Source: Bacilli bacterium (GTDB taxonomy: Bacteria; Bacillota_I; Bacilli_A; RFN20; CAG-826). From it: a DNA stretch of 64,000 nucleotides. The notes under the pieces are model-generated. The model searched no databases and had not been told where the DNA came from. It saw only the letters and a program-made list of their open reading frames with translations. The stretch is taken from the NCBI GenBank assembly GCA_045628045.1, contig JAZQOV010000011.1, positions 68,912-132,911 on the forward strand, given 5' to 3'. Each line of letters begins with the position of its first letter. The first letter of the stretch is position 1. Shown piece by piece: positions 1-64,000 of this stretch. The translations under genes were made by a program, and so were the position numbers.

Positions 1-146
1 ATGCTCCTGCTAGAATTTCTAACAAGAACTTCTTAATCACTAACGTTAATTCAGTGACAGTGGTTACTGCAATTATAGTGATGGTTGGAGCTATGTCAGT
101 AGGTGCTTATTTCTTCTACAAGAAAAGAAAATCTGATGTAGAATAA
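1..146 (+). CDS. 3' fragment of a surface protein; C-terminal TM anchor plus basic tail (…FFYKKRKSDVE*)
   Basis: Open frame 3 enters from the window edge and stops with TAA at 144-146. It has a hydrophobic helix followed by KKRK, the same C-terminal anchor architecture as the large surface proteins downstream. Confidence 0.45.
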   Translation, partial: APARISNKNFLITNVNSVTVVTAIIVMVGAMSVGAYFFYKKRKSDVE

Positions 147-162
147 GAAATAACACAAAAGT

Positions 163-193
163 AAAAAATACTTGGGAATTCCCAGGTATTTTT
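163..193. terminator. bidirectional intrinsic terminator between convergent genes
   Basis: ATACTTGGG-aatt-CCCAGGTAT hairpin flanked by an A-run and a T-run. Confidence 0.5.
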
Positions 194-208
194 CATATTT
201 AATCGATA

Positions 209-1210
209 TTATTTATTTGTCTTAACTACTCTATTTATTAGTCTTGAAGCAGGGATTGATAACTCAATAAGTACAAGTGAAGCAGCTCCAGAATAGATAA
301 GAGTATTAAGCAAGTTTGAATTACTTATTTCATCTTTAATTACAAACTTACTAACAATGTATCCAATTCCAAGTCCTAAGATAAGACCAAGGGTTACAAA
401 TAAGATTAAGTAGTAGCGGAGACCTTTATATTTCTCTTTTCCTTTTTTATATAAAGAAGAATATACAGCGTAATAATTAATTCCTATAAATATAAATGCA
501 AGTGCTAGAAGGAAGATGTATGCATCATCACTAGTGAAGATTTTATACACTCCAACAAAGGCACCAAATGAAGCAAATAAGCTAAATACCAAGATAAAGA
601 CATAATCTAAGCTTAATAACTTAAACTTTCTTCCTTTTGGTTGGAATCTACCATTATTAACAACGTTCTTAGTTTTCTTTGCTTTTCCAAGTGATAACTC
701 ATATCTTGAAATATTAAGCTTCTTTTCACGTGATCTCTTTTTAGAATCTTGATTTGCAATTACTGGGAATTTTACTTTCACATTTGCGAGGTTCTCAAGA
801 GGGATTTTGATTTCCCCTAAATTTGAGAAGACGACGTAAATTGGTTTATATTCATTTAAAATTCCAAGTAATTTTTCAATTTTTCTAGTTTGTGATTGTG
901 GAGTTGGATTTAGGTTATCTTTTAATTTCTTAATCTTCTCAATGATTTCAACACGAATTTCTTCAGTTAATTCATTTGAGAAATTCACTAAAAAGGAACC
1001 TGTATCTTCTAAGTTAATTTTGAATTGAATGACATCAGAAATTGGCAAATCATTCATTGATTTGATAATCAATGAACTCTCTTGGTTTTTGATGTTTGTC
1101 TTGAAGAGATCTTTCGTTAATTTTGAGTCTTGAGAAATATAAAATTTGTTCTCAAAAATATATTCTTCACTTTGATCTCTAAATTTAAGTATTAATTTGC
1201 CGTTTTCCAT
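209..1210 (-). CDS. hypothetical membrane protein (N-terminal soluble domain, C-terminal multi-TM region)
   Basis: 333-aa ORF. Hydrophobic helices lie in the C-terminal third. No recognisable catalytic motif. Confidence 0.55.
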   Translation of the reverse strand: MENGKLILKFRDQSEEYIFENKFYISQDSKLTKDLFKTNIKNQESSLIIKSMNDLPISDVIQFKINLEDTGSFLVNFSNELTEEIRVEIIEKIKKLKDNLNPTPQSQTRKIEKLLGILNEYKPIYVVFSNLGEIKIPLENLANVKVKFPVIANQDSKKRSREKKLNISRYELSLGKAKKTKNVVNNGRFQPKGRKFKLLSLDYVFILVFSLFASFGAFVGVYKIFTSDDAYIFLLALAFIFIGINYYAVYSSLYKKGKEKYKGLRYYLILFVTLGLILGLGIGYIVSKFVIKDEISNSNLLNTLIYSGAASLVLIELSIPASRLINRVVKTNK

Positions 1211-1310
1211 ATCAATTATTGTAGAAGAATATTTATTGTCTTTCTACTATTTTGTGTCAAAAATAAAATTTTTGCTTGTTTTATATAGATGTGGTGCTAC
1301 TATTTACGTA

Positions 1311-4300
1311 ATGAAAAATAGAAATTTTCTAAAAAATTCTATTCGCTTATTACTCCCTTCTTCGCTTGTTTTGGGTGTACTTTTTGGTGTTTCAAAAGGA
1401 CCAGTTAAAAAGGCTGATGCTTATACTAAAGATGGTCAATTGGCTACAAAAATTGATTTAAAAGATAGTACTGAAGAAGAAATCAAAAACTACTATTCAG
1501 ATTTAAACGGTTTAGACGCTAATCAACTTCAGGGAAATAACCTTCTTAAAAATTTAAAGCCAATTCTTAAGAATGGTCAAAAATATTTCGCTTATGATAG
1601 TAGCGGCGATGACTTATGGAAGATGTATGAAATCATTGATAGAGACTGGGTTAAGTCTCCTGCAAGTGAAATTTCAGGTTATGATCCTTCTACTAAAATA
1701 ATTACTGGTTATAAGTATGGCACTTCTTCTACAAATAAAGGAACAAACCCTTACATTCATGCACTTTATGTAGATAGAAACGTTGATAACCAAACTAGAG
1801 CTTGGGACGATCACCAACAAACTCAATGGGGTATAAACAGAGAACATATATGGCCAAAATCACAAGGTTTTGATGCTGAAGGCGCTGGAGGCGCACGTGG
1901 TGACCCTATGCACTTGTGGGCAGGAAACGGCCGTGTCAATGGAACCGAGCACAATAACAATATGTATGGTTTTGTTGATAAGTCAAAGTCTTATACAAAT
2001 CCATATGATGCAAAAGGATTTAAAAATCTTAGAGATAATTATTCTGGAAAATCTTTAACAGTCCCTTCTTCAACTGATACAGTTTTTGAACCTCAAGACT
2101 CAGATAAAGGCGATATTGCTAGAGCAATTTTTTATATGGTCGCTAGATACAACAACATTGCAGGTAATGACTCAACAATTAACCAAGATAATCCAAATCT
2201 TGCTTTAAAGCAAACCACACAAGCATTAGCAAAGTACACAACTACATCTAGCAACAAACAAACAGGCTACATGGGTCTAATGACCGACCTTTTATATTGG
2301 AATCACTTAGATCCTGTTGATGAATTTGAAATTCATAGAAATAACCTGTTATTTAATAACTACACACATAACAGAAACCCATTTATTGATTACCCAGAAT
2401 GGGCAGACTATATTTGGGGTAAGCCAGTTTATAACGGAAGAAACTATGTTTCATATAGTTCGACACCAACTGGATCTGTAAATTTATCAACAGATGTTAT
2501 TAATGGATTTAAAGGTGAACAACCTCAACAAGTTACAGTAACATCAATTGAAATTACTAAAAAACCAACGAAGTTGGTTTATAATTCTGGTGAAACTTTA
2601 GATACTGCCGGAATGGAAGTTAAGGCTCATTTGAGCAATAACACCACAAGAATTCTTTCTGCAAGTGATTATGCAGTTACTCCAAGCGGAACATTAAAAA
2701 CAACTGATACACAAGCAACTATTACATATGAAGGAAAGAGCGCTAGCTTTGCTATCGCTGTTAAATCTAGTGGTGGATCAACCACAACGCCAGCTGTTGT
2801 TGGCACTGTTTTGTTAGAAGAATCTTTTGCAGATTTTAAAGCTAATGATACTCCGACAAAAAATGGTAGTAGTACTACTGTTTATAACAATGCAACAGTC
2901 ACATATAAATGTAATGATGGCGGATCAGCAACAAAAATTTATAATGAAACTAATGCAGGGGGAACGTCTCCTGAAATTTTAATTTCTAAAAATAACGGAT
3001 CATTTGTTATTTCTAATGTGCCAACAGGAAACGCAACAGAAATGACTCTTACTTATAAAAGTAATAATACAAATAATAGTGTTAATACTACTTCTACAGA
3101 TTATTCCGTTTCTGGTTCGCCTAAAAATTATACTTTTTCATTAAAAAGCGGATGTACTGCTCCTGAGACCATATCAATTTCAATTGATAACTCTAAGGGC
3201 AGCAATACTAGAGTTGACGACATCAAACTTGTGGTTAAAACCGCTGGCACAAGCGGATCGACAAATGTAGATGTTTCTTCAATAACTTTAAATAAAAATT
3301 CAGCTACAATGGAAATAGGTACTTCAGAACAACTATCTGCAACTATAAGTCCAGATGATGCAACAATCAAATTAGTGTCCTGGTCATCATCAAATTCTTC
3401 TGTTGTTGAAGTGTCTGATGAAGGCGAAATTACCGCAAAATCCCCAGGAAATGCCACAATTACTTGTTCGGCCCTTGATGGATCTGGCGTGACTGCTACA
3501 TGCACTATAACTGTAAATGCGCCTGTAACGTTAGAATCGATTACATTATCTGGTGAATATTCAACAGAGTTCTATATTGGAGATCCATTCTCCTCAGATG
3601 GACTTGTTGTTACCGCTAATTATAGTGATAACACTCATATTGATGTCACAGACGACGTTGAAATTACTGGTTATGACATGGAAAGTGAAGGAACACAAAT
3701 TGTTACAGTTTCGTATGGTGAAAAAACAGCAACGTATACAATCGAAGTTAAAGAAAAGGGTCTTGCATCTAATGAAATTATGTTCATTGCATCGCAACTT
3801 GGTTTAGTTAACGGAGATAACCTTGAATCATATACTGATTCTATTGCAACCTTAACATTTGTTAAAAATTCTGGAACACAACCAAAATACTATAGTTCAA
3901 ATTCTTCTTTCCGTGTTTATGCAAAAAATAGTTTTACTATTGTAGGAACAAAAAACATAGCAAAGATTGAATTTGAGATGACTTCTACAGATTATGTTGG
4001 AAGTAACCCTATTACTGCAAATGTAGGAACTTTTTCTAGCAATGTTTGGACTGGTGAAAGTAGCTCAGTAACATTTACAGTTGGCGGATCAAATGGTCAA
4101 AGAAATATTGTTAGTATCAAGGTTACTTATGATGAAAGTTCGGCAGATGTAAAAGTATTATCTAGTGTTAGCTTAAGCGGTACATATAAGACCGAATTCT
4201 TTAGAAACGAAACATTTACATCCGAGGGATTGATTGTGACTGCACATTACACTGACGAAACATCAGCTGTTGTAACTCCAGAATCTATTTCGTCACCAAC

Positions 4301-6611
4301 AATGACTACAACTGGCACAAAGGATGTCACCGTTTCATATAGCGAAAACGGCATAACTAAGTCCGCAAGTTACACTATTCAAGTAATTGCGATTGTTGCC
4401 ACCTCTATTGAATTAACAGGAAATTTCAAAACTGAATATGAAGTTGGAGATACTTTTTCTACTTCTGGAATGACAGTAGTTGAGCATTTTAATAATGGTA
4501 CAACTGCTAATCATAACCCGTCATCATGCACGATTAGCGGATATGACTTAAACGTGCCAGGTAAGCAAACTGTTACTGTTTCCTATAATGGTAATTCTAC
4601 ATCTTATGAAATTATCGTTAAAAGCAATGGAAAAATAATTGAAGAAAGATCCGTTTCATTAAGCATAGCAACATATGCTGCAGCTAACAGCTGGGCCAAT
4701 GATACAAAATATTCAACAATTAATGCTAACTCGGATATAACATTTACAGCAGCAGGTGGAGGTAATACCGGAAAATATTTTACATCCGGAAATAACTGGA
4801 GATTTTATCAAAACGAAACACCAACCCTAACAATCTCATGCCCATCTAAAGGAGTCATTAAGTCTGCTAAAATAACATATACAGTATCTAATACTGGCAT
4901 TTTAACTTTTGGCTCTTCAAATATAAAATCGGATGAGACAATATCTATAAATGCACAAAGTGCAGTTTTTGGTGTAGGAAATACAGGAATAGCAACTAAT
5001 GGTCAAGTGCGCATTACAAATATTGATGTTCTCTACGAAATAACAATAGATGATAGTGGTAAAACTTTAGAATCAATTTCTCTTTCTGGTGAATACACAA
5101 CCTCATTTACTGTTGGTGATGAATTCTCCTTTGGGGGAACAGTTACCGCAACATATTCTGATAATACAACTGAAGATGTAACTAGCGAAGCAACATTTAG
5201 CGGTTATGATCTTTCAACTTCTGGTGATCAAACAGTTACAGTCGCCTTTGATGACGTAACAACAACATATGGAATTATTGTAAATGAGATAGATCCAACC
5301 GCCTCATTGACTTTAAACTTTGATTTAACGAAGAATCCAGGAAATTGGCCGACAGAAAACTCAACTGCACTAACGAATTATTCATATTCTTTAAAAGGAA
5401 CAGACTACACATTTAGTCTTAGGAATGTTAAATGTAATTCTGGTTATCTTATGCTTACTAAAACAGCAATTTTAGGTCTTCCAGCAATTAATGGTTATAA
5501 ATTAACAACTATTGTTGCAAGCAATTCTGGTGGTTGTTCAACATCTACAAACGTTGGTGTTTCCTCATCCACAGATGTTGCAGATTATATAAGCGGTGGT
5601 GAAGCTATAAAATGGGGAACTCAAGGCTCTACATATACATATGAGTTGGCTGAAACACAAAGCAATACCATGTACTACTTAATTGCAACGAATGCAAATG
5701 CTCAAATTGTTAATCTTGAATTAACTTACACACCTTTTGTTGAAATTAATGCAAATGAATACTCTTTAGTAACAAATGTCAATGAATTAAGAACTGGTGA
5801 TGAAATCATTTTTACCGCATATCGTAATACTAATAAAACTGCTTATACAATGAGCAGCGAATATGGCGGCCATGTTACTGCATCATCATTAACATTTGAT
5901 TCTGAGAAAATGATAGCCAATGAGGATTCTATGTCTTTCATTATTGAAAGAACTGGTAATAATTTTAGATTTAGGAATTCCTCCGGCAATTATTTATGTA
6001 CAACTAAAAAAGACACTGGCGGATCAGGTTTTGAAAGTGGCACATTAACAAATAAATCATTGTTCAATCTTTCATATGAAAATGATGTTATGAATGTTGT
6101 TGGCGTTTCAGAAAATACCGACTTCAAGGTTTTACAGTTTAACTATGCTACTGGAAGCCCACGTTTTGCGTTCTATCAAACAGCAACACAAACCCAGGTT
6201 TCTATTTACAAAAAGACAAGTCAGATTTATGCTGATTCATGGGCAAAATCCTTCTTAGAAAGCACAGATCACTGTAATGTTTCAGACTGGTCAGCATTAA
6301 AGTCTTCATACAATAATTTACAGGACATCGTAAAGGAAGAAATTTCTAGTGTCGAAGCTAATGCTTCTACTGACTATTCATTAAGAGCTCAAGCAATGGC
6401 AAGATATGATTACATGCTTGCTCGTGGTGATATTGACCAAGCAAATAATTTCATTTCTGAAAGAGGTGTAGCAGGTCATAGACCAGTTCTTATAGGTTCA
6501 ATTCTTTTGGAAAATGATAATACACTTTTGATTGCAATTATCTCATTAGTTGGAGTGTCTATTATTGGTGGTTATTTCTTTGTGAAACGCCGCAAAAATG
6601 AGGAATTATAA
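1311..6611 (+). CDS. giant membrane-anchored extracellular nuclease: Endonuclease-I family domain, Big_2 domain, 5 or more ~85-aa Ig-like (group 3-type) repeats, C-terminal TM anchor
   Basis: Signal peptide MKNRNFLKNSIRLLLPSSLVLGVLFG starts at the ATG at 1311. The track's 1197 start lies upstream of the signal peptide. NREHIWPKS and DPMHLWAGNGRVNGTEHNN match the Endonuclease I (EndA/Vvn) EH…P and DLHxLxPAxGxVNxxRSN motifs. Repeats such as SITLSGEYSTEF…YTIEV occur. The C-terminus is …LLIAIISLVGVSIIGGYFFVKRRKNEEL. Confidence 0.75.
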   Translation: MKNRNFLKNSIRLLLPSSLVLGVLFGVSKGPVKKADAYTKDGQLATKIDLKDSTEEEIKNYYSDLNGLDANQLQGNNLLKNLKPILKNGQKYFAYDSSGDDLWKMYEIIDRDWVKSPASEISGYDPSTKIITGYKYGTSSTNKGTNPYIHALYVDRNVDNQTRAWDDHQQTQWGINREHIWPKSQGFDAEGAGGARGDPMHLWAGNGRVNGTEHNNNMYGFVDKSKSYTNPYDAKGFKNLRDNYSGKSLTVPSSTDTVFEPQDSDKGDIARAIFYMVARYNNIAGNDSTINQDNPNLALKQTTQALAKYTTTSSNKQTGYMGLMTDLLYWNHLDPVDEFEIHRNNLLFNNYTHNRNPFIDYPEWADYIWGKPVYNGRNYVSYSSTPTGSVNLSTDVINGFKGEQPQQVTVTSIEITKKPTKLVYNSGETLDTAGMEVKAHLSNNTTRILSASDYAVTPSGTLKTTDTQATITYEGKSASFAIAVKSSGGSTTTPAVVGTVLLEESFADFKANDTPTKNGSSTTVYNNATVTYKCNDGGSATKIYNETNAGGTSPEILISKNNGSFVISNVPTGNATEMTLTYKSNNTNNSVNTTSTDYSVSGSPKNYTFSLKSGCTAPETISISIDNSKGSNTRVDDIKLVVKTAGTSGSTNVDVSSITLNKNSATMEIGTSEQLSATISPDDATIKLVSWSSSNSSVVEVSDEGEITAKSPGNATITCSALDGSGVTATCTITVNAPVTLESITLSGEYSTEFYIGDPFSSDGLVVTANYSDNTHIDVTDDVEITGYDMESEGTQIVTVSYGEKTATYTIEVKEKGLASNEIMFIASQLGLVNGDNLESYTDSIATLTFVKNSGTQPKYYSSNSSFRVYAKNSFTIVGTKNIAKIEFEMTSTDYVGSNPITANVGTFSSNVWTGESSSVTFTVGGSNGQRNIVSIKVTYDESSADVKVLSSVSLSGTYKTEFFRNETFTSEGLIVTAHYTDETSAVVTPESISSPTMTTTGTKDVTVSYSENGITKSASYTIQVIAIVATSIELTGNFKTEYEVGDTFSTSGMTVVEHFNNGTTANHNPSSCTISGYDLNVPGKQTVTVSYNGNSTSYEIIVKSNGKIIEERSVSLSIATYAAANSWANDTKYSTINANSDITFTAAGGGNTGKYFTSGNNWRFYQNETPTLTISCPSKGVIKSAKITYTVSNTGILTFGSSNIKSDETISINAQSAVFGVGNTGIATNGQVRITNIDVLYEITIDDSGKTLESISLSGEYTTSFTVGDEFSFGGTVTATYSDNTTEDVTSEATFSGYDLSTSGDQTVTVAFDDVTTTYGIIVNEIDPTASLTLNFDLTKNPGNWPTENSTALTNYSYSLKGTDYTFSLRNVKCNSGYLMLTKTAILGLPAINGYKLTTIVASNSGGCSTSTNVGVSSSTDVADYISGGEAIKWGTQGSTYTYELAETQSNTMYYLIATNANAQIVNLELTYTPFVEINANEYSLVTNVNELRTGDEIIFTAYRNTNKTAYTMSSEYGGHVTASSLTFDSEKMIANEDSMSFIIERTGNNFRFRNSSGNYLCTTKKDTGGSGFESGTLTNKSLFNLSYENDVMNVVGVSENTDFKVLQFNYATGSPRFAFYQTATQTQVSIYKKTSQIYADSWAKSFLESTDHCNVSDWSALKSSYNNLQDIVKEEISSVEANASTDYSLRAQAMARYDYMLARGDIDQANNFISERGVAGHRPVLIGSILLENDNTLLIAIISLVGVSIIGGYFFVKRRKNEEL

Positions 6612-7072
6612 TGAGCGAGATTAAAGTGCTTGTTAACAATTCCAAAGCAAAATTCCTCTATTTTTTAGAGGATTTTTTGGAATGTGGTATTGAACTCAAG
6701 GGTTCTGAGATTAAATCAATTAGGCAAAATGGCGCATCATTAAGAGACTCATATGTCATCTTCAAAAATGAAGAAGCATTCATCTTAAATATGAACATTG
6801 CTCCTTATGAAAATGGTAACAATTTTAATCATGAACCAAATAGAACTCGTAAGCTTCTTCTTCATAAGAATGAAATACTTAAATTAGAGAAGAAGGCTAA
6901 AGAGAAAGTTATGACTATTGTGCCTACTAAAATTTACCTCAAAAAAGGCAAAGTTAAAGTAGAGATCGCTTTAGCGAAAGGTAAGAAATTATTTGATAAA
7001 CGTGAGACCATCAAAAAGCGTGATGATGAACGCATGATGGCAAAGATGAAAAAGGGATTCGAAAGACAATAA
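6611..7072 (+). CDS. smpB: SsrA-binding protein SmpB
   Basis: Full-length 153-aa protein with the typical SmpB sequence (…GIELKGSEIKSIR…LLLHKNEILKL…). Confidence 0.95.
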   Translation: MSEIKVLVNNSKAKFLYFLEDFLECGIELKGSEIKSIRQNGASLRDSYVIFKNEEAFILNMNIAPYENGNNFNHEPNRTRKLLLHKNEILKLEKKAKEKVMTIVPTKIYLKKGKVKVEIALAKGKKLFDKRETIKKRDDERMMAKMKKGFERQ

Positions 7073-7179
7073 TGAATCTCTTTTTTATCACTCATTATTA
7101 ATAAATTAATAACTAATTGCGCGCAAGCGGATTCACTTGCTCACGCACGTATAAATAAGTAAAATATTCCTAATTAATT

Positions 7180-10100
7180 ATGGAAAAAAAGCACAAAATA
7201 TTTTCTTCGATAGGCATTTCTGCGATTGCACTTTTCTCTCTCGTTATTGCAGAACGTGGAATCGATGGATCTTTTTTGTCTGCAAAATTTCGTAATGTAA
7301 GTCAATACGGTTTATCACTTAATTCATCAAACTCATTTGCTGGTGGTAGTGGAACCAAAGTTGTTTATACAAATGGTAGCAATCCAGTTACATTTTCATA
7401 CACTTCTTGTTCTTCATTAAGTGGTGGACACGTAAAAATTAATGAAAACGGAACAATTGCTAACGAAGATCATATTAGATCTATAACTGGTGTTACACCT
7501 GTTTTTACATGCTCCAGCGAAGCAACTAGTTTTGAATTTAGAGCATCATATGATAAAGAAACTTGGGGTCAATGGGGGTCTTTAGCAAGTGGTAAAACAC
7601 GTCAATTTGAATCTGGACCTTATTACTTTGAATTTAAGGCTATTAATGGAGCAGTTAATTTAACTTCTCTTAATTTTGAATATTCATGTGAAAGAAATTG
7701 GACTGTCGAACCAGAAGGTGAAGATAGTGGAACTAAAGAATTTGTGAAAGTTGCATCTGCTTTGGATGACTATGCTGGAACATATTTAATTGTTTGTGAA
7801 TCAGAAGGTGTTGCATTTGATGGTTCTTTAACTAAATCTACAAGCACAGCGATTAGTGCTTCAGGAAATAAATTCGCTGTCACAATCACTGATGGAAAAA
7901 TTGCCTATACAGACGATATTGCTAACAAAGTTTTTGAAATTACTGATGACGGTGAAGACTCTAGTGGTAATATGACTTATCAAATCACATCACATTCGGG
8001 ATATAAAATTACAAATACTGCTGATAGCAATTCTATGAGCGTTTTAGATGTTGATGATGATACAGACTATTATAACTGGATTGGTTTTTGTGATAATGAT
8101 GGATCAGATAATGATTTCTATATTAAGGGAAGCGGAGGATCTTATTTAAGATACAATTCATCTAATACACAGTTCAGATATTACAAATCATCAACTTACA
8201 AAGGACAAGCAGAAGTTTTCTTGTATAAATTATCAAATGGATCTGTCCCGATTGGAATTCCAGAATATGAAGCAAAACTTCAAATAACTGATAATAATTC
8301 CGATAACTATATTTATGGTCATTCATTAAGTGAATCATTTGGAACTGAAGATTTTAAAGCATCTGTTTTAATGTCTAACGGAACTGAAACAGCCATTGAT
8401 CCAAGCCAATTAACTATTGATATTGAAAAAGGTGGTGCACATTATGCATCTAATACCGCGCTTAATAGCGAAGGCACTTATAACGTTACAATTTCATATG
8501 GAGAATTAGCTCCAGTTAAATATCAAATCACAGTAAGTAAGATTGCTGTTGCATCTGTTACTTTTGATAAGAGCTCATTACGCTTGAAACCATCAGAAGA
8601 TTACACACTTACTGCAACTGTATTACCAGAAACTGCATTTGACAAGTCTTTGACTTGGACTTCTACAAATAATTCAGTTGCGACAGTTTCTACATCGGGT
8701 AAAGTTACTGCTGTAGCTGATGGAACTGCAACAATTAAGGCAACCGCAAATAATGGTATATATGCATCTTGTGAAGTTACTGTTGCTTCAGCAGGACTTG
8801 TTGATCCAGGAATGCAAGCAGCTTATGAAGCAGCTATTGCTTTAAGCAATTCCTCCGAATCTAACAGTTCGTATGAATTTACTGGTGTTGTAGTTGGCAC
8901 AAGAACATCAGGATCAAATAAAGATGTGTATGTCCAAAGTGGCGATTATGCACTAGACGTTTATAACAGTGGAAAAACGATGGCTTATAAAGATGAAGTC
9001 ACTGTAAAATCCACATTAACAAAATATTCTGGAATTCCTGAAACAAAGACCATTAAGTCGTTCACAAATAATGGTCAATCAGTGTTGCCGCAAGCAAATG
9101 TAATTAATTCTGCATCAGATTTAGCTGATGCTAAGATTAATACATTATTAAATGCATCTGGAACAATTAAAACATTAAGTGCTTCAGGGTCGAGCATTAC
9201 GGGTTCAAACGATGTTACAATTACTTTAACTACATCAAATGGCGACATTGCTGTTTTTGCAAAGAAGAATTCCTATAGCGGAATAAAGACAACTCTCCAA
9301 GGATTTAAGGTCGGAGATATCATGAATATCGAAAATGGTATTAGAGGTATTTACAATACAACTGACCAAGTTTTACTTGTTTCAGAATCAGTTGTTACAA
9401 AAGGTACTCCAGTACACGTTGATGTTACAGGAATTACAGTTTCTCCAACAAATGTTGATGTCAACGTTAATAGCACAACAACATTAACTGCAACAATCGC
9501 ACCAGCAAACGCATCTAATAAAGGTGTTGTTTGGTCTTCAAGCAACTCAAATGTCGCGTCTGTTAATCAAAATGGTGTTGTTTCAGGTCATATTGCAGGA
9601 CAGTCTGCAACTATTTACGCAAAATCAGCTGAGAATAATTCAATTTCGGCTTCATGTACAGTTAATGTTAAAGCAATATCAGTTCAATCCGTGTCTTTAG
9701 ATCAAAATACTGCAACTATAGCTATTGGTGAAGAATTGACATTAACTCATACAATCTCACCATCTACTGCATCTAACCAAAATGTAACATGGTCAAGTAA
9801 TGATCAATCTGTTGCAACTGTTAGCAATGGTGTTGTTTCGGCGTTAGCTGAAGGTGAGGCAACTATTACAGTTAAGACTGATGATGGAAATCACACAGCA
9901 AGTTGTGTTGTTACTGTTACTGAAAAATCAGCAGTAAAAGAATGGGTTTTAGTTACTACGGCATCACAATTAATTAAAGATAACTTATATGTTATTGCTT
10001 GTAATTCTAAAGGCACAACTGCCGGAGATATTAGCAGTTCAATCATGGCTTCATTAGGTTCTACTTTTAGCAATGACAAATCAAAAATTACAACATTAAA

Positions 10101-12723
10101 TAATGATACAGTTCAATTAAAACTTGGTGGTACTACTGATAAATGGACATTTGCCAATTCAGATGGTGATTTATTAGGTGCTACTGCAGTAAAGAAACTT
10201 GCATGGGGCAGCGGCACAACAACTTGGAAGATTACATTCTCTGGAAATGATTGTAACTTAACAAATACATCATCAAGTTATGGAAGCATGTCATATAACT
10301 CAAGCAGTCCAAGATTTACTACATATAGTGCAACACAAACTGCAATTCAACTTTATACTCTAACTGGTGGTGCAACTCCAACTCCAGAACCAACATTAGA
10401 ATCAATTAAGGTTGATTCAAGTTCTCATAGAACATTCACCGTAGGTGATACTTTCGCTAAAGAAACCATTATGGCTGTTTATTCAGACGGTAATGAAGTT
10501 GATGTTACAAGCGAAGCAGCATTCTCTGGTTACAACATGAATTCTGCAGGAACTCAAACAGTCTCAGTTTCATATGGCGGAAAATCAACTTCATATCAAA
10601 TTACTGTTAATGCAAAAGTTGTAACATTAACAAGCATTACTGTTTCTGAAAATCATAGAACATTTAATGTAGGCGATACTTTCGTTGGAGAAACTGTCAC
10701 TGCTTACTATAGCGACGGATCTCATAAAGAAGTAAATGCAACATTCTCTGGTTATGACATGAGCACTGCTGGTACATATACCGTAAGTGTTTCATACACT
10801 GAAGGTGGAATCACAAAAGACACATCTTATACAATTACAGTTAAATCTTCAGGATCTGGTGGTGGCGGAGCATCAGGAACACATACAATTTTATCTTCCG
10901 ATGTGCCAACTTCATATGAAACAGATGGTGAAAAAACTGTAGATGATATCACATATGTGTTTAATCAAGTTGCTAATTCATATACACCTGGTTATATGCA
11001 ATGTAAGAAGAGCGTTTCTTATATTTACAACAAAACCGCTATTGCCGGTTTAAAGTCTATTAGTATTAATACAAGTAGCAAATCTTGGGGTGGCTCAGTT
11101 TATTATGGAACTAGTGAAGAACCATCTGCAAATAAAGCAACTTTAAGTGGTGGAAAATATTCCATTCCTTCTGGAAACTCATATTTTAATATTGTTACAA
11201 ATGGATCAACTGGTTATATTGAATCAATTGATATTGAATACTCAACAACTCCTGTTAATCCAACAGCTATTTCAATAAGTGGTGAAAATGAATTAACTCC
11301 AGGTTCAAGTACACAATTATCGCTTTCATTTAGCCCAAGCAACTGCAATGTTAAAGATGTTACTTGGTCTTCAAATAATACTTCAATCACAGTTGATCAA
11401 ACTGGAAAAGTTACAGTTTCAAGTACCGCTAAAGTTGGTGCTACTGCAACTATTACAGCAACTTCAAGAGAAGTTGGAACAGTAAAAGGAACATTCACTA
11501 TTACTGTTGTAGATAAACCGGTTGTTCAAAAAGATGCGTGGACAATGCTCATTTATATGTGCGGTGCTGATTTGGAGAGTGGGTATGCATCCAATAATGA
11601 TGGCTGCGCAACAGATGACTTAAAAGAGATCTATTCTTTGAGGAATAGTTTGCCTGACGATGTGAACATCGTTGTTCAAGCCGGCGGCGCTAAGGCTTGG
11701 TCATCTGAATATTCTTCCGTTATTAGCAAGGATAAAAGAAATAGATTCCACCTTACAAAATCTGGTTATGTAAAGGATTCACAAGATAGTAGAGTTAATA
11801 TGGGGTCAGAATCTTCTTTGGAAGACTTTGTTGAGTGGGGTTTAGAAACTTACCCGGCCGAAAAGGTTGGATTGGTTTTCTGGGATCACGGTAGTGCTAT
11901 GGGAGGTTGCTGTTTTGATGAACAATATAGCAGTGATGGACTTACTCCAGCTGAAGTAGCATCAGCAGTGCCAACAGCAATTTCAAAATCTGGATACAAT
12001 CAAAATCTCGAGTTTATTGGATATGACTGCTGCTTGATGTCTATACAAGACATTGCCGGATTAAATGCTCAATATGCAAATTATATGATTGCTTCGCAAG
12101 AATCTGAATGGGGTTATGGTTGGTCATATGATAAATTTGTTGATAATTTAATGAGTAAGAAATCAACAACCACGATTCTAAAGGCTTGCGTTGATGGTTT
12201 CTCTCAAGATACAACTTCTTCCTATAATAACTGGGGTGATCCAAATGATCAAACCTTAGCGTATTACAACTTACAAAATTGGGCTGCATACGAAAATGCT
12301 TGGGAAGATTTTGCTGACTACTTAAGCACTAGCGTTATTAAATCGTCTAGCAACTGGACTACATTTACCAAAGTGGTAAACCAAGCTCAAAAATACGGGT
12401 ATGATAGTGATTCAAATTATCAAAAGTATAATGGAGGTTATTGCTATGATATTTTCGATGTTAAGGATTTCCTTAACAAGATTAAATCTAGCAACGATTA
12501 TAAGAATAATAGTTCACTAATGACCAAGGTATCTACAATTGAAACAGCATACACTGGGTTAGGTATTTATAGTAAGTGTGGGTCTGCCGCTGGTAATTCA
12601 AACGGACTATGTTTCTTCTGCCCATTATCTGGTTATAATGAGATAGATGGAGAATATGCCTCAGCAAATACAAGATTTAAAGAATGGCGATCACTTTGCG
12701 TTGAATACGGTAAATGGTATTAA
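7180..12723 (+). CDS. giant surface protein: Big_2 domains, Ig-like repeats, shared DUF-like domains, C-terminal clostripain-like (peptidase C11) domain
   Basis: Signal peptide MEKKHKIFSSIGISAIALFSLVIA. Several Big_2-like segments (…VTFDKSSLRLKPSEDYTLTATVLPE…, …VTGITVSPTNVDVNVNSTTTLTATIAP…). Repeats like those of the preceding gene (SIKVDSSSHRTFTVGDTF…YQITV). The C-terminal ~400 aa contain WTMLIYMCGADLE…, WDHGSAMGG (His) and FIGYDCCLMS (Cys), the clostripain family signature. Confidence 0.75.
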   Translation: MEKKHKIFSSIGISAIALFSLVIAERGIDGSFLSAKFRNVSQYGLSLNSSNSFAGGSGTKVVYTNGSNPVTFSYTSCSSLSGGHVKINENGTIANEDHIRSITGVTPVFTCSSEATSFEFRASYDKETWGQWGSLASGKTRQFESGPYYFEFKAINGAVNLTSLNFEYSCERNWTVEPEGEDSGTKEFVKVASALDDYAGTYLIVCESEGVAFDGSLTKSTSTAISASGNKFAVTITDGKIAYTDDIANKVFEITDDGEDSSGNMTYQITSHSGYKITNTADSNSMSVLDVDDDTDYYNWIGFCDNDGSDNDFYIKGSGGSYLRYNSSNTQFRYYKSSTYKGQAEVFLYKLSNGSVPIGIPEYEAKLQITDNNSDNYIYGHSLSESFGTEDFKASVLMSNGTETAIDPSQLTIDIEKGGAHYASNTALNSEGTYNVTISYGELAPVKYQITVSKIAVASVTFDKSSLRLKPSEDYTLTATVLPETAFDKSLTWTSTNNSVATVSTSGKVTAVADGTATIKATANNGIYASCEVTVASAGLVDPGMQAAYEAAIALSNSSESNSSYEFTGVVVGTRTSGSNKDVYVQSGDYALDVYNSGKTMAYKDEVTVKSTLTKYSGIPETKTIKSFTNNGQSVLPQANVINSASDLADAKINTLLNASGTIKTLSASGSSITGSNDVTITLTTSNGDIAVFAKKNSYSGIKTTLQGFKVGDIMNIENGIRGIYNTTDQVLLVSESVVTKGTPVHVDVTGITVSPTNVDVNVNSTTTLTATIAPANASNKGVVWSSSNSNVASVNQNGVVSGHIAGQSATIYAKSAENNSISASCTVNVKAISVQSVSLDQNTATIAIGEELTLTHTISPSTASNQNVTWSSNDQSVATVSNGVVSALAEGEATITVKTDDGNHTASCVVTVTEKSAVKEWVLVTTASQLIKDNLYVIACNSKGTTAGDISSSIMASLGSTFSNDKSKITTLNNDTVQLKLGGTTDKWTFANSDGDLLGATAVKKLAWGSGTTTWKITFSGNDCNLTNTSSSYGSMSYNSSSPRFTTYSATQTAIQLYTLTGGATPTPEPTLESIKVDSSSHRTFTVGDTFAKETIMAVYSDGNEVDVTSEAAFSGYNMNSAGTQTVSVSYGGKSTSYQITVNAKVVTLTSITVSENHRTFNVGDTFVGETVTAYYSDGSHKEVNATFSGYDMSTAGTYTVSVSYTEGGITKDTSYTITVKSSGSGGGGASGTHTILSSDVPTSYETDGEKTVDDITYVFNQVANSYTPGYMQCKKSVSYIYNKTAIAGLKSISINTSSKSWGGSVYYGTSEEPSANKATLSGGKYSIPSGNSYFNIVTNGSTGYIESIDIEYSTTPVNPTAISISGENELTPGSSTQLSLSFSPSNCNVKDVTWSSNNTSITVDQTGKVTVSSTAKVGATATITATSREVGTVKGTFTITVVDKPVVQKDAWTMLIYMCGADLESGYASNNDGCATDDLKEIYSLRNSLPDDVNIVVQAGGAKAWSSEYSSVISKDKRNRFHLTKSGYVKDSQDSRVNMGSESSLEDFVEWGLETYPAEKVGLVFWDHGSAMGGCCFDEQYSSDGLTPAEVASAVPTAISKSGYNQNLEFIGYDCCLMSIQDIAGLNAQYANYMIASQESEWGYGWSYDKFVDNLMSKKSTTTILKACVDGFSQDTTSSYNNWGDPNDQTLAYYNLQNWAAYENAWEDFADYLSTSVIKSSSNWTTFTKVVNQAQKYGYDSDSNYQKYNGGYCYDIFDVKDFLNKIKSSNDYKNNSSLMTKVSTIETAYTGLGIYSKCGSAAGNSNGLCFFCPLSGYNEIDGEYASANTRFKEWRSLCVEYGKWY

Positions 12724-12757
12724 AAAATGCACAGGAGATAATCCTGTGCATTTTTAT
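12724..12757. terminator. bidirectional intrinsic terminator
   Basis: AAAAA-ATGCACAGG-agataat-CCTGTGCAT-TTTTT lies between convergent genes. Confidence 0.65.
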
Positions 12758-12774
12758 TAATCTAAAATAAATAT

Positions 12775-13311
12775 TTATTTTATCTTATTTAATTTTAATA
12801 ATGGTTTCACTAGAAGCGGAACCACAATGATATAAAGAATTGATGTAGTAATTGTGGTAGCAGCTCTTGTGAAAATTGTTAACCACACTAAACCACTTGG
12901 GTATTCATAAATAAGAGCATCAAGCCAAATAACAAATGAATTAGATAATGTCACAACAAGGCCTGATAAGATAACAACAAAAGCCCAATAAAGTTTGTCT
13001 TTTGTGAGGTCTTTTTTCCTCATCATTAAACCCACAATAAGGGCTCTAAAAACATGAGGTAAAATCCATAATGGAGTTGTGGGAGTTAAACCATATGGAC
13101 CAATGAGTTGATTGAAAAATTCCCCGGAAATCGCCACCAAAACGCCATCAATTGGGCCTCCAATGACAGATGAGAGGATGATTGCAATTCCCTTAAAAGT
13201 GATCTCTTGACCAGGGAATCTAATCGTCACAAAAGATAGTGCAATATAGAGTGCAAGTGATAACCCAAGAAAGGTTAATCTAAATACAGGTTTTTTGTTT
13301 ACTAGCGTCAT
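12775..13311 (-). CDS. small integral membrane protein, ECF-transporter S-component-like
   Basis: 178 aa with about 5-6 TM helices. Size and topology resemble vitamin/queuosine-precursor ECF S components. No specific motif assignable. Confidence 0.45.
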   Translation of the reverse strand: MTLVNKKPVFRLTFLGLSLALYIALSFVTIRFPGQEITFKGIAIILSSVIGGPIDGVLVAISGEFFNQLIGPYGLTPTTPLWILPHVFRALIVGLMMRKKDLTKDKLYWAFVVILSGLVVTLSNSFVIWLDALIYEYPSGLVWLTIFTRAATTITTSILYIIVVPLLVKPLLKLNKIK

Positions 13312-13394
13312 TATTGTGCTTCTTTATTTATGTGAAAAATTATAGCAAACCCATTTAAAAATAAAAGAAGCTCAATAAGTAAGTAAACAAATTT

Positions 13395-13460
13395 CTAACC
13401 CGTGCGCACTTTCAAGGTTAAAGTGTGCGCGTGCGAGGCAAAAATTTTTGCTTTTTTAAG
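13395..13460 (+). promoter_or_regulatory. structured 5' leader upstream of the membrane-protein gene (11-bp hairpin plus AT-rich terminator-like hairpin)
   Basis: GTGCGCACTTT-caaggtt-AAAGTGTGCGC hairpin (13402-13430), followed by GCAAAAATTTTTGC-TTTTTT (13438-13457), about 45 nt before the ATG at 13501. Confidence 0.3.
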
Positions 13461-13500
13461 TAAAAATATTTTGTTAAACTTTGGTAGCGGAGAAAAATTT

Positions 13501-14172
13501 ATGAAAAAATTTAAAACATTATTTACTATCTTATGCCTCGGTGGTCTTTGGGGATTACTTGAAGCTACACTTGGAACCTTACTTCATCTTCCAGTAATTC
13601 ATGAAGTTGTTTTCTTTGGTTCTACAGCAGTTTTACTTCCAATTGCCTATTTAATTACTGGCAGAGCATATAAAGTTACTGGCAGAGCCAGAGCAGCCTT
13701 ATATGTTGGCTTAGTAGCAGCCGCTATTAAATCAGTAACATTTGCATTTGGACTTCCAGTTCAATATGTCATTAACCCAATGGTTTCTATTCTTTTAGAA
13801 TCATCAGTTATGGCTGTTGCATTTAAAGTTAGCAAACCTGCAAATGTTTGTTCACCTAAATCATTCGTTACATTTGTTGTTGCATCTTTAGCATTTAGAG
13901 TCATTTATGTTGGCTATTCAATGGCTACAGCAGAACCATTCGGATCAGCATATTTAGTCGCTGGTTCAGTTATGTGGAATGCCATTATTGACTACGTTAT
14001 TGTTGCTCTTGGAATCTCATGTATTTACGCTGTTATTTACATGCTTGTTGGAACACTCTTAACACGCAAAATATCCGTAAAATCCCTGGAAAAAGTCCAA
14101 CATTTTGCCTATTCTCCAGTATTTTCTATTGTGATGATTGTAACTGCAGTTGTCGCAACAATATTGTTATAA
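13501..14172 (+). CDS. integral membrane protein (about 6 TM), possible substrate-capture/transport component
   Basis: The likely start is MKKFKTLFTILCLGG at 13501; the hairpin leader above sits immediately upstream of it. The track start at 13402 lies inside the structured leader. Hydrophobic throughout. Confidence 0.55.
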   Translation: MKKFKTLFTILCLGGLWGLLEATLGTLLHLPVIHEVVFFGSTAVLLPIAYLITGRAYKVTGRARAALYVGLVAAAIKSVTFAFGLPVQYVINPMVSILLESSVMAVAFKVSKPANVCSPKSFVTFVVASLAFRVIYVGYSMATAEPFGSAYLVAGSVMWNAIIDYVIVALGISCIYAVIYMLVGTLLTRKISVKSLEKVQHFAYSPVFSIVMIVTAVVATILL

Positions 14173-14185
14173 TTTGAATTATATT

Positions 14186-14213
14186 TTGAAATTTATTTTC
14201 GCTGTGTTATATT
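14186..14213 (+). promoter_or_regulatory. promoter of antisense sRNA-1
   Basis: TTGAAA, 16 nt, extended -10 TGtTATATT. Confidence 0.45.
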
Positions 14214-14220
14214 ATTTGTG

Positions 14221-14287
14221 ACGGGTACTGGTTTGTGCACGTAATAAAAGGATGTCAGGTTGCTGCCTGGCATCCTTTCTTCATTTT
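14221..14287 (+). ncRNA. candidate type I antitoxin sRNA-1 (~65 nt)
   Basis: Starts about 7 nt after the -10. Ends at the GGATGTCAGG-ttgctg-CCTGGCATCC hairpin plus TTTCTTCATTTT (14250-14287). The 5' 13 nt (GGGTACTGGTTTG, 14223-14235) are repeated at 14298-14310 inside the convergent mRNA. Confidence 0.45.
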
Positions 14288-14312
14288 AAGCAAAGGCGGG
14301 TACTGGTTTGCG

Positions 14313-14431
14313 CTAGTTGCTATTAAGCATTACGAGTAACACTAGGATAACAACTAGCACCAGAAGGTACTCGATAGCAAGTATCCTCCCTTCTGACCAA
14401 GCACCCGCGGTTGCCCGTAGATCTTGATCAT
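14313..14431 (-). CDS. candidate type I toxin locus 1: leader ORF MIKIYGQPRVLGQKGGYLLSSTFWC (14354-14431) overlapping a conserved hydrophobic frame …IEYLLVLVVILVLLVMLNSN* (14313-14375, -1 frame)
   Basis: GGAGG RBS 5 nt before the ATG. The hydrophobic frame is conserved in all three units with many synonymous changes but has no ATG/GTG/TTG. A conserved AUC codon sits 9 nt after an internal GGAGG. Confidence 0.45.
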
Positions 14432-14453
14432 ACCTGCCTCCATTTAAAACTAT

Positions 14454-14512
14454 CCGATTTTATTAATCGGCGAGCACATTATTTCACAACGTATATTCCT
14501 CTTGTCAAGAGG
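14454..14512 (-). promoter_or_regulatory. toxin-1 promoter (TTGACA, spacer, TGAAATAAT), 15-bp palindrome CCTCTTGWCAAGAGG over the -35, and 5'-UTR hairpin
   Basis: -35 TTGACA at 14503-14508 on the minus strand. Palindrome at 14498-14512. -10 at 14481-14489. UTR hairpin CCGATT-aataa-AATCGG at 14454-14470. Confidence 0.5.
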
Positions 14513-14648
14513 TCAAAAAAGTTACCTATATTAATATAGAAACTAAGATTTACTTATAACTCTAGAACTATACTTATATTAATATTAGGTAAAAAATTTT
14601 TAATTTTTGTTTATATATTGTTTCTAGTACTGGTGAATTGTTTTTTCT

Positions 14649-14676
14649 TTGTAAATAGTTTTGAATGTGTTATATT
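14649..14676 (+). promoter_or_regulatory. promoter of antisense sRNA-2
   Basis: TTGTAA, 16 nt, extended -10 TGtTATATT. Confidence 0.45.
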
Positions 14677-14684
14677 ATAAGCGA

Positions 14685-14749
14685 TAGATACTTAGGCGCT
14701 ATCAAATGAAAAGATATCAGGTTCCAGCCCGATATCTTTTTTTCGTTTT
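14685..14749 (+). ncRNA. candidate type I antitoxin sRNA-2
   Basis: The 5' GATAGATACTTAGGCG (14683-14698) is repeated at 14757-14771. Terminator GATATCAGG-ttccag-CCCGATATC plus T7CGTTTT (14711-14749). Confidence 0.45.
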
Positions 14750-14775
14750 GAACTCGATAGATACTTAGACGTTAG

Positions 14776-14903
14776 TTATTGCTTAGAATTATCTTGAATT
14801 ATTTCAAGTAAAACAAGGACAATAACTAGCATAACCAGATACTGGATGGCATACGCCCTCCTCTCTGACTAAGCACCCATCGAATTCTCTGGATCTTAGC
14901 CAT
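14776..14903 (-). CDS. candidate type I toxin locus 2: leader ORF MAKIQRIRWVLSQRGGRMPSSIWLC (14826-14903) overlapping the hydrophobic frame …AIQYLVMLVIVLVLLEIIQDNSKQ* (ends 14776)
   Basis: Same architecture as unit 1. A frame-3 TAG at leader positions 33-35 limits the hydrophobic frame to downstream of the leader's middle. Confidence 0.45.
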
Positions 14904-14948
14904 ATCTATCTCCTCCAAAACTATCCGATTCTATTAATCGGCGTGCAT

Positions 14949-14983
14949 ATTATTTCACACTGCATATTCCCCTTGTCAAGAGG
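14949..14983 (-). promoter_or_regulatory. toxin-2 promoter with palindromic operator CCCCTTGTCAAGAGG
   Basis: TTGACA -35 inside the palindrome (14969-14983). -10 TGAAATAAT at 14949-14957. UTR hairpin CCGATTaatagAATCGG just downstream. Confidence 0.5.
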
Positions 14984-15119
14984 TCAAAAAAGTTACCTAT
15001 ATTAATATAGAAACTAAGATTTACTTATAACTCTAGAACTATACTTATATTAATATTAGGTAAAAAATTTCTAATTTTTGTTTATGTATTGTTTCTAGTA
15101 CTGGTGAATTGTTTTTTCT

Positions 15120-15147
15120 TTGTTAATACTTGTGAATGTGCTATATT
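15120..15147 (+). promoter_or_regulatory. promoter of antisense sRNA-3
   Basis: TTGTTA, 16 nt, extended -10 TGcTATATT. Confidence 0.45.
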
Positions 15148-15153
15148 ATATTC

Positions 15154-15221
15154 GACAGGTACTTAGTAGACTAGTCAAATGAAAAGATATCAGGTTGCAG
15201 CCCGATATCTTTTTTTCATTT
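15154..15221 (+). ncRNA. candidate type I antitoxin sRNA-3
   Basis: The 5' CAGGTACTTAGTAGACTA (15156-15173) is repeated exactly at 15231-15248. Terminator GATATCAGG-ttgcag-CCCGATATC plus T-run (15186-15221). Confidence 0.45.
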
Positions 15222-15245
15222 AGGACTCAGCAGGTACTTAGTAGA

Positions 15246-15364
15246 CTAATTATCTATCAGCATTAAAAGTAACACCAATATGATAATTAGTACAATAAGG
15301 TATTGGATGTCATAAGACCTCCTCCCTGACTAAGCACCCTTTGAGCTCGTTGGATCTTAGCCAT
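15246..15364 (-). CDS. candidate type I toxin locus 3: leader ORF MAKIQRAQRVLSQGGGLMTSNTLLY (15287-15364) overlapping the hydrophobic frame …DIQYLIVLIIILVLLLMLIDN* (ends 15246)
   Basis: Same architecture. GGAGG RBS. Internal GGAGG-N4-ATG (frame 1) and GGAGG-N9-ATC (hydrophobic frame). Confidence 0.45.
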
Positions 15365-15409
15365 ACCTGCCTCCTGCTAAACTATCCGATTTTTAAAATC
15401 GGCGTGCAT

Positions 15410-15444
15410 ATTATTTCATAGGTTATATTCCCCTTGTCAAGAGG
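15410..15444 (-). promoter_or_regulatory. toxin-3 promoter with palindromic operator CCCCTTGTCAAGAGG
   Basis: -10 TGAAATAAT at 15410-15418. Palindrome with -35 at 15430-15444. UTR hairpin CCGATTTTTAAAAATCGG. Confidence 0.5.
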
Positions 15445-15591
15445 ACTAAAAAGTTACCTTATATTAATATAACTCCATTGGATTTATTTACTAAGTAAAG
15501 ATTTACTATATTAATAATAAGGTAAAAATTTAAAAAATTTGGTTCCTATTATATATTTAGTGCATAAAATCGAACTTTTTCTTTGAAAAGA

Positions 15592-15620
15592 TTGTTTTAA
15601 TGCGCTCGCTCGTGTATGAT
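15592..15620 (+). promoter_or_regulatory. promoter of the purine-catabolism operon
   Basis: TTGTTT, 17 nt, TGtTATGAT. RBS AGGAG precedes the ATG at 15648. Confidence 0.4.
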
Positions 15621-15647
15621 ATTTATGCACATACATAGGAGAACTTA

Positions 15648-16217
15648 ATGGTTGGTATTGTCCTTGCGGGTGGTTATTCATCCCGAGCCAAAGTTAATAA
15701 GCTCCTCCTGGAGGTAGATCGTAAACCTCTTATTCGTCATACAATTGACACTTTGAAACCTTTCTGTAAAAAGGTTTTTGTTGTGACAGGAAAATATCAT
15801 GATGAACTTAGTCAAGTTTTAGATGATGTTGAGATTGTTTGTAACAAAGATTTTGATTTAGGAATGTTTTCTAGCGTGCTTGCAGGAATTAATGCTGCTC
15901 TAGGCGAAGATGTTTTACTTATCCCAGGTGATATTTCTAATGTGGCTAAAACCACTATTGAAGCTTTGCTTTACGGAAATAAAGACATCCGTATTCCTTC
16001 TTATGAAGGAATTACAGGACATCCTGTTTTTATTTCGAAGAAATATGTTGAACTTTTATCTCATGAACCAGTTAGTTCCAGATTATGTGATTTTCTTAAC
16101 GCGCACGAGTGTGCAAAGGAAGTTATCAGTGTAAATGACCCTTTTATCAATTTTGATATTGATACGATTGAGGATTACAACAGATTTATTAATACAAGAA
16201 AGGAAGTTACTTTATGA
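15648..16217 (+). CDS. MobA-like NTP-transferase (molybdenum cofactor cytidylyl/guanylyltransferase family)
   Basis: N-terminal GIVLAGGYSSR…NKLLL motif. Overlaps the next gene by 4 nt, in an operon with the Mo-hydroxylase subunits. Confidence 0.7.
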   Translation: MVGIVLAGGYSSRAKVNKLLLEVDRKPLIRHTIDTLKPFCKKVFVVTGKYHDELSQVLDDVEIVCNKDFDLGMFSSVLAGINAALGEDVLLIPGDISNVAKTTIEALLYGNKDIRIPSYEGITGHPVFISKKYVELLSHEPVSSRLCDFLNAHECAKEVISVNDPFINFDIDTIEDYNRFINTRKEVTL

Positions 16218-16981
16218 AAGCAAAATCTTTCATTAGACCTTCTTCTTTAGAAGAGGCCTATAAGCTTGTTAAAGCTTCACCAAAGAACAAAATTGTCGCT
16301 GGTGGACTTTGGCTTAAAAAAGGAAACGCTGAAGCAGAAACTCTCATTGATATTTCATCTCTTGGCCTAGACAAAATCTTAGACAAAAAAGAATACGTTG
16401 AAGTTGGCGCAATGGTTTCCCAAAGAGAACTTGAAAAATCTTCACTTGTTCCTGAAGTAATTAGAGAAGCAACTGCATTAGTTATGGGACCAGCATTCCG
16501 TAATATCGCGTCAGTTGGAGGATCAGTTTATGGAAAATATGGTTTTTCTGACATTGTCACAGCATTACTTGTATACAAAGTAGAACTCGTTTTCTACCCA
16601 GAAGCAGTAATCACACTTGATGAATACGTCAAAAAACCTGGATTTTATGATGGAATTTTAACTCACATAAGAATTTACAAAGATAATCGCAAGGCTTTCT
16701 TTAAGAAAGTTGAAATTACTGCACTTGATTATCCAATTCTTAACGTTGCAGTTTCCGAAGGAAAAGAATGCAAAATTGTTATTGGTTCACGCCCACTTGT
16801 TGCATGCGTTTGCGAGCAAGCAAGCGCACTTGCTAGCAAAGGTGAAAAGGATTTTGAAAAGATCGCTGCTTTAGCAGTTGAAGAAACAAAATTCGGTGAT
16901 TCAATCGCCACCAAAGGTGAATATAGAAAACAACTTGCACTCACTTATGTAAGACGTGGTCTTGAGGAGGTTAACAAATAA
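16214..16981 (+). CDS. molybdenum hydroxylase FAD-binding (medium) subunit, CoxM/XdhB-like
   Basis: 255 aa with a CO dehydrogenase flavoprotein-like fold. Operon context. Confidence 0.7.
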   Translation: MKAKSFIRPSSLEEAYKLVKASPKNKIVAGGLWLKKGNAEAETLIDISSLGLDKILDKKEYVEVGAMVSQRELEKSSLVPEVIREATALVMGPAFRNIASVGGSVYGKYGFSDIVTALLVYKVELVFYPEAVITLDEYVKKPGFYDGILTHIRIYKDNRKAFFKKVEITALDYPILNVAVSEGKECKIVIGSRPLVACVCEQASALASKGEKDFEKIAALAVEETKFGDSIATKGEYRKQLALTYVRRGLEEVNK

Positions 16982-17433
16982 TGTTAGTCAAATTCAATCT
17001 CAACGGACTTGATATCGAAGTCAATGTAAAACCAGGCGAGTATCTTTTAGATACACTTAGAGCTTATGGTGTTAAATCAGTCAAAAAAGGCTGTGATGGT
17101 TCCGCATGCGGAGTCTGTACAGTTCTTCTTGATGATAAACCAGTTTTATCTTGCTCAGTTTTAACTGCAAAAGTTGAAGGTCACAAAGTGACCACAGTTG
17201 AAGCAATTCAAGATGAAGCTGCTAAATTATCCGAATGCTTCTCTCGTGAAGGTGCAGATCAGTGCGGCTTCTGTAATGCAGCATTCGCACTTATGGTGCA
17301 CGCACTCAAAAAAGAAAATCCACATCCAACAGATGAGGAAATCAAAGATTATATGGTCGGAAACCTTTGCAGATGCACAGGTTATCAATCTCAACAAAAA
17401 GCAATTAAAGCTTATTTAGGAGGTAAGAAATAA
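16981..17433 (+). CDS. molybdenum hydroxylase [2Fe-2S] small subunit
   Basis: CDGSACGVCTV and …CGFCN…NLCRCTGY cysteine motifs. Confidence 0.85.
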   Translation: MLVKFNLNGLDIEVNVKPGEYLLDTLRAYGVKSVKKGCDGSACGVCTVLLDDKPVLSCSVLTAKVEGHKVTTVEAIQDEAAKLSECFSREGADQCGFCNAAFALMVHALKKENPHPTDEEIKDYMVGNLCRCTGYQSQQKAIKAYLGGKK

Positions 17434-19748
17434 TGAAAAAGAATTTCAAAGTTGTAAACAACTTAACTCCTAGTGTTGATGGAAAAGGTCTTATGCAAGG
17501 TCGTGCTGTTTACACAGACGACATTGCTCCTCAAGGTGCTTTAATTGTTAAAATTTTAAGATCACCACATGCTTTCGCAAGAATTAAATCAATTGACGTT
17601 AGTGAAGCTGAAAAACTTCCTGGCGTTGCATGTATTTTAACCAAGGATAACGTCCCACACGTTTCATTTACACGTGCAGGACAAGGTTATCCTGAACCAT
17701 CACCATACGATAAATTCATCTTGGATGAATATGTTCGTTATGTTGGTGATGAAGTTGCTGCAGTTGCAGCAGTTGATGAAGAAACTGCTTTAGCAGCAAT
17801 GAAGCTCATCAAAGTTGATTATGAGGTTTTAAAACCAGTCCTCAACTTTGAAGAAGCTTTTGAAAACGAATCAGTTATCCACCCAGAAGATGGAATCCAT
17901 GACATGTTCCCAATTGGTTTTGAACCAAAGAAGAATGTTGCAGCATCTTATGAGATGGAAGTTGGCAACGTCGAAGAAGAATTAAAGAAATCTGAAGTTG
18001 TTGTCGAAGACACATTCTATTCACAAGCACAAGCTCACGCTATGATCGAGCCACACACTTGTAATGCACGCTTAGACGAGCACAATAGACTTGTTGTTTA
18101 TTCCACAACTCAAACTCCATATCATATGCGTAGAATCATCTGCAAGACCTTAGGTCTTCCAGTTGATAGAGTTAGAGTCATTAAACCAAGAGTTGGTGGT
18201 GGCTTTGGTGGAAAACAAGCTTTCCATGGTGAAATGTTTGTCTCCCTTGTTACTTTAAGAACAAATAAACCTGCAAAATGTGTTTATACTCGTGAAGAAG
18301 TATTTGGTTGTTCTTATACGAGACACCCAATGAGAATCTCACTTAGAGTTGGTGCAAATAAAGATGGTGTTATTAACGCAATCGATTGCCGCACTCTTTC
18401 AGATACAGGTGCTTATGGTGAACACGCTTTAACAGTCTTTATGATTGTTGGTTCTAAAGTTTTGCCACTTTATAACAAAGTTAAAGCTGTTAAATTCGGT
18501 GGAAGAGTTGTTTACACGAACCATGTATCTGCGGGCGCATATCGTGGTTATGGTGCTATTCAAGGTAACTACGCAGTTGAATCCATCATTGATGAACTTG
18601 CGGAAAAGCTTCATATGGATCCAATTAAGCTTCGTGAAATTAACTCCATGAAGGAAAAAGAAACTTCCCCAATCTTTAAGATTATGGGTGAAGGTACCGA
18701 AGGTACAGAAATGATTATGGAAAGCTGCAAGCTTCCATATTGTATTAAACGTGGTCGTGAACTTATGGATTGGGACAAGAAATACCCAGTTAAGAAAGTT
18801 GGAGATCACAAAATTAGATCAGTTGGTTGCGCAATTGCCATGCAAGGTTCAGGAATTCCATTCTTAGATATGGGTTCTTGTACAATTAAACTTAATGATG
18901 GTGGCTCATACATGGTCACCGTTGGTGCTACTGATATTGGACAAGGCTCTGATACAGTTATTTCTCAAATTGTTGCAGAAGCTCTTCAAACAACAATGGA
19001 CAAAGTCATTATCTATTCATCTGATACAGACTTAACTCCATACGATTGTGGTGCTTACGCTTCTTCAACAACCTATGTTTCTGGTAACGCAGCATATAAT
19101 GCTGCTTGCAAGATGAGAGAAAGACTTCTTAAAGAAGCTGCAGTTGAACTCAAAGTAAAACCAGATGAGGTTGAATTTGATGGAACAACATTTAAAGCTG
19201 GCAAGAAGTCAATCTCACTTGTTGATTTATCAACAGGAAGACTTTATAACAACAATACACATCAAATTGCTGTTACAGAATCTTATCATGGTCATGTTTC
19301 TCCACCTCCATTTATGGCAGCATTTGGAGAATTCGAATTTGACACAGAAACTTACGAATACAAGATGATTAAGTACGTTACAGTTACTGACTGTGGTACA
19401 ACAATTAACCCAGCATTGGCCAAAGGCCAAGTTGAAGGTGGTATTATCCAAGGTTATGGCATGGCTTCAAGTGAAGCGGTGCTTTATAGCTCAAATGGAA
19501 AACTACTTTCAAATACTTTTGATACTTATCACATTCCAACTGTCAAAGAAGTTGGTGAGCTTGTTACTGAATTTGCTGATTCATATGAACCAACAGGTCC
19601 ATTTGGCGCAAAATCAGTTGGTGAAATTGGTATTGATACACCTCCAGCAGTACTCTGCAATGCAGTTTACAATGCTTTCGGTGTAAGAATTCATCATTTA
19701 CCAATCACACCAGAAAAAATCTTTGAAACAATGAAGGCTAAAAAATAA
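17433..19748 (+). CDS. xanthine dehydrogenase-family molybdopterin-binding large subunit
   Basis: 771 aa. Aldehyde oxidase/xanthine dehydrogenase a/b hammerhead and MoCo-binding regions (GGGFGGK, …GQGS…). Confidence 0.85.
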   Translation: MKKNFKVVNNLTPSVDGKGLMQGRAVYTDDIAPQGALIVKILRSPHAFARIKSIDVSEAEKLPGVACILTKDNVPHVSFTRAGQGYPEPSPYDKFILDEYVRYVGDEVAAVAAVDEETALAAMKLIKVDYEVLKPVLNFEEAFENESVIHPEDGIHDMFPIGFEPKKNVAASYEMEVGNVEEELKKSEVVVEDTFYSQAQAHAMIEPHTCNARLDEHNRLVVYSTTQTPYHMRRIICKTLGLPVDRVRVIKPRVGGGFGGKQAFHGEMFVSLVTLRTNKPAKCVYTREEVFGCSYTRHPMRISLRVGANKDGVINAIDCRTLSDTGAYGEHALTVFMIVGSKVLPLYNKVKAVKFGGRVVYTNHVSAGAYRGYGAIQGNYAVESIIDELAEKLHMDPIKLREINSMKEKETSPIFKIMGEGTEGTEMIMESCKLPYCIKRGRELMDWDKKYPVKKVGDHKIRSVGCAIAMQGSGIPFLDMGSCTIKLNDGGSYMVTVGATDIGQGSDTVISQIVAEALQTTMDKVIIYSSDTDLTPYDCGAYASSTTYVSGNAAYNAACKMRERLLKEAAVELKVKPDEVEFDGTTFKAGKKSISLVDLSTGRLYNNNTHQIAVTESYHGHVSPPPFMAAFGEFEFDTETYEYKMIKYVTVTDCGTTINPALAKGQVEGGIIQGYGMASSEAVLYSSNGKLLSNTFDTYHIPTVKEVGELVTEFADSYEPTGPFGAKSVGEIGIDTPPAVLCNAVYNAFGVRIHHLPITPEKIFETMKAKK

Positions 19749-21052
19749 TGAACGATTTACTTGTCAAAAACGGTTTAGTATTCCTAAAAGGAAAATGGGT
19801 TAAGACCAACTTAGCCGTTTTAGGCGAGAAAATTGTTTATATTGGTGAAAAAGAACAAGAAGCAACAGAAGTTATTGATGCTGAAGGACTAAAAGTCCTT
19901 CCAGGATTAATTGATCCTCATATTCATTTTGAACTTAATTGCGGAAGAGTTACTTCTTGTGATGATTTCTATTCAGGTTCTATTGCCGCTGCTTATGGTG
20001 GAGTTACAACTTATGTTGATTTCCTTGATCCTACAAGTAACGCTGAGGAACTTGAAAAGTCTTATTATGAACGTATTGCTTTGGCAAAGAAGTCAGTTGT
20101 TGACTATCACATGCACGCTTGCATAAAAATGCCAAACGGTGATTTAGAGGAATACGTTAAGACCGTTGTAAAACTCGGAATGCGCACAATTAAGTTGTTT
20201 ACAACTTATAGTGACACAGGACGTAGAACTTATGACAAAGACATTATTGAATTACTTAAATTAAGTAAAAAATATAATGTTATGATTTGTGCTCATATTG
20301 AAAATGATGACTTAATTGACCTTAGAGAAGGTTATACCTTCAAGGATCTTCCAGTTTCTCGTCCAAGTATCTCTGAGACTAGCGAAGCTCTTAAACTTGC
20401 TAAGATTGTCCGTGAAACTGGTGGTAATTTCTACATGGTTCACTGCTCTAGTGGCGAAACTCTTAAGGCGCTCAAAGAGCAATTTAGTGATATTTTAGGT
20501 AAAAACTTCTTTGTGGAAAGTTGTCCTCAATATTTTGTATTTAATAATTCAGTTCTTGAGGAAGATAATGGCAAGTTATTTACATTTGCTCCACCTCTAA
20601 GAAGTGAAAGAGAAAGACAGCTACTTGTTGCTAACTATAAAGACATTATTTCTATTGGCACAGACCATTGTGCATTTATGAAAAAAGAGAAGGATTTCCC
20701 ACGTCTAATGGGCTTCCCACTTGGCGTTGGTGGAATCGAACATAGTTTCTCAATTATGTATAAAAGATTTGGTGAAGAAATCATCGATAAAATGTCAAAA
20801 AACACGGGAATTCTCCAGGATTTTCCAACTAAAGGAGAACTTGAAGTTGGTAAAGATGCAGACATTTCTATCTTTAAAGAAGTGCCAGATTTTATTGAAA
20901 AAGAAAACCATGGAACTTGTGATTATTCGATATATGATGGAGTCCTTGGTTCAGGTGAATTTGTACACGTAATTAATCGTGGAAAATTTGTTATCAAAAA
21001 CAGAAAACTTATTCCACATGTTGGAAAAGAAATTGTTTGTGGGGTGAAATAA
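19748..21052 (+). CDS. cyclic amidohydrolase (hydantoinase/dihydropyrimidinase family, HyuA-like)
   Basis: DPHIHF metal-binding motif and amidohydrolase fold. Genomic context matches the E. coli ygeW-hyuA-ssnA-type cluster. Confidence 0.7.
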   Translation: MNDLLVKNGLVFLKGKWVKTNLAVLGEKIVYIGEKEQEATEVIDAEGLKVLPGLIDPHIHFELNCGRVTSCDDFYSGSIAAAYGGVTTYVDFLDPTSNAEELEKSYYERIALAKKSVVDYHMHACIKMPNGDLEEYVKTVVKLGMRTIKLFTTYSDTGRRTYDKDIIELLKLSKKYNVMICAHIENDDLIDLREGYTFKDLPVSRPSISETSEALKLAKIVRETGGNFYMVHCSSGETLKALKEQFSDILGKNFFVESCPQYFVFNNSVLEEDNGKLFTFAPPLRSERERQLLVANYKDIISIGTDHCAFMKKEKDFPRLMGFPLGVGGIEHSFSIMYKRFGEEIIDKMSKNTGILQDFPTKGELEVGKDADISIFKEVPDFIEKENHGTCDYSIYDGVLGSGEFVHVINRGKFVIKNRKLIPHVGKEIVCGVK

Positions 21053-21053
21053 T

Positions 21054-22346
21054 ATGAACGCTATTATTAACGCTAGAATTTATGACTATGTAACCTACAT
21101 TGAAAACGGGTATCTTATTTACGACGATAAGATTGTTGAAGTGGGAGACATGAAAAACTTCAAAAATAAAGGATTCGACAAAATCGAAGACTATGAAGGT
21201 GATTTACTCATGCCTACATTTGTTTGTGCACACTCTCACATATATTCGATTTTTGCTCGTGGCTTATCTCTTCCATTTAATCCACAAAATTTCCAAGATA
21301 TTTTGAATCAAATGTGGTGGAAGATTGATGCAGAGCTTGTTAACAAAGAAACTTATTATTCAGGAATTGCAGCAGGTAGTGAATTCCTTCTTAACGGAGT
21401 TACATCTGTAATTGACCATCATGCATCTGGTGAAATCACAGGTTCTTTGAAAGAACTTAGAAAAGCTTTTGTGGGTCCACTTAAAATGCGTGGTATTTTC
21501 TGTTTTGAAACTTCAGATCGTTATGATGTGAAGAAATGTTTAAAAGAAAACGCTAGCTTCGCTAAAAAATATCCTGGTGAAGGATTATTTGGCATGCACG
21601 CTTCAATGTCTATTTCAGATAAAACACTTAAAGGCATTGCTAAAGCTCAAAACGGTGTTCCTTTACACGTGCATTGTGCTGAAAGCGAAATGGATGAAGC
21701 TGATAGCCTTGCAAAATATAAAAAGAATATTATTAAAAGATTTGATGATGCTGGAATACTAATTCCAAATTCACTCGTCGTTCATGGTGTTCATCTAAAA
21801 GATGAAGAACTTGAAATAATCGCTAAAAATAAATGTTATATGGTTGTTAATACAACCTCAAATATGAACAATGCAGTTGGTTTACCATTTGTTAAAAACT
21901 ACATTGATCATAATATTCCAGTTATGGTTGGAAACGATGGCCTTAATTCAAATATGGCCAGCGAATATATGAATGTTTTGTTCTCAGGACATTTAAGAGT
22001 TGGTTCTCCAACTGCATTAGGTGTTGGTGATATTCAAAACATGATTAGAAATTCTTACAAATACGTCGGTGAAAGACTCGGCGTAAAACTTGGTGAATTT
22101 AAGAAGGGTTACGAAGCAGATTTCATGAGAGTTCATTATCGTCCATTCACAAAAATGGATGAGACAAATGCACTCGGTCATATCGTGTTTGGACTCTTCC
22201 CAAATTTCAAACCAAGAGACGTTTATACTTACGGTAAAAAACGAGTAAATAACTACAAAATCGCCAGTAAATCCCTGGTAAATCAGGTTATTGAGGCCAG
22301 AAAATATGCTGACGAATTATGGGCCAAAGTTAAAGGAGGAAAATAA
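21054..22346 (+). CDS. ssnA: putative aminohydrolase SsnA
   Basis: Long collinear match to E. coli SsnA (…CAHSHIYS…NQMWWKIDAEL…YYSG…SVIDHHAS…GSL…CFETSDR…). Confidence 0.85.
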   Translation: MNAIINARIYDYVTYIENGYLIYDDKIVEVGDMKNFKNKGFDKIEDYEGDLLMPTFVCAHSHIYSIFARGLSLPFNPQNFQDILNQMWWKIDAELVNKETYYSGIAAGSEFLLNGVTSVIDHHASGEITGSLKELRKAFVGPLKMRGIFCFETSDRYDVKKCLKENASFAKKYPGEGLFGMHASMSISDKTLKGIAKAQNGVPLHVHCAESEMDEADSLAKYKKNIIKRFDDAGILIPNSLVVHGVHLKDEELEIIAKNKCYMVVNTTSNMNNAVGLPFVKNYIDHNIPVMVGNDGLNSNMASEYMNVLFSGHLRVGSPTALGVGDIQNMIRNSYKYVGERLGVKLGEFKKGYEADFMRVHYRPFTKMDETNALGHIVFGLFPNFKPRDVYTYGKKRVNNYKIASKSLVNQVIEARKYADELWAKVKGGK

Positions 22347-22348
22347 CT

Positions 22349-23446
22349 ATGGACATTTCTACAAAGTTTGACGGATTAGTACTTGATAATCCACTTATGC
22401 CAGCAGCAGGACCAGTCGTTGGTGATGCTGAAAAAATGTTATGGCTTGAGAAGGTTGCAGGTTGTGGTGCAATTGTTGCAAAAACAATCTCAACAAAAGA
22501 TGCTCACATTCCACATCCATGTATTTATGGTGATCGTGATTACATCATGAATTGTGAATTATGGACTGAACACACAAAAGAAAAATGGATTAACGAGTTT
22601 TTACCTTTTTATAAGAAAAATTCTATTGGTAAGCCACTTATTATTTCAGTTGGTTATACCAAAGAAGATATGGAAGTGCTCATTCCTTTACTTGATAAGT
22701 TTGCAGATGCATTCGAAGTTTCAACTCATTACGTTGGAAATGATTTAAATCAACTTGCTGAAACAGTTTCGACCATTAGAAGACTTACAAAGAAGCCTTT
22801 TTATATGAAAATATCAGCTCATATGCCAGATCCTGAAGGATTTGCCCATACAATTAAAGAAAATGGTGCAAACGGTGTTGTTGCAGTTAACTCACTTGGA
22901 CCATCAATGAAAATTGATATCGAAAAACGTGAAATTATTTATGGAAACGCTAAAGGTTTTGCTTGGACAAGCGGACCATATATTAAAAATATTGCTTTAG
23001 CAACAGTTTATACAATTAAGAAAGCTGAACCATCATTAACAGTTATTGGTGTTGGTGGTATTGCTACAGCAAGTGATGTTATTGAATTCTTACTTGCAGG
23101 CGCTAGCGCAGTTCAAATGCTTTCAGCAGCAATGCTTCGTGGTAAAGAACTCTATGCAAAAATTATTGCTGACCTCCCAGCAGCTTTAGAAAAGTATGGA
23201 TTCAAATCAGTTGAAGATGTTATTAAGACAGGCTTACATCAAGAACTTCGCTACGAAATGGGCGATGCTCCAACAGTTGATGCTACAAAATGTAGCAAAT
23301 GTGGAACTTGTGCAAGAATCTGTCCATATTTTGCTATTGAAATGGATGGAACTCCAAAATTCAATTCTGAAAAATGTTTTAGATGTGGACTTTGTGTTTC
23401 AAAATGTCCAGTCAAGGCACTTACATATCATAAAGGAGCTAAGTAA
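22349..23446 (+). CDS. dihydroorotate/dihydropyrimidine dehydrogenase-like TIM-barrel oxidoreductase with C-terminal 2x[4Fe-4S] ferredoxin (PreA-like)
   Basis: DHO_dh-type barrel. The C-terminus carries CSKCGTCARICP and CFRCGLCVSKCP. Confidence 0.75.
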   Translation: MDISTKFDGLVLDNPLMPAAGPVVGDAEKMLWLEKVAGCGAIVAKTISTKDAHIPHPCIYGDRDYIMNCELWTEHTKEKWINEFLPFYKKNSIGKPLIISVGYTKEDMEVLIPLLDKFADAFEVSTHYVGNDLNQLAETVSTIRRLTKKPFYMKISAHMPDPEGFAHTIKENGANGVVAVNSLGPSMKIDIEKREIIYGNAKGFAWTSGPYIKNIALATVYTIKKAEPSLTVIGVGGIATASDVIEFLLAGASAVQMLSAAMLRGKELYAKIIADLPAALEKYGFKSVEDVIKTGLHQELRYEMGDAPTVDATKCSKCGTCARICPYFAIEMDGTPKFNSEKCFRCGLCVSKCPVKALTYHKGAK

Positions 23447-25542
23447 TGGAGAAATTTAAAACCTCCACAGCAAAGGTTGATTTTCCTGAAAAAGTTCGTG
23501 GCGAAGCAAAGTTCACAGATGATATTAGCTTCCCTGGTATGCTTTTCGCGAAAACTGTAAGATCAACAGTTGCCCGTGGAAAAATTAGAAAGATTACATT
23601 ACCAAAAATGCCAGAAGGTTATCACTGGTTTTGTGCTGACGATATAAGAGGCGAAAACGTCGTAAATATTATCTTTTCAGACTGGCCAGTTTTTGCTGCA
23701 GGGAGAGTTAATTTTATTGGCGAATCTATCGGCATTTTTGTTGGAAAAGACAAGGGAATTCTCGATGATTTAGCAGAAAAAATACAAATTGAGTATGAAG
23801 AAGAAACCCCTGTTTTTGAGATGAAAGAAAGCTACATTCACAAGGCCTTCAAAAAGGGTGATTACGAGGCAGCAAAAAGAAGAGCTGTGAAGATAATCAA
23901 ACACACTTATGAAACCGGCTATCAAGAACAAGCTTATTTAGAAAACCAAGGCATCATTGCATACTTTGATGAAAACGATAAACTCACTTTAACAGGTTCA
24001 ATGCAATGTCCTTTCTATATTAAACGTGCAGTCATGAGATCATGCGCGCTTAAGGATGACGAAGTAAGAGTTATTCAACCTGCAGTTGGTGGAGCCTTTG
24101 GTGGAAAAGAACATTATCCATCAATGATTGGCTCTCAAGTTGCAGTTGCTGCTTTAGCACTTCATAAACCAGTAAAGATGTGTTTCGAACGTGCGGAAGA
24201 TACAACTTTCACAACAAAACGCCATCCTTCACATAGTGAATACGAAGCATTAGTTGATGAAAATAACAATATTTTAGGTTTGAAGATTAGAGTTGGACTT
24301 AATGGTGGAGCTTATAAAGGATGCTCTGGTGTTGTTCTTTCTCGTGCTTTAATTGCATCTTCAAATGCATATGTATTTGAAAACCTTGATGTTGTTGGAG
24401 ATGTTTATATGACAAACACAACTCCAACAGCCGCATTTAGAGGCTTTGGATCTCCTCAAACAATATTCGCAATGGAGATGTTTATTCATCACGTTGCGAA
24501 AGAACTTGGAGTCGATCCACTTGAACTTAGATTTAAGTACCTTGCAAAGCAAGGTGATGTTACTGCAAACTCAGGCCATTTCCATGATCCTATTGTTTTA
24601 AAAGAACTCATGGAAAAGGCAATGAAGATGTCAGATTATAAACGCAAATTAGCGAAGTATTCTAAACCAGGATGCAACAAAGGAATTGGCATGTCTATCT
24701 TCCTTCATGGTTGTGGTTTTACTGGTTCTGGAGAAACAGATATTATTCATGGTAAAGTCAAACTTGTTAAGGACGAAAATGACCATGTTTATTGCTATGC
24801 AGCGCCTGTTGATTTTGGTCAAGGAAATCGCACTACTTTGAAGAAAATAGTGTCAAATACCCTAGGAATTCCTGAAGATTCTGTATCTTTTGAGGCTCCT
24901 GACACAGACCATACTCCAGACTCTGGACCAACTGCTGCTTCACGTACAATCATCATCGTTGGTTTCTTATTTGAGAAGTGTGCAAAACACTTAAAAGAAA
25001 TTTGGAAATCTGGTGAAAGACAAGAATACGTTGAACCTTACGTTGGACCAGAATACATTCACTGGGATGAAGATACAATGCAAGGTGATGCTTATCCAGG
25101 TTATTCTTGGGGCGTTAACGTTGTTGAAGTTGAATTTAATCCAGTTACATATCAAATTTCAGTCTTAAATACTTGGTCAACATATGATGTTGGTCGTGTT
25201 GTAGACGAAAGAATTGCTGTAGGTCAAGCTGATGGTGGTTTACTCCAAGGTTTAGGCTATGGCTATTTAGAAGAAATGAAATGTGTTGACGGAAGAATGA
25301 GAAACAGAAACCTTTCCGATTACATTATTCCAACATTTAAAGATGCTCCTCATATGGAAACTGCATTCATTGATAATCCATTTATTTATGGTGCAAACGG
25401 AGCAAAGGGAATGGGAGAACTTACTCTTGTTGGTGGTGCTCCTGCAGTGTGTCTTGCAATTGAGAACGCAATTGGCAAAAAAATCACGAAAATCCCAGCA
25501 AATCCTGAATATCTTATGGAGGTTATGAAACATGAAAATTAG
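23446..25542 (+). CDS. second xanthine dehydrogenase-family molybdopterin-binding subunit
   Basis: 698 aa. GGAFGGKE and MoCo-binding segments. Paralogous to 17433-19748. Confidence 0.85.
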   Translation: MEKFKTSTAKVDFPEKVRGEAKFTDDISFPGMLFAKTVRSTVARGKIRKITLPKMPEGYHWFCADDIRGENVVNIIFSDWPVFAAGRVNFIGESIGIFVGKDKGILDDLAEKIQIEYEEETPVFEMKESYIHKAFKKGDYEAAKRRAVKIIKHTYETGYQEQAYLENQGIIAYFDENDKLTLTGSMQCPFYIKRAVMRSCALKDDEVRVIQPAVGGAFGGKEHYPSMIGSQVAVAALALHKPVKMCFERAEDTTFTTKRHPSHSEYEALVDENNNILGLKIRVGLNGGAYKGCSGVVLSRALIASSNAYVFENLDVVGDVYMTNTTPTAAFRGFGSPQTIFAMEMFIHHVAKELGVDPLELRFKYLAKQGDVTANSGHFHDPIVLKELMEKAMKMSDYKRKLAKYSKPGCNKGIGMSIFLHGCGFTGSGETDIIHGKVKLVKDENDHVYCYAAPVDFGQGNRTTLKKIVSNTLGIPEDSVSFEAPDTDHTPDSGPTAASRTIIIVGFLFEKCAKHLKEIWKSGERQEYVEPYVGPEYIHWDEDTMQGDAYPGYSWGVNVVEVEFNPVTYQISVLNTWSTYDVGRVVDERIAVGQADGGLLQGLGYGYLEEMKCVDGRMRNRNLSDYIIPTFKDAPHMETAFIDNPFIYGANGAKGMGELTLVGGAPAVCLAIENAIGKKITKIPANPEYLMEVMKHEN

Positions 25543-26002
25543 TTTTAAAATGAACGGAAAACCTGTTTCTTTAGAGTTAGATCCATCCATGAGAATGCTT
25601 GATGTTATTAGAGATGTTCTTCATCTTAATGGCACCAAGGAAGGATGTGGTGAAGGTTCATGTGGTGCATGTGTTGTTTTAATGGATGGAAAATCTATTA
25701 ACTCATGCTTACTTCCTGTTGCAAACGCAATCGGACATGAATTTGTCACAATCGAAGGTTTAAAAGAAACCAAAGAATTTGATGTGCTTCAAAAAGCATT
25801 CGCTGAAATGGGCGGTTCACAATGTGGTTTCTGCACTCCAGGAATGATTATTGCAGCTTATTCTCTTCTTAAACATAATCCTCATCCTACTGAAGATGAA
25901 GTTAGAGAAGGAATGGCTGGTAACCTTTGTAGATGCACTGGTTATCAAGCAATTGTCCAAGCTGTTTTAAAAGCAAGTAAGAAAGGAGCTCATTTATGGT
26001 AG
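25532..26002 (+). CDS. second [2Fe-2S] small subunit
   Basis: CGEGSCGACVV…CGFCTPG…NLCRCTGYQ. Confidence 0.85.
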   Translation: MKISFKMNGKPVSLELDPSMRMLDVIRDVLHLNGTKEGCGEGSCGACVVLMDGKSINSCLLPVANAIGHEFVTIEGLKETKEFDVLQKAFAEMGGSQCGFCTPGMIIAAYSLLKHNPHPTEDEVREGMAGNLCRCTGYQAIVQAVLKASKKGAHLW

Positions 26003-26850
26003 AAAAATACATTGTTTCTAGCAAAAAAGAGGCTTTAGAAGTCCTTTCTAAGCATGATTGCTATGTTTTGGCAGGTGGAAGTGACCTTATGGTCATGAAG
26101 AGAAATACTGCAGGGCAACTTCCTAAATTTGATAAAGACGTTTTATATCTTTCACACGTGGATGAATTAAAAGGTATTTACGTGGACGAAGAAGGTTGCC
26201 ATATCAAAGCTATGACAACTCTTGATGAAGTAGAACATAATAAATATGTTCCTTCACTTCTTCGTAAGGCAGTTTCAGAAGTTGCTTCTACAAATATTCG
26301 TCACTTTGCTACTTTAGTAGGTAACCTCGCAAATGCATCTCCAGCCGGAGACACAATTGTTGTGGATATTTTACTTGGTGCAAAAGTTAAACTTGAATCA
26401 GTAAATGGCACACGAATTGTAGACGCTGAAAAGTTTGTTTTGGGTGTCAGAAAAATTGATCGCAAACCTGAAGAATTAATCACCGAAATTATCTTCCCAG
26501 AAGTTAAATACACTGGTGATATGTGGTACAAAGTTGGCTCAAGAAAAGCTGAGTCCATTTCTAAAGTAATGGTGGCTGGATTCTACAAAATATCCGGGAA
26601 AACCATAGGAAATTTCGCTTTATCCTTCGGTTCTGTAAGTATTAAAGCAGTACGTTCTCACGAGATTGAAAACGAAATTATTGGCTTAACACTTAAAGAA
26701 CTCGAAAGTCGTAAAGATGAGTTTGTTAAAAAATACGGTAAGTTTGTAACTCCGATTGATGATCAACGTTCAACCGCTGAATATCGTCGTAAAGTTGCAG
26801 AAAATATTGTTGCCGAATTTTTAAATAAAATAGTGAAAGGAGGAAAGTAA
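25996..26850 (+). CDS. second FAD-binding subunit
   Basis: 284 aa. Molybdopterin-dehydrogenase FAD-binding fold (…VLAGGSDLMV…). Confidence 0.75.
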   Translation: MVEKYIVSSKKEALEVLSKHDCYVLAGGSDLMVMKRNTAGQLPKFDKDVLYLSHVDELKGIYVDEEGCHIKAMTTLDEVEHNKYVPSLLRKAVSEVASTNIRHFATLVGNLANASPAGDTIVVDILLGAKVKLESVNGTRIVDAEKFVLGVRKIDRKPEELITEIIFPEVKYTGDMWYKVGSRKAESISKVMVAGFYKISGKTIGNFALSFGSVSIKAVRSHEIENEIIGLTLKELESRKDEFVKKYGKFVTPIDDQRSTAEYRRKVAENIVAEFLNKIVKGGK

Positions 26851-28094
26851 TGAGTTACATAAAAGGATATCGTTGTACTATTTGTGGTGCCGAATTTAAA
26901 GTTGGTGAAGTAGGTTTAACCTGCCCACACTGTGGAGAAAAAGGCATTCTTGATGTTGTTTATGATTACGATGCGCTTAAAAAAGTACTAACCAAAGAAT
27001 ATTTTTCTAACAACCGTAATTACTCTATGTGGCGCTATACGCCAATTATGGGCATTAAAGAAGACCACATTGACGAAATGCTAAGAGTTGGATGGACTCC
27101 ACTTTATCACGCAAGAAATCTTGGTAAAGAACTTGGTGTCGCAAAACTCTATGTTAAAGATGATGGCTTAAATCCAAGTGGATCAAGCAAAGATAGAGCT
27201 TCTGGTGTTGCTGTTTTAAAAGCAATTGAAGCAGGAGCAAAAACTATTGCCTGTTCATCAACTGGAAATGCCGCATCAAGCTGTGCTTGCCAAGCCGCTC
27301 ACATGGGACTTAAAGCAGTTATTTTTGTTCCAAAAAGAGCTCCAATTGGTAAAGCAACACAAATTTGTTTATACGGTGCAACTTTAATAAAAGTTGATGG
27401 CGACTATAAAGCCGCATTCAAACTTTCAAAAGCTGCTATCGATAAATATGGTTGGTATAACCGTAATGCCGCTATTAACCCATTCATGGTTGAAGGTAAG
27501 AAAACAGTTTCTTTAGAAATTGCTGAACAACTTAACTGGGAACCTACTGATTGGGTCGCTGTATCTGTTGGTGACGGATGCACCGTTGGCGGAGTTTACA
27601 AAGGATTCATGGAACTTCACAAACTTGGTTTAATCAAGAGAATTCCTAGAATTCTTGGTGTTCAATCTACCGGATGTTGTCCATTTGTTATTTCAAGTGA
27701 AACAGGTGAACCACTCAAGGAAGCAGAAGAAAACACCCTCGCTGATTCTATAGCTGTTGGCATCCCAAGAAACCCTATTAAAGCACTTAATGCAATTAAA
27801 TTCAGTAATGGTGCTTGGATTTCTGTGCCAGATAGTGATATCATTAACGCTATGGGATTACTTGGCAGAACCGAAGGTATCTTCGGTGAACCTGCCGGAG
27901 TTGCCGCTATTGCCGGCATCAAAAAGGCTGTTAAAGAAGGAATCATTAAACCTACCGAAACGGTCACAACAATCGTTACTGGTAATGGTTTAAAAGACCC
28001 AGTAAACGGTCAAAAGGCTGTATCCATGCCTGAACCTATGGCTCCAAGCCTAGAAGAATTGGATAAATATTTAAGACAAAAAGGAGCAATTTAA
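26850..28094 (+). CDS. threonine-synthase-like PLP enzyme with N-terminal zinc ribbon
   Basis: CTICG…CPHCG ribbon. PLP lysine motif NPSGSSKDRA (fold type II). Confidence 0.65.
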   Translation: MSYIKGYRCTICGAEFKVGEVGLTCPHCGEKGILDVVYDYDALKKVLTKEYFSNNRNYSMWRYTPIMGIKEDHIDEMLRVGWTPLYHARNLGKELGVAKLYVKDDGLNPSGSSKDRASGVAVLKAIEAGAKTIACSSTGNAASSCACQAAHMGLKAVIFVPKRAPIGKATQICLYGATLIKVDGDYKAAFKLSKAAIDKYGWYNRNAAINPFMVEGKKTVSLEIAEQLNWEPTDWVAVSVGDGCTVGGVYKGFMELHKLGLIKRIPRILGVQSTGCCPFVISSETGEPLKEAEENTLADSIAVGIPRNPIKALNAIKFSNGAWISVPDSDIINAMGLLGRTEGIFGEPAGVAAIAGIKKAVKEGIIKPTETVTTIVTGNGLKDPVNGQKAVSMPEPMAPSLEELDKYLRQKGAI

Positions 28095-29465
28095 ATGTCG
28101 AAAATTCCATTTGGTCCAACATACGATGAAATGTTAAATCCATCTCATCAGGACCCAAAAGTAAGAGCCGCAGCGCTCAAAGCTATCAAGGAAAATGAAC
28201 TTGATCCGGTTAACCTTTTTAACATTACTTGGAAGAATGCTAAAGACGAGGTTAATAAAATTGTACTTCCAAAGGAACTTACAGGTGTAGACGCAAACAT
28301 CGTTGTCTTACTTGGTAAGTATTTCCCATCTGGCTCACACAAAGTCGGTCCAGCATATTCAACACTCATGGAAGGATGTGTTGATAATGAAATTATCCCA
28401 GGAAAACACACAATCCTTGGACCATCAACTGGTAACTTTGGTATCGGTACTGCCTACATTACAAACTTAATGGGCTACAAAGGTATCGTTATTATGCCAG
28501 ACAACATGTCAAAAGAAAGATATGAACGTATTAGGAAATACGGTGCAGAACTTGATTTGACACCAGGTTCAGAATCAGACGTTATTCTTACACTTGAAAG
28601 AACATACGAACTTAAGAAGAACCCAATGAATAGAACATTAGCTCAATTTGAGCTACTTCCAAACTACCGTTTCCACAGACACGTCACTGGCGGATCATGT
28701 GTTGAAGCAGTTAAAGGTATTGGTAATGGCCGTATTGCATGTTTCTGTTCAGCACCAGGTTCAGCTGGTACTCTTGCAGCTGGTGACCACATTAAAAAGG
28801 TCTTCCCAGAATGTAAGATTGCTGCACTTGAACCACATGAATGTTCAACACTCACCAATGGTGGTTTAGGACAACACAGAATTGAAGGTATTGGCGATAA
28901 GATGATTACTCTTATTCACAATGCTCTTACAACTGACTTCATTACTCAAATTATTGATGAAGACTGTGTCCGTGGTCTTGCAGTTATCCATGAAGGTACA
29001 GAAATCCTTAAAAAACATGGTGTTCCAGCAAAAGTTGCAGAATCAATGGTAGACCTCTTTGGTGTCTCCGGAATTTGTAACATTCTTGGTGCAATTAAGA
29101 TGGCAAAATATCTCAAACTTGGTCCAAACGACAATGTCGTTACAATCGCAACCGACTCATTTGATAGATATCCATCAGTTATCAAAAACTTACATGATAG
29201 AGAACTCGAAGTTACTGATCACGTTTTAGAAAGATGGTTTAACGACGTATTTGCAGGTGCAGATACTTCTTACATCCTTGATACACGTGGAGAAGCAGCA
29301 AAAGAAGTACTCTTCAAACAAAAAGAATCAGATTGGCTTAAATTTGGTTACAAGAAAGCCTACCTTGATTCAATGAGAAAACCAGAATTCTGGGAAAACG
29401 AATATAACAAGGTTTTCGAATACGATAAGAAGATTCTTGCAATGCGTGGAAAGGAAATCAAATAA
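28095..29465 (+). CDS. PLP-dependent enzyme, fold type II (tryptophan synthase beta superfamily)
   Basis: [11 protein letters not shown] lysine region and [12 protein letters not shown] glycine loop. Weakly related to the DAP ammonia-lyase/cysteine-synthase clade. Confidence 0.5.
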
Positions 29466-30679
29466 TGAAAGTTTCATACGAAGAAATCCTCAAGAAAGCC
29501 GAATCTTATAAGGCTGATATGACCAAATTCCTTCGTGACATGGTTAAGATTCCATCTGAATCATGTGGCGAAAAGGAAGTTGTTCTCCGCATTAAAGAAG
29601 AAATGTTAAAGGTTGGATTCGACAAAGTCGAAATCGACCCAATGGGAAACGTTTTAGGCTATATTGGCCATGGCAAACACCTCATTGCAATGGACGCACA
29701 TATCGATACAGTCGGTATTGGCGAAATCAAAAACTGGAAGTTCGATCCATATGAAGGCTTCGAAGACGAAACTTACATTGGCGGACGTGGAACAAGTGAC
29801 CAAGAAGGCGGTATGGCCTCCATGGTTTACGCAGGCAAAATCATTAAAGATTTAGGCCTTGAAGATGATTACACTCTTCTTGTAACAGGTACTGTTCAAG
29901 AAGAAGACTGTGATGGTCTTTGCTGGAAATACATTATTGAACAAGATAAGATTAAACCAGAATTCGTTGTTTCAACTGAACCAACAAGCTGCCAAATCTA
30001 TCGTGGTCATCGTGGACGTATGGAAATCAAAGTCAACGTCCGTGGTATTTCCTGTCACGGTTCTGCACCAGAACGTGGTGACAATGCTATTTACAAAATG
30101 GCAGACATTATTAAACAAGTTAAGGAACTTAATGAAACAGGACTTGCCTATGATCCATTCTTAGGAAAAGGTACTGTTACAATTTCCCAAATTTTCCACA
30201 AATCACCAAGCCGCTGTGCAGTTGCTGATGGTTGCTGGATTTCACTTGATAGACGTTTAACAGTTGGTGAAAACGATAAGACATCAATTGCCGAAATTGA
30301 AAATTTACCAGCAGTTAAAGCTGCTAAAGCAGAAGTCACAATGTACGATTATGAACGCCCAGCTTATACTGGACTCGTTTATAAACAAGAATGTTACTTC
30401 CCAACCTGGGTTATTCCAGAGGAATCAATCTATGTTCAATCAATGAAACAAGGTTATGAAGGATTATTCGGAAAAGCTCCAGTTATTGATAAGTGGACAT
30501 TCTCAACCAATGGCGTTTCTATTTGCGGACGCTTTGGTATTCCATGCTTAGGCTTTGGCCCAGGCGATGAAAAAGAAGCTCATGCACCAAATGAAAAGAC
30601 AAGAAAACAAGATCTTGTCATTTGTGCAGCTTTATACGCAACTATTCCAGGATTATATCTTGAAAATTTAAAGAAATAA
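29465..30679 (+). CDS. ygeY: YgeY-type M20 peptidase-family hydrolase
   Basis: Near-collinear identity to E. coli YgeY (…FLRDMV.IPSES…[16 protein letters not shown]…[29 protein letters not shown]…). Confidence 0.9.
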
Positions 30680-30691
30680 GGAGAAAAAACC

Positions 30692-31702
30692 ATGGAAAAA
30701 ATCGAACCAAGATTCGCTGGTCGTCACTTAATTACCTTAGAAGATTTTACTAAGGAAGAAATTGACTACATCTTAAAAGTATCCCACCAAATGAAGGATG
30801 CTTTCTACGCCAACGAACCAATGCCTTTCTTAGAAGGCAAAACAGGTTTCTTGATGTTCTTTGAACAATCAACACGTACAAGAAACTCATTTGAATCAGG
30901 TATGGCACAACTTGGTGGCCATGCTACATTCCTTGATACATCAATGATGCAAATTGCACATGGTGAATCAGCAAAAGATACTGCAGTTATTCTTTCTTCA
31001 TTTGGTCATATGATCGCTTGTAGATATTGTAACTGGGGACTTGGTAACAAATACATTCGTGAAATGGCCAAGTATTCAACAGTTCCAATCATTAACTTAC
31101 AATGTGACCTTTATCACCCAATGCAAGCACTTGCAGACTTAATGACAATCGAAGATGAATTTGGAAAAACCAAGAACTTAAAGGTCTCTGTTATTTGGGC
31201 TATGGCTACAACACACAAGAAACCAATTTCAGTTCCTGTTTCACAAGTCTTACTCTTCCCACGTTATGGTATTGATGTTACACTTGCATATCCTGAAGGA
31301 TATGATTTACCAGACTGGGTCATCGAAAAAGCTTGTAAAAATGCCGCAGAAAATGGTGGTTCATTAACCATTACTCACGACATGGATGCAGCTTATAAAG
31401 ATGCTGACGTTGTCTTCCCAAAGAACTGGGGTAGTTGGGTCACCAACCAATCAACCACAGTTGTTGATGATGCACTTCTTGCCCTCAAGGCATGGAAATG
31501 TACACCAGATAAGATGGCACTTGCTCACAAAGGCTGCCGTTACATGCATGCACTTCCAGCAGACCGTGTAAACGAAGTTGTTGATGAGGTTATTGATGGA
31601 CCACAATCAGTTGTCTATCAAGAAGCCGAGAACAGAATCCACACTGCTAAAGCAGTTATGGCATTATTTGTTCACGACAAAAAACCATCAGACAGACGTT
31701 AA
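30692..31702 (+). CDS. ygeW: YgeW-type knotted carbamoyltransferase
   Basis: STRTR motif. The long stretch …VNLQCD..HP.Q..ADL…DVTLAHPEGYDL…KDADIV.PK.W matches E. coli YgeW. Confidence 0.85.
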   Translation: MEKIEPRFAGRHLITLEDFTKEEIDYILKVSHQMKDAFYANEPMPFLEGKTGFLMFFEQSTRTRNSFESGMAQLGGHATFLDTSMMQIAHGESAKDTAVILSSFGHMIACRYCNWGLGNKYIREMAKYSTVPIINLQCDLYHPMQALADLMTIEDEFGKTKNLKVSVIWAMATTHKKPISVPVSQVLLFPRYGIDVTLAYPEGYDLPDWVIEKACKNAAENGGSLTITHDMDAAYKDADVVFPKNWGSWVTNQSTTVVDDALLALKAWKCTPDKMALAHKGCRYMHALPADRVNEVVDEVIDGPQSVVYQEAENRIHTAKAVMALFVHDKKPSDRR

Positions 31703-31785
31703 TTTGCTCCAAACAATATAAACTAGAGGGATCATTAAGGTCCCTCTTTTTTATTACTTGTATAGTGTGATATAATGATTTCGTT

Positions 31786-33009
31786 ATGAAATCTTTAAGA
31801 TATTTATACCGAATTGGCTATGGCCCATCAAGTTCACACTCAATTGGACCTTATAGAATTGCGAAATATGTTTTGAAAAAATATCCAGACGCAATTCATT
31901 TTGACGTTACACTTTATGGCTCTTTAGCACTCACTGGTAGAGGTCACTTAACCGATAAAACAATCTTAAAGACTTTAGCTCCAATTCCTACAAATATAAT
32001 CTTTGATTATAAGAGTAAAGTTGAACATCCTAATACAATGAAAATCGATGTTTATTTACCAAATGGAAAATCAGAGACTGTTAAAGCTGTTTCCGTTGGC
32101 GGAGGAACAATCCACATTGATGGAGAAGTTGATGAATATGAAAAGGATGTTTATCCAGAGAAAAACTTTGGTGAAATTCGTGCTCTTTGTTTAAAAAACA
32201 ATTGGGATTTAGCAGATTATGTTCGTCATTATGAAGGCGAAGAAATTTTTGAATATTTAAAAGAAGTCTATCAAGTAATGATGGATTCCATAGATCGTGG
32301 TTTAAAAGCTGAAGGTGAACTTCCAGGTAAACTCCATGTTCAAAGAAGAGCACCTTTATTCACAAAATCAAAATACGAAAATGAATCAGAAACAGGGAAT
32401 TCATTTAGAAGCATTTTAGCTTATGCATTCGCCGTAGGCGAAGAAAATGCTTCTGGTGGAAAAGTTGTTACTGCTCCTACCTGTGGTAGCGCAGCAACAA
32501 TGCCTGCAGTGCTTAAGTTCTACCAAAGAAAATACAATAAGCCACTTGAAACAGTGTTAAATGCTTTAGCAGTTGGTGGTGTTATTGGCAACGTAATTAA
32601 GACAAATGCATCAATTTCTGGTGCAGAAGCTGGTTGCCAAGCTGAAATTGGTTCAGCATGTTCAATGGCAGCAGCTGCTTATGCTTATCTAAAACAATTA
32701 GATTTAGATGGTGTTGAATGTGCAGCCGAAGTTGCGATGGAACACTCTATTGGATCTACTTGTGATCCTGTTGGAGGTTACGTCCAAATTCCATGTATTG
32801 AAAGAAATGCTGTTGCAGCAATTCGTGCTGTTACTTCTGCTAGATTAGCAGAATACGCACATGATACAGACCAAGTTTGGTTTGATGAAATAGTTGCAAC
32901 AATGTATAAAACCGGAAAAGATATGAGACGCGGGTATCGAGAAACCGCAAAAGGTGGTTTAGCAAAAGAAATGTATAGCCACAGAAAAGGAGGTCTATAT
33001 GGAAATTAA
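31786..33009 (+). CDS. sdaA: L-serine dehydratase (fused beta/alpha, Fe-S dependent)
   Basis: GYGPSSSHSIGP, YGSLALTGRGHLTD, GGKVVTAPTCGSAA, NASISGAEAGCQAEIGSACSMAAA, TCDPVGGYVQIPCIERNA and ETAKGGLA all match E. coli SdaA. Confidence 0.9.
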   Translation: MKSLRYLYRIGYGPSSSHSIGPYRIAKYVLKKYPDAIHFDVTLYGSLALTGRGHLTDKTILKTLAPIPTNIIFDYKSKVEHPNTMKIDVYLPNGKSETVKAVSVGGGTIHIDGEVDEYEKDVYPEKNFGEIRALCLKNNWDLADYVRHYEGEEIFEYLKEVYQVMMDSIDRGLKAEGELPGKLHVQRRAPLFTKSKYENESETGNSFRSILAYAFAVGEENASGGKVVTAPTCGSAATMPAVLKFYQRKYNKPLETVLNALAVGGVIGNVIKTNASISGAEAGCQAEIGSACSMAAAAYAYLKQLDLDGVECAAEVAMEHSIGSTCDPVGGYVQIPCIERNAVAAIRAVTSARLAEYAHDTDQVWFDEIVATMYKTGKDMRRGYRETAKGGLAKEMYSHRKGGLYGN

Positions 33010-34330
33010 GTTTTTTAACTCCTTATCCAATAAGAATGAGGTTTTTAAACCTATTAAGGAAAAAGAAGTCTCAATTTATTGTTGTGGTCCAACTGTTTAT
33101 GGAGATGCTCACGTTGGAAATATTCGTCCTGTAATTGTTTTTGATACATTACGTCGTTTTTTAGCTTACGTTGGTTATGATGTTAAGTTAGTGTCTAACT
33201 TTACTGATGTTGATGATAAAATCATCAATAAAGCCCAAAGTGAAGGTGTTGATGAGAAAGTTATTAGTGAACGTTATATAAAAGCTTATCAAGAAGTTTT
33301 ATCAAAGTTAAATGTTGAAGCTCATTACAAAAATCCGCGTGTTACTGAATACATGGATCAAATCATCAAATATATTGATGAACTTGTTAAGATGGGCGCT
33401 GCATATGAAGTTGATGGCGATGTATTTTTTAGAATAAGTTCTATTAAAGATTATGGAGAACTTTCAAACGCGAAAATTGATGATTTAGTGGTTGGAGCTC
33501 GCATTGAAGAAAATTCAAAGAAAGAGTCACCACTAGATTTCTGTTTGTGGAAGAAAACTGATGTTGGAATTAAGTGGGATTCCCCTTGGGGAAAAGGCCG
33601 TCCAGGATGGCACACAGAATGCTGTGTTATGATTAATTCCATTTTTGGTGGAAATATTGATATTCATGGTGGTGGATTTGATCTTAAATTCCCACATCAT
33701 GAAAATGAAATTGCTCAAGCAAAAGCACATGATAAAAACAAAATTGCAAATTATTGGATGCACAATGGATTTGTTAATTTTGGAAATGAAAAAATGTCAA
33801 AATCACTTGGCAACGTTGTTTTAGCAAAAGATGCAATCGCAAAATACGGTGGAAATGTAATGAGACTTCTCATTCTTTCAACCCATTATCGTGCTCCAGT
33901 TTCCTTTACTGAAGAAACAGTAACAAGTACAGTGAATGAACTTAATAAAGTTCAAAAAGCATACAATCAATTAGCAGTTGCTATTCAAGTTAACCACGGA
34001 AATATGAATGCAAATAACAAAGATATGACTGCATTTATTGAAGCAATGGCGGATGATTTAAATACATCAAATGCAATTGCAGCAATGTTCCAAAAAGTTA
34101 AAGAAGCAAACGTTGAACTTAGGAAAAATCCTTTAAATCTACCAGAAATTGAAGGTATTTTTGCGTCACTTAGTGACATGTTAAAAGTGTTCGGTATTAA
34201 GTTTGATGCTCCAGTTTTAACTCCAGAACTTGAAAAAACTTATAAAGAATATCTTAATTTGAAGGCAGAAAAGAAGTTTGAAGAATCTGACAAATTACGT
34301 GATATTTTGATAGTAAATAATATTATTTAA
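32999..34330 (+). CDS. cysS: cysteine--tRNA ligase
   Basis: CCGPTVYGDAHVGN (HIGH region) and KMSKSLGN. Confidence 0.95.
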   Translation: MEIKFFNSLSNKNEVFKPIKEKEVSIYCCGPTVYGDAHVGNIRPVIVFDTLRRFLAYVGYDVKLVSNFTDVDDKIINKAQSEGVDEKVISERYIKAYQEVLSKLNVEAHYKNPRVTEYMDQIIKYIDELVKMGAAYEVDGDVFFRISSIKDYGELSNAKIDDLVVGARIEENSKKESPLDFCLWKKTDVGIKWDSPWGKGRPGWHTECCVMINSIFGGNIDIHGGGFDLKFPHHENEIAQAKAHDKNKIANYWMHNGFVNFGNEKMSKSLGNVVLAKDAIAKYGGNVMRLLILSTHYRAPVSFTEETVTSTVNELNKVQKAYNQLAVAIQVNHGNMNANNKDMTAFIEAMADDLNTSNAIAAMFQKVKEANVELRKNPLNLPEIEGIFASLSDMLKVFGIKFDAPVLTPELEKTYKEYLNLKAEKKFEESDKLRDILIVNNII

Positions 34331-34337
34331 AAGTGTT

Positions 34338-35078
34338 ATGAAAAACGGGAATCAAAGTTCAAAAAATAGTTTAAACTATATTTATGGGAGGTTATCTTCA
34401 TTAAATTGTTTAAGCGTTAGCAAAGTAAAATCTGTTTATTTACAGAATAATTTTTCTGATTCCAATATTTTGGCACTTATTTCCAAAAAAGGAATTAAAC
34501 CAATTTATGTTGATGTTAATACATTAAACAAAATGACAAATAATGGGAATCATCAAGGAATTATTGTTGAGACATTTCCTCATGAATATTGTTCTGTAGA
34601 TGAAATTATTAATAACCCTAAAAATAAAGAACAACCACTTATTCTTTTATTAGATGAAATAGAAGATCCACAAAACTTTGGTGCAATTCTTCGTTCTGCA
34701 GACGCATTTGGTGTGGACGGAATTATTGTTAAAAATAAAAATCAAGTTCCATTAAACTGGACAGTTGCCAAAGTTTCAACTGGAGCAATTGAATACGTTA
34801 AAGTAGCTCAAGTATCTAATTTAAGTAATGTTATTAGAACATTAAAAGATAACGGTTATTGGATTTATGCTGCTGATGGTTCTGCCGATACTTCATATGA
34901 AAAAGTGAACTATTCAGGCAAAGTAGCGCTTATCGTTGGTTCAGAAGGAAGAGGAATTTCAGAGCTAGTTATGAAAAATTCCGATTTCATTATCAAAATT
35001 CCAATGGTAGGACACGTGAACTCCTTAAATGTTTCAGTTTCAACTGGAATATTACTTTCTAGAATAAGAAATAAATAG
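34338..35078 (+). CDS. rlmB: TrmH-family 23S rRNA 2'-O-methyltransferase (RlmB/YacO)
   Basis: SpoU motifs (…LLLDEIEDPQNFGAILRSADAFG…IVGSEGRGIS…). The position after cysS is conserved. Confidence 0.8.
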   Translation: MKNGNQSSKNSLNYIYGRLSSLNCLSVSKVKSVYLQNNFSDSNILALISKKGIKPIYVDVNTLNKMTNNGNHQGIIVETFPHEYCSVDEIINNPKNKEQPLILLLDEIEDPQNFGAILRSADAFGVDGIIVKNKNQVPLNWTVAKVSTGAIEYVKVAQVSNLSNVIRTLKDNGYWIYAADGSADTSYEKVNYSGKVALIVGSEGRGISELVMKNSDFIIKIPMVGHVNSLNVSVSTGILLSRIRNK

Positions 35079-35113
35079 ACTCTTTGCGAAAGCCCCTTTA
35101 GGAAGGAGGCTTT

Positions 35114-35722
35114 ATGGCTTTCCCCAATCTGGAGGCTCTTTTTTACATGGCTTCAAAGGGAGACAAAGAAGCATTTATTTTGTTGCACGAGGAGTACGTT
35201 AAAAAAGCACTTTTGATTATTCAAGATGCAACACATAACATGTCAAAATCCTTGGAAATTCGTGTAGATTTTGATGATTTGATCGAAGATTCATTCATTA
35301 AAATTAATAATGATTATGATCCTCATAGAGGTTCATATACGTGGTTTATGAGACGTTATTTAAGTTACAAAATATTGGACAGAATTAAAAATGCAAATAC
35401 GTCAGGAAATTTTGAGGTTGATTCATTAGATGATGTCGATGAGACTGGAAAATCACACGTTGAAAGTTTGGAAGATGTTGAACAATTACCAATAGGCACT
35501 CAAATTGCGATGAGTAATTTTAAATATCAAATTTCATCTCCTAAAGCCAGGCAAACAAGAAATGAGAAAGCACGTCAAAGAATCTTGCTTCTAAGATACG
35601 CTGGTTTTTCAGATCGAGAGATTTGCAAAGAGTTAAAAATGACTTTGGGTGTGTTTCGAGGTTTGATTAGAAAGATGGAAGAAGACGAGGAATTACTGAA
35701 CTTTAAATTGGATTTGAAATAA
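35114..35722 (+). CDS. divergent sigma-70-family factor, SigH-like by position
   Basis: Region-2-like and region-4 HTH (…RYAGFSDREICKEL…) segments. Sits at the cysS-rlmB-[sigH]-rpmG-secE-nusG position. Confidence 0.5.
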   Translation: MAFPNLEALFYMASKGDKEAFILLHEEYVKKALLIIQDATHNMSKSLEIRVDFDDLIEDSFIKINNDYDPHRGSYTWFMRRYLSYKILDRIKNANTSGNFEVDSLDDVDETGKSHVESLEDVEQLPIGTQIAMSNFKYQISSPKARQTRNEKARQRILLLRYAGFSDREICKELKMTLGVFRGLIRKMEEDEELLNFKLDLK

Positions 35723-35755
35723 AGAAATGTTATTATAATAACACGAGGTATTTCT

Positions 35756-36580
35756 ATGTCAGAATGTAATCACGATTGCGCATCATGTTCTCAAGGCGAT
35801 TGCGCATCACGAAAAATCGAGAAATTAAAACCAAACGAGAACACCACAATTAAGCATTGTTTTGCAGTCATTTCAGGCAAAGGTGGAGTTGGCAAGAGTC
35901 TTGTCACCTCTCTTTTAGCATCCGAAATGAACAAAAGAGGACACAGCGTTGCAATTATCGACGCTGATGTAACTGGTCCTTCTATTCCACAAGCCTTTGG
36001 CTTAAAAGGAAAAATGGCCACTTCAGATGAAACTTGTATTTATCCAGTTTTATCAAAACGCGGCGTTAAAATCATGTCTGCAAACTTACTAATGCCAGAT
36101 GATGAATCACCAATTATTTGGAGAGGCCCAATGATTGCAGGATTTGTTAATCAACTTTACACAGATGTTTGCTATGGCGATGTTGATTATATGTTTGTTG
36201 ATATGCCTCCAGGAACAGGAGACGTTCCTTTAACAATTTTTCAACAATATCCAATTGACGGAATTATCATTGTTACTTCACCTCAAGAATTAGTGTCAAT
36301 GGTGGTCGCAAAATCAATTAATATGGCCAAAATGATGTATATCAACACCGTTGGAATTGTTGAAAATATGTCTTACATCAAATGCCCAAATTGTAATGAA
36401 AAAGTGCGTATTTTTGGGGATGAATCATCCAAAAAACGCATTGAAAAATCAGGCATAAAAGTTGTTGCAGAACTTGGTATTGATCCTGAAATCGCTAAGC
36501 TCGTTGATAAGGGCGAAATTGAGGAATATAAAACCTCAGATTTTGATGAATTAGTGTCATTACTTGAACAATATAAGTAA
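35756..36580 (+). CDS. mrp: Mrp/ApbC-family Fe-S cluster carrier ATPase
   Basis: Walker A ISGKGGVGKS. N-terminal Cys-rich segment. CxxC near the C-terminus. Confidence 0.85.
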   Translation: MSECNHDCASCSQGDCASRKIEKLKPNENTTIKHCFAVISGKGGVGKSLVTSLLASEMNKRGHSVAIIDADVTGPSIPQAFGLKGKMATSDETCIYPVLSKRGVKIMSANLLMPDDESPIIWRGPMIAGFVNQLYTDVCYGDVDYMFVDMPPGTGDVPLTIFQQYPIDGIIIVTSPQELVSMVVAKSINMAKMMYINTVGIVENMSYIKCPNCNEKVRIFGDESSKKRIEKSGIKVVAELGIDPEIAKLVDKGEIEEYKTSDFDELVSLLEQYK

Positions 36581-36588
36581 GTCAAATA

Positions 36589-36617
36589 TTGACTTTAAAC
36601 AATTGACCCTGTATGAT
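36589..36617 (+). promoter_or_regulatory. promoter for rpmG-secE-nusG
   Basis: TTGACT, 17 nt, TATGAT. Confidence 0.5.
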
Positions 36618-36651
36618 ATTGTGCAAAGATGTTGAATAGGATAACGTCAAA

Positions 36652-36798
36652 ATGAGAAAGAAAGTTATTTTAATTTGCCCTGAATGTCTTAGTAGAAATT
36701 ACACTACTTCAAAGAAGGAAGGCGCAACAGAACGTCTTGAATTAATGAAATATTGCCCTCATTGTAATAAGCAAACTTTGCACAAAGAGAGCAAGTAG
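36652..36798 (+). CDS. rpmG: 50S ribosomal protein L33
   Basis: [48 protein letters not shown]. Absent from the ORF track because it is under 60 aa. Confidence 0.9.
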
Positions 36799-36804
36799 GA
36801 GGAA

Positions 36805-37011
36805 ATGACCATGGGTGTAAAAAAATATACAAAAGAAGTCATTAAAGAAGGCAAAAGAGTACGCTGGCCTAAGAGAGATGTTTTCTTAGTAGCTTTAGTT
36901 ACAACAATTGTAATCTGCGTCTTCTGCGCTTTAGTCCTTAGAATAGAAGATTTAGTTTCTGGAGAACTCATTAAAGCATTGAAAGATGTCTTTAAAGACC
37001 TCAAGAAATAA
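36805..37011 (+). CDS. secE: preprotein translocase subunit SecE
   Basis: 68 aa, single TM. Sits between rpmG and nusG. Confidence 0.85.
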   Translation: MTMGVKKYTKEVIKEGKRVRWPKRDVFLVALVTTIVICVFCALVLRIEDLVSGELIKALKDVFKDLKK

Positions 37012-37601
37012 TGGAGGATAAGAAAATGGCAGAATTAGGCGAAAAACACTGGTATATTGTCACAACTTATTCCCAACACGAAAGAAAAGTTGCAGACAAC
37101 TTACTTAAAAGAATTGAGACACTTGGACTTGGTGATTTTATCACCAATGTTTTAGTCGCTGAACAAGAAGTTGTTATGATGGATAGAGAAACCGGTTTGC
37201 CACTTGTTGATAAGTCCGGAAAAACAAGAACAAAGATGAAAAATCTCTACCCAGGAAACATCTTTGTTGAGATGATTATGACCGATAAAGTCTGGTATTA
37301 TGTAAGAAATACTCCAGGAGTTACTGGTATTGCTGGATCTGCTGGTGGTGGTCAAAAACCAACCCCAGTTACAAAGGAAGAAATCGAGCCAGTTCTCAAA
37401 CGTATGGGCGTCGTTGATCAATCAATGTACGAACATTATAACGTTGGTGATGCGGTCAGAGTTATCAGCGGTCCACTTGAAGGTACCGAAGGTAAAATCG
37501 TTTCTATCAACAAAGAAACAGGTGCTTGCAAAGTTGAAACAGTCTTCTTTGGTAGAAGCACAATGGTCGATGTAGATTTCTCAGAAATTGAGAGATTGTA
37601 A
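37011..37601 (+). CDS. nusG: transcription termination/antitermination factor NusG
   Basis: NGN domain (KHWYIVTTYSQHE) and C-terminal KOW (…GDAVRVISGPLEGTEGKI…). Confidence 0.9.
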   Translation: MEDKKMAELGEKHWYIVTTYSQHERKVADNLLKRIETLGLGDFITNVLVAEQEVVMMDRETGLPLVDKSGKTRTKMKNLYPGNIFVEMIMTDKVWYYVRNTPGVTGIAGSAGGGQKPTPVTKEEIEPVLKRMGVVDQSMYEHYNVGDAVRVISGPLEGTEGKIVSINKETGACKVETVFFGRSTMVDVDFSEIERL

Positions 37602-37728
37602 TCACCGATAATTAACATTTGGTTTTTACTACTTTGAACTTTTTATATTAAAAATTATAAAAATATATAGATTATTTAAATAAAGTAGTGTAAAATAAAG
37701 AAAATTTCCAAAGGAGGAAATTAAAACA

Positions 37729-38913
37729 ATGAAAAAAATAGGAAAACTTATTTATTGTGCATTAGGTGCTGCATTAGTCCTTACTGGATGTGGCAAGAAA
37801 GATAGCAAAGGCGAAAAAAAATTCGGTGTTAAATCTGAAGAATCTTACTATTATGTTTATTCAACTCTAGCTTGTGAGCAACATAACATTATTTCAACGG
37901 ATACTTCTGGTTTAAATGATCAATATCGTACGGAGTATGAGTATGATAAAAATCATAATGTAGTTAAAGAAAAATACTTGGAATATTCAACTGAAATTTT
38001 CGATTATTATGTGTATTCTGAGGGATTATTCGAATATGACGAAAAAGGAAATATGACTTGCGAAGAATATTTCGACTATGATTTAGAAGGCGAAGTTACT
38101 GGCCGCTGCAAATATGTTTATTCAAAATTCGATGACCATGGTTATTATCAAGAATATAGATATTACGAATATTCAAGCGACGACAAATTCACAAAACCTT
38201 ATCTTAGTAGTTACAATGAATACAGTTTTGAATACGATGAAAATGGTAATATGACCAAAGAAACATATATAAATAGATATGGTGACACTTACATTTCTCT
38301 TTACACTTACGATGAATTGGGTAGAGAACTTACCTATATGTACTCTGGTAATATCGAAAACTTCCACGATGGTTATTCATTCTATGAAAAAACCGTTTAT
38401 ACTTATTTTGAAGGAAGCGATTCAAACGAATATAAAACTTGCACTTATTACTACTTTGAAAATGGCGTTTGGGTTGAAAGTATTAGATATGAAGCTGAAA
38501 TGGATGAAGAAGGCTATATTTACAAAGAATCATCAATTTATGGCGATGTAGTGACTTATTATTGGGAAGTTGAAAAAGTTTCTGACACAGAAATTGTTGA
38601 AAAAGCATATGAATTAGACAGCTATGACGCAGAAACAAAAGAAGCAACATACATTCTTGATTATAAGAACGAAGTCGAATATCGAAATCACGAAGAATTA
38701 CTTAACGATGGCGATGTAGTTAGCAGAACATATAAAGAATATTATGAAGGCGGAGAAAGAATTAGTTATATGTTCAAATTTGATTGTTCTTATGACGAAA
38801 ACGGAAATTACCTCGGCCGCGAAAGACTTTACTACACAGGTTCAGATTCTACATACAATGATTTATCATTAATTGCCGTCTATTATGAATCTTTAGAATA
38901 TATCGAATTTTAG
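37729..38913 (+). CDS. lipoprotein with degenerate YD-like repeats
   Basis: Lipobox LVLTGCGKK. Repeated motifs YEYDKNHN, FEYDEKGNM, FEYDENGNM, CSYDENGNY. Confidence 0.65.
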   Translation: MKKIGKLIYCALGAALVLTGCGKKDSKGEKKFGVKSEESYYYVYSTLACEQHNIISTDTSGLNDQYRTEYEYDKNHNVVKEKYLEYSTEIFDYYVYSEGLFEYDEKGNMTCEEYFDYDLEGEVTGRCKYVYSKFDDHGYYQEYRYYEYSSDDKFTKPYLSSYNEYSFEYDENGNMTKETYINRYGDTYISLYTYDELGRELTYMYSGNIENFHDGYSFYEKTVYTYFEGSDSNEYKTCTYYYFENGVWVESIRYEAEMDEEGYIYKESSIYGDVVTYYWEVEKVSDTEIVEKAYELDSYDAETKEATYILDYKNEVEYRNHEELLNDGDVVSRTYKEYYEGGERISYMFKFDCSYDENGNYLGRERLYYTGSDSTYNDLSLIAVYYESLEYIEF

Positions 38914-38926
38914 TAAATTAGAAAAT

Positions 38927-38958
38927 AAAAGAAGCGTTTAGGCGCTTCTTTTTTTATT
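38927..38958 (+). terminator. intrinsic terminator
   Basis: AAAAGAAGCG-tttagg-CGCTTCTTTT plus T-run. Confidence 0.6.
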
Positions 38959-39003
38959 GAAAAAGAAAATAACTTTGTTAATATATAATAGAAGGAGTTT
39001 AAT

Positions 39004-40119
39004 ATGAAAATTAAAAATTTTTTATTAGCGCTTGGTTCCATATCTTTGTTAGTTTCTTGTAAAAATAAAGAACCAAAGAAAATTTATTTAGTTTCATTTG
39101 ATAGATATCAACAAGTTGGTCATGAAGGAGAACTTGTTAATTCTGATCGTACTGAATACAGTTATGATGAAAGAGGCAATTGTATTGAAGAAAAACAAAT
39201 TGCCTTAATTCATAATGAATTAGCTGAAAGTGAAGAAGAAGCTATAAAAGAAGTTGTTGTTGCTCTTTCTAAGAGTACTTATGATGAAAACAACAATGAA
39301 ATTGCTTATGATTCAGCTCAATTCCATACAAGCAGCGGAGAGCAATATTATAGATATGGTCTTGAATGGGAAATGGATGAAGATGGTAATTTACTTAAAG
39401 AAACCACTCTTTATTATGTAGCTCCATATGAAGAACCTGATGAAATCTATGAAACTGTCTATTATTATAATAATAGTGGCGTTCGTATTAAAGCGATAAG
39501 CTCTTATAATGGCGAACCATATGAACAAACCGATTACACCTATAATAGAGATGGTTTACTTGCTGCTAAGTACATTGGCAATATTTATGAAGGCGAATTA
39601 TATCCTTCTAGAAAATATGGCTATCTTTATTATGAAGGAACCAATCTTTATAAATACACCTTTGCTTACACTTATAGTGGTGATGATTACAGTGTTGTTT
39701 CAAAAGACTATTTTGAATATGACGAAAATGGTTTCCAAACATTGTATGAAACATACGAAGGTGACGAACTCGTTGGTTCTTTAGAAACCGTATTCACATC
39801 AGAAGTTTCTTATAAACAAATTGTTAAGATGGAACGACCAGACACTCCATTTGGTGTAATTAGTACCACTGAATTTACATTCAAAAATCATAAAGCAATG
39901 TTAAATGATGACAGAGAACAACTTGTTTCCACAGTTGAATTGGATTTTGATGGTTATTATTCATTTACACTTCCATATTCAAAAATTGTATATAACTATA
40001 GTTACAATAATGGAGAATGTGTTGAAAGAACAATTGAATCAACATATTACAATTATGGCACTGAGGAAGAAAATAGTTACTACCTCACTAAAGAAGTCTA
40101 TCATTACGCCGAATTATAA
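39004..40119 (+). CDS. paralogous lipoprotein with YD-like repeats
   Basis: Lipobox LLVSCKNK. YSYDERGNC, STYDENNNE, YEYDENGF. Confidence 0.65.
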   Translation: MKIKNFLLALGSISLLVSCKNKEPKKIYLVSFDRYQQVGHEGELVNSDRTEYSYDERGNCIEEKQIALIHNELAESEEEAIKEVVVALSKSTYDENNNEIAYDSAQFHTSSGEQYYRYGLEWEMDEDGNLLKETTLYYVAPYEEPDEIYETVYYYNNSGVRIKAISSYNGEPYEQTDYTYNRDGLLAAKYIGNIYEGELYPSRKYGYLYYEGTNLYKYTFAYTYSGDDYSVVSKDYFEYDENGFQTLYETYEGDELVGSLETVFTSEVSYKQIVKMERPDTPFGVISTTEFTFKNHKAMLNDDREQLVSTVELDFDGYYSFTLPYSKIVYNYSYNNGECVERTIESTYYNYGTEEENSYYLTKEVYHYAEL

Positions 40120-40136
40120 TTCTTTGAATTATTATG

Positions 40137-40165
40137 AAAATCGCCTTAATTGGCGATTTTTTCTT
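40137..40165 (+). terminator. intrinsic terminator
   Basis: AAAATCGCC-ttaatt-GGCGATTTT plus T-run. Confidence 0.65.
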
Positions 40166-40222
40166 GTCGGACATTCTAAATATAGATTTACTATATAATT
40201 TTTTCTAATTAATATATATAGT

Positions 40223-40984
40223 ATGTACCCAGAATTATTTAGGATTAGAGATTTCACTATATCGAGTTACAGCATTTGCTTGATTCTAGGAATTGTTTTA
40301 GCTTTTATTATTGCTCTAGTTTATATAAAAAAACGTGGAATAAATAAGGCTGGTTTTATAGATATTGGAATTTGCAGTTGTTTTTCAATTGTTTTTGGCC
40401 TAATTTTTTCAATTCTTTTTGAAAATCTTTATGAATTTATCGAAAAAGGCAAATCTTATACCTGGACATGGGGTATGACATTTTTTGGCGGATTATTTGG
40501 TGGTATAATAGGCTTCATTGTCATATATCTTTTTTTAAAACAGGATAAAAATTTTAACATCTTAGAAATATTAAAGGTGGCTCCAGTTTCTATTAGCGCT
40601 GCTCATGCACTTGGAAGAATTGGATGTTTTTTAGCTGGCTGTTGTTATGGAAAGCCAACAGATTCATGGATTGGTTTGCCTTGTTCACATGCTAATCCAG
40701 GACTTAATGTTATTCCGGTTCAATTAATTGAAGCTTTCTTTTTAGCAACTATCTCATTAATCATGGGGATACTTCTTTTTAAGAAAAATTTTTCATATAA
40801 TTTTGTTTTTTATATGGCAACATATTCGGTATTTAGATTTATTATCGAGTTTTTTAGAGATGATCCTAGAGGTGTGTTTGGGGTTCTTTCTCCATCTCAA
40901 ATATGGAGCATTTTAATGTTTTTTGGAGCGCCAGCAGTTTTTTTCCTATTAAGGAAATTTGAAAACAATCATGAGTCGAAATAA
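40223..40984 (+). CDS. lgt: prolipoprotein diacylglyceryl transferase
   Basis: Lgt signature G(R)IGCFLAGCCYGKPT. Multi-TM. Confidence 0.9.
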   Translation: MYPELFRIRDFTISSYSICLILGIVLAFIIALVYIKKRGINKAGFIDIGICSCFSIVFGLIFSILFENLYEFIEKGKSYTWTWGMTFFGGLFGGIIGFIVIYLFLKQDKNFNILEILKVAPVSISAAHALGRIGCFLAGCCYGKPTDSWIGLPCSHANPGLNVIPVQLIEAFFLATISLIMGILLFKKNFSYNFVFYMATYSVFRFIIEFFRDDPRGVFGVLSPSQIWSILMFFGAPAVFFLLRKFENNHESK

Positions 40985-41696
40985 TTTATCTGATTTTTTA
41001 CTTATACTATTTTTATCAATTGCTTTAGGCTGTTTGCCTATTAATTTAATTACTAGCAATGAAATACTTATAGTTTCATTTCAAATAGTGCTGCAAATAG
41101 GTTATTTTTTGTTTATTTTCTTTTACACTCCTAAAAAAACAATGCTTAAGATGAAACAAAGCCGAATCAATATAAAATACACCTTGCTTTTGATTCCTGT
41201 ACTTATTATATGTTTTTCTAATTTATTTTATGGTTTATTTTGTGGCGAAAGCTTTGTGGTTGAATTTAACACTTTTACTCTTTTAAGAATTTTTCTAACG
41301 ATATTTATTGCTATAAATGAGGAATTGCTTTATAGACTAATTCTTATATCTAATTTAGAAAAAGGTAATAAGTTTCGAAAAATAATTGTTAGCTCGTTAG
41401 TCTTTTCGATAGTTCATTTGACTATTTTCTTTTCCAGTTTTAATTTAGTTGATTTAATCGTTCCGTGCTATACATTTTTCTTAGGTATAATTTTAGGGGC
41501 AACATATTTTTTAACAAATTCAATAATTCCTTGCATAACAATTCATTTTCTTTTTAATTTGTTCAATAGCATTATTTTCCAGATAAGTATTAAAGACTTT
41601 GTTAGCTATATTATTATTAGTATTCTAGTAGGGCTTATTTCTTTTCTTTATTTATTTCTTGTTGTGTTTTTTAAGAATAAAAAAAGAAAACAATAA
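40959..41696 (+). CDS. CPBP-family (CAAX/Abi) intramembrane metalloprotease
   Basis: EELLYRLIL (EExxxR) and FSIVHL motifs. About 7 TM. Confidence 0.75.
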   Translation: MKTIMSRNNLSDFLLILFLSIALGCLPINLITSNEILIVSFQIVLQIGYFLFIFFYTPKKTMLKMKQSRINIKYTLLLIPVLIICFSNLFYGLFCGESFVVEFNTFTLLRIFLTIFIAINEELLYRLILISNLEKGNKFRKIIVSSLVFSIVHLTIFFSSFNLVDLIVPCYTFFLGIILGATYFLTNSIIPCITIHFLFNLFNSIIFQISIKDFVSYIIISILVGLISFLYLFLVVFFKNKKRKQ

Positions 41697-41791
41697 TAAA
41701 ATCAATCGGAAGTTTAATTTCAAATAGATACCAATGATTTATTTTAAATAAAAATTTAAATGGTATAATAATATTTGAAGGTGTAAATAAC

Positions 41792-43621
41792 ATGTATAAA
41801 CTTGGAATGATGACCGAATATGTTTCAAGATTCGGTGACACTAATTTTTGTTTAGACACAATTAAAAAACTTGGTTTTGATTGCGCTGATTTAACATTAT
41901 ATGGTTGTAAGCAATGGAACAAATTGCTACCAGAATTTTTAGATAAAAACTACAAAGAAAACATTTTAAAAATAAAGGAACACGCAAAGAAAATTGGTTT
42001 TCAAATTTTGCAAGCCCACGCCCCATTTCATGTTTATAAAGAAGGCGATGATGAGTATAACAAAAATATGTTTTTTCAATTAGAAAGAAGCATTGAAATT
42101 TGCGGCCTTCTTAATATACCAAAATTAGTTATTCATCCATGGAATGATTGGACCATAGAAGAAAATAAAGCTTTTTATGAAAAATTGCTTCCTTTGGCTG
42201 AAAAAAATAATGTAATTATATGTTCTGAAAACATGTGGAATTGTACACGCGTTAATGGCGTTTTTAAGGCTTTGCCGTGCGCTTGCTCATTAACAGGGAA
42301 CTTCAAGGAACAAATAGATGCAGTTAATAGTCCCTATTTAAAAGCATGTGTTGATGTTGGACATGCTCAAATGTTTTCGTATTTGGGCGTGAAACCTGAA
42401 ACAATGATTGAAGAAATGGGTAATCGTGTTAGTTGTTTGCATCTACATGATAATAATTCAATAGAGGATGAACATAAAATTCCTTATACTGGCGATATTA
42501 ATTGGGAACATGTTATTAAGTCACTGAGAAAAATTAATTATAAGGGTGATTTAATCATTGAAACATGTTTGCCTGAACAATATGATACCTTTGAGAAAAG
42601 CTGCGAATATTGGAAGAAACAACTACTCGCCGGCATGAAGCTAAAACGCGCCATTATGGATGGACAATACCATTTAATGGAAAATGAAAACGGTTTGAAG
42701 TTAACCACAACAAATTTGGGTGCGTCATTGTATGAAATCATTTTTAATGATGAAGTAATGACCTTTAACGTTGAAAATAAAGATGAGTTTTTTAGAGACA
42801 AATTATTTTTTGGAAAAACAATTGGAAGATTTGCTAATCGTATTCCGGGGAATGAAATTGTTGTTGAAGGTCATTCCTATTTGTTAGAGGATAACGGAAA
42901 TGGCAATGTACTTCATGGTGGTCAGTCCGGTATCTCAACAAAAGTTTTTGATACAATCGCATTTAATGAAGATAAGGGAGATTATTACGAAACAAAATAT
43001 ACTTATATTTCACCAGAGTTAGAAAGCGGTTTTCCAGGCGAATTAAAATTTGATGTTACTTATAAACTTTTTAAAAAGGAAAATCGAATTGATTTGATTT
43101 TTACTGGGGAAACTAGATATCATCCAACTCCATTTTCTCCCACAAATCACGCGTATTTTTGCTTAGGCGATGATTCTAACCTTAATCTAGAATTAAAAAT
43201 CAACGCTTCAAATTTTTTATTAACCCAATCTTCAAATTTACTTCCTATAGAAAAGTCAAAAGTTTATCCTTGTTTAGATTTTAGGAATTATAAAGTTATT
43301 AACGATAGTATTAACGATCCATTTTTAGTTAATCATATTTCAAATGGTTATGACCATTATTTTTATTTTGATAATGTTGATTCTAGAATTATTCAAGTTT
43401 CTTTAAGAAATAACAAATATCAATTAGATATCAAAACCGATTACGAAGGATTGCAAATTTATAGTGATAACTATGAAAGTAATTTAAAATCCAAAACAAC
43501 AAACAAAACAATACATCGCGGACTAGCACTTGAACCTGGTATGAATTTAACTGATTTACATTTCTTATATCCAGGTGATAAAAAGGAAAATATAATAACT
43601 TATTTATTTAAAAGAAGATAA
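41792..43621 (+). CDS. fusion: sugar-phosphate isomerase/epimerase (xylose-isomerase-like TIM barrel) plus aldose 1-epimerase (mutarotase)
   Basis: The N-terminal ~280 aa have AP-endonuclease-2/XylA-like TIM features. The C-terminal ~330 aa show the galactose-mutarotase pattern (…GRFANRI…LHGG…). Confidence 0.6.
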   Translation: MYKLGMMTEYVSRFGDTNFCLDTIKKLGFDCADLTLYGCKQWNKLLPEFLDKNYKENILKIKEHAKKIGFQILQAHAPFHVYKEGDDEYNKNMFFQLERSIEICGLLNIPKLVIHPWNDWTIEENKAFYEKLLPLAEKNNVIICSENMWNCTRVNGVFKALPCACSLTGNFKEQIDAVNSPYLKACVDVGHAQMFSYLGVKPETMIEEMGNRVSCLHLHDNNSIEDEHKIPYTGDINWEHVIKSLRKINYKGDLIIETCLPEQYDTFEKSCEYWKKQLLAGMKLKRAIMDGQYHLMENENGLKLTTTNLGASLYEIIFNDEVMTFNVENKDEFFRDKLFFGKTIGRFANRIPGNEIVVEGHSYLLEDNGNGNVLHGGQSGISTKVFDTIAFNEDKGDYYETKYTYISPELESGFPGELKFDVTYKLFKKENRIDLIFTGETRYHPTPFSPTNHAYFCLGDDSNLNLELKINASNFLLTQSSNLLPIEKSKVYPCLDFRNYKVINDSINDPFLVNHISNGYDHYFYFDNVDSRIIQVSLRNNKYQLDIKTDYEGLQIYSDNYESNLKSKTTNKTIHRGLALEPGMNLTDLHFLYPGDKKENIITYLFKRR

Positions 43622-43635
43622 TTGGAGACAACATT

Positions 43636-44517
43636 ATGGGAAAGATTTACATTTTGGGCTCAATTAATACCGATTTAGTTATTGGCACTTCTATAATGCC
43701 TAATGAAGGAGAAACAATAACGGGAAAAGATTTTTTCTCTGCTCATGGAGGCAAAGGAGCCAATCAGGCAGTGGCCGCTGCAAGACTTGGTGGGAATGTT
43801 AAGTTTTGTGGTAAAGTAGGTGATGATGTCTTTGGAGACGATGCTTATAATTCTTTAAAAAACGAAAGAATTGATGTATCTTGCGTAAAAAAAGTTAAAG
43901 GAGTTGCAACAGGAACAGCGATTATTATTGTTTCTAATGGAGACAATAGAATAATCTTAGATCCGGGCGCAAATGCGAAAGTAAGCAAGACTGACGTTGA
44001 TGAGTTTCTTTCCGACGCAAAAGAAGGCGATATATTTTTAACTCAATTAGAGATTCCAATAAGTATTGTTGGCTATGCATTAGAAAAAGCAAAAAACAAA
44101 AAAATGTTTGTTGTCTTAAACCCGGCTCCTGCAAATAAGGAAGTAATAAAATATTTAAAATATTGTGATTTAATAACTCCAAATGAAGGCGAATCAAATC
44201 TTCTGGGAGGTGTTGAGAAATTGCTAAAAGAAATTCCAAATGTACTTGTAACATTGGGCGGCAAGGGCTTCGCAATATATGAAGAAAATAAATGCAAAAA
44301 ATACCCATGTATGAAAATTAAACCAGTTGATACAACAGCGGCCGGAGACACTCTTTGCGGTGGACTTGTTGCTATGTATTCTTTAGGAAAATCATTGGAA
44401 ATTTCCGCAAAATTTGGCTCAAAAGCGGCTTCAATTGCATGCACAAGACCAGGAGCTCAACCATCAATTCCTTTCCTCAATGAGGTATCCATTAATATAG
44501 ATGAATTCACTAAGTAA
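43636..44517 (+). CDS. rbsK: ribokinase (PfkB family)
   Basis: GSINTDL…GGKGANQA at the N-terminus and AAGDTLCGG near the C-terminus. Confidence 0.8.
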   Translation: MGKIYILGSINTDLVIGTSIMPNEGETITGKDFFSAHGGKGANQAVAAARLGGNVKFCGKVGDDVFGDDAYNSLKNERIDVSCVKKVKGVATGTAIIIVSNGDNRIILDPGANAKVSKTDVDEFLSDAKEGDIFLTQLEIPISIVGYALEKAKNKKMFVVLNPAPANKEVIKYLKYCDLITPNEGESNLLGGVEKLLKEIPNVLVTLGGKGFAIYEENKCKKYPCMKIKPVDTTAAGDTLCGGLVAMYSLGKSLEISAKFGSKAASIACTRPGAQPSIPFLNEVSINIDEFTK

Positions 44518-47104
44518 GCAAATTTTAAAAAGTAAATTATTTGAGCAAAATAAAAGAATTGGAGTTGAACCTTTTCGTAGTTACTATATTCCTTTTTCTA
44601 TTAATCAAAAATTTGATTTTGACTGTGGGATAATAAAAAGAGAATCAAGCGATCTTTTCCTTTCGCTTGATGGGGAATGGGATTTCGAAGATTACCCTTC
44701 AATACAATCTATGGGTTCGTTAGATTGTAATCTTAATAAAAAAATAAAAGTCCCTTCTTGTGTTCAAATAGAGGGATTTGATTCTAATCAATATGTAAAT
44801 TATAAATACAATTTTTCCTATAATCCCCCATTCATTGATAAAGATATACCGACCTTTCATTATCGTAAAAAAATTAATTTAAATAGAAATGGAAAAATTC
44901 CCTTCCTTTGTTTTGATGGAGTCGATTGTTCTTTTTATTTGTTTATTAACGGAAAATTTGTTGGTTATTCACAAATTTCCCATTCTTTAAGTGAATTTAA
45001 TATCAGTACATTTGTTAAGGACGGAGAAAATGTTTTTGATGTAATTGTATTAAAATGGTGTGCTTCTTCATATATTGAAGATCAGGATAAATTTAGATTT
45101 TCAGGTATTTTTAGGAGCGTTTATATTTTGCTTAGAGAAGAAAAACACATTGAAGATTTTAAAATTATTACATCTTTTGAAGGAAAAAATGGAATTTTAA
45201 CTATTAAAAATTTACGAGGCTCACCTTTTAATGTTTTCTTTAATCATCAAATCAAGACCGTAAAATCACAAAGCGAAGTTAGTTTTTACATTCCAAATGT
45301 TAAAAGATGGAGTCCTAAGAAACCGTATTTATATGATGTTATTCTTTCGACTACTTCAGAAAAAATACTTCAACGCGTTGGATTTAGAAGTGTAAAGATT
45401 GAAAATGGTATATTTTTAATTAATGATAATCATCAAAAATTATATGGAATTAATAGACACGAATTTAGTCCAGAAACCGGATCAACCATAACTAGAGAAT
45501 TTACATTTAACGATCTCCTTCTTATGAAGGAATTAAATATTAACGCTATTAGAACATCACATTATCCAGATATGCCAGAATTTTACGAACTTTGTAATTA
45601 TCTTGGATTTTATGTTGTTGATGAAGCGGATATTGAATCACATGGCGCAGCAATCTCTGATGGAGGATATAAGATCGAACCTTGGGAGAAACTTGCTAAT
45701 AGTGGAATTTATGATGATGCAGTTTTAGATAGAGAAAAATCATTGTATGAAAGAGACAAAAATCATTGTTGCGTTATTATTTGGTCTTTAGGAAACGAAA
45801 GCTCATATGGGAAAATGTTTTATGATGGAGCTGACCACATTCATATGAATGATGACAGACCTATACATTATGAAGGATTATGGAATATTGCCGACAAATC
45901 AATCGATGGCGATTATTATACAAATAGGATTGACATTGTATCAAGAATGTACCCGCCATATGAATGGCTTGAACATGGCTATTTAGACGACATAAATGAA
46001 AAAAGACCATTACTTTTGTGCGAATATTCACACGCCATGGGGAATAGTTGTGGTGATTTAGCTGATTATTGGAGAATTATTAATTCTAACGATCGTTTCA
46101 TTGGAGCTTTTATTTGGGAATGGAATGACCATGCCATTAATTGTGATGGAAAATTACTTTACGGCGGTGATTTTAAAGAAGAAAATCACGACAGTAATTT
46201 TTGTATTGATGGGATAGTTACTCCTTATCGAAAATTTAAATCCTCTACCTTAGAAATGAAAGCCGTTTATTCTGGCAATTTAGAGCCAAAAAAAGAAGTT
46301 AATAAATGCAAAAAATTAAGAGAAATTCCTTGTAATTCCCCAATAAAAATTAAGATTGACGAAGAAAAAGGTTCTTTGCTTGCAATTTATAAAAATGATA
46401 AAAATATTCTCGAATCTCCAATTGAAATTTCATATTTAAGAGCATATTTAGATAACGAAATGCATACTAAGTGGAAATTGGAAGAGTTAGAGAAACTAAA
46501 CTTAAAAATTTATAAAAGAGAAGTTAAAGAAAACGAAATGACCTTTTATGGAAATTTAATTGGTGAAAATGAATATAAGTATTTTGATTATTGTATAAAG
46601 TATAAAGTCTTCAATAATGCAGTCGATATTATTTTGAGTTACGCCATAAATAGTGAAGTAAATTTTATTCCTAGATTTGGCGTGAAATTTGCTATCAATA
46701 AAATTTATCAAAATTTCACGTATTTTGGATATGGACCAGATGAATCATATATCGATAAAAGAGTTCATTCTAAAATAAGGAAGTTTAAAACCAATGTTAA
46801 GAGTAATTATTTTGATTATATTAAGCCTCAAGAAACAGGAAGCCACTATTATTCAAGTTATATTAAATTTGATAATTTAAAAATTATAGCTGAAAAACCT
46901 TTTAGCTTTAGTGTTTTGCCTTATTCTTTTGAACAAATTATTTGCAGCAAACATTATTTTGAATTACCAAAACAAGATAAAACATATATAAATTTGGACA
47001 TATTTATGAGTGGTGTTGGTTCAAATTCTTGTGGTCCTGAATTAAAGAAAGAATATTCATTACCTCATTCTGGGTCAAATATGTTTAGAATCGTTATAAA
47101 ATGA
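44501..47104 (+). CDS. GH2-family beta-galactosidase
   Basis: 867 aa. GH2 sugar-binding, Ig-like and TIM regions (…NAIRTSHYP…WSLGNES…). Confidence 0.75.
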   Translation: MNSLSKQILKSKLFEQNKRIGVEPFRSYYIPFSINQKFDFDCGIIKRESSDLFLSLDGEWDFEDYPSIQSMGSLDCNLNKKIKVPSCVQIEGFDSNQYVNYKYNFSYNPPFIDKDIPTFHYRKKINLNRNGKIPFLCFDGVDCSFYLFINGKFVGYSQISHSLSEFNISTFVKDGENVFDVIVLKWCASSYIEDQDKFRFSGIFRSVYILLREEKHIEDFKIITSFEGKNGILTIKNLRGSPFNVFFNHQIKTVKSQSEVSFYIPNVKRWSPKKPYLYDVILSTTSEKILQRVGFRSVKIENGIFLINDNHQKLYGINRHEFSPETGSTITREFTFNDLLLMKELNINAIRTSHYPDMPEFYELCNYLGFYVVDEADIESHGAAISDGGYKIEPWEKLANSGIYDDAVLDREKSLYERDKNHCCVIIWSLGNESSYGKMFYDGADHIHMNDDRPIHYEGLWNIADKSIDGDYYTNRIDIVSRMYPPYEWLEHGYLDDINEKRPLLLCEYSHAMGNSCGDLADYWRIINSNDRFIGAFIWEWNDHAINCDGKLLYGGDFKEENHDSNFCIDGIVTPYRKFKSSTLEMKAVYSGNLEPKKEVNKCKKLREIPCNSPIKIKIDEEKGSLLAIYKNDKNILESPIEISYLRAYLDNEMHTKWKLEELEKLNLKIYKREVKENEMTFYGNLIGENEYKYFDYCIKYKVFNNAVDIILSYAINSEVNFIPRFGVKFAINKIYQNFTYFGYGPDESYIDKRVHSKIRKFKTNVKSNYFDYIKPQETGSHYYSSYIKFDNLKIIAEKPFSFSVLPYSFEQIICSKHYFELPKQDKTYINLDIFMSGVGSNSCGPELKKEYSLPHSGSNMFRIVIK

Positions 47105-47727
47105 GAAAAGCAATTAATAAGAAATGTGGAAAATTTAAATATAAATTTTTCTACCCTAAAAATTACAATAAGAAACAACGTTATCCCGTTGTATTCTTTA
47201 CTCATGGTCATGGTGGTGTTAATAAGAGCTTCGACTCATTCTTAGAAGACACGAATTTTATAAAATTATTAAATCTTGGATATTCATCATTGGATAATTG
47301 TATTGTGGTATGTCCTCATTGCACCACAGATACATATTTTGATAATTTTGTAGACCTAATTAAGCTAGCAAACAGAATTTATAATAGAAAAGACGTTGAT
47401 AAAGCAAATTTTAATGGTTTAGGCATTTCTATGGGCGGATATACTATGTACCAATTAATGATGTCAACAAACTCATTATGGCATAAATCATTAATTTTAT
47501 GTGCAGGTGGTTTATATTGGAACGCAGTAAAAATTAAAGATATCCCATTAAAAATAATTCATGGAACAAACGATCAAACAATTTATATTGAAGAAGCTAT
47601 TAGGATGAAAGAAAAACTAGATTCTTATAATTCTCATGTCGAATTAATTAAACTAGATGGATTTGGTCATAATGTCTGGGACGAGACTTGGACCCACGAG
47701 GAATATTTTGGTTGGTTAATTAGTTAA
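47101..47727 (+). CDS. alpha/beta-hydrolase esterase
   Basis: GISMGGYT nucleophile elbow. Conserved His near the C-terminus. Confidence 0.6.
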   Translation: MRKAINKKCGKFKYKFFYPKNYNKKQRYPVVFFTHGHGGVNKSFDSFLEDTNFIKLLNLGYSSLDNCIVVCPHCTTDTYFDNFVDLIKLANRIYNRKDVDKANFNGLGISMGGYTMYQLMMSTNSLWHKSLILCAGGLYWNAVKIKDIPLKIIHGTNDQTIYIEEAIRMKEKLDSYNSHVELIKLDGFGHNVWDETWTHEEYFGWLIS

Positions 47728-48789
47728 TTTTTCATCAAAAATTTCCAAAGCCTTTATTAAGTTATGGCCTAGTAAATTTAGGCCATTAATAGAATAAGGC
47801 TTTTTGTTTTCACCAAAATAAGGAATTTCTAAAATTAAACCGAGTTTTACATTTTGTTTTGTGAAAAACGAACGTCCATTTGCAGAAGGCAAGTTCCAAG
47901 ATTTCAAATATTCAATATTGTGCTGCTGAGAGTATGGAATCTCGCAATTATTCTCTGTTTTCTCAAGTATCTTTGAAAAAATATGCTGATTCTTAGTTAA
48001 TTTTTCATCCCCTTCTATAATGGATAAAAAATCGTGAATTGTGCCCCATTTGCCAGGACAATGTAAATCAAGAAAATATGCTAAGTTATTTGTGTATGTA
48101 CTTTTTATATATCTAATTGATGAATAAATAGGCTCGTCAATATAGTCTCTATTGTGATCATGCGGAGCTCTTGATTTTCCTTGATCTCCGTCCTCAACTC
48201 CATCTAAATCAACAAACGGAATTATTGAAATTAAGTACTTTTCTTTTAATTTCGAATTTTTAAGTTCCTCGATTGCTCCTTCTAGAACATAGGAAGCAGA
48301 TGCTTCACAAGCGTGATGTCTGCAAGTTAACGATAAAATTTTTCCTTTTGGATTTCCGAATGTATAAACGTATTGGTTTCTGTTTTTTAAAGTATTTTCT
48401 GGCATTTGTTTCTTTGATAAAAAATTAATATTTTTTAGAAACAAATCAAAATTTGTAGAGGTATACGGATAAGAAAAAGCAAAATATTTTTCATCCCCTT
48501 CTTTTAAGTAATACTTAAATGTGGCCCCATCAATATAAACGTTATCTTCGAAGTAATAATGAATTCCGTCATCAGAAATCGCTGGTCCGAATTTTGATAT
48601 TACATCTCTATTGCAAAAATGGAAGGTGTAGAGGCCGGTTTTGCATGCCTTTACTTTAAAAGAAAAATAAAACCACCATTCTGTTGTATCTCTAATTTCT
48701 TGTTCTAAAAATACATCGAAATTTTCAATACTTAATATATTTATATTACCACCAGGTATTTTATTAGTAATAATTATATTGTTTTTCAT
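47716..48789 (-). CDS. putative M14-like zinc carboxypeptidase/amidase family protein
   Basis: HxxE (HHACE) early and DLH later. Weak family-level call. Confidence 0.3.
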   Translation of the reverse strand: MKNNIIITNKIPGGNINILSIENFDVFLEQEIRDTTEWWFYFSFKVKACKTGLYTFHFCNRDVISKFGPAISDDGIHYYFEDNVYIDGATFKYYLKEGDEKYFAFSYPYTSTNFDLFLKNINFLSKKQMPENTLKNRNQYVYTFGNPKGKILSLTCRHHACEASASYVLEGAIEELKNSKLKEKYLISIIPFVDLDGVEDGDQGKSRAPHDHNRDYIDEPIYSSIRYIKSTYTNNLAYFLDLHCPGKWGTIHDFLSIIEGDEKLTKNQHIFSKILEKTENNCEIPYSQQHNIEYLKSWNLPSANGRSFFTKQNVKLGLILEIPYFGENKKPYSINGLNLLGHNLIKALEIFDEKLTN

Positions 48790-48970
48790 GAATAAAATTA
48801 TATCATTTTTTATTAAATTTAAATATAAAAGAAAATGTATGCAACTATAATAAATATTTTATTCTTTATTCTATATAACAAAAAACGGGCTATTTAGGAG
48901 AGCGCTTGCACAAACTATAGACATATGCGTGCCTATGTATGAAAATTTCGTAGAGGAGAAATTGAAAAAA

Positions 48971-51079
48971 ATGAAAAATAAGTTGTTTCTAATTTCTTTA
49001 ATGGCTGGTTCTCTTTCATTGGGTCTTAGCATTTCTAGTTTAACCAATACTCGTGAAGTCAATGCCGAAGATAATAATACATCTTTGGGCTTAGGTGCGG
49101 CCATGTTAGCTTATATTGAAAACGATGGTGGAGCCATCACGTCAAATTCCATGTTTGACTACACAATTGCCGTTGGTTCATTGTCCTCTGGAGTAGGGTC
49201 TACTTTAGGCTCATATCCTGCTTCCTATGTTGTAAGAGGCGGAAATAAGGAACTGGGCGCCGCAACTGCAGATGATTTAAATTATCATACTGACTGGGCT
49301 CTAGGTCGTATGCATTCTCAAAATGATAGCCGAATTCAATGGGTTATCACTGCAAAAGTCCCTGTGACTGTTTCTGTAACAGTTGCTAAAATTTTGTCTT
49401 ACCCAACAACTTCTGAACTTAAATATTATGTATTTGATGGTGCGATTCCGAATGAAGCGTATTGTTCAAATCAGTTAAAACAAAAACATGTTTTATCTTC
49501 TACAATGGATGATGCTTCTTCATTGAACTATTCAACAACTTTGTCTATTGGTCAAAAGTTTGTTGTTGAATGGGGCTATCAATGGAACGGCAAGAGAAAC
49601 ATCAACATTAAGAGTAGTGGATCTGAAATGTTTACCTTAGGTGTTGCAAGATCTGCGTCCAAATCTTTAAGTTACTATAACAAAATGGTTACAGAGGTTT
49701 CAAATAACGAAGGAAACGATATAGAAAACACAAGTTTGCTTCCTATGAAGTCTTATGGTTTTTATCATGGTTCAGTAACTGATTCAAATATTAATAAATT
49801 TGAAACTGTTTCTAACAATTCCTTAAAAACCACAACAGCAACACAAGCTCTTAACTGGAATGCTAAAGTTGATGCCGGAGATAATTTAGTTATTAAATTT
49901 GTTGCTTCTGAAAAATTGTTATTAAATATTACAAGACCAGTAATAGGAACTGATTTTTTAAATAGTACGTTTATTAACTATTGGCACAATAACGAGTTGG
50001 AAAAAACTATTTCATTTGAAGGAAATGTTACCGATCCATCCTTGTTTAATTACTCTCATGTTTTAGAGGCTAATGATGTATTTTATTACGAATTTGGTTC
50101 AACAATAGGAAGTGATAGATGCATGCAAATGACAAGCGGTGGCGATATTAATGAAATGTTACCTAAATTTGAGGCTTTAGGGTTTGCATATGCAGAAACT
50201 GCACCTCATACTTCACATACATTAACCAAAGTTAATGGTCAATCAGCAACATGTGAAAATGACGGTTATTTAGATTATTATGAATGCGATGTTTGCGATG
50301 CTTTATTTGAAGATAGTGAAGGAACATCTCCAATTGTAGATTTAGCTGCTTGGAAACTTGGAGATGGAAAAGAAGAAAAAACCGGACATACTTGGGTTTT
50401 GCAAGAAGGCTTAAAAGAAACTTGTGAAACCGATGGCTATAAAGATTACTATAAGTGTTCTATTTGCGACATGTATGCTGAGGACAGTGCGGGTGTCACC
50501 AAGATTCAAAATCTTGATGAGTGGAAAGCTGGCGATGGGAAAATTTCAAAGCATGCTCACACGATGACTCATCACACTGCTGTTGCACCAACTTGTACAG
50601 AAGACGGAACAGTTGAATATTGGAGTTGCTCAGAATGTGGCAAAAACTATGCTGACGAGGCAGGAACAAGTACTCTCGAATCTATTAGTGTTCCAGCAAT
50701 TGGTCATTCATATACCTTTGTTGAGGAGGTAGCAGCCACTCAAGAATCTACAGGCGTTAAAGCACATTATGTTTGCTCTGCATGTGGAGATTTGTTTATA
50801 GATGGACCTGGCAATTATATCAAAGTCACTTTAGGCGACTTGGAGATACCAAGATTGTCAGTTAACGATACAAATGATGAAAAAGATGAAAATATAGTTA
50901 ATACTGTTATTAACAATGTTAAGGATTTTGCACACAATGCTGTTGATTTTGCTAAAGATAAATATAGTAAATTAAAAGATTTAGCAGGATGCGAAGGCTC
51001 TTTGATAGCATGTTCAGGAATTATTAGTGCTTTTGCTTTGTGTGGTGCAATCGGATTGATTATCCGTAAAAGAAAATAA
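48971..51079 (+). CDS. membrane-anchored surface protein with ~230-aa N-terminal paralog domain and 4 Cys-rich zinc-ribbon-like repeats
   Basis: Signal peptide MKNKLFLISLMAG… starts at 48971; the track's 48929 start lies upstream of it. Repeats TCENDGYLDYYECDVCDALFEDSEG, TCETDGYKDYYKCSICDMYAEDSAG, TCTEDGTVEYWSCSECGKNYADEAG, HYVCSACGDLF. C-terminal TM plus RKRK. Confidence 0.65.
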   Translation: MKNKLFLISLMAGSLSLGLSISSLTNTREVNAEDNNTSLGLGAAMLAYIENDGGAITSNSMFDYTIAVGSLSSGVGSTLGSYPASYVVRGGNKELGAATADDLNYHTDWALGRMHSQNDSRIQWVITAKVPVTVSVTVAKILSYPTTSELKYYVFDGAIPNEAYCSNQLKQKHVLSSTMDDASSLNYSTTLSIGQKFVVEWGYQWNGKRNINIKSSGSEMFTLGVARSASKSLSYYNKMVTEVSNNEGNDIENTSLLPMKSYGFYHGSVTDSNINKFETVSNNSLKTTTATQALNWNAKVDAGDNLVIKFVASEKLLLNITRPVIGTDFLNSTFINYWHNNELEKTISFEGNVTDPSLFNYSHVLEANDVFYYEFGSTIGSDRCMQMTSGGDINEMLPKFEALGFAYAETAPHTSHTLTKVNGQSATCENDGYLDYYECDVCDALFEDSEGTSPIVDLAAWKLGDGKEEKTGHTWVLQEGLKETCETDGYKDYYKCSICDMYAEDSAGVTKIQNLDEWKAGDGKISKHAHTMTHHTAVAPTCTEDGTVEYWSCSECGKNYADEAGTSTLESISVPAIGHSYTFVEEVAATQESTGVKAHYVCSACGDLFIDGPGNYIKVTLGDLEIPRLSVNDTNDEKDENIVNTVINNVKDFAHNAVDFAKDKYSKLKDLAGCEGSLIACSGIISAFALCGAIGLIIRKRK

Positions 51080-51098
51080 AAAAAGTGAGGAGAAAAAA

Positions 51099-52718
51099 AT
51101 GAGAAAATTAAGAAAAATTAGTGTTCTAGTTTTGGGGGCTGCTATGGTTGGTGGCCTTGCCGGCGCCTTTGCTGGTAAGAAAATTCAAACTGTAAAAGCT
51201 GAAGATTCTTGGACTTTACAGGTTGCATATGTCGATGTTTTAAAAAATTACATCGAGGGTGCGAAATTAGGTGATGATTCTTATACCGATACATCAGGAA
51301 GATTTAAGGCCGGAGTTCGTTATGGAAACTTGTATGAAGGAAAATTAGAAAAGTTCTCAAATTGTGCAGGTTTTAAAAGTTCTGGCAATCCTCAGTTCTA
51401 TTATGATGGAACTAGCGCCGCTACCTGTACAGGTTCATGGATGAATAACTGGCAATGTAATCCAAAAGATTCAAATGATTGTATTCTTTTCTTTGAGGCA
51501 GTAAGCCCAATTTCTCTTAGTGTTCCAGAAACAGATCTTGGCGGAACTGTACAACATGCTCAATCATATTTTATAAAAAGAAATGGTGATAATAATTTCT
51601 ATTGTGTTAATTATAAGATTCCAAGTTACAAAGTCTTGGTTCAAGAAAAGATTGTTTTAAATGAAGGTGACACTTTCTATTGGTGCGTTTCAGCCGGGTC
51701 CGACAATTCTGTTATAAATTCAAAATTACCAAAATTCGATTTGTCGAACGATGTTTCAATTTCTTCAATGAGTGTTGATTTCAAGTCATTCAAAAATCAA
51801 TATGCAAAAATTGCAAGTGCTCATCCAGGCGCAAAGATTCTTTCTTCAAATGCCCTATACGTGATTGGTATAAAGTACGGAACAGCCTGGAATAACGCTC
51901 TTAATGAATTTGAAAATATTTCTTCTGACGGCATTTTCTCAAGAAGTGGAAGTGAATCTTCCGGCACAAGAATTAGTGCAGCTGGAACATTATACACAAA
52001 TAATAATATTGGAATTGCATTAACCATTAAACCTTATATTGATTTAGTTTATTCATCAGATTATTTAGCTTTTGGTGGTGCTCCACAATCATGTAATATT
52101 GCGTATGCAATTACAGATGTAAATGGATATTATTACACACTTAAGAATGTTCAATTAACTAAGGATTCTTCTACTTCAGCAACTAACTATGCTTCTGTCA
52201 GTGGTATCGAACCTCTTGTGCTAAAAGCTGGCGAAACATTAACTTGGGAATTTAGATTAACATGGAAAGATGGTTGGGATCATAATATTCAAACACCATT
52301 ACCATGTTTCCATTTGTCAGTTGCTTCAGAAGAAAGTTATGAAGGCTTAGCAAATAGATTTGTATTTATGTATATGAAGTTTGGAACTGTAGGTTCTGAC
52401 GTGAGTGGTGAAGGCAAATGTGTTAGCGAAGGCTGGTATACAACTGCTAAAGCAGAATATGAAAAATTAGCTAATGGAACAAAAACAGAATTTGCTAAAA
52501 ATGCTGCTGCTGTTGCTCGTTTAAAAGCATGGGCTGCTGCTAATGGAGAAGAATTTAATCCTACTGATGGATCATTCGTTTCGCAAGCAAGGTTTGTTTT
52601 ACGCGATTCAGAGCCAAGAAACAACTCCTCAGTTCTAATTATCTCTATTGTTTCAGTCTTATCAATTTCTATTCTCGGATTCTTACTTATTCTTAAGAAG
52701 AGAAAACTAACTAAATAA
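51099..52718 (+). CDS. secreted protein with C-terminal TM anchor
   Basis: Signal peptide (…VLVLGAAMVGGLAGAFA). C-terminal …VLIISIVSVLSISILGFLLILKKRKLTK. Confidence 0.6.
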   Translation: MRKLRKISVLVLGAAMVGGLAGAFAGKKIQTVKAEDSWTLQVAYVDVLKNYIEGAKLGDDSYTDTSGRFKAGVRYGNLYEGKLEKFSNCAGFKSSGNPQFYYDGTSAATCTGSWMNNWQCNPKDSNDCILFFEAVSPISLSVPETDLGGTVQHAQSYFIKRNGDNNFYCVNYKIPSYKVLVQEKIVLNEGDTFYWCVSAGSDNSVINSKLPKFDLSNDVSISSMSVDFKSFKNQYAKIASAHPGAKILSSNALYVIGIKYGTAWNNALNEFENISSDGIFSRSGSESSGTRISAAGTLYTNNNIGIALTIKPYIDLVYSSDYLAFGGAPQSCNIAYAITDVNGYYYTLKNVQLTKDSSTSATNYASVSGIEPLVLKAGETLTWEFRLTWKDGWDHNIQTPLPCFHLSVASEESYEGLANRFVFMYMKFGTVGSDVSGEGKCVSEGWYTTAKAEYEKLANGTKTEFAKNAAAVARLKAWAAANGEEFNPTDGSFVSQARFVLRDSEPRNNSSVLIISIVSVLSISILGFLLILKKRKLTK

Positions 52719-52802
52719 AACATAGTTTCAATGGTTCTATAAAATTTAAGAGAAGTTGAATAGTGATTTCTTAAAATCTTAGTAGAATCACCTAAAATTA
52801 AA

Positions 52803-52834
52803 GGCGGACATATCATGCCCGCCTTTTTGTTTTT
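52803..52834 (+). terminator. intrinsic terminator
   Basis: GGCGGACATATCATGCCCGCC hairpin plus T-run. Confidence 0.6.
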
Positions 52835-53009
52835 GATAAGCGATTTTTTAAACTATCAACTAGTGTTGATAATAAGTCTTCCTTTAAAAAACAAATTTAA
52901 TTTTTAAAAAGTATATAGCAAAAACCGGACCATTTAACTTAATGCTTATTAAATCATTGCATTTAAGTCATTTATAAAAGAAAATTTTGTTAAGAAAGGA
53001 AAACTTAAA

Positions 53010-55760
53010 ATGAAAAATAAATTATTTTTGATTTTTTCAATGGCTGGTTCTCTTTCATTAAGTCTAGGCGCCTCAGGTTTAACTAAAACCAGAGAAGTTA
53101 ATGCCGAAGATAACACTACATCCTTGGGCTTGGGAGCGGCCATGTTAGGTTATATTAATAATGGTGGTAATGCTGTTACATCAAATACTGCGTTTGACTA
53201 CACAATTGCGGTTGGATCTTTGTCCTCTGGAACAGGATCTACTCTAGGTTCATATCCTGCTGCCCATGTTGTAAGAGGCGGAAATAAGGAACTGGGTGCC
53301 GCAACTGCAGATGATTTAAATTATCATACTGACTGGGCTCTAGGTCGTATGCATTCTCAAAATGATAGCCGAATTCAATGGGTTATCACCGCAAAAGCCT
53401 CCGTGGCTGTTTCTGTAACGGTTGCTAAAATTTTGTCTTACCCAACAAATTCTGAACTTAAATATTATGTATTTGATGGTGCGATTCCGAATGAAGCGTA
53501 TTGTTCAAATCAGTTAAAACAGAAAAATGTTTTATCTTCCACAATGGATGATGCTTCTTCATTGAACTATTCAACAACTTTGTCTATTGGTCAAAAGTTT
53601 GTTGTTGAATGGGGCTATCAATGGAGCGGCAAGAGAAACATCAACATTAAGAGTAGCGGAGCAGAGATGTTTACTTTAACTATCGAACCGTCTGCTGCTA
53701 GTTCAACGAATTATTTAAATAAAATGATTGAAAAAGTCTCTAATAATGGCGGCGATGATGTTTCGGAGACAATTTCGTATCCTATTAAATCCTATGGTAT
53801 TTATCATGGCGATGTTTCGAAGGGAACAATTTCAAAATTCACCTCAGTTGCTTCAAATAACATGAGTAGCGGCGATGGAACGACAAATGTACAAAATTGG
53901 AGAGTAACTTTTGCTGCAAATGATAATTTTATTATCAAAATTGTCGCTAATGAGAAAATGCTTTTAACTATTTCAAGATCTGTCCTTGGTACCGAATGGT
54001 TGGATGGTACAACATTTATTAAATATTGGCATAACAACGAATTAGAAAGTAAAGTTTCTTCATCAAACGGATTAAAAGACACAAGTTTATTTTCGTTCAG
54101 CCATGTCTTAAATGAAAATGATGTTTTCTATTATGAACTTGGTTCTACTGGTGATGGACGAAATATTTCAATGCAAAGCGGCGGTGATATTAATACAAGT
54201 TTACCTATTTTTGCTGCTAATGGATTCGCATTTTCTAGTGAAGATTTACATCCATCTCATACTTTGACTAAAGTAGATGGAAAGCCATCCACTTGTGAAG
54301 AAAATGGTTATAAAGATTATTATAAATGTTTTATTTGCGATGCTTTATTCGAAGATGAAAATGGTTTATCTAAGATTACTGATTTTGAAACATGGAAAAC
54401 TACAGATGGCCAAACAGAAAAAAGACACAATTTAATTCATCACCCTGCGGTTGCAGCGACAGCTACATCAGATGGAAATATTGAATATTGGGAATGTGAA
54501 ACATGTGGTACATTTTTCTCCGATTCTTCCGGTGAAAATGCGATTACCGATGTTATAATACCTGCTAATGATGCTGTTACTATCGCATATTCTTCTTATT
54601 TAAGCAAAGCTTTAACAGCAAAGAAAGGTGGCGGCAATGCAGTTGCTGAGTATGATAATGTAGATATCGCATTCAATCATGGTTCACCAAAAAATTATTC
54701 ACTTGTAACTGAAAATAACGATACTTGTTTATATACATCAGGTTCTCTTGGACTTGCCTATTATTGGGGCTGGCAAATTAGATTCCATGGTACTGATGAT
54801 GCTGTTATCAAATATACAGCTAAAAAAGATATTAAGCTTGATATTGGATATATCGCGTCAAATAAAGAGAGCGGAATTACAAACTGGGTTGGCAATAGTT
54901 CAATTAGATTCTATGCCGAATCAGTAAATGGCACTTTAGAATTGCTTAAAACAAGCAAAATTACTTTAAATAATACTGGTGAAACAGGCGACTATGATAT
55001 TTCAGTGCACCTCGCAACAGGTGAGTCTTTATTAATTGATTTATCCACCATTGATGATGAAGTTAATAAAACTATTAGTTACATTCCAGCAGTCACCACC
55101 TCTCAAAGTAAATATGACAGTAGTAAAAAAATTGATTTTGATAGCATTGAAGAATTGAATATGTATAAGAACACTAAATCATCAGGTCTTTATTGGTATT
55201 TCAGTGCATCAAATGGCGCTTACAATATTACGCAAAGCAACATGCTTCTTGAACATTTTACTTATTGTCAAGACGTTTATGTTAAAGCAACTATTGCAAT
55301 TCAAAATGCTAAATCTAAATCAGATGTAGATGCAGTTGTGAATAAATGCAAGACTGATTTAAAGAATGTGTCTGATGCAGCAAAGTTTGTCTTTAACTAT
55401 TTACACATGCGTGATTACGATATTGATTGGAATGATAGTGAAGGCACGAATGCATGTTTAGATTATTATGGTTCTGCAAAAGAAGCATTTAATAGTTTAA
55501 CTAAAGGAGCAGCAGAAGTATTCTGTAAAGATTCACATTTTAGAGAAGCTTATGATCGTTTGTCAAAATGGGCATTGGCTAATGAAAATGTTATTTCTTC
55601 AGATTATTCTATTATTTCATCTTCAAGAATATTAAGAGATGAAGATATTATTAATGGCGAAGCTATTATAATAGTTTCTACTGTATTAAGTGTGTCTGTC
55701 TTATTAGGTTTAATTGTTTTAAAACGAAATATTTGTAGGAGAAATAAAAATGAAAAATAA
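53010..55760 (+). CDS. paralog of 48971-51079: same N-terminal domain, Cys-rich repeats, long divergent C-terminal region, TM anchor
   Basis: Roughly 80% identical over the first ~230 aa (…HTDWALGRMHSQNDSRIQWVITAK…). CEENGYKDYYKCFICDALFEDENG. C-terminal TM plus RRNKNEK. Confidence 0.65.
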   Translation: MKNKLFLIFSMAGSLSLSLGASGLTKTREVNAEDNTTSLGLGAAMLGYINNGGNAVTSNTAFDYTIAVGSLSSGTGSTLGSYPAAHVVRGGNKELGAATADDLNYHTDWALGRMHSQNDSRIQWVITAKASVAVSVTVAKILSYPTNSELKYYVFDGAIPNEAYCSNQLKQKNVLSSTMDDASSLNYSTTLSIGQKFVVEWGYQWSGKRNINIKSSGAEMFTLTIEPSAASSTNYLNKMIEKVSNNGGDDVSETISYPIKSYGIYHGDVSKGTISKFTSVASNNMSSGDGTTNVQNWRVTFAANDNFIIKIVANEKMLLTISRSVLGTEWLDGTTFIKYWHNNELESKVSSSNGLKDTSLFSFSHVLNENDVFYYELGSTGDGRNISMQSGGDINTSLPIFAANGFAFSSEDLHPSHTLTKVDGKPSTCEENGYKDYYKCFICDALFEDENGLSKITDFETWKTTDGQTEKRHNLIHHPAVAATATSDGNIEYWECETCGTFFSDSSGENAITDVIIPANDAVTIAYSSYLSKALTAKKGGGNAVAEYDNVDIAFNHGSPKNYSLVTENNDTCLYTSGSLGLAYYWGWQIRFHGTDDAVIKYTAKKDIKLDIGYIASNKESGITNWVGNSSIRFYAESVNGTLELLKTSKITLNNTGETGDYDISVHLATGESLLIDLSTIDDEVNKTISYIPAVTTSQSKYDSSKKIDFDSIEELNMYKNTKSSGLYWYFSASNGAYNITQSNMLLEHFTYCQDVYVKATIAIQNAKSKSDVDAVVNKCKTDLKNVSDAAKFVFNYLHMRDYDIDWNDSEGTNACLDYYGSAKEAFNSLTKGAAEVFCKDSHFREAYDRLSKWALANENVISSDYSIISSSRILRDEDIINGEAIIIVSTVLSVSVLLGLIVLKRNICRRNKNEK

Positions 55761-57066
55761 TAAATTGTTTTATTTAGTTCTTCCCTTGGTTTTAGGCATG
55801 ACATCATGTGGCATGAAAAAAACTGATGCAACTTTTAATCCGGATAAAGTAACTGAACTCTCGTTTAACGTTGATAAGAACAAACTATATGGTGTTTGTG
55901 ATTTATCATTTGAAGAATATGACTGGAGAGCACAAGGTTCCAAGATTGATTATCATCAATCTCATTTACTTATGAAAAATTTGGGTGCTAATACAGTAAG
56001 ATTTTGGACTCAATTTTATTATTTTATGGAATCTCCAACCTCTTTAAAAGACCCAACGAAATATAGAGAATTAAGAGAAATGTATGAAGATTTAATTGAA
56101 GTAAATCCAAATGTTACTGTAATTGGTATGTCACACACTAGCTATGTTACAAGTGAACAAGGAGCTGCATCTACAAATATTTCTTCTAGCAGCAAACCAA
56201 GAAGAGATTTGACTCCTAATTCTGCTTATATGAAATGGCTTCAAAATTATGAACAAACCTGGTATTCTCTTGTACGAATTTTTCCTGAAATAGAATATTG
56301 GGAAATTGATAACGAAATTAATAATAACGATTTTATGAAACCTCTTGATGGCGGTAAAGACTTTACCACATCTGAAAAAGCAAAAATTGCTGCAGATATG
56401 CTTTTCTTTGGTTCTAGAGGAATTCATAGAGCAAATATAAATGCTAAAACAATTAGTGGCGGAATCATTGTTTTTAATGAAAATGAAACAATTGATTTTG
56501 TTAATGAATTGTATAATGAAATTGCCAGGAATACTTGGGGCACAACAAAATCAAAAGATTTCTTTCAAATTTTTGGTATGCACCCATACATTAACACCAA
56601 CACATGTGTCTTTACTAAGAAGGTTTTTACAGATCGTATGAATGCCATATATGAGGTTGTGAAAGCTCGCGAAGGAAAAGATAAAATTGTATATTGCACT
56701 GAAGTAGGTTTTAATGACTGCTATCTTAATCCAAATACCAAACAAAGACTTGGACAAGAAGGCAGTGCAAGCATGATAAAGGACATGTTTGAAGCAGCAC
56801 TAGAATTGCCATATGTTGAAACTCTTTGTTACTACAAAATGTATGATGTTGAAAATGTTGAAAATCCTGGAGATGGATTAAATCGATACGGTTTATTTGT
56901 TGATCCAATTAATAAACGCCAATATAATGCGGTTTGCGATGGTGGAAACCAAAATTCTTATATCGCCCCTTCACTTGCTTCTCCTAAACCAGGAGCAACT
57001 ATCTTCCAACAATTAACTGGTGGATCTGGCGACTTATACGCTTATGCAAATGCATTAAAGTATTAG
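55750..57066 (+). CDS. lipoprotein, TIM-barrel glycoside-hydrolase-like (GH5-like)
   Basis: Lipobox LGMTSCG. TVRFW and EYWEIDNE (NE acid/base-like) motifs. Confidence 0.4.
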   Translation: MKNNKLFYLVLPLVLGMTSCGMKKTDATFNPDKVTELSFNVDKNKLYGVCDLSFEEYDWRAQGSKIDYHQSHLLMKNLGANTVRFWTQFYYFMESPTSLKDPTKYRELREMYEDLIEVNPNVTVIGMSHTSYVTSEQGAASTNISSSSKPRRDLTPNSAYMKWLQNYEQTWYSLVRIFPEIEYWEIDNEINNNDFMKPLDGGKDFTTSEKAKIAADMLFFGSRGIHRANINAKTISGGIIVFNENETIDFVNELYNEIARNTWGTTKSKDFFQIFGMHPYINTNTCVFTKKVFTDRMNAIYEVVKAREGKDKIVYCTEVGFNDCYLNPNTKQRLGQEGSASMIKDMFEAALELPYVETLCYYKMYDVENVENPGDGLNRYGLFVDPINKRQYNAVCDGGNQNSYIAPSLASPKPGATIFQQLTGGSGDLYAYANALKY

Positions 57067-57085
57067 TAAAATTTTACATTAAAAA

Positions 57086-57113
57086 AACAGCATCGAATCG
57101 ATGCTGTTTTATT
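57086..57113. terminator. bidirectional terminator
   Basis: ACAGCATCGA-a-TCGATGCTGT palindrome plus TTTTATT. A-run upstream. Confidence 0.65.
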
Positions 57114-58092
57114 GACATAAAAATTTAAATAATAAGAATAATAATGGTATAGAGATGACAGAAATAATATTGCTTAATAAAATCGCGCTACTAGCTAGTT
57201 TTGAATCTTTATTATATTGAATTGTTAACATTGAACCGGCTGTTGCGCACGGCATAGAAAGTGTGAAAAATAACACATATTTTATTGTATTATCAATAGG
57301 GAATAACACGACGAGCAATGTTATTGCCGGCATTAAAACGAGTTTTAATCCACTTATTATATAGGCAGATTTATTGTAGAAAATTTCTTTTAAATTTGAT
57401 TCAGCAATTTTCATTCCAATTATCATCATCGAAATTGGTGTAACTAAATTACCAATTGATTCAATTACTCCAATAATTTGATCAACTAAGAGCTTGCAAT
57501 TTTCATTACTTATTTGAAGTTCTTTAAATGGCACTTTAACTGTTAAGAATATTACTAGAGAAAAAACAATTGAAATAATAACAGGATTGAGAGCTATTTT
57601 TTTAAAAGAAATTTGTGACTTATCACCTGTGATGATATAAACACCGATTGTCCATAATAAAATATAAAATACAACAATAATAATTGATGAATACACCATA
57701 ATTTCCCCAAATTGTTCAGTATTCCCAAATATAGAAGTTAGGAAAGGAATTCCCATATATGCACAATTTGAAAATGTTGAGCATAATGCAATAACTCTAT
57801 TTGTGTCTTTTCTTGGTTTAAAAATTAAAATAACAATAAAGAAAAACAATAAATGTATTAATAAAGCTAATCCGGCGGTTATTAAGATGTTTAATCCAAT
57901 TTGCTTTGTAAATGTACACTTCTGAAAACCTAAGAACATTAAGGCCGTTGTGCATACATATAATACGATTGTCGATAAATCTTTAGATATTTTAGGAGAA
58001 ACCAGTTTTGATTTAACAATGATAAATCCAGGCACCATTAAAAGAAGCAAACTTATTACAGAAAATAGAACCCTTAAAAAACTAATATCCAT
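57109..58092 (-). CDS. AEC-family (auxin-efflux-carrier-like) permease
   Basis: 327 aa, about 10 TM in two halves. Confidence 0.6.
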   Translation of the reverse strand: MDISFLRVLFSVISLLLLMVPGFIIVKSKLVSPKISKDLSTIVLYVCTTALMFLGFQKCTFTKQIGLNILITAGLALLIHLLFFFIVILIFKPRKDTNRVIALCSTFSNCAYMGIPFLTSIFGNTEQFGEIMVYSSIIIVVFYILLWTIGVYIITGDKSQISFKKIALNPVIISIVFSLVIFLTVKVPFKELQISNENCKLLVDQIIGVIESIGNLVTPISMMIIGMKIAESNLKEIFYNKSAYIISGLKLVLMPAITLLVVLFPIDNTIKYVLFFTLSMPCATAGSMLTIQYNKDSKLASSAILLSNIISVISIPLLFLLFKFLCQ

Positions 58093-58131
58093 ACAATAAT
58101 TATAATAAAAAGAAAGATGTTTACTACTTTT

Positions 58132-58977
58132 TTATGATTTTGTTTTTGCTGTTCTTTTCGGAAGAATTGATTCTTCAATATAAGAAATATTTTCACGTGC
58201 TTTTTGCGAATTTGTAACTATATATGAATAAAAAGTATCAAATATTGCAAGTTGACTATATCTTGAAGAAAGACCAAGAATTCTATAGTTAATTTCTTCC
58301 GATTTAGTTATTAGTGATACGTCAGCTAAACGAGCCACTGGAGAATTTTTATCAGAACTTATAATCAATATTTTCGCTCCATTTTCTTTAGCTATTTTTA
58401 AACTTTCAATAATGTCAGTTGTATAACCACTGTGAGATACAGCAATATACAAATCATTTTTTGTGGCTTTGCAAGCAGAAATTATCTGAAAATACGAATC
58501 ACTTATAGGCTGAGCATCAAGACCAACTCTAAGAAGCTTATGGCATATATCTTGTCCTATTACGGAGGAATTACCAACGCCGAAACAATAGATTTTACGC
58601 GCGGCCATAATTAAATCATAACCCTTTTTAAATTCCTCCTCTGTTATTGAGTCTTGCGTTAACATTATTGAAGAATATATTTCTTCACTTATCTTATGGA
58701 AGATATTTTTAAATGTGTCATTTTCATTAATACTTTTTTGGACAACATGGTCTTCCTCTTTTGCTATTAATAATTTTAAATCTTGGTAACCATTGCAACC
58801 GATCTTTTTTGCAAAACGGTTAATTGTTGGTGCACTTATTCCAGTTATTTGTGCTAATTCCGATATATTGTATGGGACAAGAAGATTTTCATTATTTAAA
58901 AAATAATCGGCTAACAATTTTTCTGTTTTACTTAATTTTTTGTATGTTGATTTGATATTAATTATTAATTTTCCCAT
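58132..58977 (-). CDS. MurR/RpiR-family transcriptional regulator (HTH plus SIS)
   Basis: N-terminal HTH_6 (…LSKTEKLLADYFLNN…ISELAQITGISAPTINRFAKK…). SIS domain. RBS AGAGGGA before MGKLIIN. Confidence 0.8.
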   Translation of the reverse strand: MGKLIINIKSTYKKLSKTEKLLADYFLNNENLLVPYNISELAQITGISAPTINRFAKKIGCNGYQDLKLLIAKEEDHVVQKSINENDTFKNIFHKISEEIYSSIMLTQDSITEEEFKKGYDLIMAARKIYCFGVGNSSVIGQDICHKLLRVGLDAQPISDSYFQIISACKATKNDLYIAVSHSGYTTDIIESLKIAKENGAKILIISSDKNSPVARLADVSLITKSEEINYRILGLSSRYSQLAIFDTFYSYIVTNSQKARENISYIEESILPKRTAKTKS

Positions 58978-59134
58978 TTTGAAGTCCCTCTTATACATTC
59001 TACAATAACGACACAAAAATGAAAATAATTTTCACATCTTATGAAAAAAACAATAAAAATTTTAAAATATTTGGAAAAAACTTTTATTAACTAAATATTC
59101 ATATATTATATATAGTGGAAAAAAGGAGAATTAT

Positions 59135-60553
59135 ATGAATGATTTCTTATTAACTCAAATAATGACCGAATTAGAGGATGCTGTCGGTAAGGAAAATTGT
59201 TCTACAAAATTAATCGATAAAGTTACTCACAGTGTTGACTATTTCTGGTTGTCTAGAATGTGGGCAGATAGAGGCAAAATGATGCCACAAGCAGATTTTG
59301 TTGTTTCACCAAAGGATGCCCAAGAAACATCTAAAGTTTTAAAAATAGCTAATTATTATAAAATCCCAGTAACAACTTGGGGCGGCGGAGGCGGTACTCA
59401 AGGTGGCGCCATTCCTGTTTGTGGAGGAATTATCCTAGACACAAAACGCATGAACCAAATTGGCGAAGTTAATGAAAAAGGCATGTATATAGAAGTTGGC
59501 GCTGGCGCTATCTATAAGCACGTTGAATGGGCAGCAAATGAAAAAGGCTATTCGACAATGCATTATCCTTCATCACTTACTTGTTCAACAGTTGGTGGCT
59601 TTTTAGCTCATAGAGGTATTGGTGTTGTTTCAACAAAATATGGAAAGATTGATGATATGGTCCTTCAAATGGAAGTTGTTCTTCCAAATGGTGATATTAT
59701 TCATACATCCTCTGCGCCAAAACATGCCGCAGGTCCAGATTTAAACCAAATTTTTATTGGTTCTGAAGGAACACTTGGAATTATTACAAAAGCACAAATG
59801 AGAATTTATGTTCAACCAGAAGTACGTAAATTTAGAGGCTTTTTGTTTAAAGATATGTCTTCAGCATTTGTTGCTTCTAGAGAAATTTTGCAAAAATTTA
59901 AACCTTCTTGTATGAGACTTTATGACGAAGCAGAAACAGCTTCTTTAATTAAGAAGATAGTTGGTGTTACAAGGCCAGGTGCTTTTATGAATATAGCAAT
60001 TGAAGGCGTTAAAGAATTAGTAGAAGTTGAAGAAAAAATTCTTCTTGAAACCTTTGCTAAATATGGAGCAGAAGATTTAGGAAGTGAATATGGTGAGAAA
60101 TGGTGGGATGAAAAAATTACATTCTTCTATCCAGGACACATGATGGATTTGCCGCAATGCTTTGGAACAATGGATACAATTGCGCCATTTGATAAAATTG
60201 AAGAAATTTATTGGGCAATGAAGAAGGCAATTGAGGAAAAATTCCCTCAAGCTAGATTTATCGCGCATTTTTCACACTGGTATGAATGGGGAGCAATGGT
60301 TTATGACAGATTTATAGTTGATAATCCTCCACAAGATCCAGTTGAAGCAATGAGACTTCATAATGAAATTTGGACAACCGGTGTAAGAACTGCTCTTGCA
60401 CATGGTGGTGTAGTTAATGATCACCATGGTGTCGGTATTAAACTTGGAAGACTTATGAAAGAGCAATACGGGCCTGCAATGCAAGTTTTTGAAGGACTTA
60501 AGGAATCACTTGATCCAAATCATATAATGAACCCATTTAAATTAGGTTTATAA
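59135..60553 (+). CDS. FAD-linked oxidase (GlcD/D-lactate dehydrogenase family)
   Basis: FAD_binding_4 N-terminal domain and FAD-oxidase C-terminal domain (…HHGVGI…). Confidence 0.7.
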   Translation: MNDFLLTQIMTELEDAVGKENCSTKLIDKVTHSVDYFWLSRMWADRGKMMPQADFVVSPKDAQETSKVLKIANYYKIPVTTWGGGGGTQGGAIPVCGGIILDTKRMNQIGEVNEKGMYIEVGAGAIYKHVEWAANEKGYSTMHYPSSLTCSTVGGFLAHRGIGVVSTKYGKIDDMVLQMEVVLPNGDIIHTSSAPKHAAGPDLNQIFIGSEGTLGIITKAQMRIYVQPEVRKFRGFLFKDMSSAFVASREILQKFKPSCMRLYDEAETASLIKKIVGVTRPGAFMNIAIEGVKELVEVEEKILLETFAKYGAEDLGSEYGEKWWDEKITFFYPGHMMDLPQCFGTMDTIAPFDKIEEIYWAMKKAIEEKFPQARFIAHFSHWYEWGAMVYDRFIVDNPPQDPVEAMRLHNEIWTTGVRTALAHGGVVNDHHGVGIKLGRLMKEQYGPAMQVFEGLKESLDPNHIMNPFKLGL

Positions 60554-60564
60554 GGAGAGCAAAC

Positions 60565-61638
60565 ATGGATATTTCAAATAAATCAAAAGGTATTGTTGAT
60601 GCTTGTCGTTTCTGTTGGATGTGTAGACACGTTTGTCCAATCGGAAATGCTACAGGTTTAGAAAGAAACACTGCTAGAGCCAGAGCTCTTGGATGTTCGC
60701 TTGTCACTCGTAAAGCGTGTGATTTAAGTGATGTAAGCACAAACATTTATGAATGTATGATGTGTGGTGCTTGTACAAATAATTGCAAAACAGGTTGGGA
60801 TCCAAAAGTATTTATTGAAGAATTTAGAACCCAATTAGCAATTAACCAAAAAACCCCTGATTATATAGAAAAATTAATAGAAAAAACATTAGATAAAGGT
60901 AATCCTTTTGGAACTTTACCTAAGGAAGTTAAACCATTTCTTAACAAAACTTCTGATACGGTTTTAGTGGTCGGACAAGATGCACTTTATAATCTTCCTG
61001 AACTTGTTAAGGATAGTTATACATTACTTGAGAAAGCTGGTATTAAAGTTCAAATAGATGAAGAAACTTCCAACACAGGTTTTGCTCTTTATTTCTTGAC
61101 TGGAAAAACTGAAGAAACAAGAAAACAAATGGAAAAATGGGCTAGAAGTGTTGAAAATAAAAAACTAATCATTTTCTATGATCCTCAGGATTTAGCTCTA
61201 GTTTCACATAAATATGCTGAATGGAATATTTCGGTGAAACCAAAATTAATATCATTTAACGATTTCCTGCTTTCACTTATTAAAGAAGGCAACTTGAAGG
61301 TTAAAAAATCAAACAACGAGTATACAGCACATGATAATTTCGCATATTCACGTGAACTTAAGAACAATTTAATTTATAATTTAATTGATCTTGTTGGCAA
61401 AAATAAAGAAATTTTACTCAAAAAAGAAGAAACCAATGCTGCTGGTCATCTCATCATGTCACTTTATATGGGCGATGTTATTGATCTTGTTGCAAAAAAT
61501 AGACTTGTTGAGGCTACACGTCAGGATGTTAAAACATTTGTTACCGAATCGCCAAGTGAATATTATTTCTTAAAGAAACATTCAAAAACTATAAAAGTAA
61601 TTTCGGTTGAGCAATTAATTCTCGAAAACTTGAGGTAA
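60565..61638 (+). CDS. Fe-S oxidoreductase partner subunit (GlcF/LutA-like)
   Basis: CRFCWMCRHVCP and CMMCGACTNNC cluster motifs. Confidence 0.6.
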   Translation: MDISNKSKGIVDACRFCWMCRHVCPIGNATGLERNTARARALGCSLVTRKACDLSDVSTNIYECMMCGACTNNCKTGWDPKVFIEEFRTQLAINQKTPDYIEKLIEKTLDKGNPFGTLPKEVKPFLNKTSDTVLVVGQDALYNLPELVKDSYTLLEKAGIKVQIDEETSNTGFALYFLTGKTEETRKQMEKWARSVENKKLIIFYDPQDLALVSHKYAEWNISVKPKLISFNDFLLSLIKEGNLKVKKSNNEYTAHDNFAYSRELKNNLIYNLIDLVGKNKEILLKKEETNAAGHLIMSLYMGDVIDLVAKNRLVEATRQDVKTFVTESPSEYYFLKKHSKTIKVISVEQLILENLR

Positions 61639-61643
61639 TAACT

Positions 61644-62432
61644 ATGAATTTAAAAAAGACTTACGTTGAAGAATATGGTTATAAAAGAATTATAACAGAT
61701 CGAAATTCTCCAATGACTTATTTGGAATTAGATTTTTTGAAACTCAAGGCAGGTGATTCTTTCGAAATCAATGAGAAAAATAAAGAATTTGCCTTAATGA
61801 TTTTATACGGAAAAATTGCAGTAAAAGGTAATGATTTTGCCTTTCCTTGTTGTGGAAAACGCAAAAATGTTTTTGATGGTCCAGCAGAATGCGTTTATGT
61901 TGGAAAAGATGAGACTTTTGTTATTACTGCATTAGATGAGGATGCCAAAATCGCTGTTTGTAAAGCCCCTGCAGAAAAATCTTTTCCAGCAAGATATGTC
62001 AAAGCTGATGAAATTCAATTAAAATCACTTGGCAAAGGTACATATCGTAGGGAAGCGGCCTTTAATCTTCCTGCAGAAGTTGAGGCAAATCTTCTTTATA
62101 TTGGAGAATTTTGGGTTGAAGATGGCTATTGGGCTTCATATCCACCTCATAAACACGATATTGACGATGGAACCGAATCAGCATTAGATGAAATTTACTA
62201 TTTTGAATTTGATAAGCCAGAAGGATTTGGTTTTCAAAGCGTATACAGCAAAGATAGAAATCTCGATGTAACATACAGAGTTAAAAATGGAGATATGGTA
62301 GAAGTGCCTTTTGGCTATCATCCCTTTACCGTTGCTCCAGGTTATAAAAATTATTGTTTGTGGATTATGGGTGGAAAAAAGAGAGGAATTTTCTGTTCAA
62401 GTGATCCAGATCATTCTTGGCAGAATAAATAG
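61644..62432 (+). CDS. cupin sugar-acid isomerase (KduI/IolB family)
   Basis: HKHD…EIYYFEF and CLWIMGG resemble KduI HTHE…EVYFYF and FIWGMVG. Confidence 0.5.
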   Translation: MNLKKTYVEEYGYKRIITDRNSPMTYLELDFLKLKAGDSFEINEKNKEFALMILYGKIAVKGNDFAFPCCGKRKNVFDGPAECVYVGKDETFVITALDEDAKIAVCKAPAEKSFPARYVKADEIQLKSLGKGTYRREAAFNLPAEVEANLLYIGEFWVEDGYWASYPPHKHDIDDGTESALDEIYYFEFDKPEGFGFQSVYSKDRNLDVTYRVKNGDMVEVPFGYHPFTVAPGYKNYCLWIMGGKKRGIFCSSDPDHSWQNK

Positions 62433-62434
62433 AA

Positions 62435-63895
62435 ATGTTAGTTTTAGGAATTGATTTTGGAGGAGGCAGCTGTAAAGCCACTCTCCTTAATGAAAATGGC
62501 AGGGTTCTTGCTACAGCATCTAATGAATATTCTACTAAATATGGTGCTGATGGTTTAGCAACTCAAAATCCGCTCGATTGGTATTTTTCAGCTTGCCAAA
62601 ATATTAAATCAATTCTTGGGCAAGGTTTTAATGCAAAAGACATAAATACAATTTGTTTTAGCGCTGCGACTCACACAGCCGTACTTCTAGATGAAAATAA
62701 TCAAATTGTCTGTGATTCAATCTATTGGACTGATACAAGATGTCAAAAAGAAAAACGATTTCTTTTAGAAAACTACAAGGATGTCATTTTCAAAAAAACA
62801 AAACATATTCCAGATACAATTTGGACTCTTCCTGAGTTAATGTATTTATTCAAAAATAATAAAGAAGTTTTTAATAAAACAAAAAAAGTTGTTTTTGAAA
62901 AAGATTTTGTACGTTCAAAATTTACCGATGATTTTGTGACCGATTATATTGAAGCCGAGGGTTCAATGCTATTTGACTTTGATAAAAATGAATGGGACGA
63001 AGAGTTACTAAGCTTATGTGGTCTTAAAAAAGAAAACATGCCAAAAGTCGTTAAACCAATGGATATTGTTGGTGTAGTAAGTTTAAAAGCTGCACAAGAC
63101 ACCGGGCTTAAAGAAGGAACAAAAGTAATTTGCGGTTCAACAGACACCGCAATGGAAGTTTTTGCAAATGGCGCCATTAATGAAGGAGACATGACAATCA
63201 AATTTGCAACAGCTGGAAGAGTTTGTGTTGTATCAAGCGTAATATCTCCTGATCAAAATATTATAAATTATTCTCATCTTAAAGAAGGTTTATTTTATCC
63301 AGGAAGCGCAACAAAATCTTGCGCAGCTTCAATTACTTGGTTTAGAAATGCCTTTGGACGAAATTACGATTATTTGTCAGAAATATCCAAAAAAGCACCA
63401 ATTGGTTCGGAAGGATTGATCTTTCATCCTTACTTAACTGGTGAATTAACTCCACTTGCTAATCCAAATATTAGAGGAAATTTCTTTGGTGTTTCTTCAT
63501 GCCATAAAGAAGAACATTTTATTCGATCGGTAGTTGAAGGAATTTCTTTTAGCATTTACGATTGTCTTATTTATTTAGAAGAACACGGAATTAAAGTTGG
63601 AAAGACCGCATATTTTTTAGGCGGTGTATCGAAAAATAAATTTTGGATGCAAATAATTTCCGATGTTTTAGGTGTGAAATTAATTACTACCGAAGCTAAC
63701 GATTCAAGTTTTGGTGGAGCAATGTGCGCAGGAATTTCTGCAGGCCTATTCAAGAGTTTTGATGATGCCATTAAAAAATGCCAAGTTACTACTGGAGAAA
63801 TTTATCCTGATTTGGCTAATCATGAGTTTTATAAGAAAATATTTGAAAAATATAAGAAAATCTCATTGATTTTGGATGAAATAAGTAATGAATAA
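62435..63895 (+). CDS. FGGY-family carbohydrate kinase
   Basis: LGIDFGGGSCKATL N-terminal motif. 486 aa. Confidence 0.75.
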   Translation: MLVLGIDFGGGSCKATLLNENGRVLATASNEYSTKYGADGLATQNPLDWYFSACQNIKSILGQGFNAKDINTICFSAATHTAVLLDENNQIVCDSIYWTDTRCQKEKRFLLENYKDVIFKKTKHIPDTIWTLPELMYLFKNNKEVFNKTKKVVFEKDFVRSKFTDDFVTDYIEAEGSMLFDFDKNEWDEELLSLCGLKKENMPKVVKPMDIVGVVSLKAAQDTGLKEGTKVICGSTDTAMEVFANGAINEGDMTIKFATAGRVCVVSSVISPDQNIINYSHLKEGLFYPGSATKSCAASITWFRNAFGRNYDYLSEISKKAPIGSEGLIFHPYLTGELTPLANPNIRGNFFGVSSCHKEEHFIRSVVEGISFSIYDCLIYLEEHGIKVGKTAYFLGGVSKNKFWMQIISDVLGVKLITTEANDSSFGGAMCAGISAGLFKSFDDAIKKCQVTTGEIYPDLANHEFYKKIFEKYKKISLILDEISNE

Positions 63896-64000
63896 AATCC
63901 TTGTATTAATTAAGGCGAATAATGAAATTTCACCATTTGATGAAGCTGCTTTAGAAATTGCTTTACGAATGGAAAATTCTTTTGTCGAAGTATTAAGCAT
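63888..64000 (+). CDS. 5' fragment of an electron-transfer-flavoprotein beta-subunit-like gene
   Basis: MNKILVLIKANNEISPFDEAALEIALRM resembles the EtfB N-terminus. Runs off the window. Confidence 0.35.
   Translation, partial: MNKILVLIKANNEISPFDEAALEIALRMENSFVEVLS

Follow-up and report, generated by a model that had tools for sequence, protein, structure and literature searches.

Results

Three tandem toxin–antitoxin units with a start-less toxin frame

In the window, the 64,000-nucleotide stretch of DNA from a Bacilli bacterium that was analysed here (contig JAZQOV010000011.1), three putative type I toxin–antitoxin units of ~465 nt each (U1, U2 and U3) lie in tandem at 14180-15600 on the minus strand. 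Each unit has one reading frame for a hydrophobic, membrane-type peptide of 20–23 residues, which bears the substitution signature of a selected coding sequence and has no canonical start codon at or upstream of its conserved N-terminus. The best reading of this arrangement, in which we have moderate confidence, is near-cognate initiation at AUC or AUU (hereafter AUY) from a Shine–Dalgarno (SD) sequence locked in a hairpin.

Each unit comprises a toxin mRNA of about 230 nt and an sRNA of about 63 nt. The earlier note on this DNA had taken the units for type I toxin modules, and the combination of a toxin ORF with an sRNA that has its own promoter agrees with that assignment, toxicity being putative. 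Mean column identity among U1, U2 and U3 is 81%. Positions 14298-14431 on the minus strand run from the leader start codon (AUG1) through the 3′UTR repeat of U1. The features of the three units are as follows.

14478-14508, minus strand: U1 toxin promoter, TTGACA … TGAAATAAT, with an extended -10 (sequence invariant in the three window units)
14454-14470, minus strand: 5′-terminal hairpin of the U1 toxin mRNA, CCGATT-loop-AATCGG (helix 1), a predicted RNA helix
14354-14441, minus strand: U1 SD1 (14437-14441), AUG1 (14429-14431) and 25-codon leader frame; also contributes RNA arms to the long-distance helix and the leader hairpin
14373-14389, minus strand: U1 SD2 GGAGG (14385-14389), loop TTG (14378-14380) and AUC (14373-14375); SD2 hairpin and proposed toxin start
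14313-14375, minus strand: U1 toxin ORF, (M/I)EYLLVLVVILVLLVMLNSN then stop, with the coding signature
14297-14313, minus strand: U1 3′UTR repeat GCGCAAACCAGTACCCG, predicted to be bound by the 5′ end of the sRNA; the strand pairing with the SD1 region starts with AGTACCCG, the 3′ part of this repeat
14247-14278, both strands: U1 bidirectional terminator, common to toxin mRNA and sRNA
14186-14282, plus strand: U1 antitoxin sRNA gene, with promoter TTGAAA-16-TG.TATATT at 14186-14213, an sRNA of ~63 nt at ~14220-14282 and a repeat copy at 14222-14238
14949-14979, minus strand: U2 toxin promoter
14826-14941, minus strand: U2 5′ hairpin (14925-14941), SD1, AUG1 (14901-14903) and 25-codon leader frame (14826-14903)
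14776-14861, minus strand: U2 SD2 (14857-14861), loop ATG (14850-14852), AUC (14845-14847) and the toxin ORF
14776-14847, minus strand: U2 toxin ORF, (M/I)QYLVMLVIVLVLLEIIQDNSKQ then stop
14755-14771, minus strand: U2 3′UTR repeat CGTCTAAGTATCTATCG
14709-14740, both strands: U2 bidirectional terminator
14649-14744, plus strand: U2 sRNA gene, with promoter at 14649-14676 and a ~62-nt RNA at ~14683-14744
15410-15440, minus strand: U3 toxin promoter
15287-15402, minus strand: U3 5′ hairpin (15386-15402), SD1, AUG1 (15362-15364) and 25-codon leader frame (15287-15364)
15246-15322, minus strand: U3 SD2 (15318-15322), loop ATG (15311-15313), AUC (15306-15308) and the toxin ORF
15246-15308, minus strand: U3 toxin ORF, (M/I)QYLIVLIIILVLLLMLIDN then stop
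15231-15250, minus strand: U3 3′UTR repeat ATTAGTCTACTAAGTACCTG, overlapping the toxin stop codon
15182-15213, both strands: U3 bidirectional terminator
15120-15217, plus strand: U3 sRNA gene, with promoter at 15120-15147 and a ~64-nt RNA at ~15154-15217

The comparison set consisted of seven units from five lineages, namely U1, U2 and U3 together with L051, L052, L059 and L061 from related uncultured Bacilli. L059 is a close relative of U1, and all seven units belong to one narrow clade. The possibility of a mis-assembly shared by all copies, raised in the earlier note, was dismissed because the same arrangement is seen in each of five independent assemblies, namely the window and Logan runs SRR19135262, SRR21151013, SRR21151029 and SRR21150973.

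Scans for unit-derived patterns in collections of genomes, metagenomes, viruses, plasmids and phages gave no further family members. A metagenome scan with the 5′ hairpin pattern returned 35 loci, all judged chance by nhmmer, a promoter-pattern scan of a genome collection without the source genome returned 13 matches, all chance, and the scans of viral contigs gave either zero matches or chance matches within protein genes. No relative was found by blastn in its distant mode with U2 against PLSDB plasmids and INPHARED phages, or by tblastn with the toxin frame against plasmids. Rfam cmscan of positions 12000-18000 (E<=1) gave no relevant family, its four chance matches all lying outside the units. 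At the protein level, the open toxin frame of U1 (48 aa), used as a query, gave no candidate sharing words, and the toxin and leader peptides had no match in Pfam or NCBIfam at E<=10. Exact-match look-ups with two proteins of the window were uninformative. Gene calling recovered none of the seven toxin ORFs.

The hydrophobic frame has the signature of a selected coding sequence

The hydrophobic frame, which lies -1 to the leader in the window units, reads IEYLLVLVVILVLLVMLNSN in U1, IQYLVMLVIVLVLLEIIQDNSKQ in U2 and IQYLIVLIIILVLLLMLIDN in U3, each closed by a stop codon. Purifying selection on this frame had been proposed from the three window units, and the seven-unit alignment bears it out. 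Over 17 codons, the variable columns are distributed as 11/2/16 among codon positions 1/2/3, and pairwise codon differences comprise 132 synonymous and 119 non-synonymous changes (53% synonymous), whereas the other two frames give 3/268 and 43/217 (1% and 17% synonymous). The observed synonymous fraction was reached in 0 of 5000 column shuffles, and the second codon position is T in 86% of toxin codons. Judged by this substitution pattern, the hydrophobic frame is a coding frame under selection at the protein level. Amino-acid conservation begins precisely at the AUY codon (I-E/Q-Y-L), and the residues directly before it differ (ILA, AYA, SYD, PLC or HG). The peptide has no Pro or Gly motif and has a polar N/D/S tail.

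The earlier note had also stated that this frame is devoid of ATG, GTG and TTG. That holds at and upstream of the conserved N-terminus, five of the seven units lacking any in-frame canonical start from the upstream stop to this point, but not for the interior of the frame, where U1 has GTG and U2 has ATG at codon 6, and U3 has TTG at codon 11 and GTG at codon 12. None of these internal codons of U1–U3 falls at a conserved position. Initiation at the GTG or ATG of codon 6 was rejected, as this codon is found only in U1, L059 and U2 and is absent from U3, L051, L052 and L061, and as synonymous-type conservation reaches upstream of codon 6. An in-frame TAG 8 codons upstream shuts the toxin frame in five of the seven units. 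In U2 and U3 the TAG closes the hydrophobic frame shortly before the second GGAGG, and the corresponding codon of U1 is TGG; from TAG to AUY, U2, U3 and L061 contain only AGG AGG, which is the SD itself, and three non-start codons.

An in-frame canonical start is found in a single lineage, L051/L052, where the TTG of TTG TGC ATC lies 3 nt after GGAGG and two codons upstream of the AUY codon. This TTG could represent the true start, in which case U1–U3, L059 and L061 would be start-less, silent or decaying, and kept for their RNA elements or for the antitoxin. Its presence in both L051 and L052 favours this view, as does L060, an orphan sRNA locus in which the toxin half is gone and the sRNA gene is kept. 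However, the diverged start-less units U1, U2, U3 and L059 taken alone keep every element of the coding signature, with 10/1/14 variable columns, 47% synonymous differences and 0 of 5000 shuffles reaching that fraction, and no stop or frameshift interrupts their toxin frame. Furthermore, four of the five lineages have no in-frame TTG, and the 3-nt spacing is closer than any among 45 genes of the window, for which the minimum is 4 nt. We consequently give this explanation little chance.

A conserved AUY codon lies 9 nt after a perfect Shine–Dalgarno sequence

The second GGAGG (SD2) is followed after 4 nt by TTG, ATG and ATG in the leader frame of U1, U2 and U3, respectively. At a distance of 9 nt from SD2, the -1 frame has ATC, and the earlier note suggested this AUC as a candidate start. 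The GGAGG–9 nt–AUY geometry is present in all seven units and five lineages (AUC in six, AUU in L059), although the nine spacer positions are all variable, and AUY is the sole conserved candidate. Among the genes of the window with an exact GGAGG, 9 nt is also the commonest SD–start spacing. Two changes separate U1 and L059 here, AUC to AUU and TAG to TGG, the latter abolishing the leader stop, and both are synonymous in the toxin frame.

Two observations temper the case for AUY. In four lineages AU(C) also pairs within the SD2 hairpin, where it belongs to the anti-SD arm, and since this pairing constrains AU(C), the conservation of AUY is not independent evidence for a start-codon role. In addition, every unit has a canonical NUG 4–5 nt after SD2, out of the toxin frame in five of the seven, which should outcompete AUY, as a spacing of 4–5 nt is used by a few window genes. 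That this loop NUG always shares the frame of AUG1 was rejected by L061.

In E. coli, AUC and AUU initiate with Met at about 1–2% (0.02–3%) of AUG (bioRxiv 10.1101/063800), and reviews include non-canonical start codons and 5′–3′ long-distance occlusion of the SD among the control layers of type I toxins (PMC8167048). For type I toxins, only such general mentions of "non-canonical start codons" were found in the literature. A tRNA scan of the window for an unusual initiator gave zero tRNA genes. We know of no type I toxin for which initiation at AUC or AUU has been validated.

The leader is conserved as RNA and its frame is not fixed

In agreement with the earlier note, a GGAGG-type SD (SD1) and an ATG (AUG1) open a 25-codon frame in each window unit (MIKIYGQPRVLGQKGGYLLSSTFWC in U1, MAKIQRIRWVLSQRGGRMPSSIWLC in U2 and MAKIQRAQRVLSQGGGLMTSNTLLY in U3). 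SD1 and AUG1 are kept in all seven units at a spacing of 5–8 nt, and the leader ORF is open across SD2 and AUY in all of them, in either frame. The distance from AUG1 to AUY is 56 nt in U1, U2, U3 and L059 and 55 nt in L051, L052 and L061, i.e., (AUY-AUG1) mod 3 equals 2 in the first four units and 1 in the other three, where a hairpin loop that differs by 1 nt in length places AUG1 in the other frame. The leader has 25 codons in the window units, 33 in L059 and 38 in the other three relatives, and its stop falls at toxin codon 7/8, at toxin codon 15/16 and at the end of the toxin ORF, respectively.

These comparisons bear directly on a programmed -1 frameshift, one of the explanations put forward earlier. 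Ribosomes starting at AUG1 or at the loop NUG would then slip, helped by the internal GGAGG, to produce a leader–toxin fusion. The toxin frame is indeed -1 to both AUG1 and the loop NUG in U1, U2, U3 and L059, and GGAGG does lie inside the leader. However, the toxin frame is +1 to AUG1 in L051, L052 and L061, and the loop start is in the third frame in L061 and either in frame (TTG) or +1 (GTG) in L051/L052. Moreover, the stretch from the in-frame TAG to the leader stop contains no conserved slippery heptamer (X XXY YYZ), and upstream of AUY there is no residue conservation in any frame. Since the frame of the leader relative to the toxin differs between lineages, a conserved -1 frameshift is excluded, and we place next to no credence in a fusion of this kind.

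The resemblance among the leader peptides (MAK…VLSQ.GG) is explained by compensating RNA helices together with the internal SD. The arms of the leader helix change in a compensatory manner, from GGCUAAG/CUUAGUC to GAUCAAG/CUUGGUC. Across the helices, 93% of cells are paired, compared to 31–44% in slid controls, and 13 pairs are changed on both sides, compared to 1–3 in slid controls (0 of 500 shuffles). On this covariation, the leader is not a conserved peptide and its sequence conservation is that of an RNA structure. Helices 2 and 3 form a 5′–3′ long-distance helix (columns 24–44 with 182–202; 17 pairs, five of them changed on both sides) that is class-specific, with energies of -18 to -23 kcal/mol within its own class and -7 to -12 kcal/mol with the other class. 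In the predicted fold, SD1–AUG1 is masked by this helix with the 3′UTR and by the leader hairpin, and SD2 lies within a conserved local hairpin with AUY in its 3′ arm or its loop.

The same features could reflect coupling of the mok/hok type, in which translation of the SD1–AUG1 leader would be required and either its passage would melt the SD2 hairpin or its termination would feed re-initiation at AUY. AUY may then remain the start codon, with SD1 as the controlled entry point. The invariable presence of SD1 and AUG1, their masking by a class-specific helix with compensatory changes and a leader ORF that always spans SD2 and AUY speak for such coupling, for which there is precedent, as hok requires translation of mok and ldrX has been proposed to serve ldrD (PMC4147584). 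On the other hand, the position of the leader stop is not conserved, making a defined termination–re-initiation geometry unlikely; the toxin frame, unlike hok, has its own ribosome-binding site, since SD2 is a perfect GGAGG; and the conservation of SD1–AUG1 could be purely that of an RNA pairing arm. We therefore regard coupling as possible but doubtful.

The antitoxin sRNA is complementary to the toxin 3′UTR

Each unit has a convergent sRNA gene with the promoter TTGnAA-16-TGnTATATT, for a predicted RNA of ~63 nt that ends at the shared terminator. The 5′ 16–20 nt of the sRNA are complementary to a unit-specific repeat in the toxin 3′UTR, the mRNA copy of which is located at or after the toxin stop codon in U1–U3. 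The predicted duplexes range from -25 to -34 kcal/mol, compared to -11 to -16 kcal/mol for cross-pairs among U1, U2 and U3, i.e., the three pairs are orthogonal. As the mRNA copy sits in the 3′UTR, the sRNA cannot occlude the toxin start, and in the first 150 nt of the mRNA its best site is weaker and inconsistent between units.

The 5′ part of the sRNA resembles SD1 rather than complementing it. Because both have the same polarity, the sRNA cannot block the SD1 region; the two are instead predicted to compete for the 3′UTR, which is the opposite of Sok action and a further argument against mok/hok-like coupling. Constrained folding gave no consistent translational effect of sRNA binding, as the predicted accessibilities of SD1 and SD2 shifted in directions that differed between units.

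Discussion

Under near-cognate initiation, the toxin would be read from its own frame, with AUC (AUU in L059) as first codon 9 nt after the perfect GGAGG of SD2, and the initiator tRNA would decode this codon as Met with a few percent or less of the efficiency of AUG. The absent canonical start would then be an inherent brake on toxin synthesis, with SD2 locked by its local hairpin and SD1–AUG1 masked by the long-distance helix and the leader hairpin. On this reading the leader has no function as a peptide. Its translation, if any, would matter solely for the movement of ribosomes along the mRNA, which may help the toxin frame in the manner of mok, by opening the SD2 hairpin, or compete with it as a decoy. 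Pairing of the sRNA with the 3′UTR repeat would most likely lead to duplex-dependent decay, as RatA does for txpA.

A more elaborate scheme, which we consider rather unlikely, is that weak initiation takes place at AUY only and is gated by ribosomes on overlapping out-of-frame ORFs (one from SD1–AUG1 and one from the loop NUG sharing SD2), while the sRNA and the SD1 region compete for one 3′UTR element. If true, this would amount to a three-way RNA switch, in which the SD1 region, the sRNA and toxin codons 2–4 pair via related sequences, combined with near-cognate initiation; to our knowledge, such a switch has not been described for any type I system.

Type I toxins are governed by several RNA-structure layers. 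If initiation does occur at AUY, the locus would be a conserved example from nature of bacteria using AUC/AUU initiation as a regulatory brake, with the toxin ORF kept across diverged paralogues and species. It also carries a practical warning, as start-less toxin genes are invisible to gene callers and protein databases. Since the locus is compact and exists in three orthogonal copies, and since natural variants also supply a leader in the other frame, a leader without its stop, AUU in place of AUC and an sRNA without its toxin, a few point mutants would suffice for a direct test of the competing mechanisms.

The units share several traits with the Fst/Ldr-type par locus of the Enterococcus faecalis plasmid pAD1 (RNA I/Fst–RNA II), including convergent promoters, a shared bidirectional terminator giving complementary stem-loops, direct repeats flanking the terminator that give a second, trans complementarity region, a hairpin within the mRNA that covers the toxin SD, a 5′-terminal helix and low-G+C Gram-positive hosts (PMC7472228). 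However, the mRNA repeat of the units lies in the 3′UTR rather than over the translation initiation region, and their peptides are shorter (20–23 aa compared to about 33 aa), with neither a canonical start, a PXXXG motif, a charged C-terminal tail nor a Pfam or NCBIfam match. As in hok/mok/sok of plasmid R1, a small hydrophobic toxin is overlapped by an upstream ORF with its own strong ribosome-binding site, which a 5′–3′ fold-back hides in the full-length mRNA (PMC4147584). In contrast, Sok pairs with the mok ribosome-binding region, whereas the sRNA described here pairs with the 3′UTR and has SD1 polarity; the toxin has its own perfect SD and no homology to Hok, and neither the frame nor the stop of the leader is conserved.

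The Gram-positive type I systems txpA/RatA and bsrG/SR4 of Bacillus subtilis likewise have converging toxin mRNAs and antitoxins that pair through their 3′ ends, at a distance from the ribosome-binding site; their antitoxins act by RNase III-dependent decay, and SR4 also refolds the SD region remotely (PMC4147584). A comparable involvement of an RNase may apply to the units. Their cis overlap is nevertheless limited to the terminator, about 32 nt, to which a trans repeat of 16–20 nt is added, instead of 75–120 continuous nt, their toxin is unrelated and much shorter, and they have in addition a leader ORF and a long-distance helix. The Helicobacter pylori system aapA/IsoA has a 5′–3′ long-distance interaction too, but there the hidden SD is that of the toxin and the antitoxin is directed at the 5′ region, whereas here the SD of the leader frame is hidden and the 3′ partner of the helix is targeted. 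Finally, the AUU starts of infC and pcnB in E. coli resemble the proposed toxin start in placing AUY, as a deliberately weak start codon, at a good spacing after a proper SD (10.1101/063800).

Anatomy of the three units

The array spans window positions 14180–15600 and consists of three tandem units of ~465 nt with a mean column identity of 81%:

14180–14650, minus strand, U1
14645–15121, minus strand, U2
15116–15600, minus strand, U3

Each unit contains, in order, a promoter, a 5′ hairpin, an upstream GGAGG-type Shine–Dalgarno sequence with the ATG that opens a leader frame (SD1 and AUG1), a second GGAGG (SD2), a hydrophobic frame and a terminator. The toxin promoter is of the sigma-70 type (TTGACA … TGAAATAAT), the 5′-terminal hairpin reads CCGATT-loop-AATCGG, and the terminator is G+C-rich and bidirectional. 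A convergent plus-strand promoter (TTGnAA-16-TGnTATATT) precedes a predicted RNA of ~63 nt (sRNA) that ends at the same terminator. Unit-specific direct repeats lie on either side of each terminator (CGGGTACTGGTTTG in U1, CGATAGATACTTAG in U2 and CAGGTACTTAGTAGACTA in U3). Since the two RNAs are transcribed convergently, the 5′ end of the sRNA can pair with the toxin 3′UTR; the predicted duplex is perfect over 16–20 bp and is located at the stop codon or just after it. Cognate duplexes have predicted energies of −25 to −34 kcal/mol, whereas cross-pairs among U1, U2 and U3 reach merely −11 to −16 kcal/mol. By this anatomy, U1–U3 are predicted to be type I toxin–antitoxin modules, orthogonal to one another. 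The units had no match in Rfam, and the peptides none in Pfam or NCBIfam.

An AT-rich palindrome (CTATATTAATATAG / TTATATTAATATAAGG, then GGTAACTTTTTT) is found directly 5′ of each toxin −35 box, is kept in three contigs of relatives (L051, L052 and L061), and could be a UP element or an operator:

14526–14539, 14997–15010 and 15454–15472 (also 14573–14588 and 15044–15059), AT-rich palindrome upstream of the toxin −35 boxes

Only U1 has an extra in-frame ATG (14441–14443), four codons 5′ of AUG1 (MEAG-MIK…) and overlapping SD1.

Relatives at the same locus

DNA pattern scans and BLAST searches of viral, metagenome, genome, plasmid and phage collections retrieved no relatives. Relatives were found by synteny, on contigs that encode proteins homologous to the neighbours of the array, a membrane protein (13501–14172) and a MobA-like protein (15648–16217). 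Four further units were thereby located at this position in uncultured Bacilli, all of them relatives of Candidatus Fiminaster. The membrane proteins of L051 and L052 are 72–73% identical to that of the window, and the MobA-like protein of L061 is 83% identical. The fourth contig, L059, comes from the same or a very close species and carries a single unit ~88% identical to U1. In more distant relatives, ~125 nt without any unit separate the two flanking genes. The total of seven units in five lineages derives from five independent assemblies, which excludes the shared mis-assembly that the earlier note had considered as a source of the apparent conservation.

The hydrophobic frame is under selection

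Re-examination of the window sequence agreed with the earlier description in most respects. In each of the three units, the frame opened by AUG1 runs for 25 codons. Downstream of SD2, a spacing of 4 nt leads to TTG, ATG and ATG (U1, U2 and U3, respectively) of the AUG1 frame and a spacing of 9 nt to an ATC of the −1 frame. From this ATC, the −1 frame reads IEYLLVLVVILVLLVMLNSN, IQYLVMLVIVLVLLEIIQDNSKQ and IQYLIVLIIILVLLLMLIDN in U1, U2 and U3, respectively, each up to a stop codon. As noted, a TAG closes the hydrophobic frame just 5′ of SD2 in U2 and U3. The statement that this frame lacks ATG, GTG and TTG holds at and before the conserved N-terminus only, as internal GTG, ATG and TTG codons are present at non-conserved positions, at codon 6 or later.

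The proposed purifying selection was borne out. Over 17 codons from AUY (the proposed AUC or AUU start codon) in seven units, the number of varying columns is 11 at codon position 1, 2 at position 2 and 16 at position 3. Pairwise codon differences are 132 synonymous versus 119 non-synonymous, compared to 3/268 and 43/217 in the other two frames, both of which contain stops. T occupies the second position of 86% of toxin-frame codons, and none of 5000 column shuffles reached the observed synonymous fraction. The four units devoid of any in-frame canonical start gave the same picture alone (10/1/14 varying columns; 0/5000 shuffles). Since the start-less paralogues are much diverged, these data provide strong evidence that selection has acted on the peptide in the absence of a canonical start.

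Conservation of the leader as RNA, not as a peptide

AUG1 and AUY lie 56 nt apart in U1, U2, U3 and L059 and 55 nt apart in L051, L052 and L061. This 1-nt length change in a hairpin loop puts the toxin frame at −1 relative to AUG1 in four units and at +1 in three. Leader length also varies (25, 25, 25, 33, 38, 38 and 38 codons); L059 has lost the stop of its leader by a TAG to TGG change that is synonymous in the toxin frame (CTA to CTG). The seemingly conserved residues MAK…VLSQ correspond to two hairpin arms, GGCUAAG with CUUAGUC, replaced in U1 and L059 by GAUCAAG with CUUGGUC, in which a C-G pair takes the place of U-A, and the conserved "GG" is SD2 itself. The varying distance, the varying length and the hairpin-arm origin of the residues all show that the leader is an RNA element rather than a conserved peptide. 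The same three observations refute a conserved programmed −1 frameshift, one of the explanations first put forward, and no slippery heptamer is conserved among the units.

Both ribosome-binding sites are predicted to be masked

The RNAalifold consensus fold of six full-length mRNAs comprises eight helices, in which 93% of all cells are paired versus 31–44% with slid partners, and 13 pairs changed on both sides versus 1–3 in slid controls. The covariation score was reached by 0/500 shuffles, and single-sequence folds were 5.5–6.6 sd more stable than shuffled sequences. A long-distance helix of 17 pairs, five of them changed on both sides, forms between the 3′UTR (repeat and pre-terminator spacer) and a stretch running from AGUUUU over SD1 into the AU of AUG1. 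It occurs in two classes, GGCAGGUA/UACCYGCC and GAUAGAUA/UAUCUAUC, that pair within their own class only (−18 to −23 kcal/mol versus −7 to −12 kcal/mol with the other class). The SD2 hairpin pairs GGA(G)GNC with GNC(A)UCC and has a canonical NUG in its loop; AUC lies within its 3′ arm in four lineages, and U1 and L059 instead have CCUUCU as anti-SD and AUY in the loop. A further consensus hairpin lies inside the toxin ORF. Together, the long-distance helix, the leader hairpin and the SD2 hairpin would mask both ribosome-binding sites in the full-length RNA.

A candidate alternative helix of 6 bp, paired in all units, was also found:

columns 39–44 with 104–109 of the mRNA alignment (window e.g. 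14901–14906 with 14836–14841), AGRUAU of SD1–AUG1 with toxin codons 2–4 (RUAYCU)

The A-U/G-C exchange in this helix falls where the Tyr codon switches between TAT and TAC, yet support for the helix is weak (26/500 shuffles reached the observed score). The Tyr codon covaries with the SD1–AUG1 class (AGAUAU/AGGUAU) and with the 3′UTR (GUAUCU/GUACCU), and the three regions can pair alternately. As the SD1 of U3 is U1-like but its leader hairpin U2-like, this class covariation is not a single phylogenetic split.

Initiation of toxin translation

In five of the seven units, an in-frame TAG eight codons upstream leaves as possible starts only AUY, the three codons of the spacer and either AGG of SD2. 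All nine spacer positions vary and their would-be residues are not conserved; the conserved stretch has AUY as its very first codon (I-E/Q-Y-L). All seven units carry AUY at a fixed distance of 9 nt downstream of GGAGG, which is the commonest spacing for an exact GGAGG among the genes of the window (range 4–11). U1 and L059 differ by an AUC to AUU exchange, at a position unpaired in both. In E. coli, AUC and AUU initiate with Met at ~1–2% (0.02–3%) of AUG (10.1101/063800). Taken together, these observations make SD2-driven initiation at AUY, the AUC start suggested earlier, the most likely mechanism, with about an even chance of being correct; the near-cognate codon would then direct toxin translation with SD2 as its ribosome-binding site. 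In reviews, non-canonical start codons are counted as one of the brakes on type I toxins (PMC8167048, PMC10643148); we found no literature report of an AUC or AUU start in such a toxin.

Several features count against AUY. A canonical NUG, mostly out of the toxin frame, follows the same SD2 by 4–5 nt in 7/7 units:

14850–14852, 15311–15313 and 14378–14380 (and in the relatives), loop start codon (ATG, TTG or GTG) of the SD2 hairpin

It should capture most initiations and thus may be a decoy. Its frame varies relative to both AUG1 and the toxin: most units have it in the AUG1 frame, L061 in the third frame, and L051 and L052 in either the toxin frame (TTG) or that of the leader (GTG). An out-of-frame mini-ORF of 8 or 16 codons starts from it in five units. 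Moreover, AUC is also constrained as an anti-SD arm in most units, and L051 and L052 have an in-frame TTG, yet only 3 nt after GGAGG. A mok-like requirement for leader translation, compatible with AUY as the start codon, would account for the conservation and masking of SD1–AUG1 and for a leader ORF that is always open across SD2 and AUY. However, neither the frame of the leader nor the position of its stop is conserved, and SD1 is not a target of the sRNA; such coupling is considered possible but less probable than not.

Action of the sRNA

In polarity the sRNA 5′ end matches the SD1 region, and the two are predicted competitors for one 3′UTR element. Constrained folding of the sRNA-bound state revealed no consistent change in SD1 or SD2 accessibility across units. 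We thus infer that the sRNA acts mainly by duplex-dependent decay, as RatA does on txpA (PMC4147584).

Comparison with known systems

Weak starts and layered RNA locks are an expected theme among type I toxins. The locus resembles par of pAD1 in its convergent promoters, bidirectional terminator and flanking direct repeats, but its repeat is in the 3′UTR rather than over the start and its toxin is not Fst-like. [quoted passage not shown] The locus thus combines features of separate systems and fails the defining tests of each of these families; the best description is a putative new family of type I modules that solves the start-codon problem in an unusual way. The family is narrow, and its mechanistic steps beyond sequence are all inferred; selection on the start-less toxin ORF is directly testable.

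Variation at the locus

Copy number is polymorphic, with three units in the window (14180–15600) and one in L059 (5781–6251), a near-identical strain whose flanking proteins are 97–100% identical. The toxin and sRNA part of L059 is ~88% identical to U1 and its upstream flank is ~91% identical to that of U3, which suggests recombination between the array ends or recent triplication. The Logan contig L061 begins inside the toxin 3′UTR (positions 1–10), a break that may stem from the terminator or repeat, or from a tandem array. In another contig (L060:785–993, ENA ERZ1767598), the sRNA promoter, the sRNA with its GATAGATATTTAGG 5′ end and the terminator are kept between the same flanking genes while the toxin half is missing, leaving an orphan antitoxin. 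Elsewhere in the window, a gene of 1847 aa (7180–12723) between smpB and an ECF S-component gene is absent from this position in L059, L051, L052 and other relatives, and looks like a 5.6-kb strain-specific insertion.
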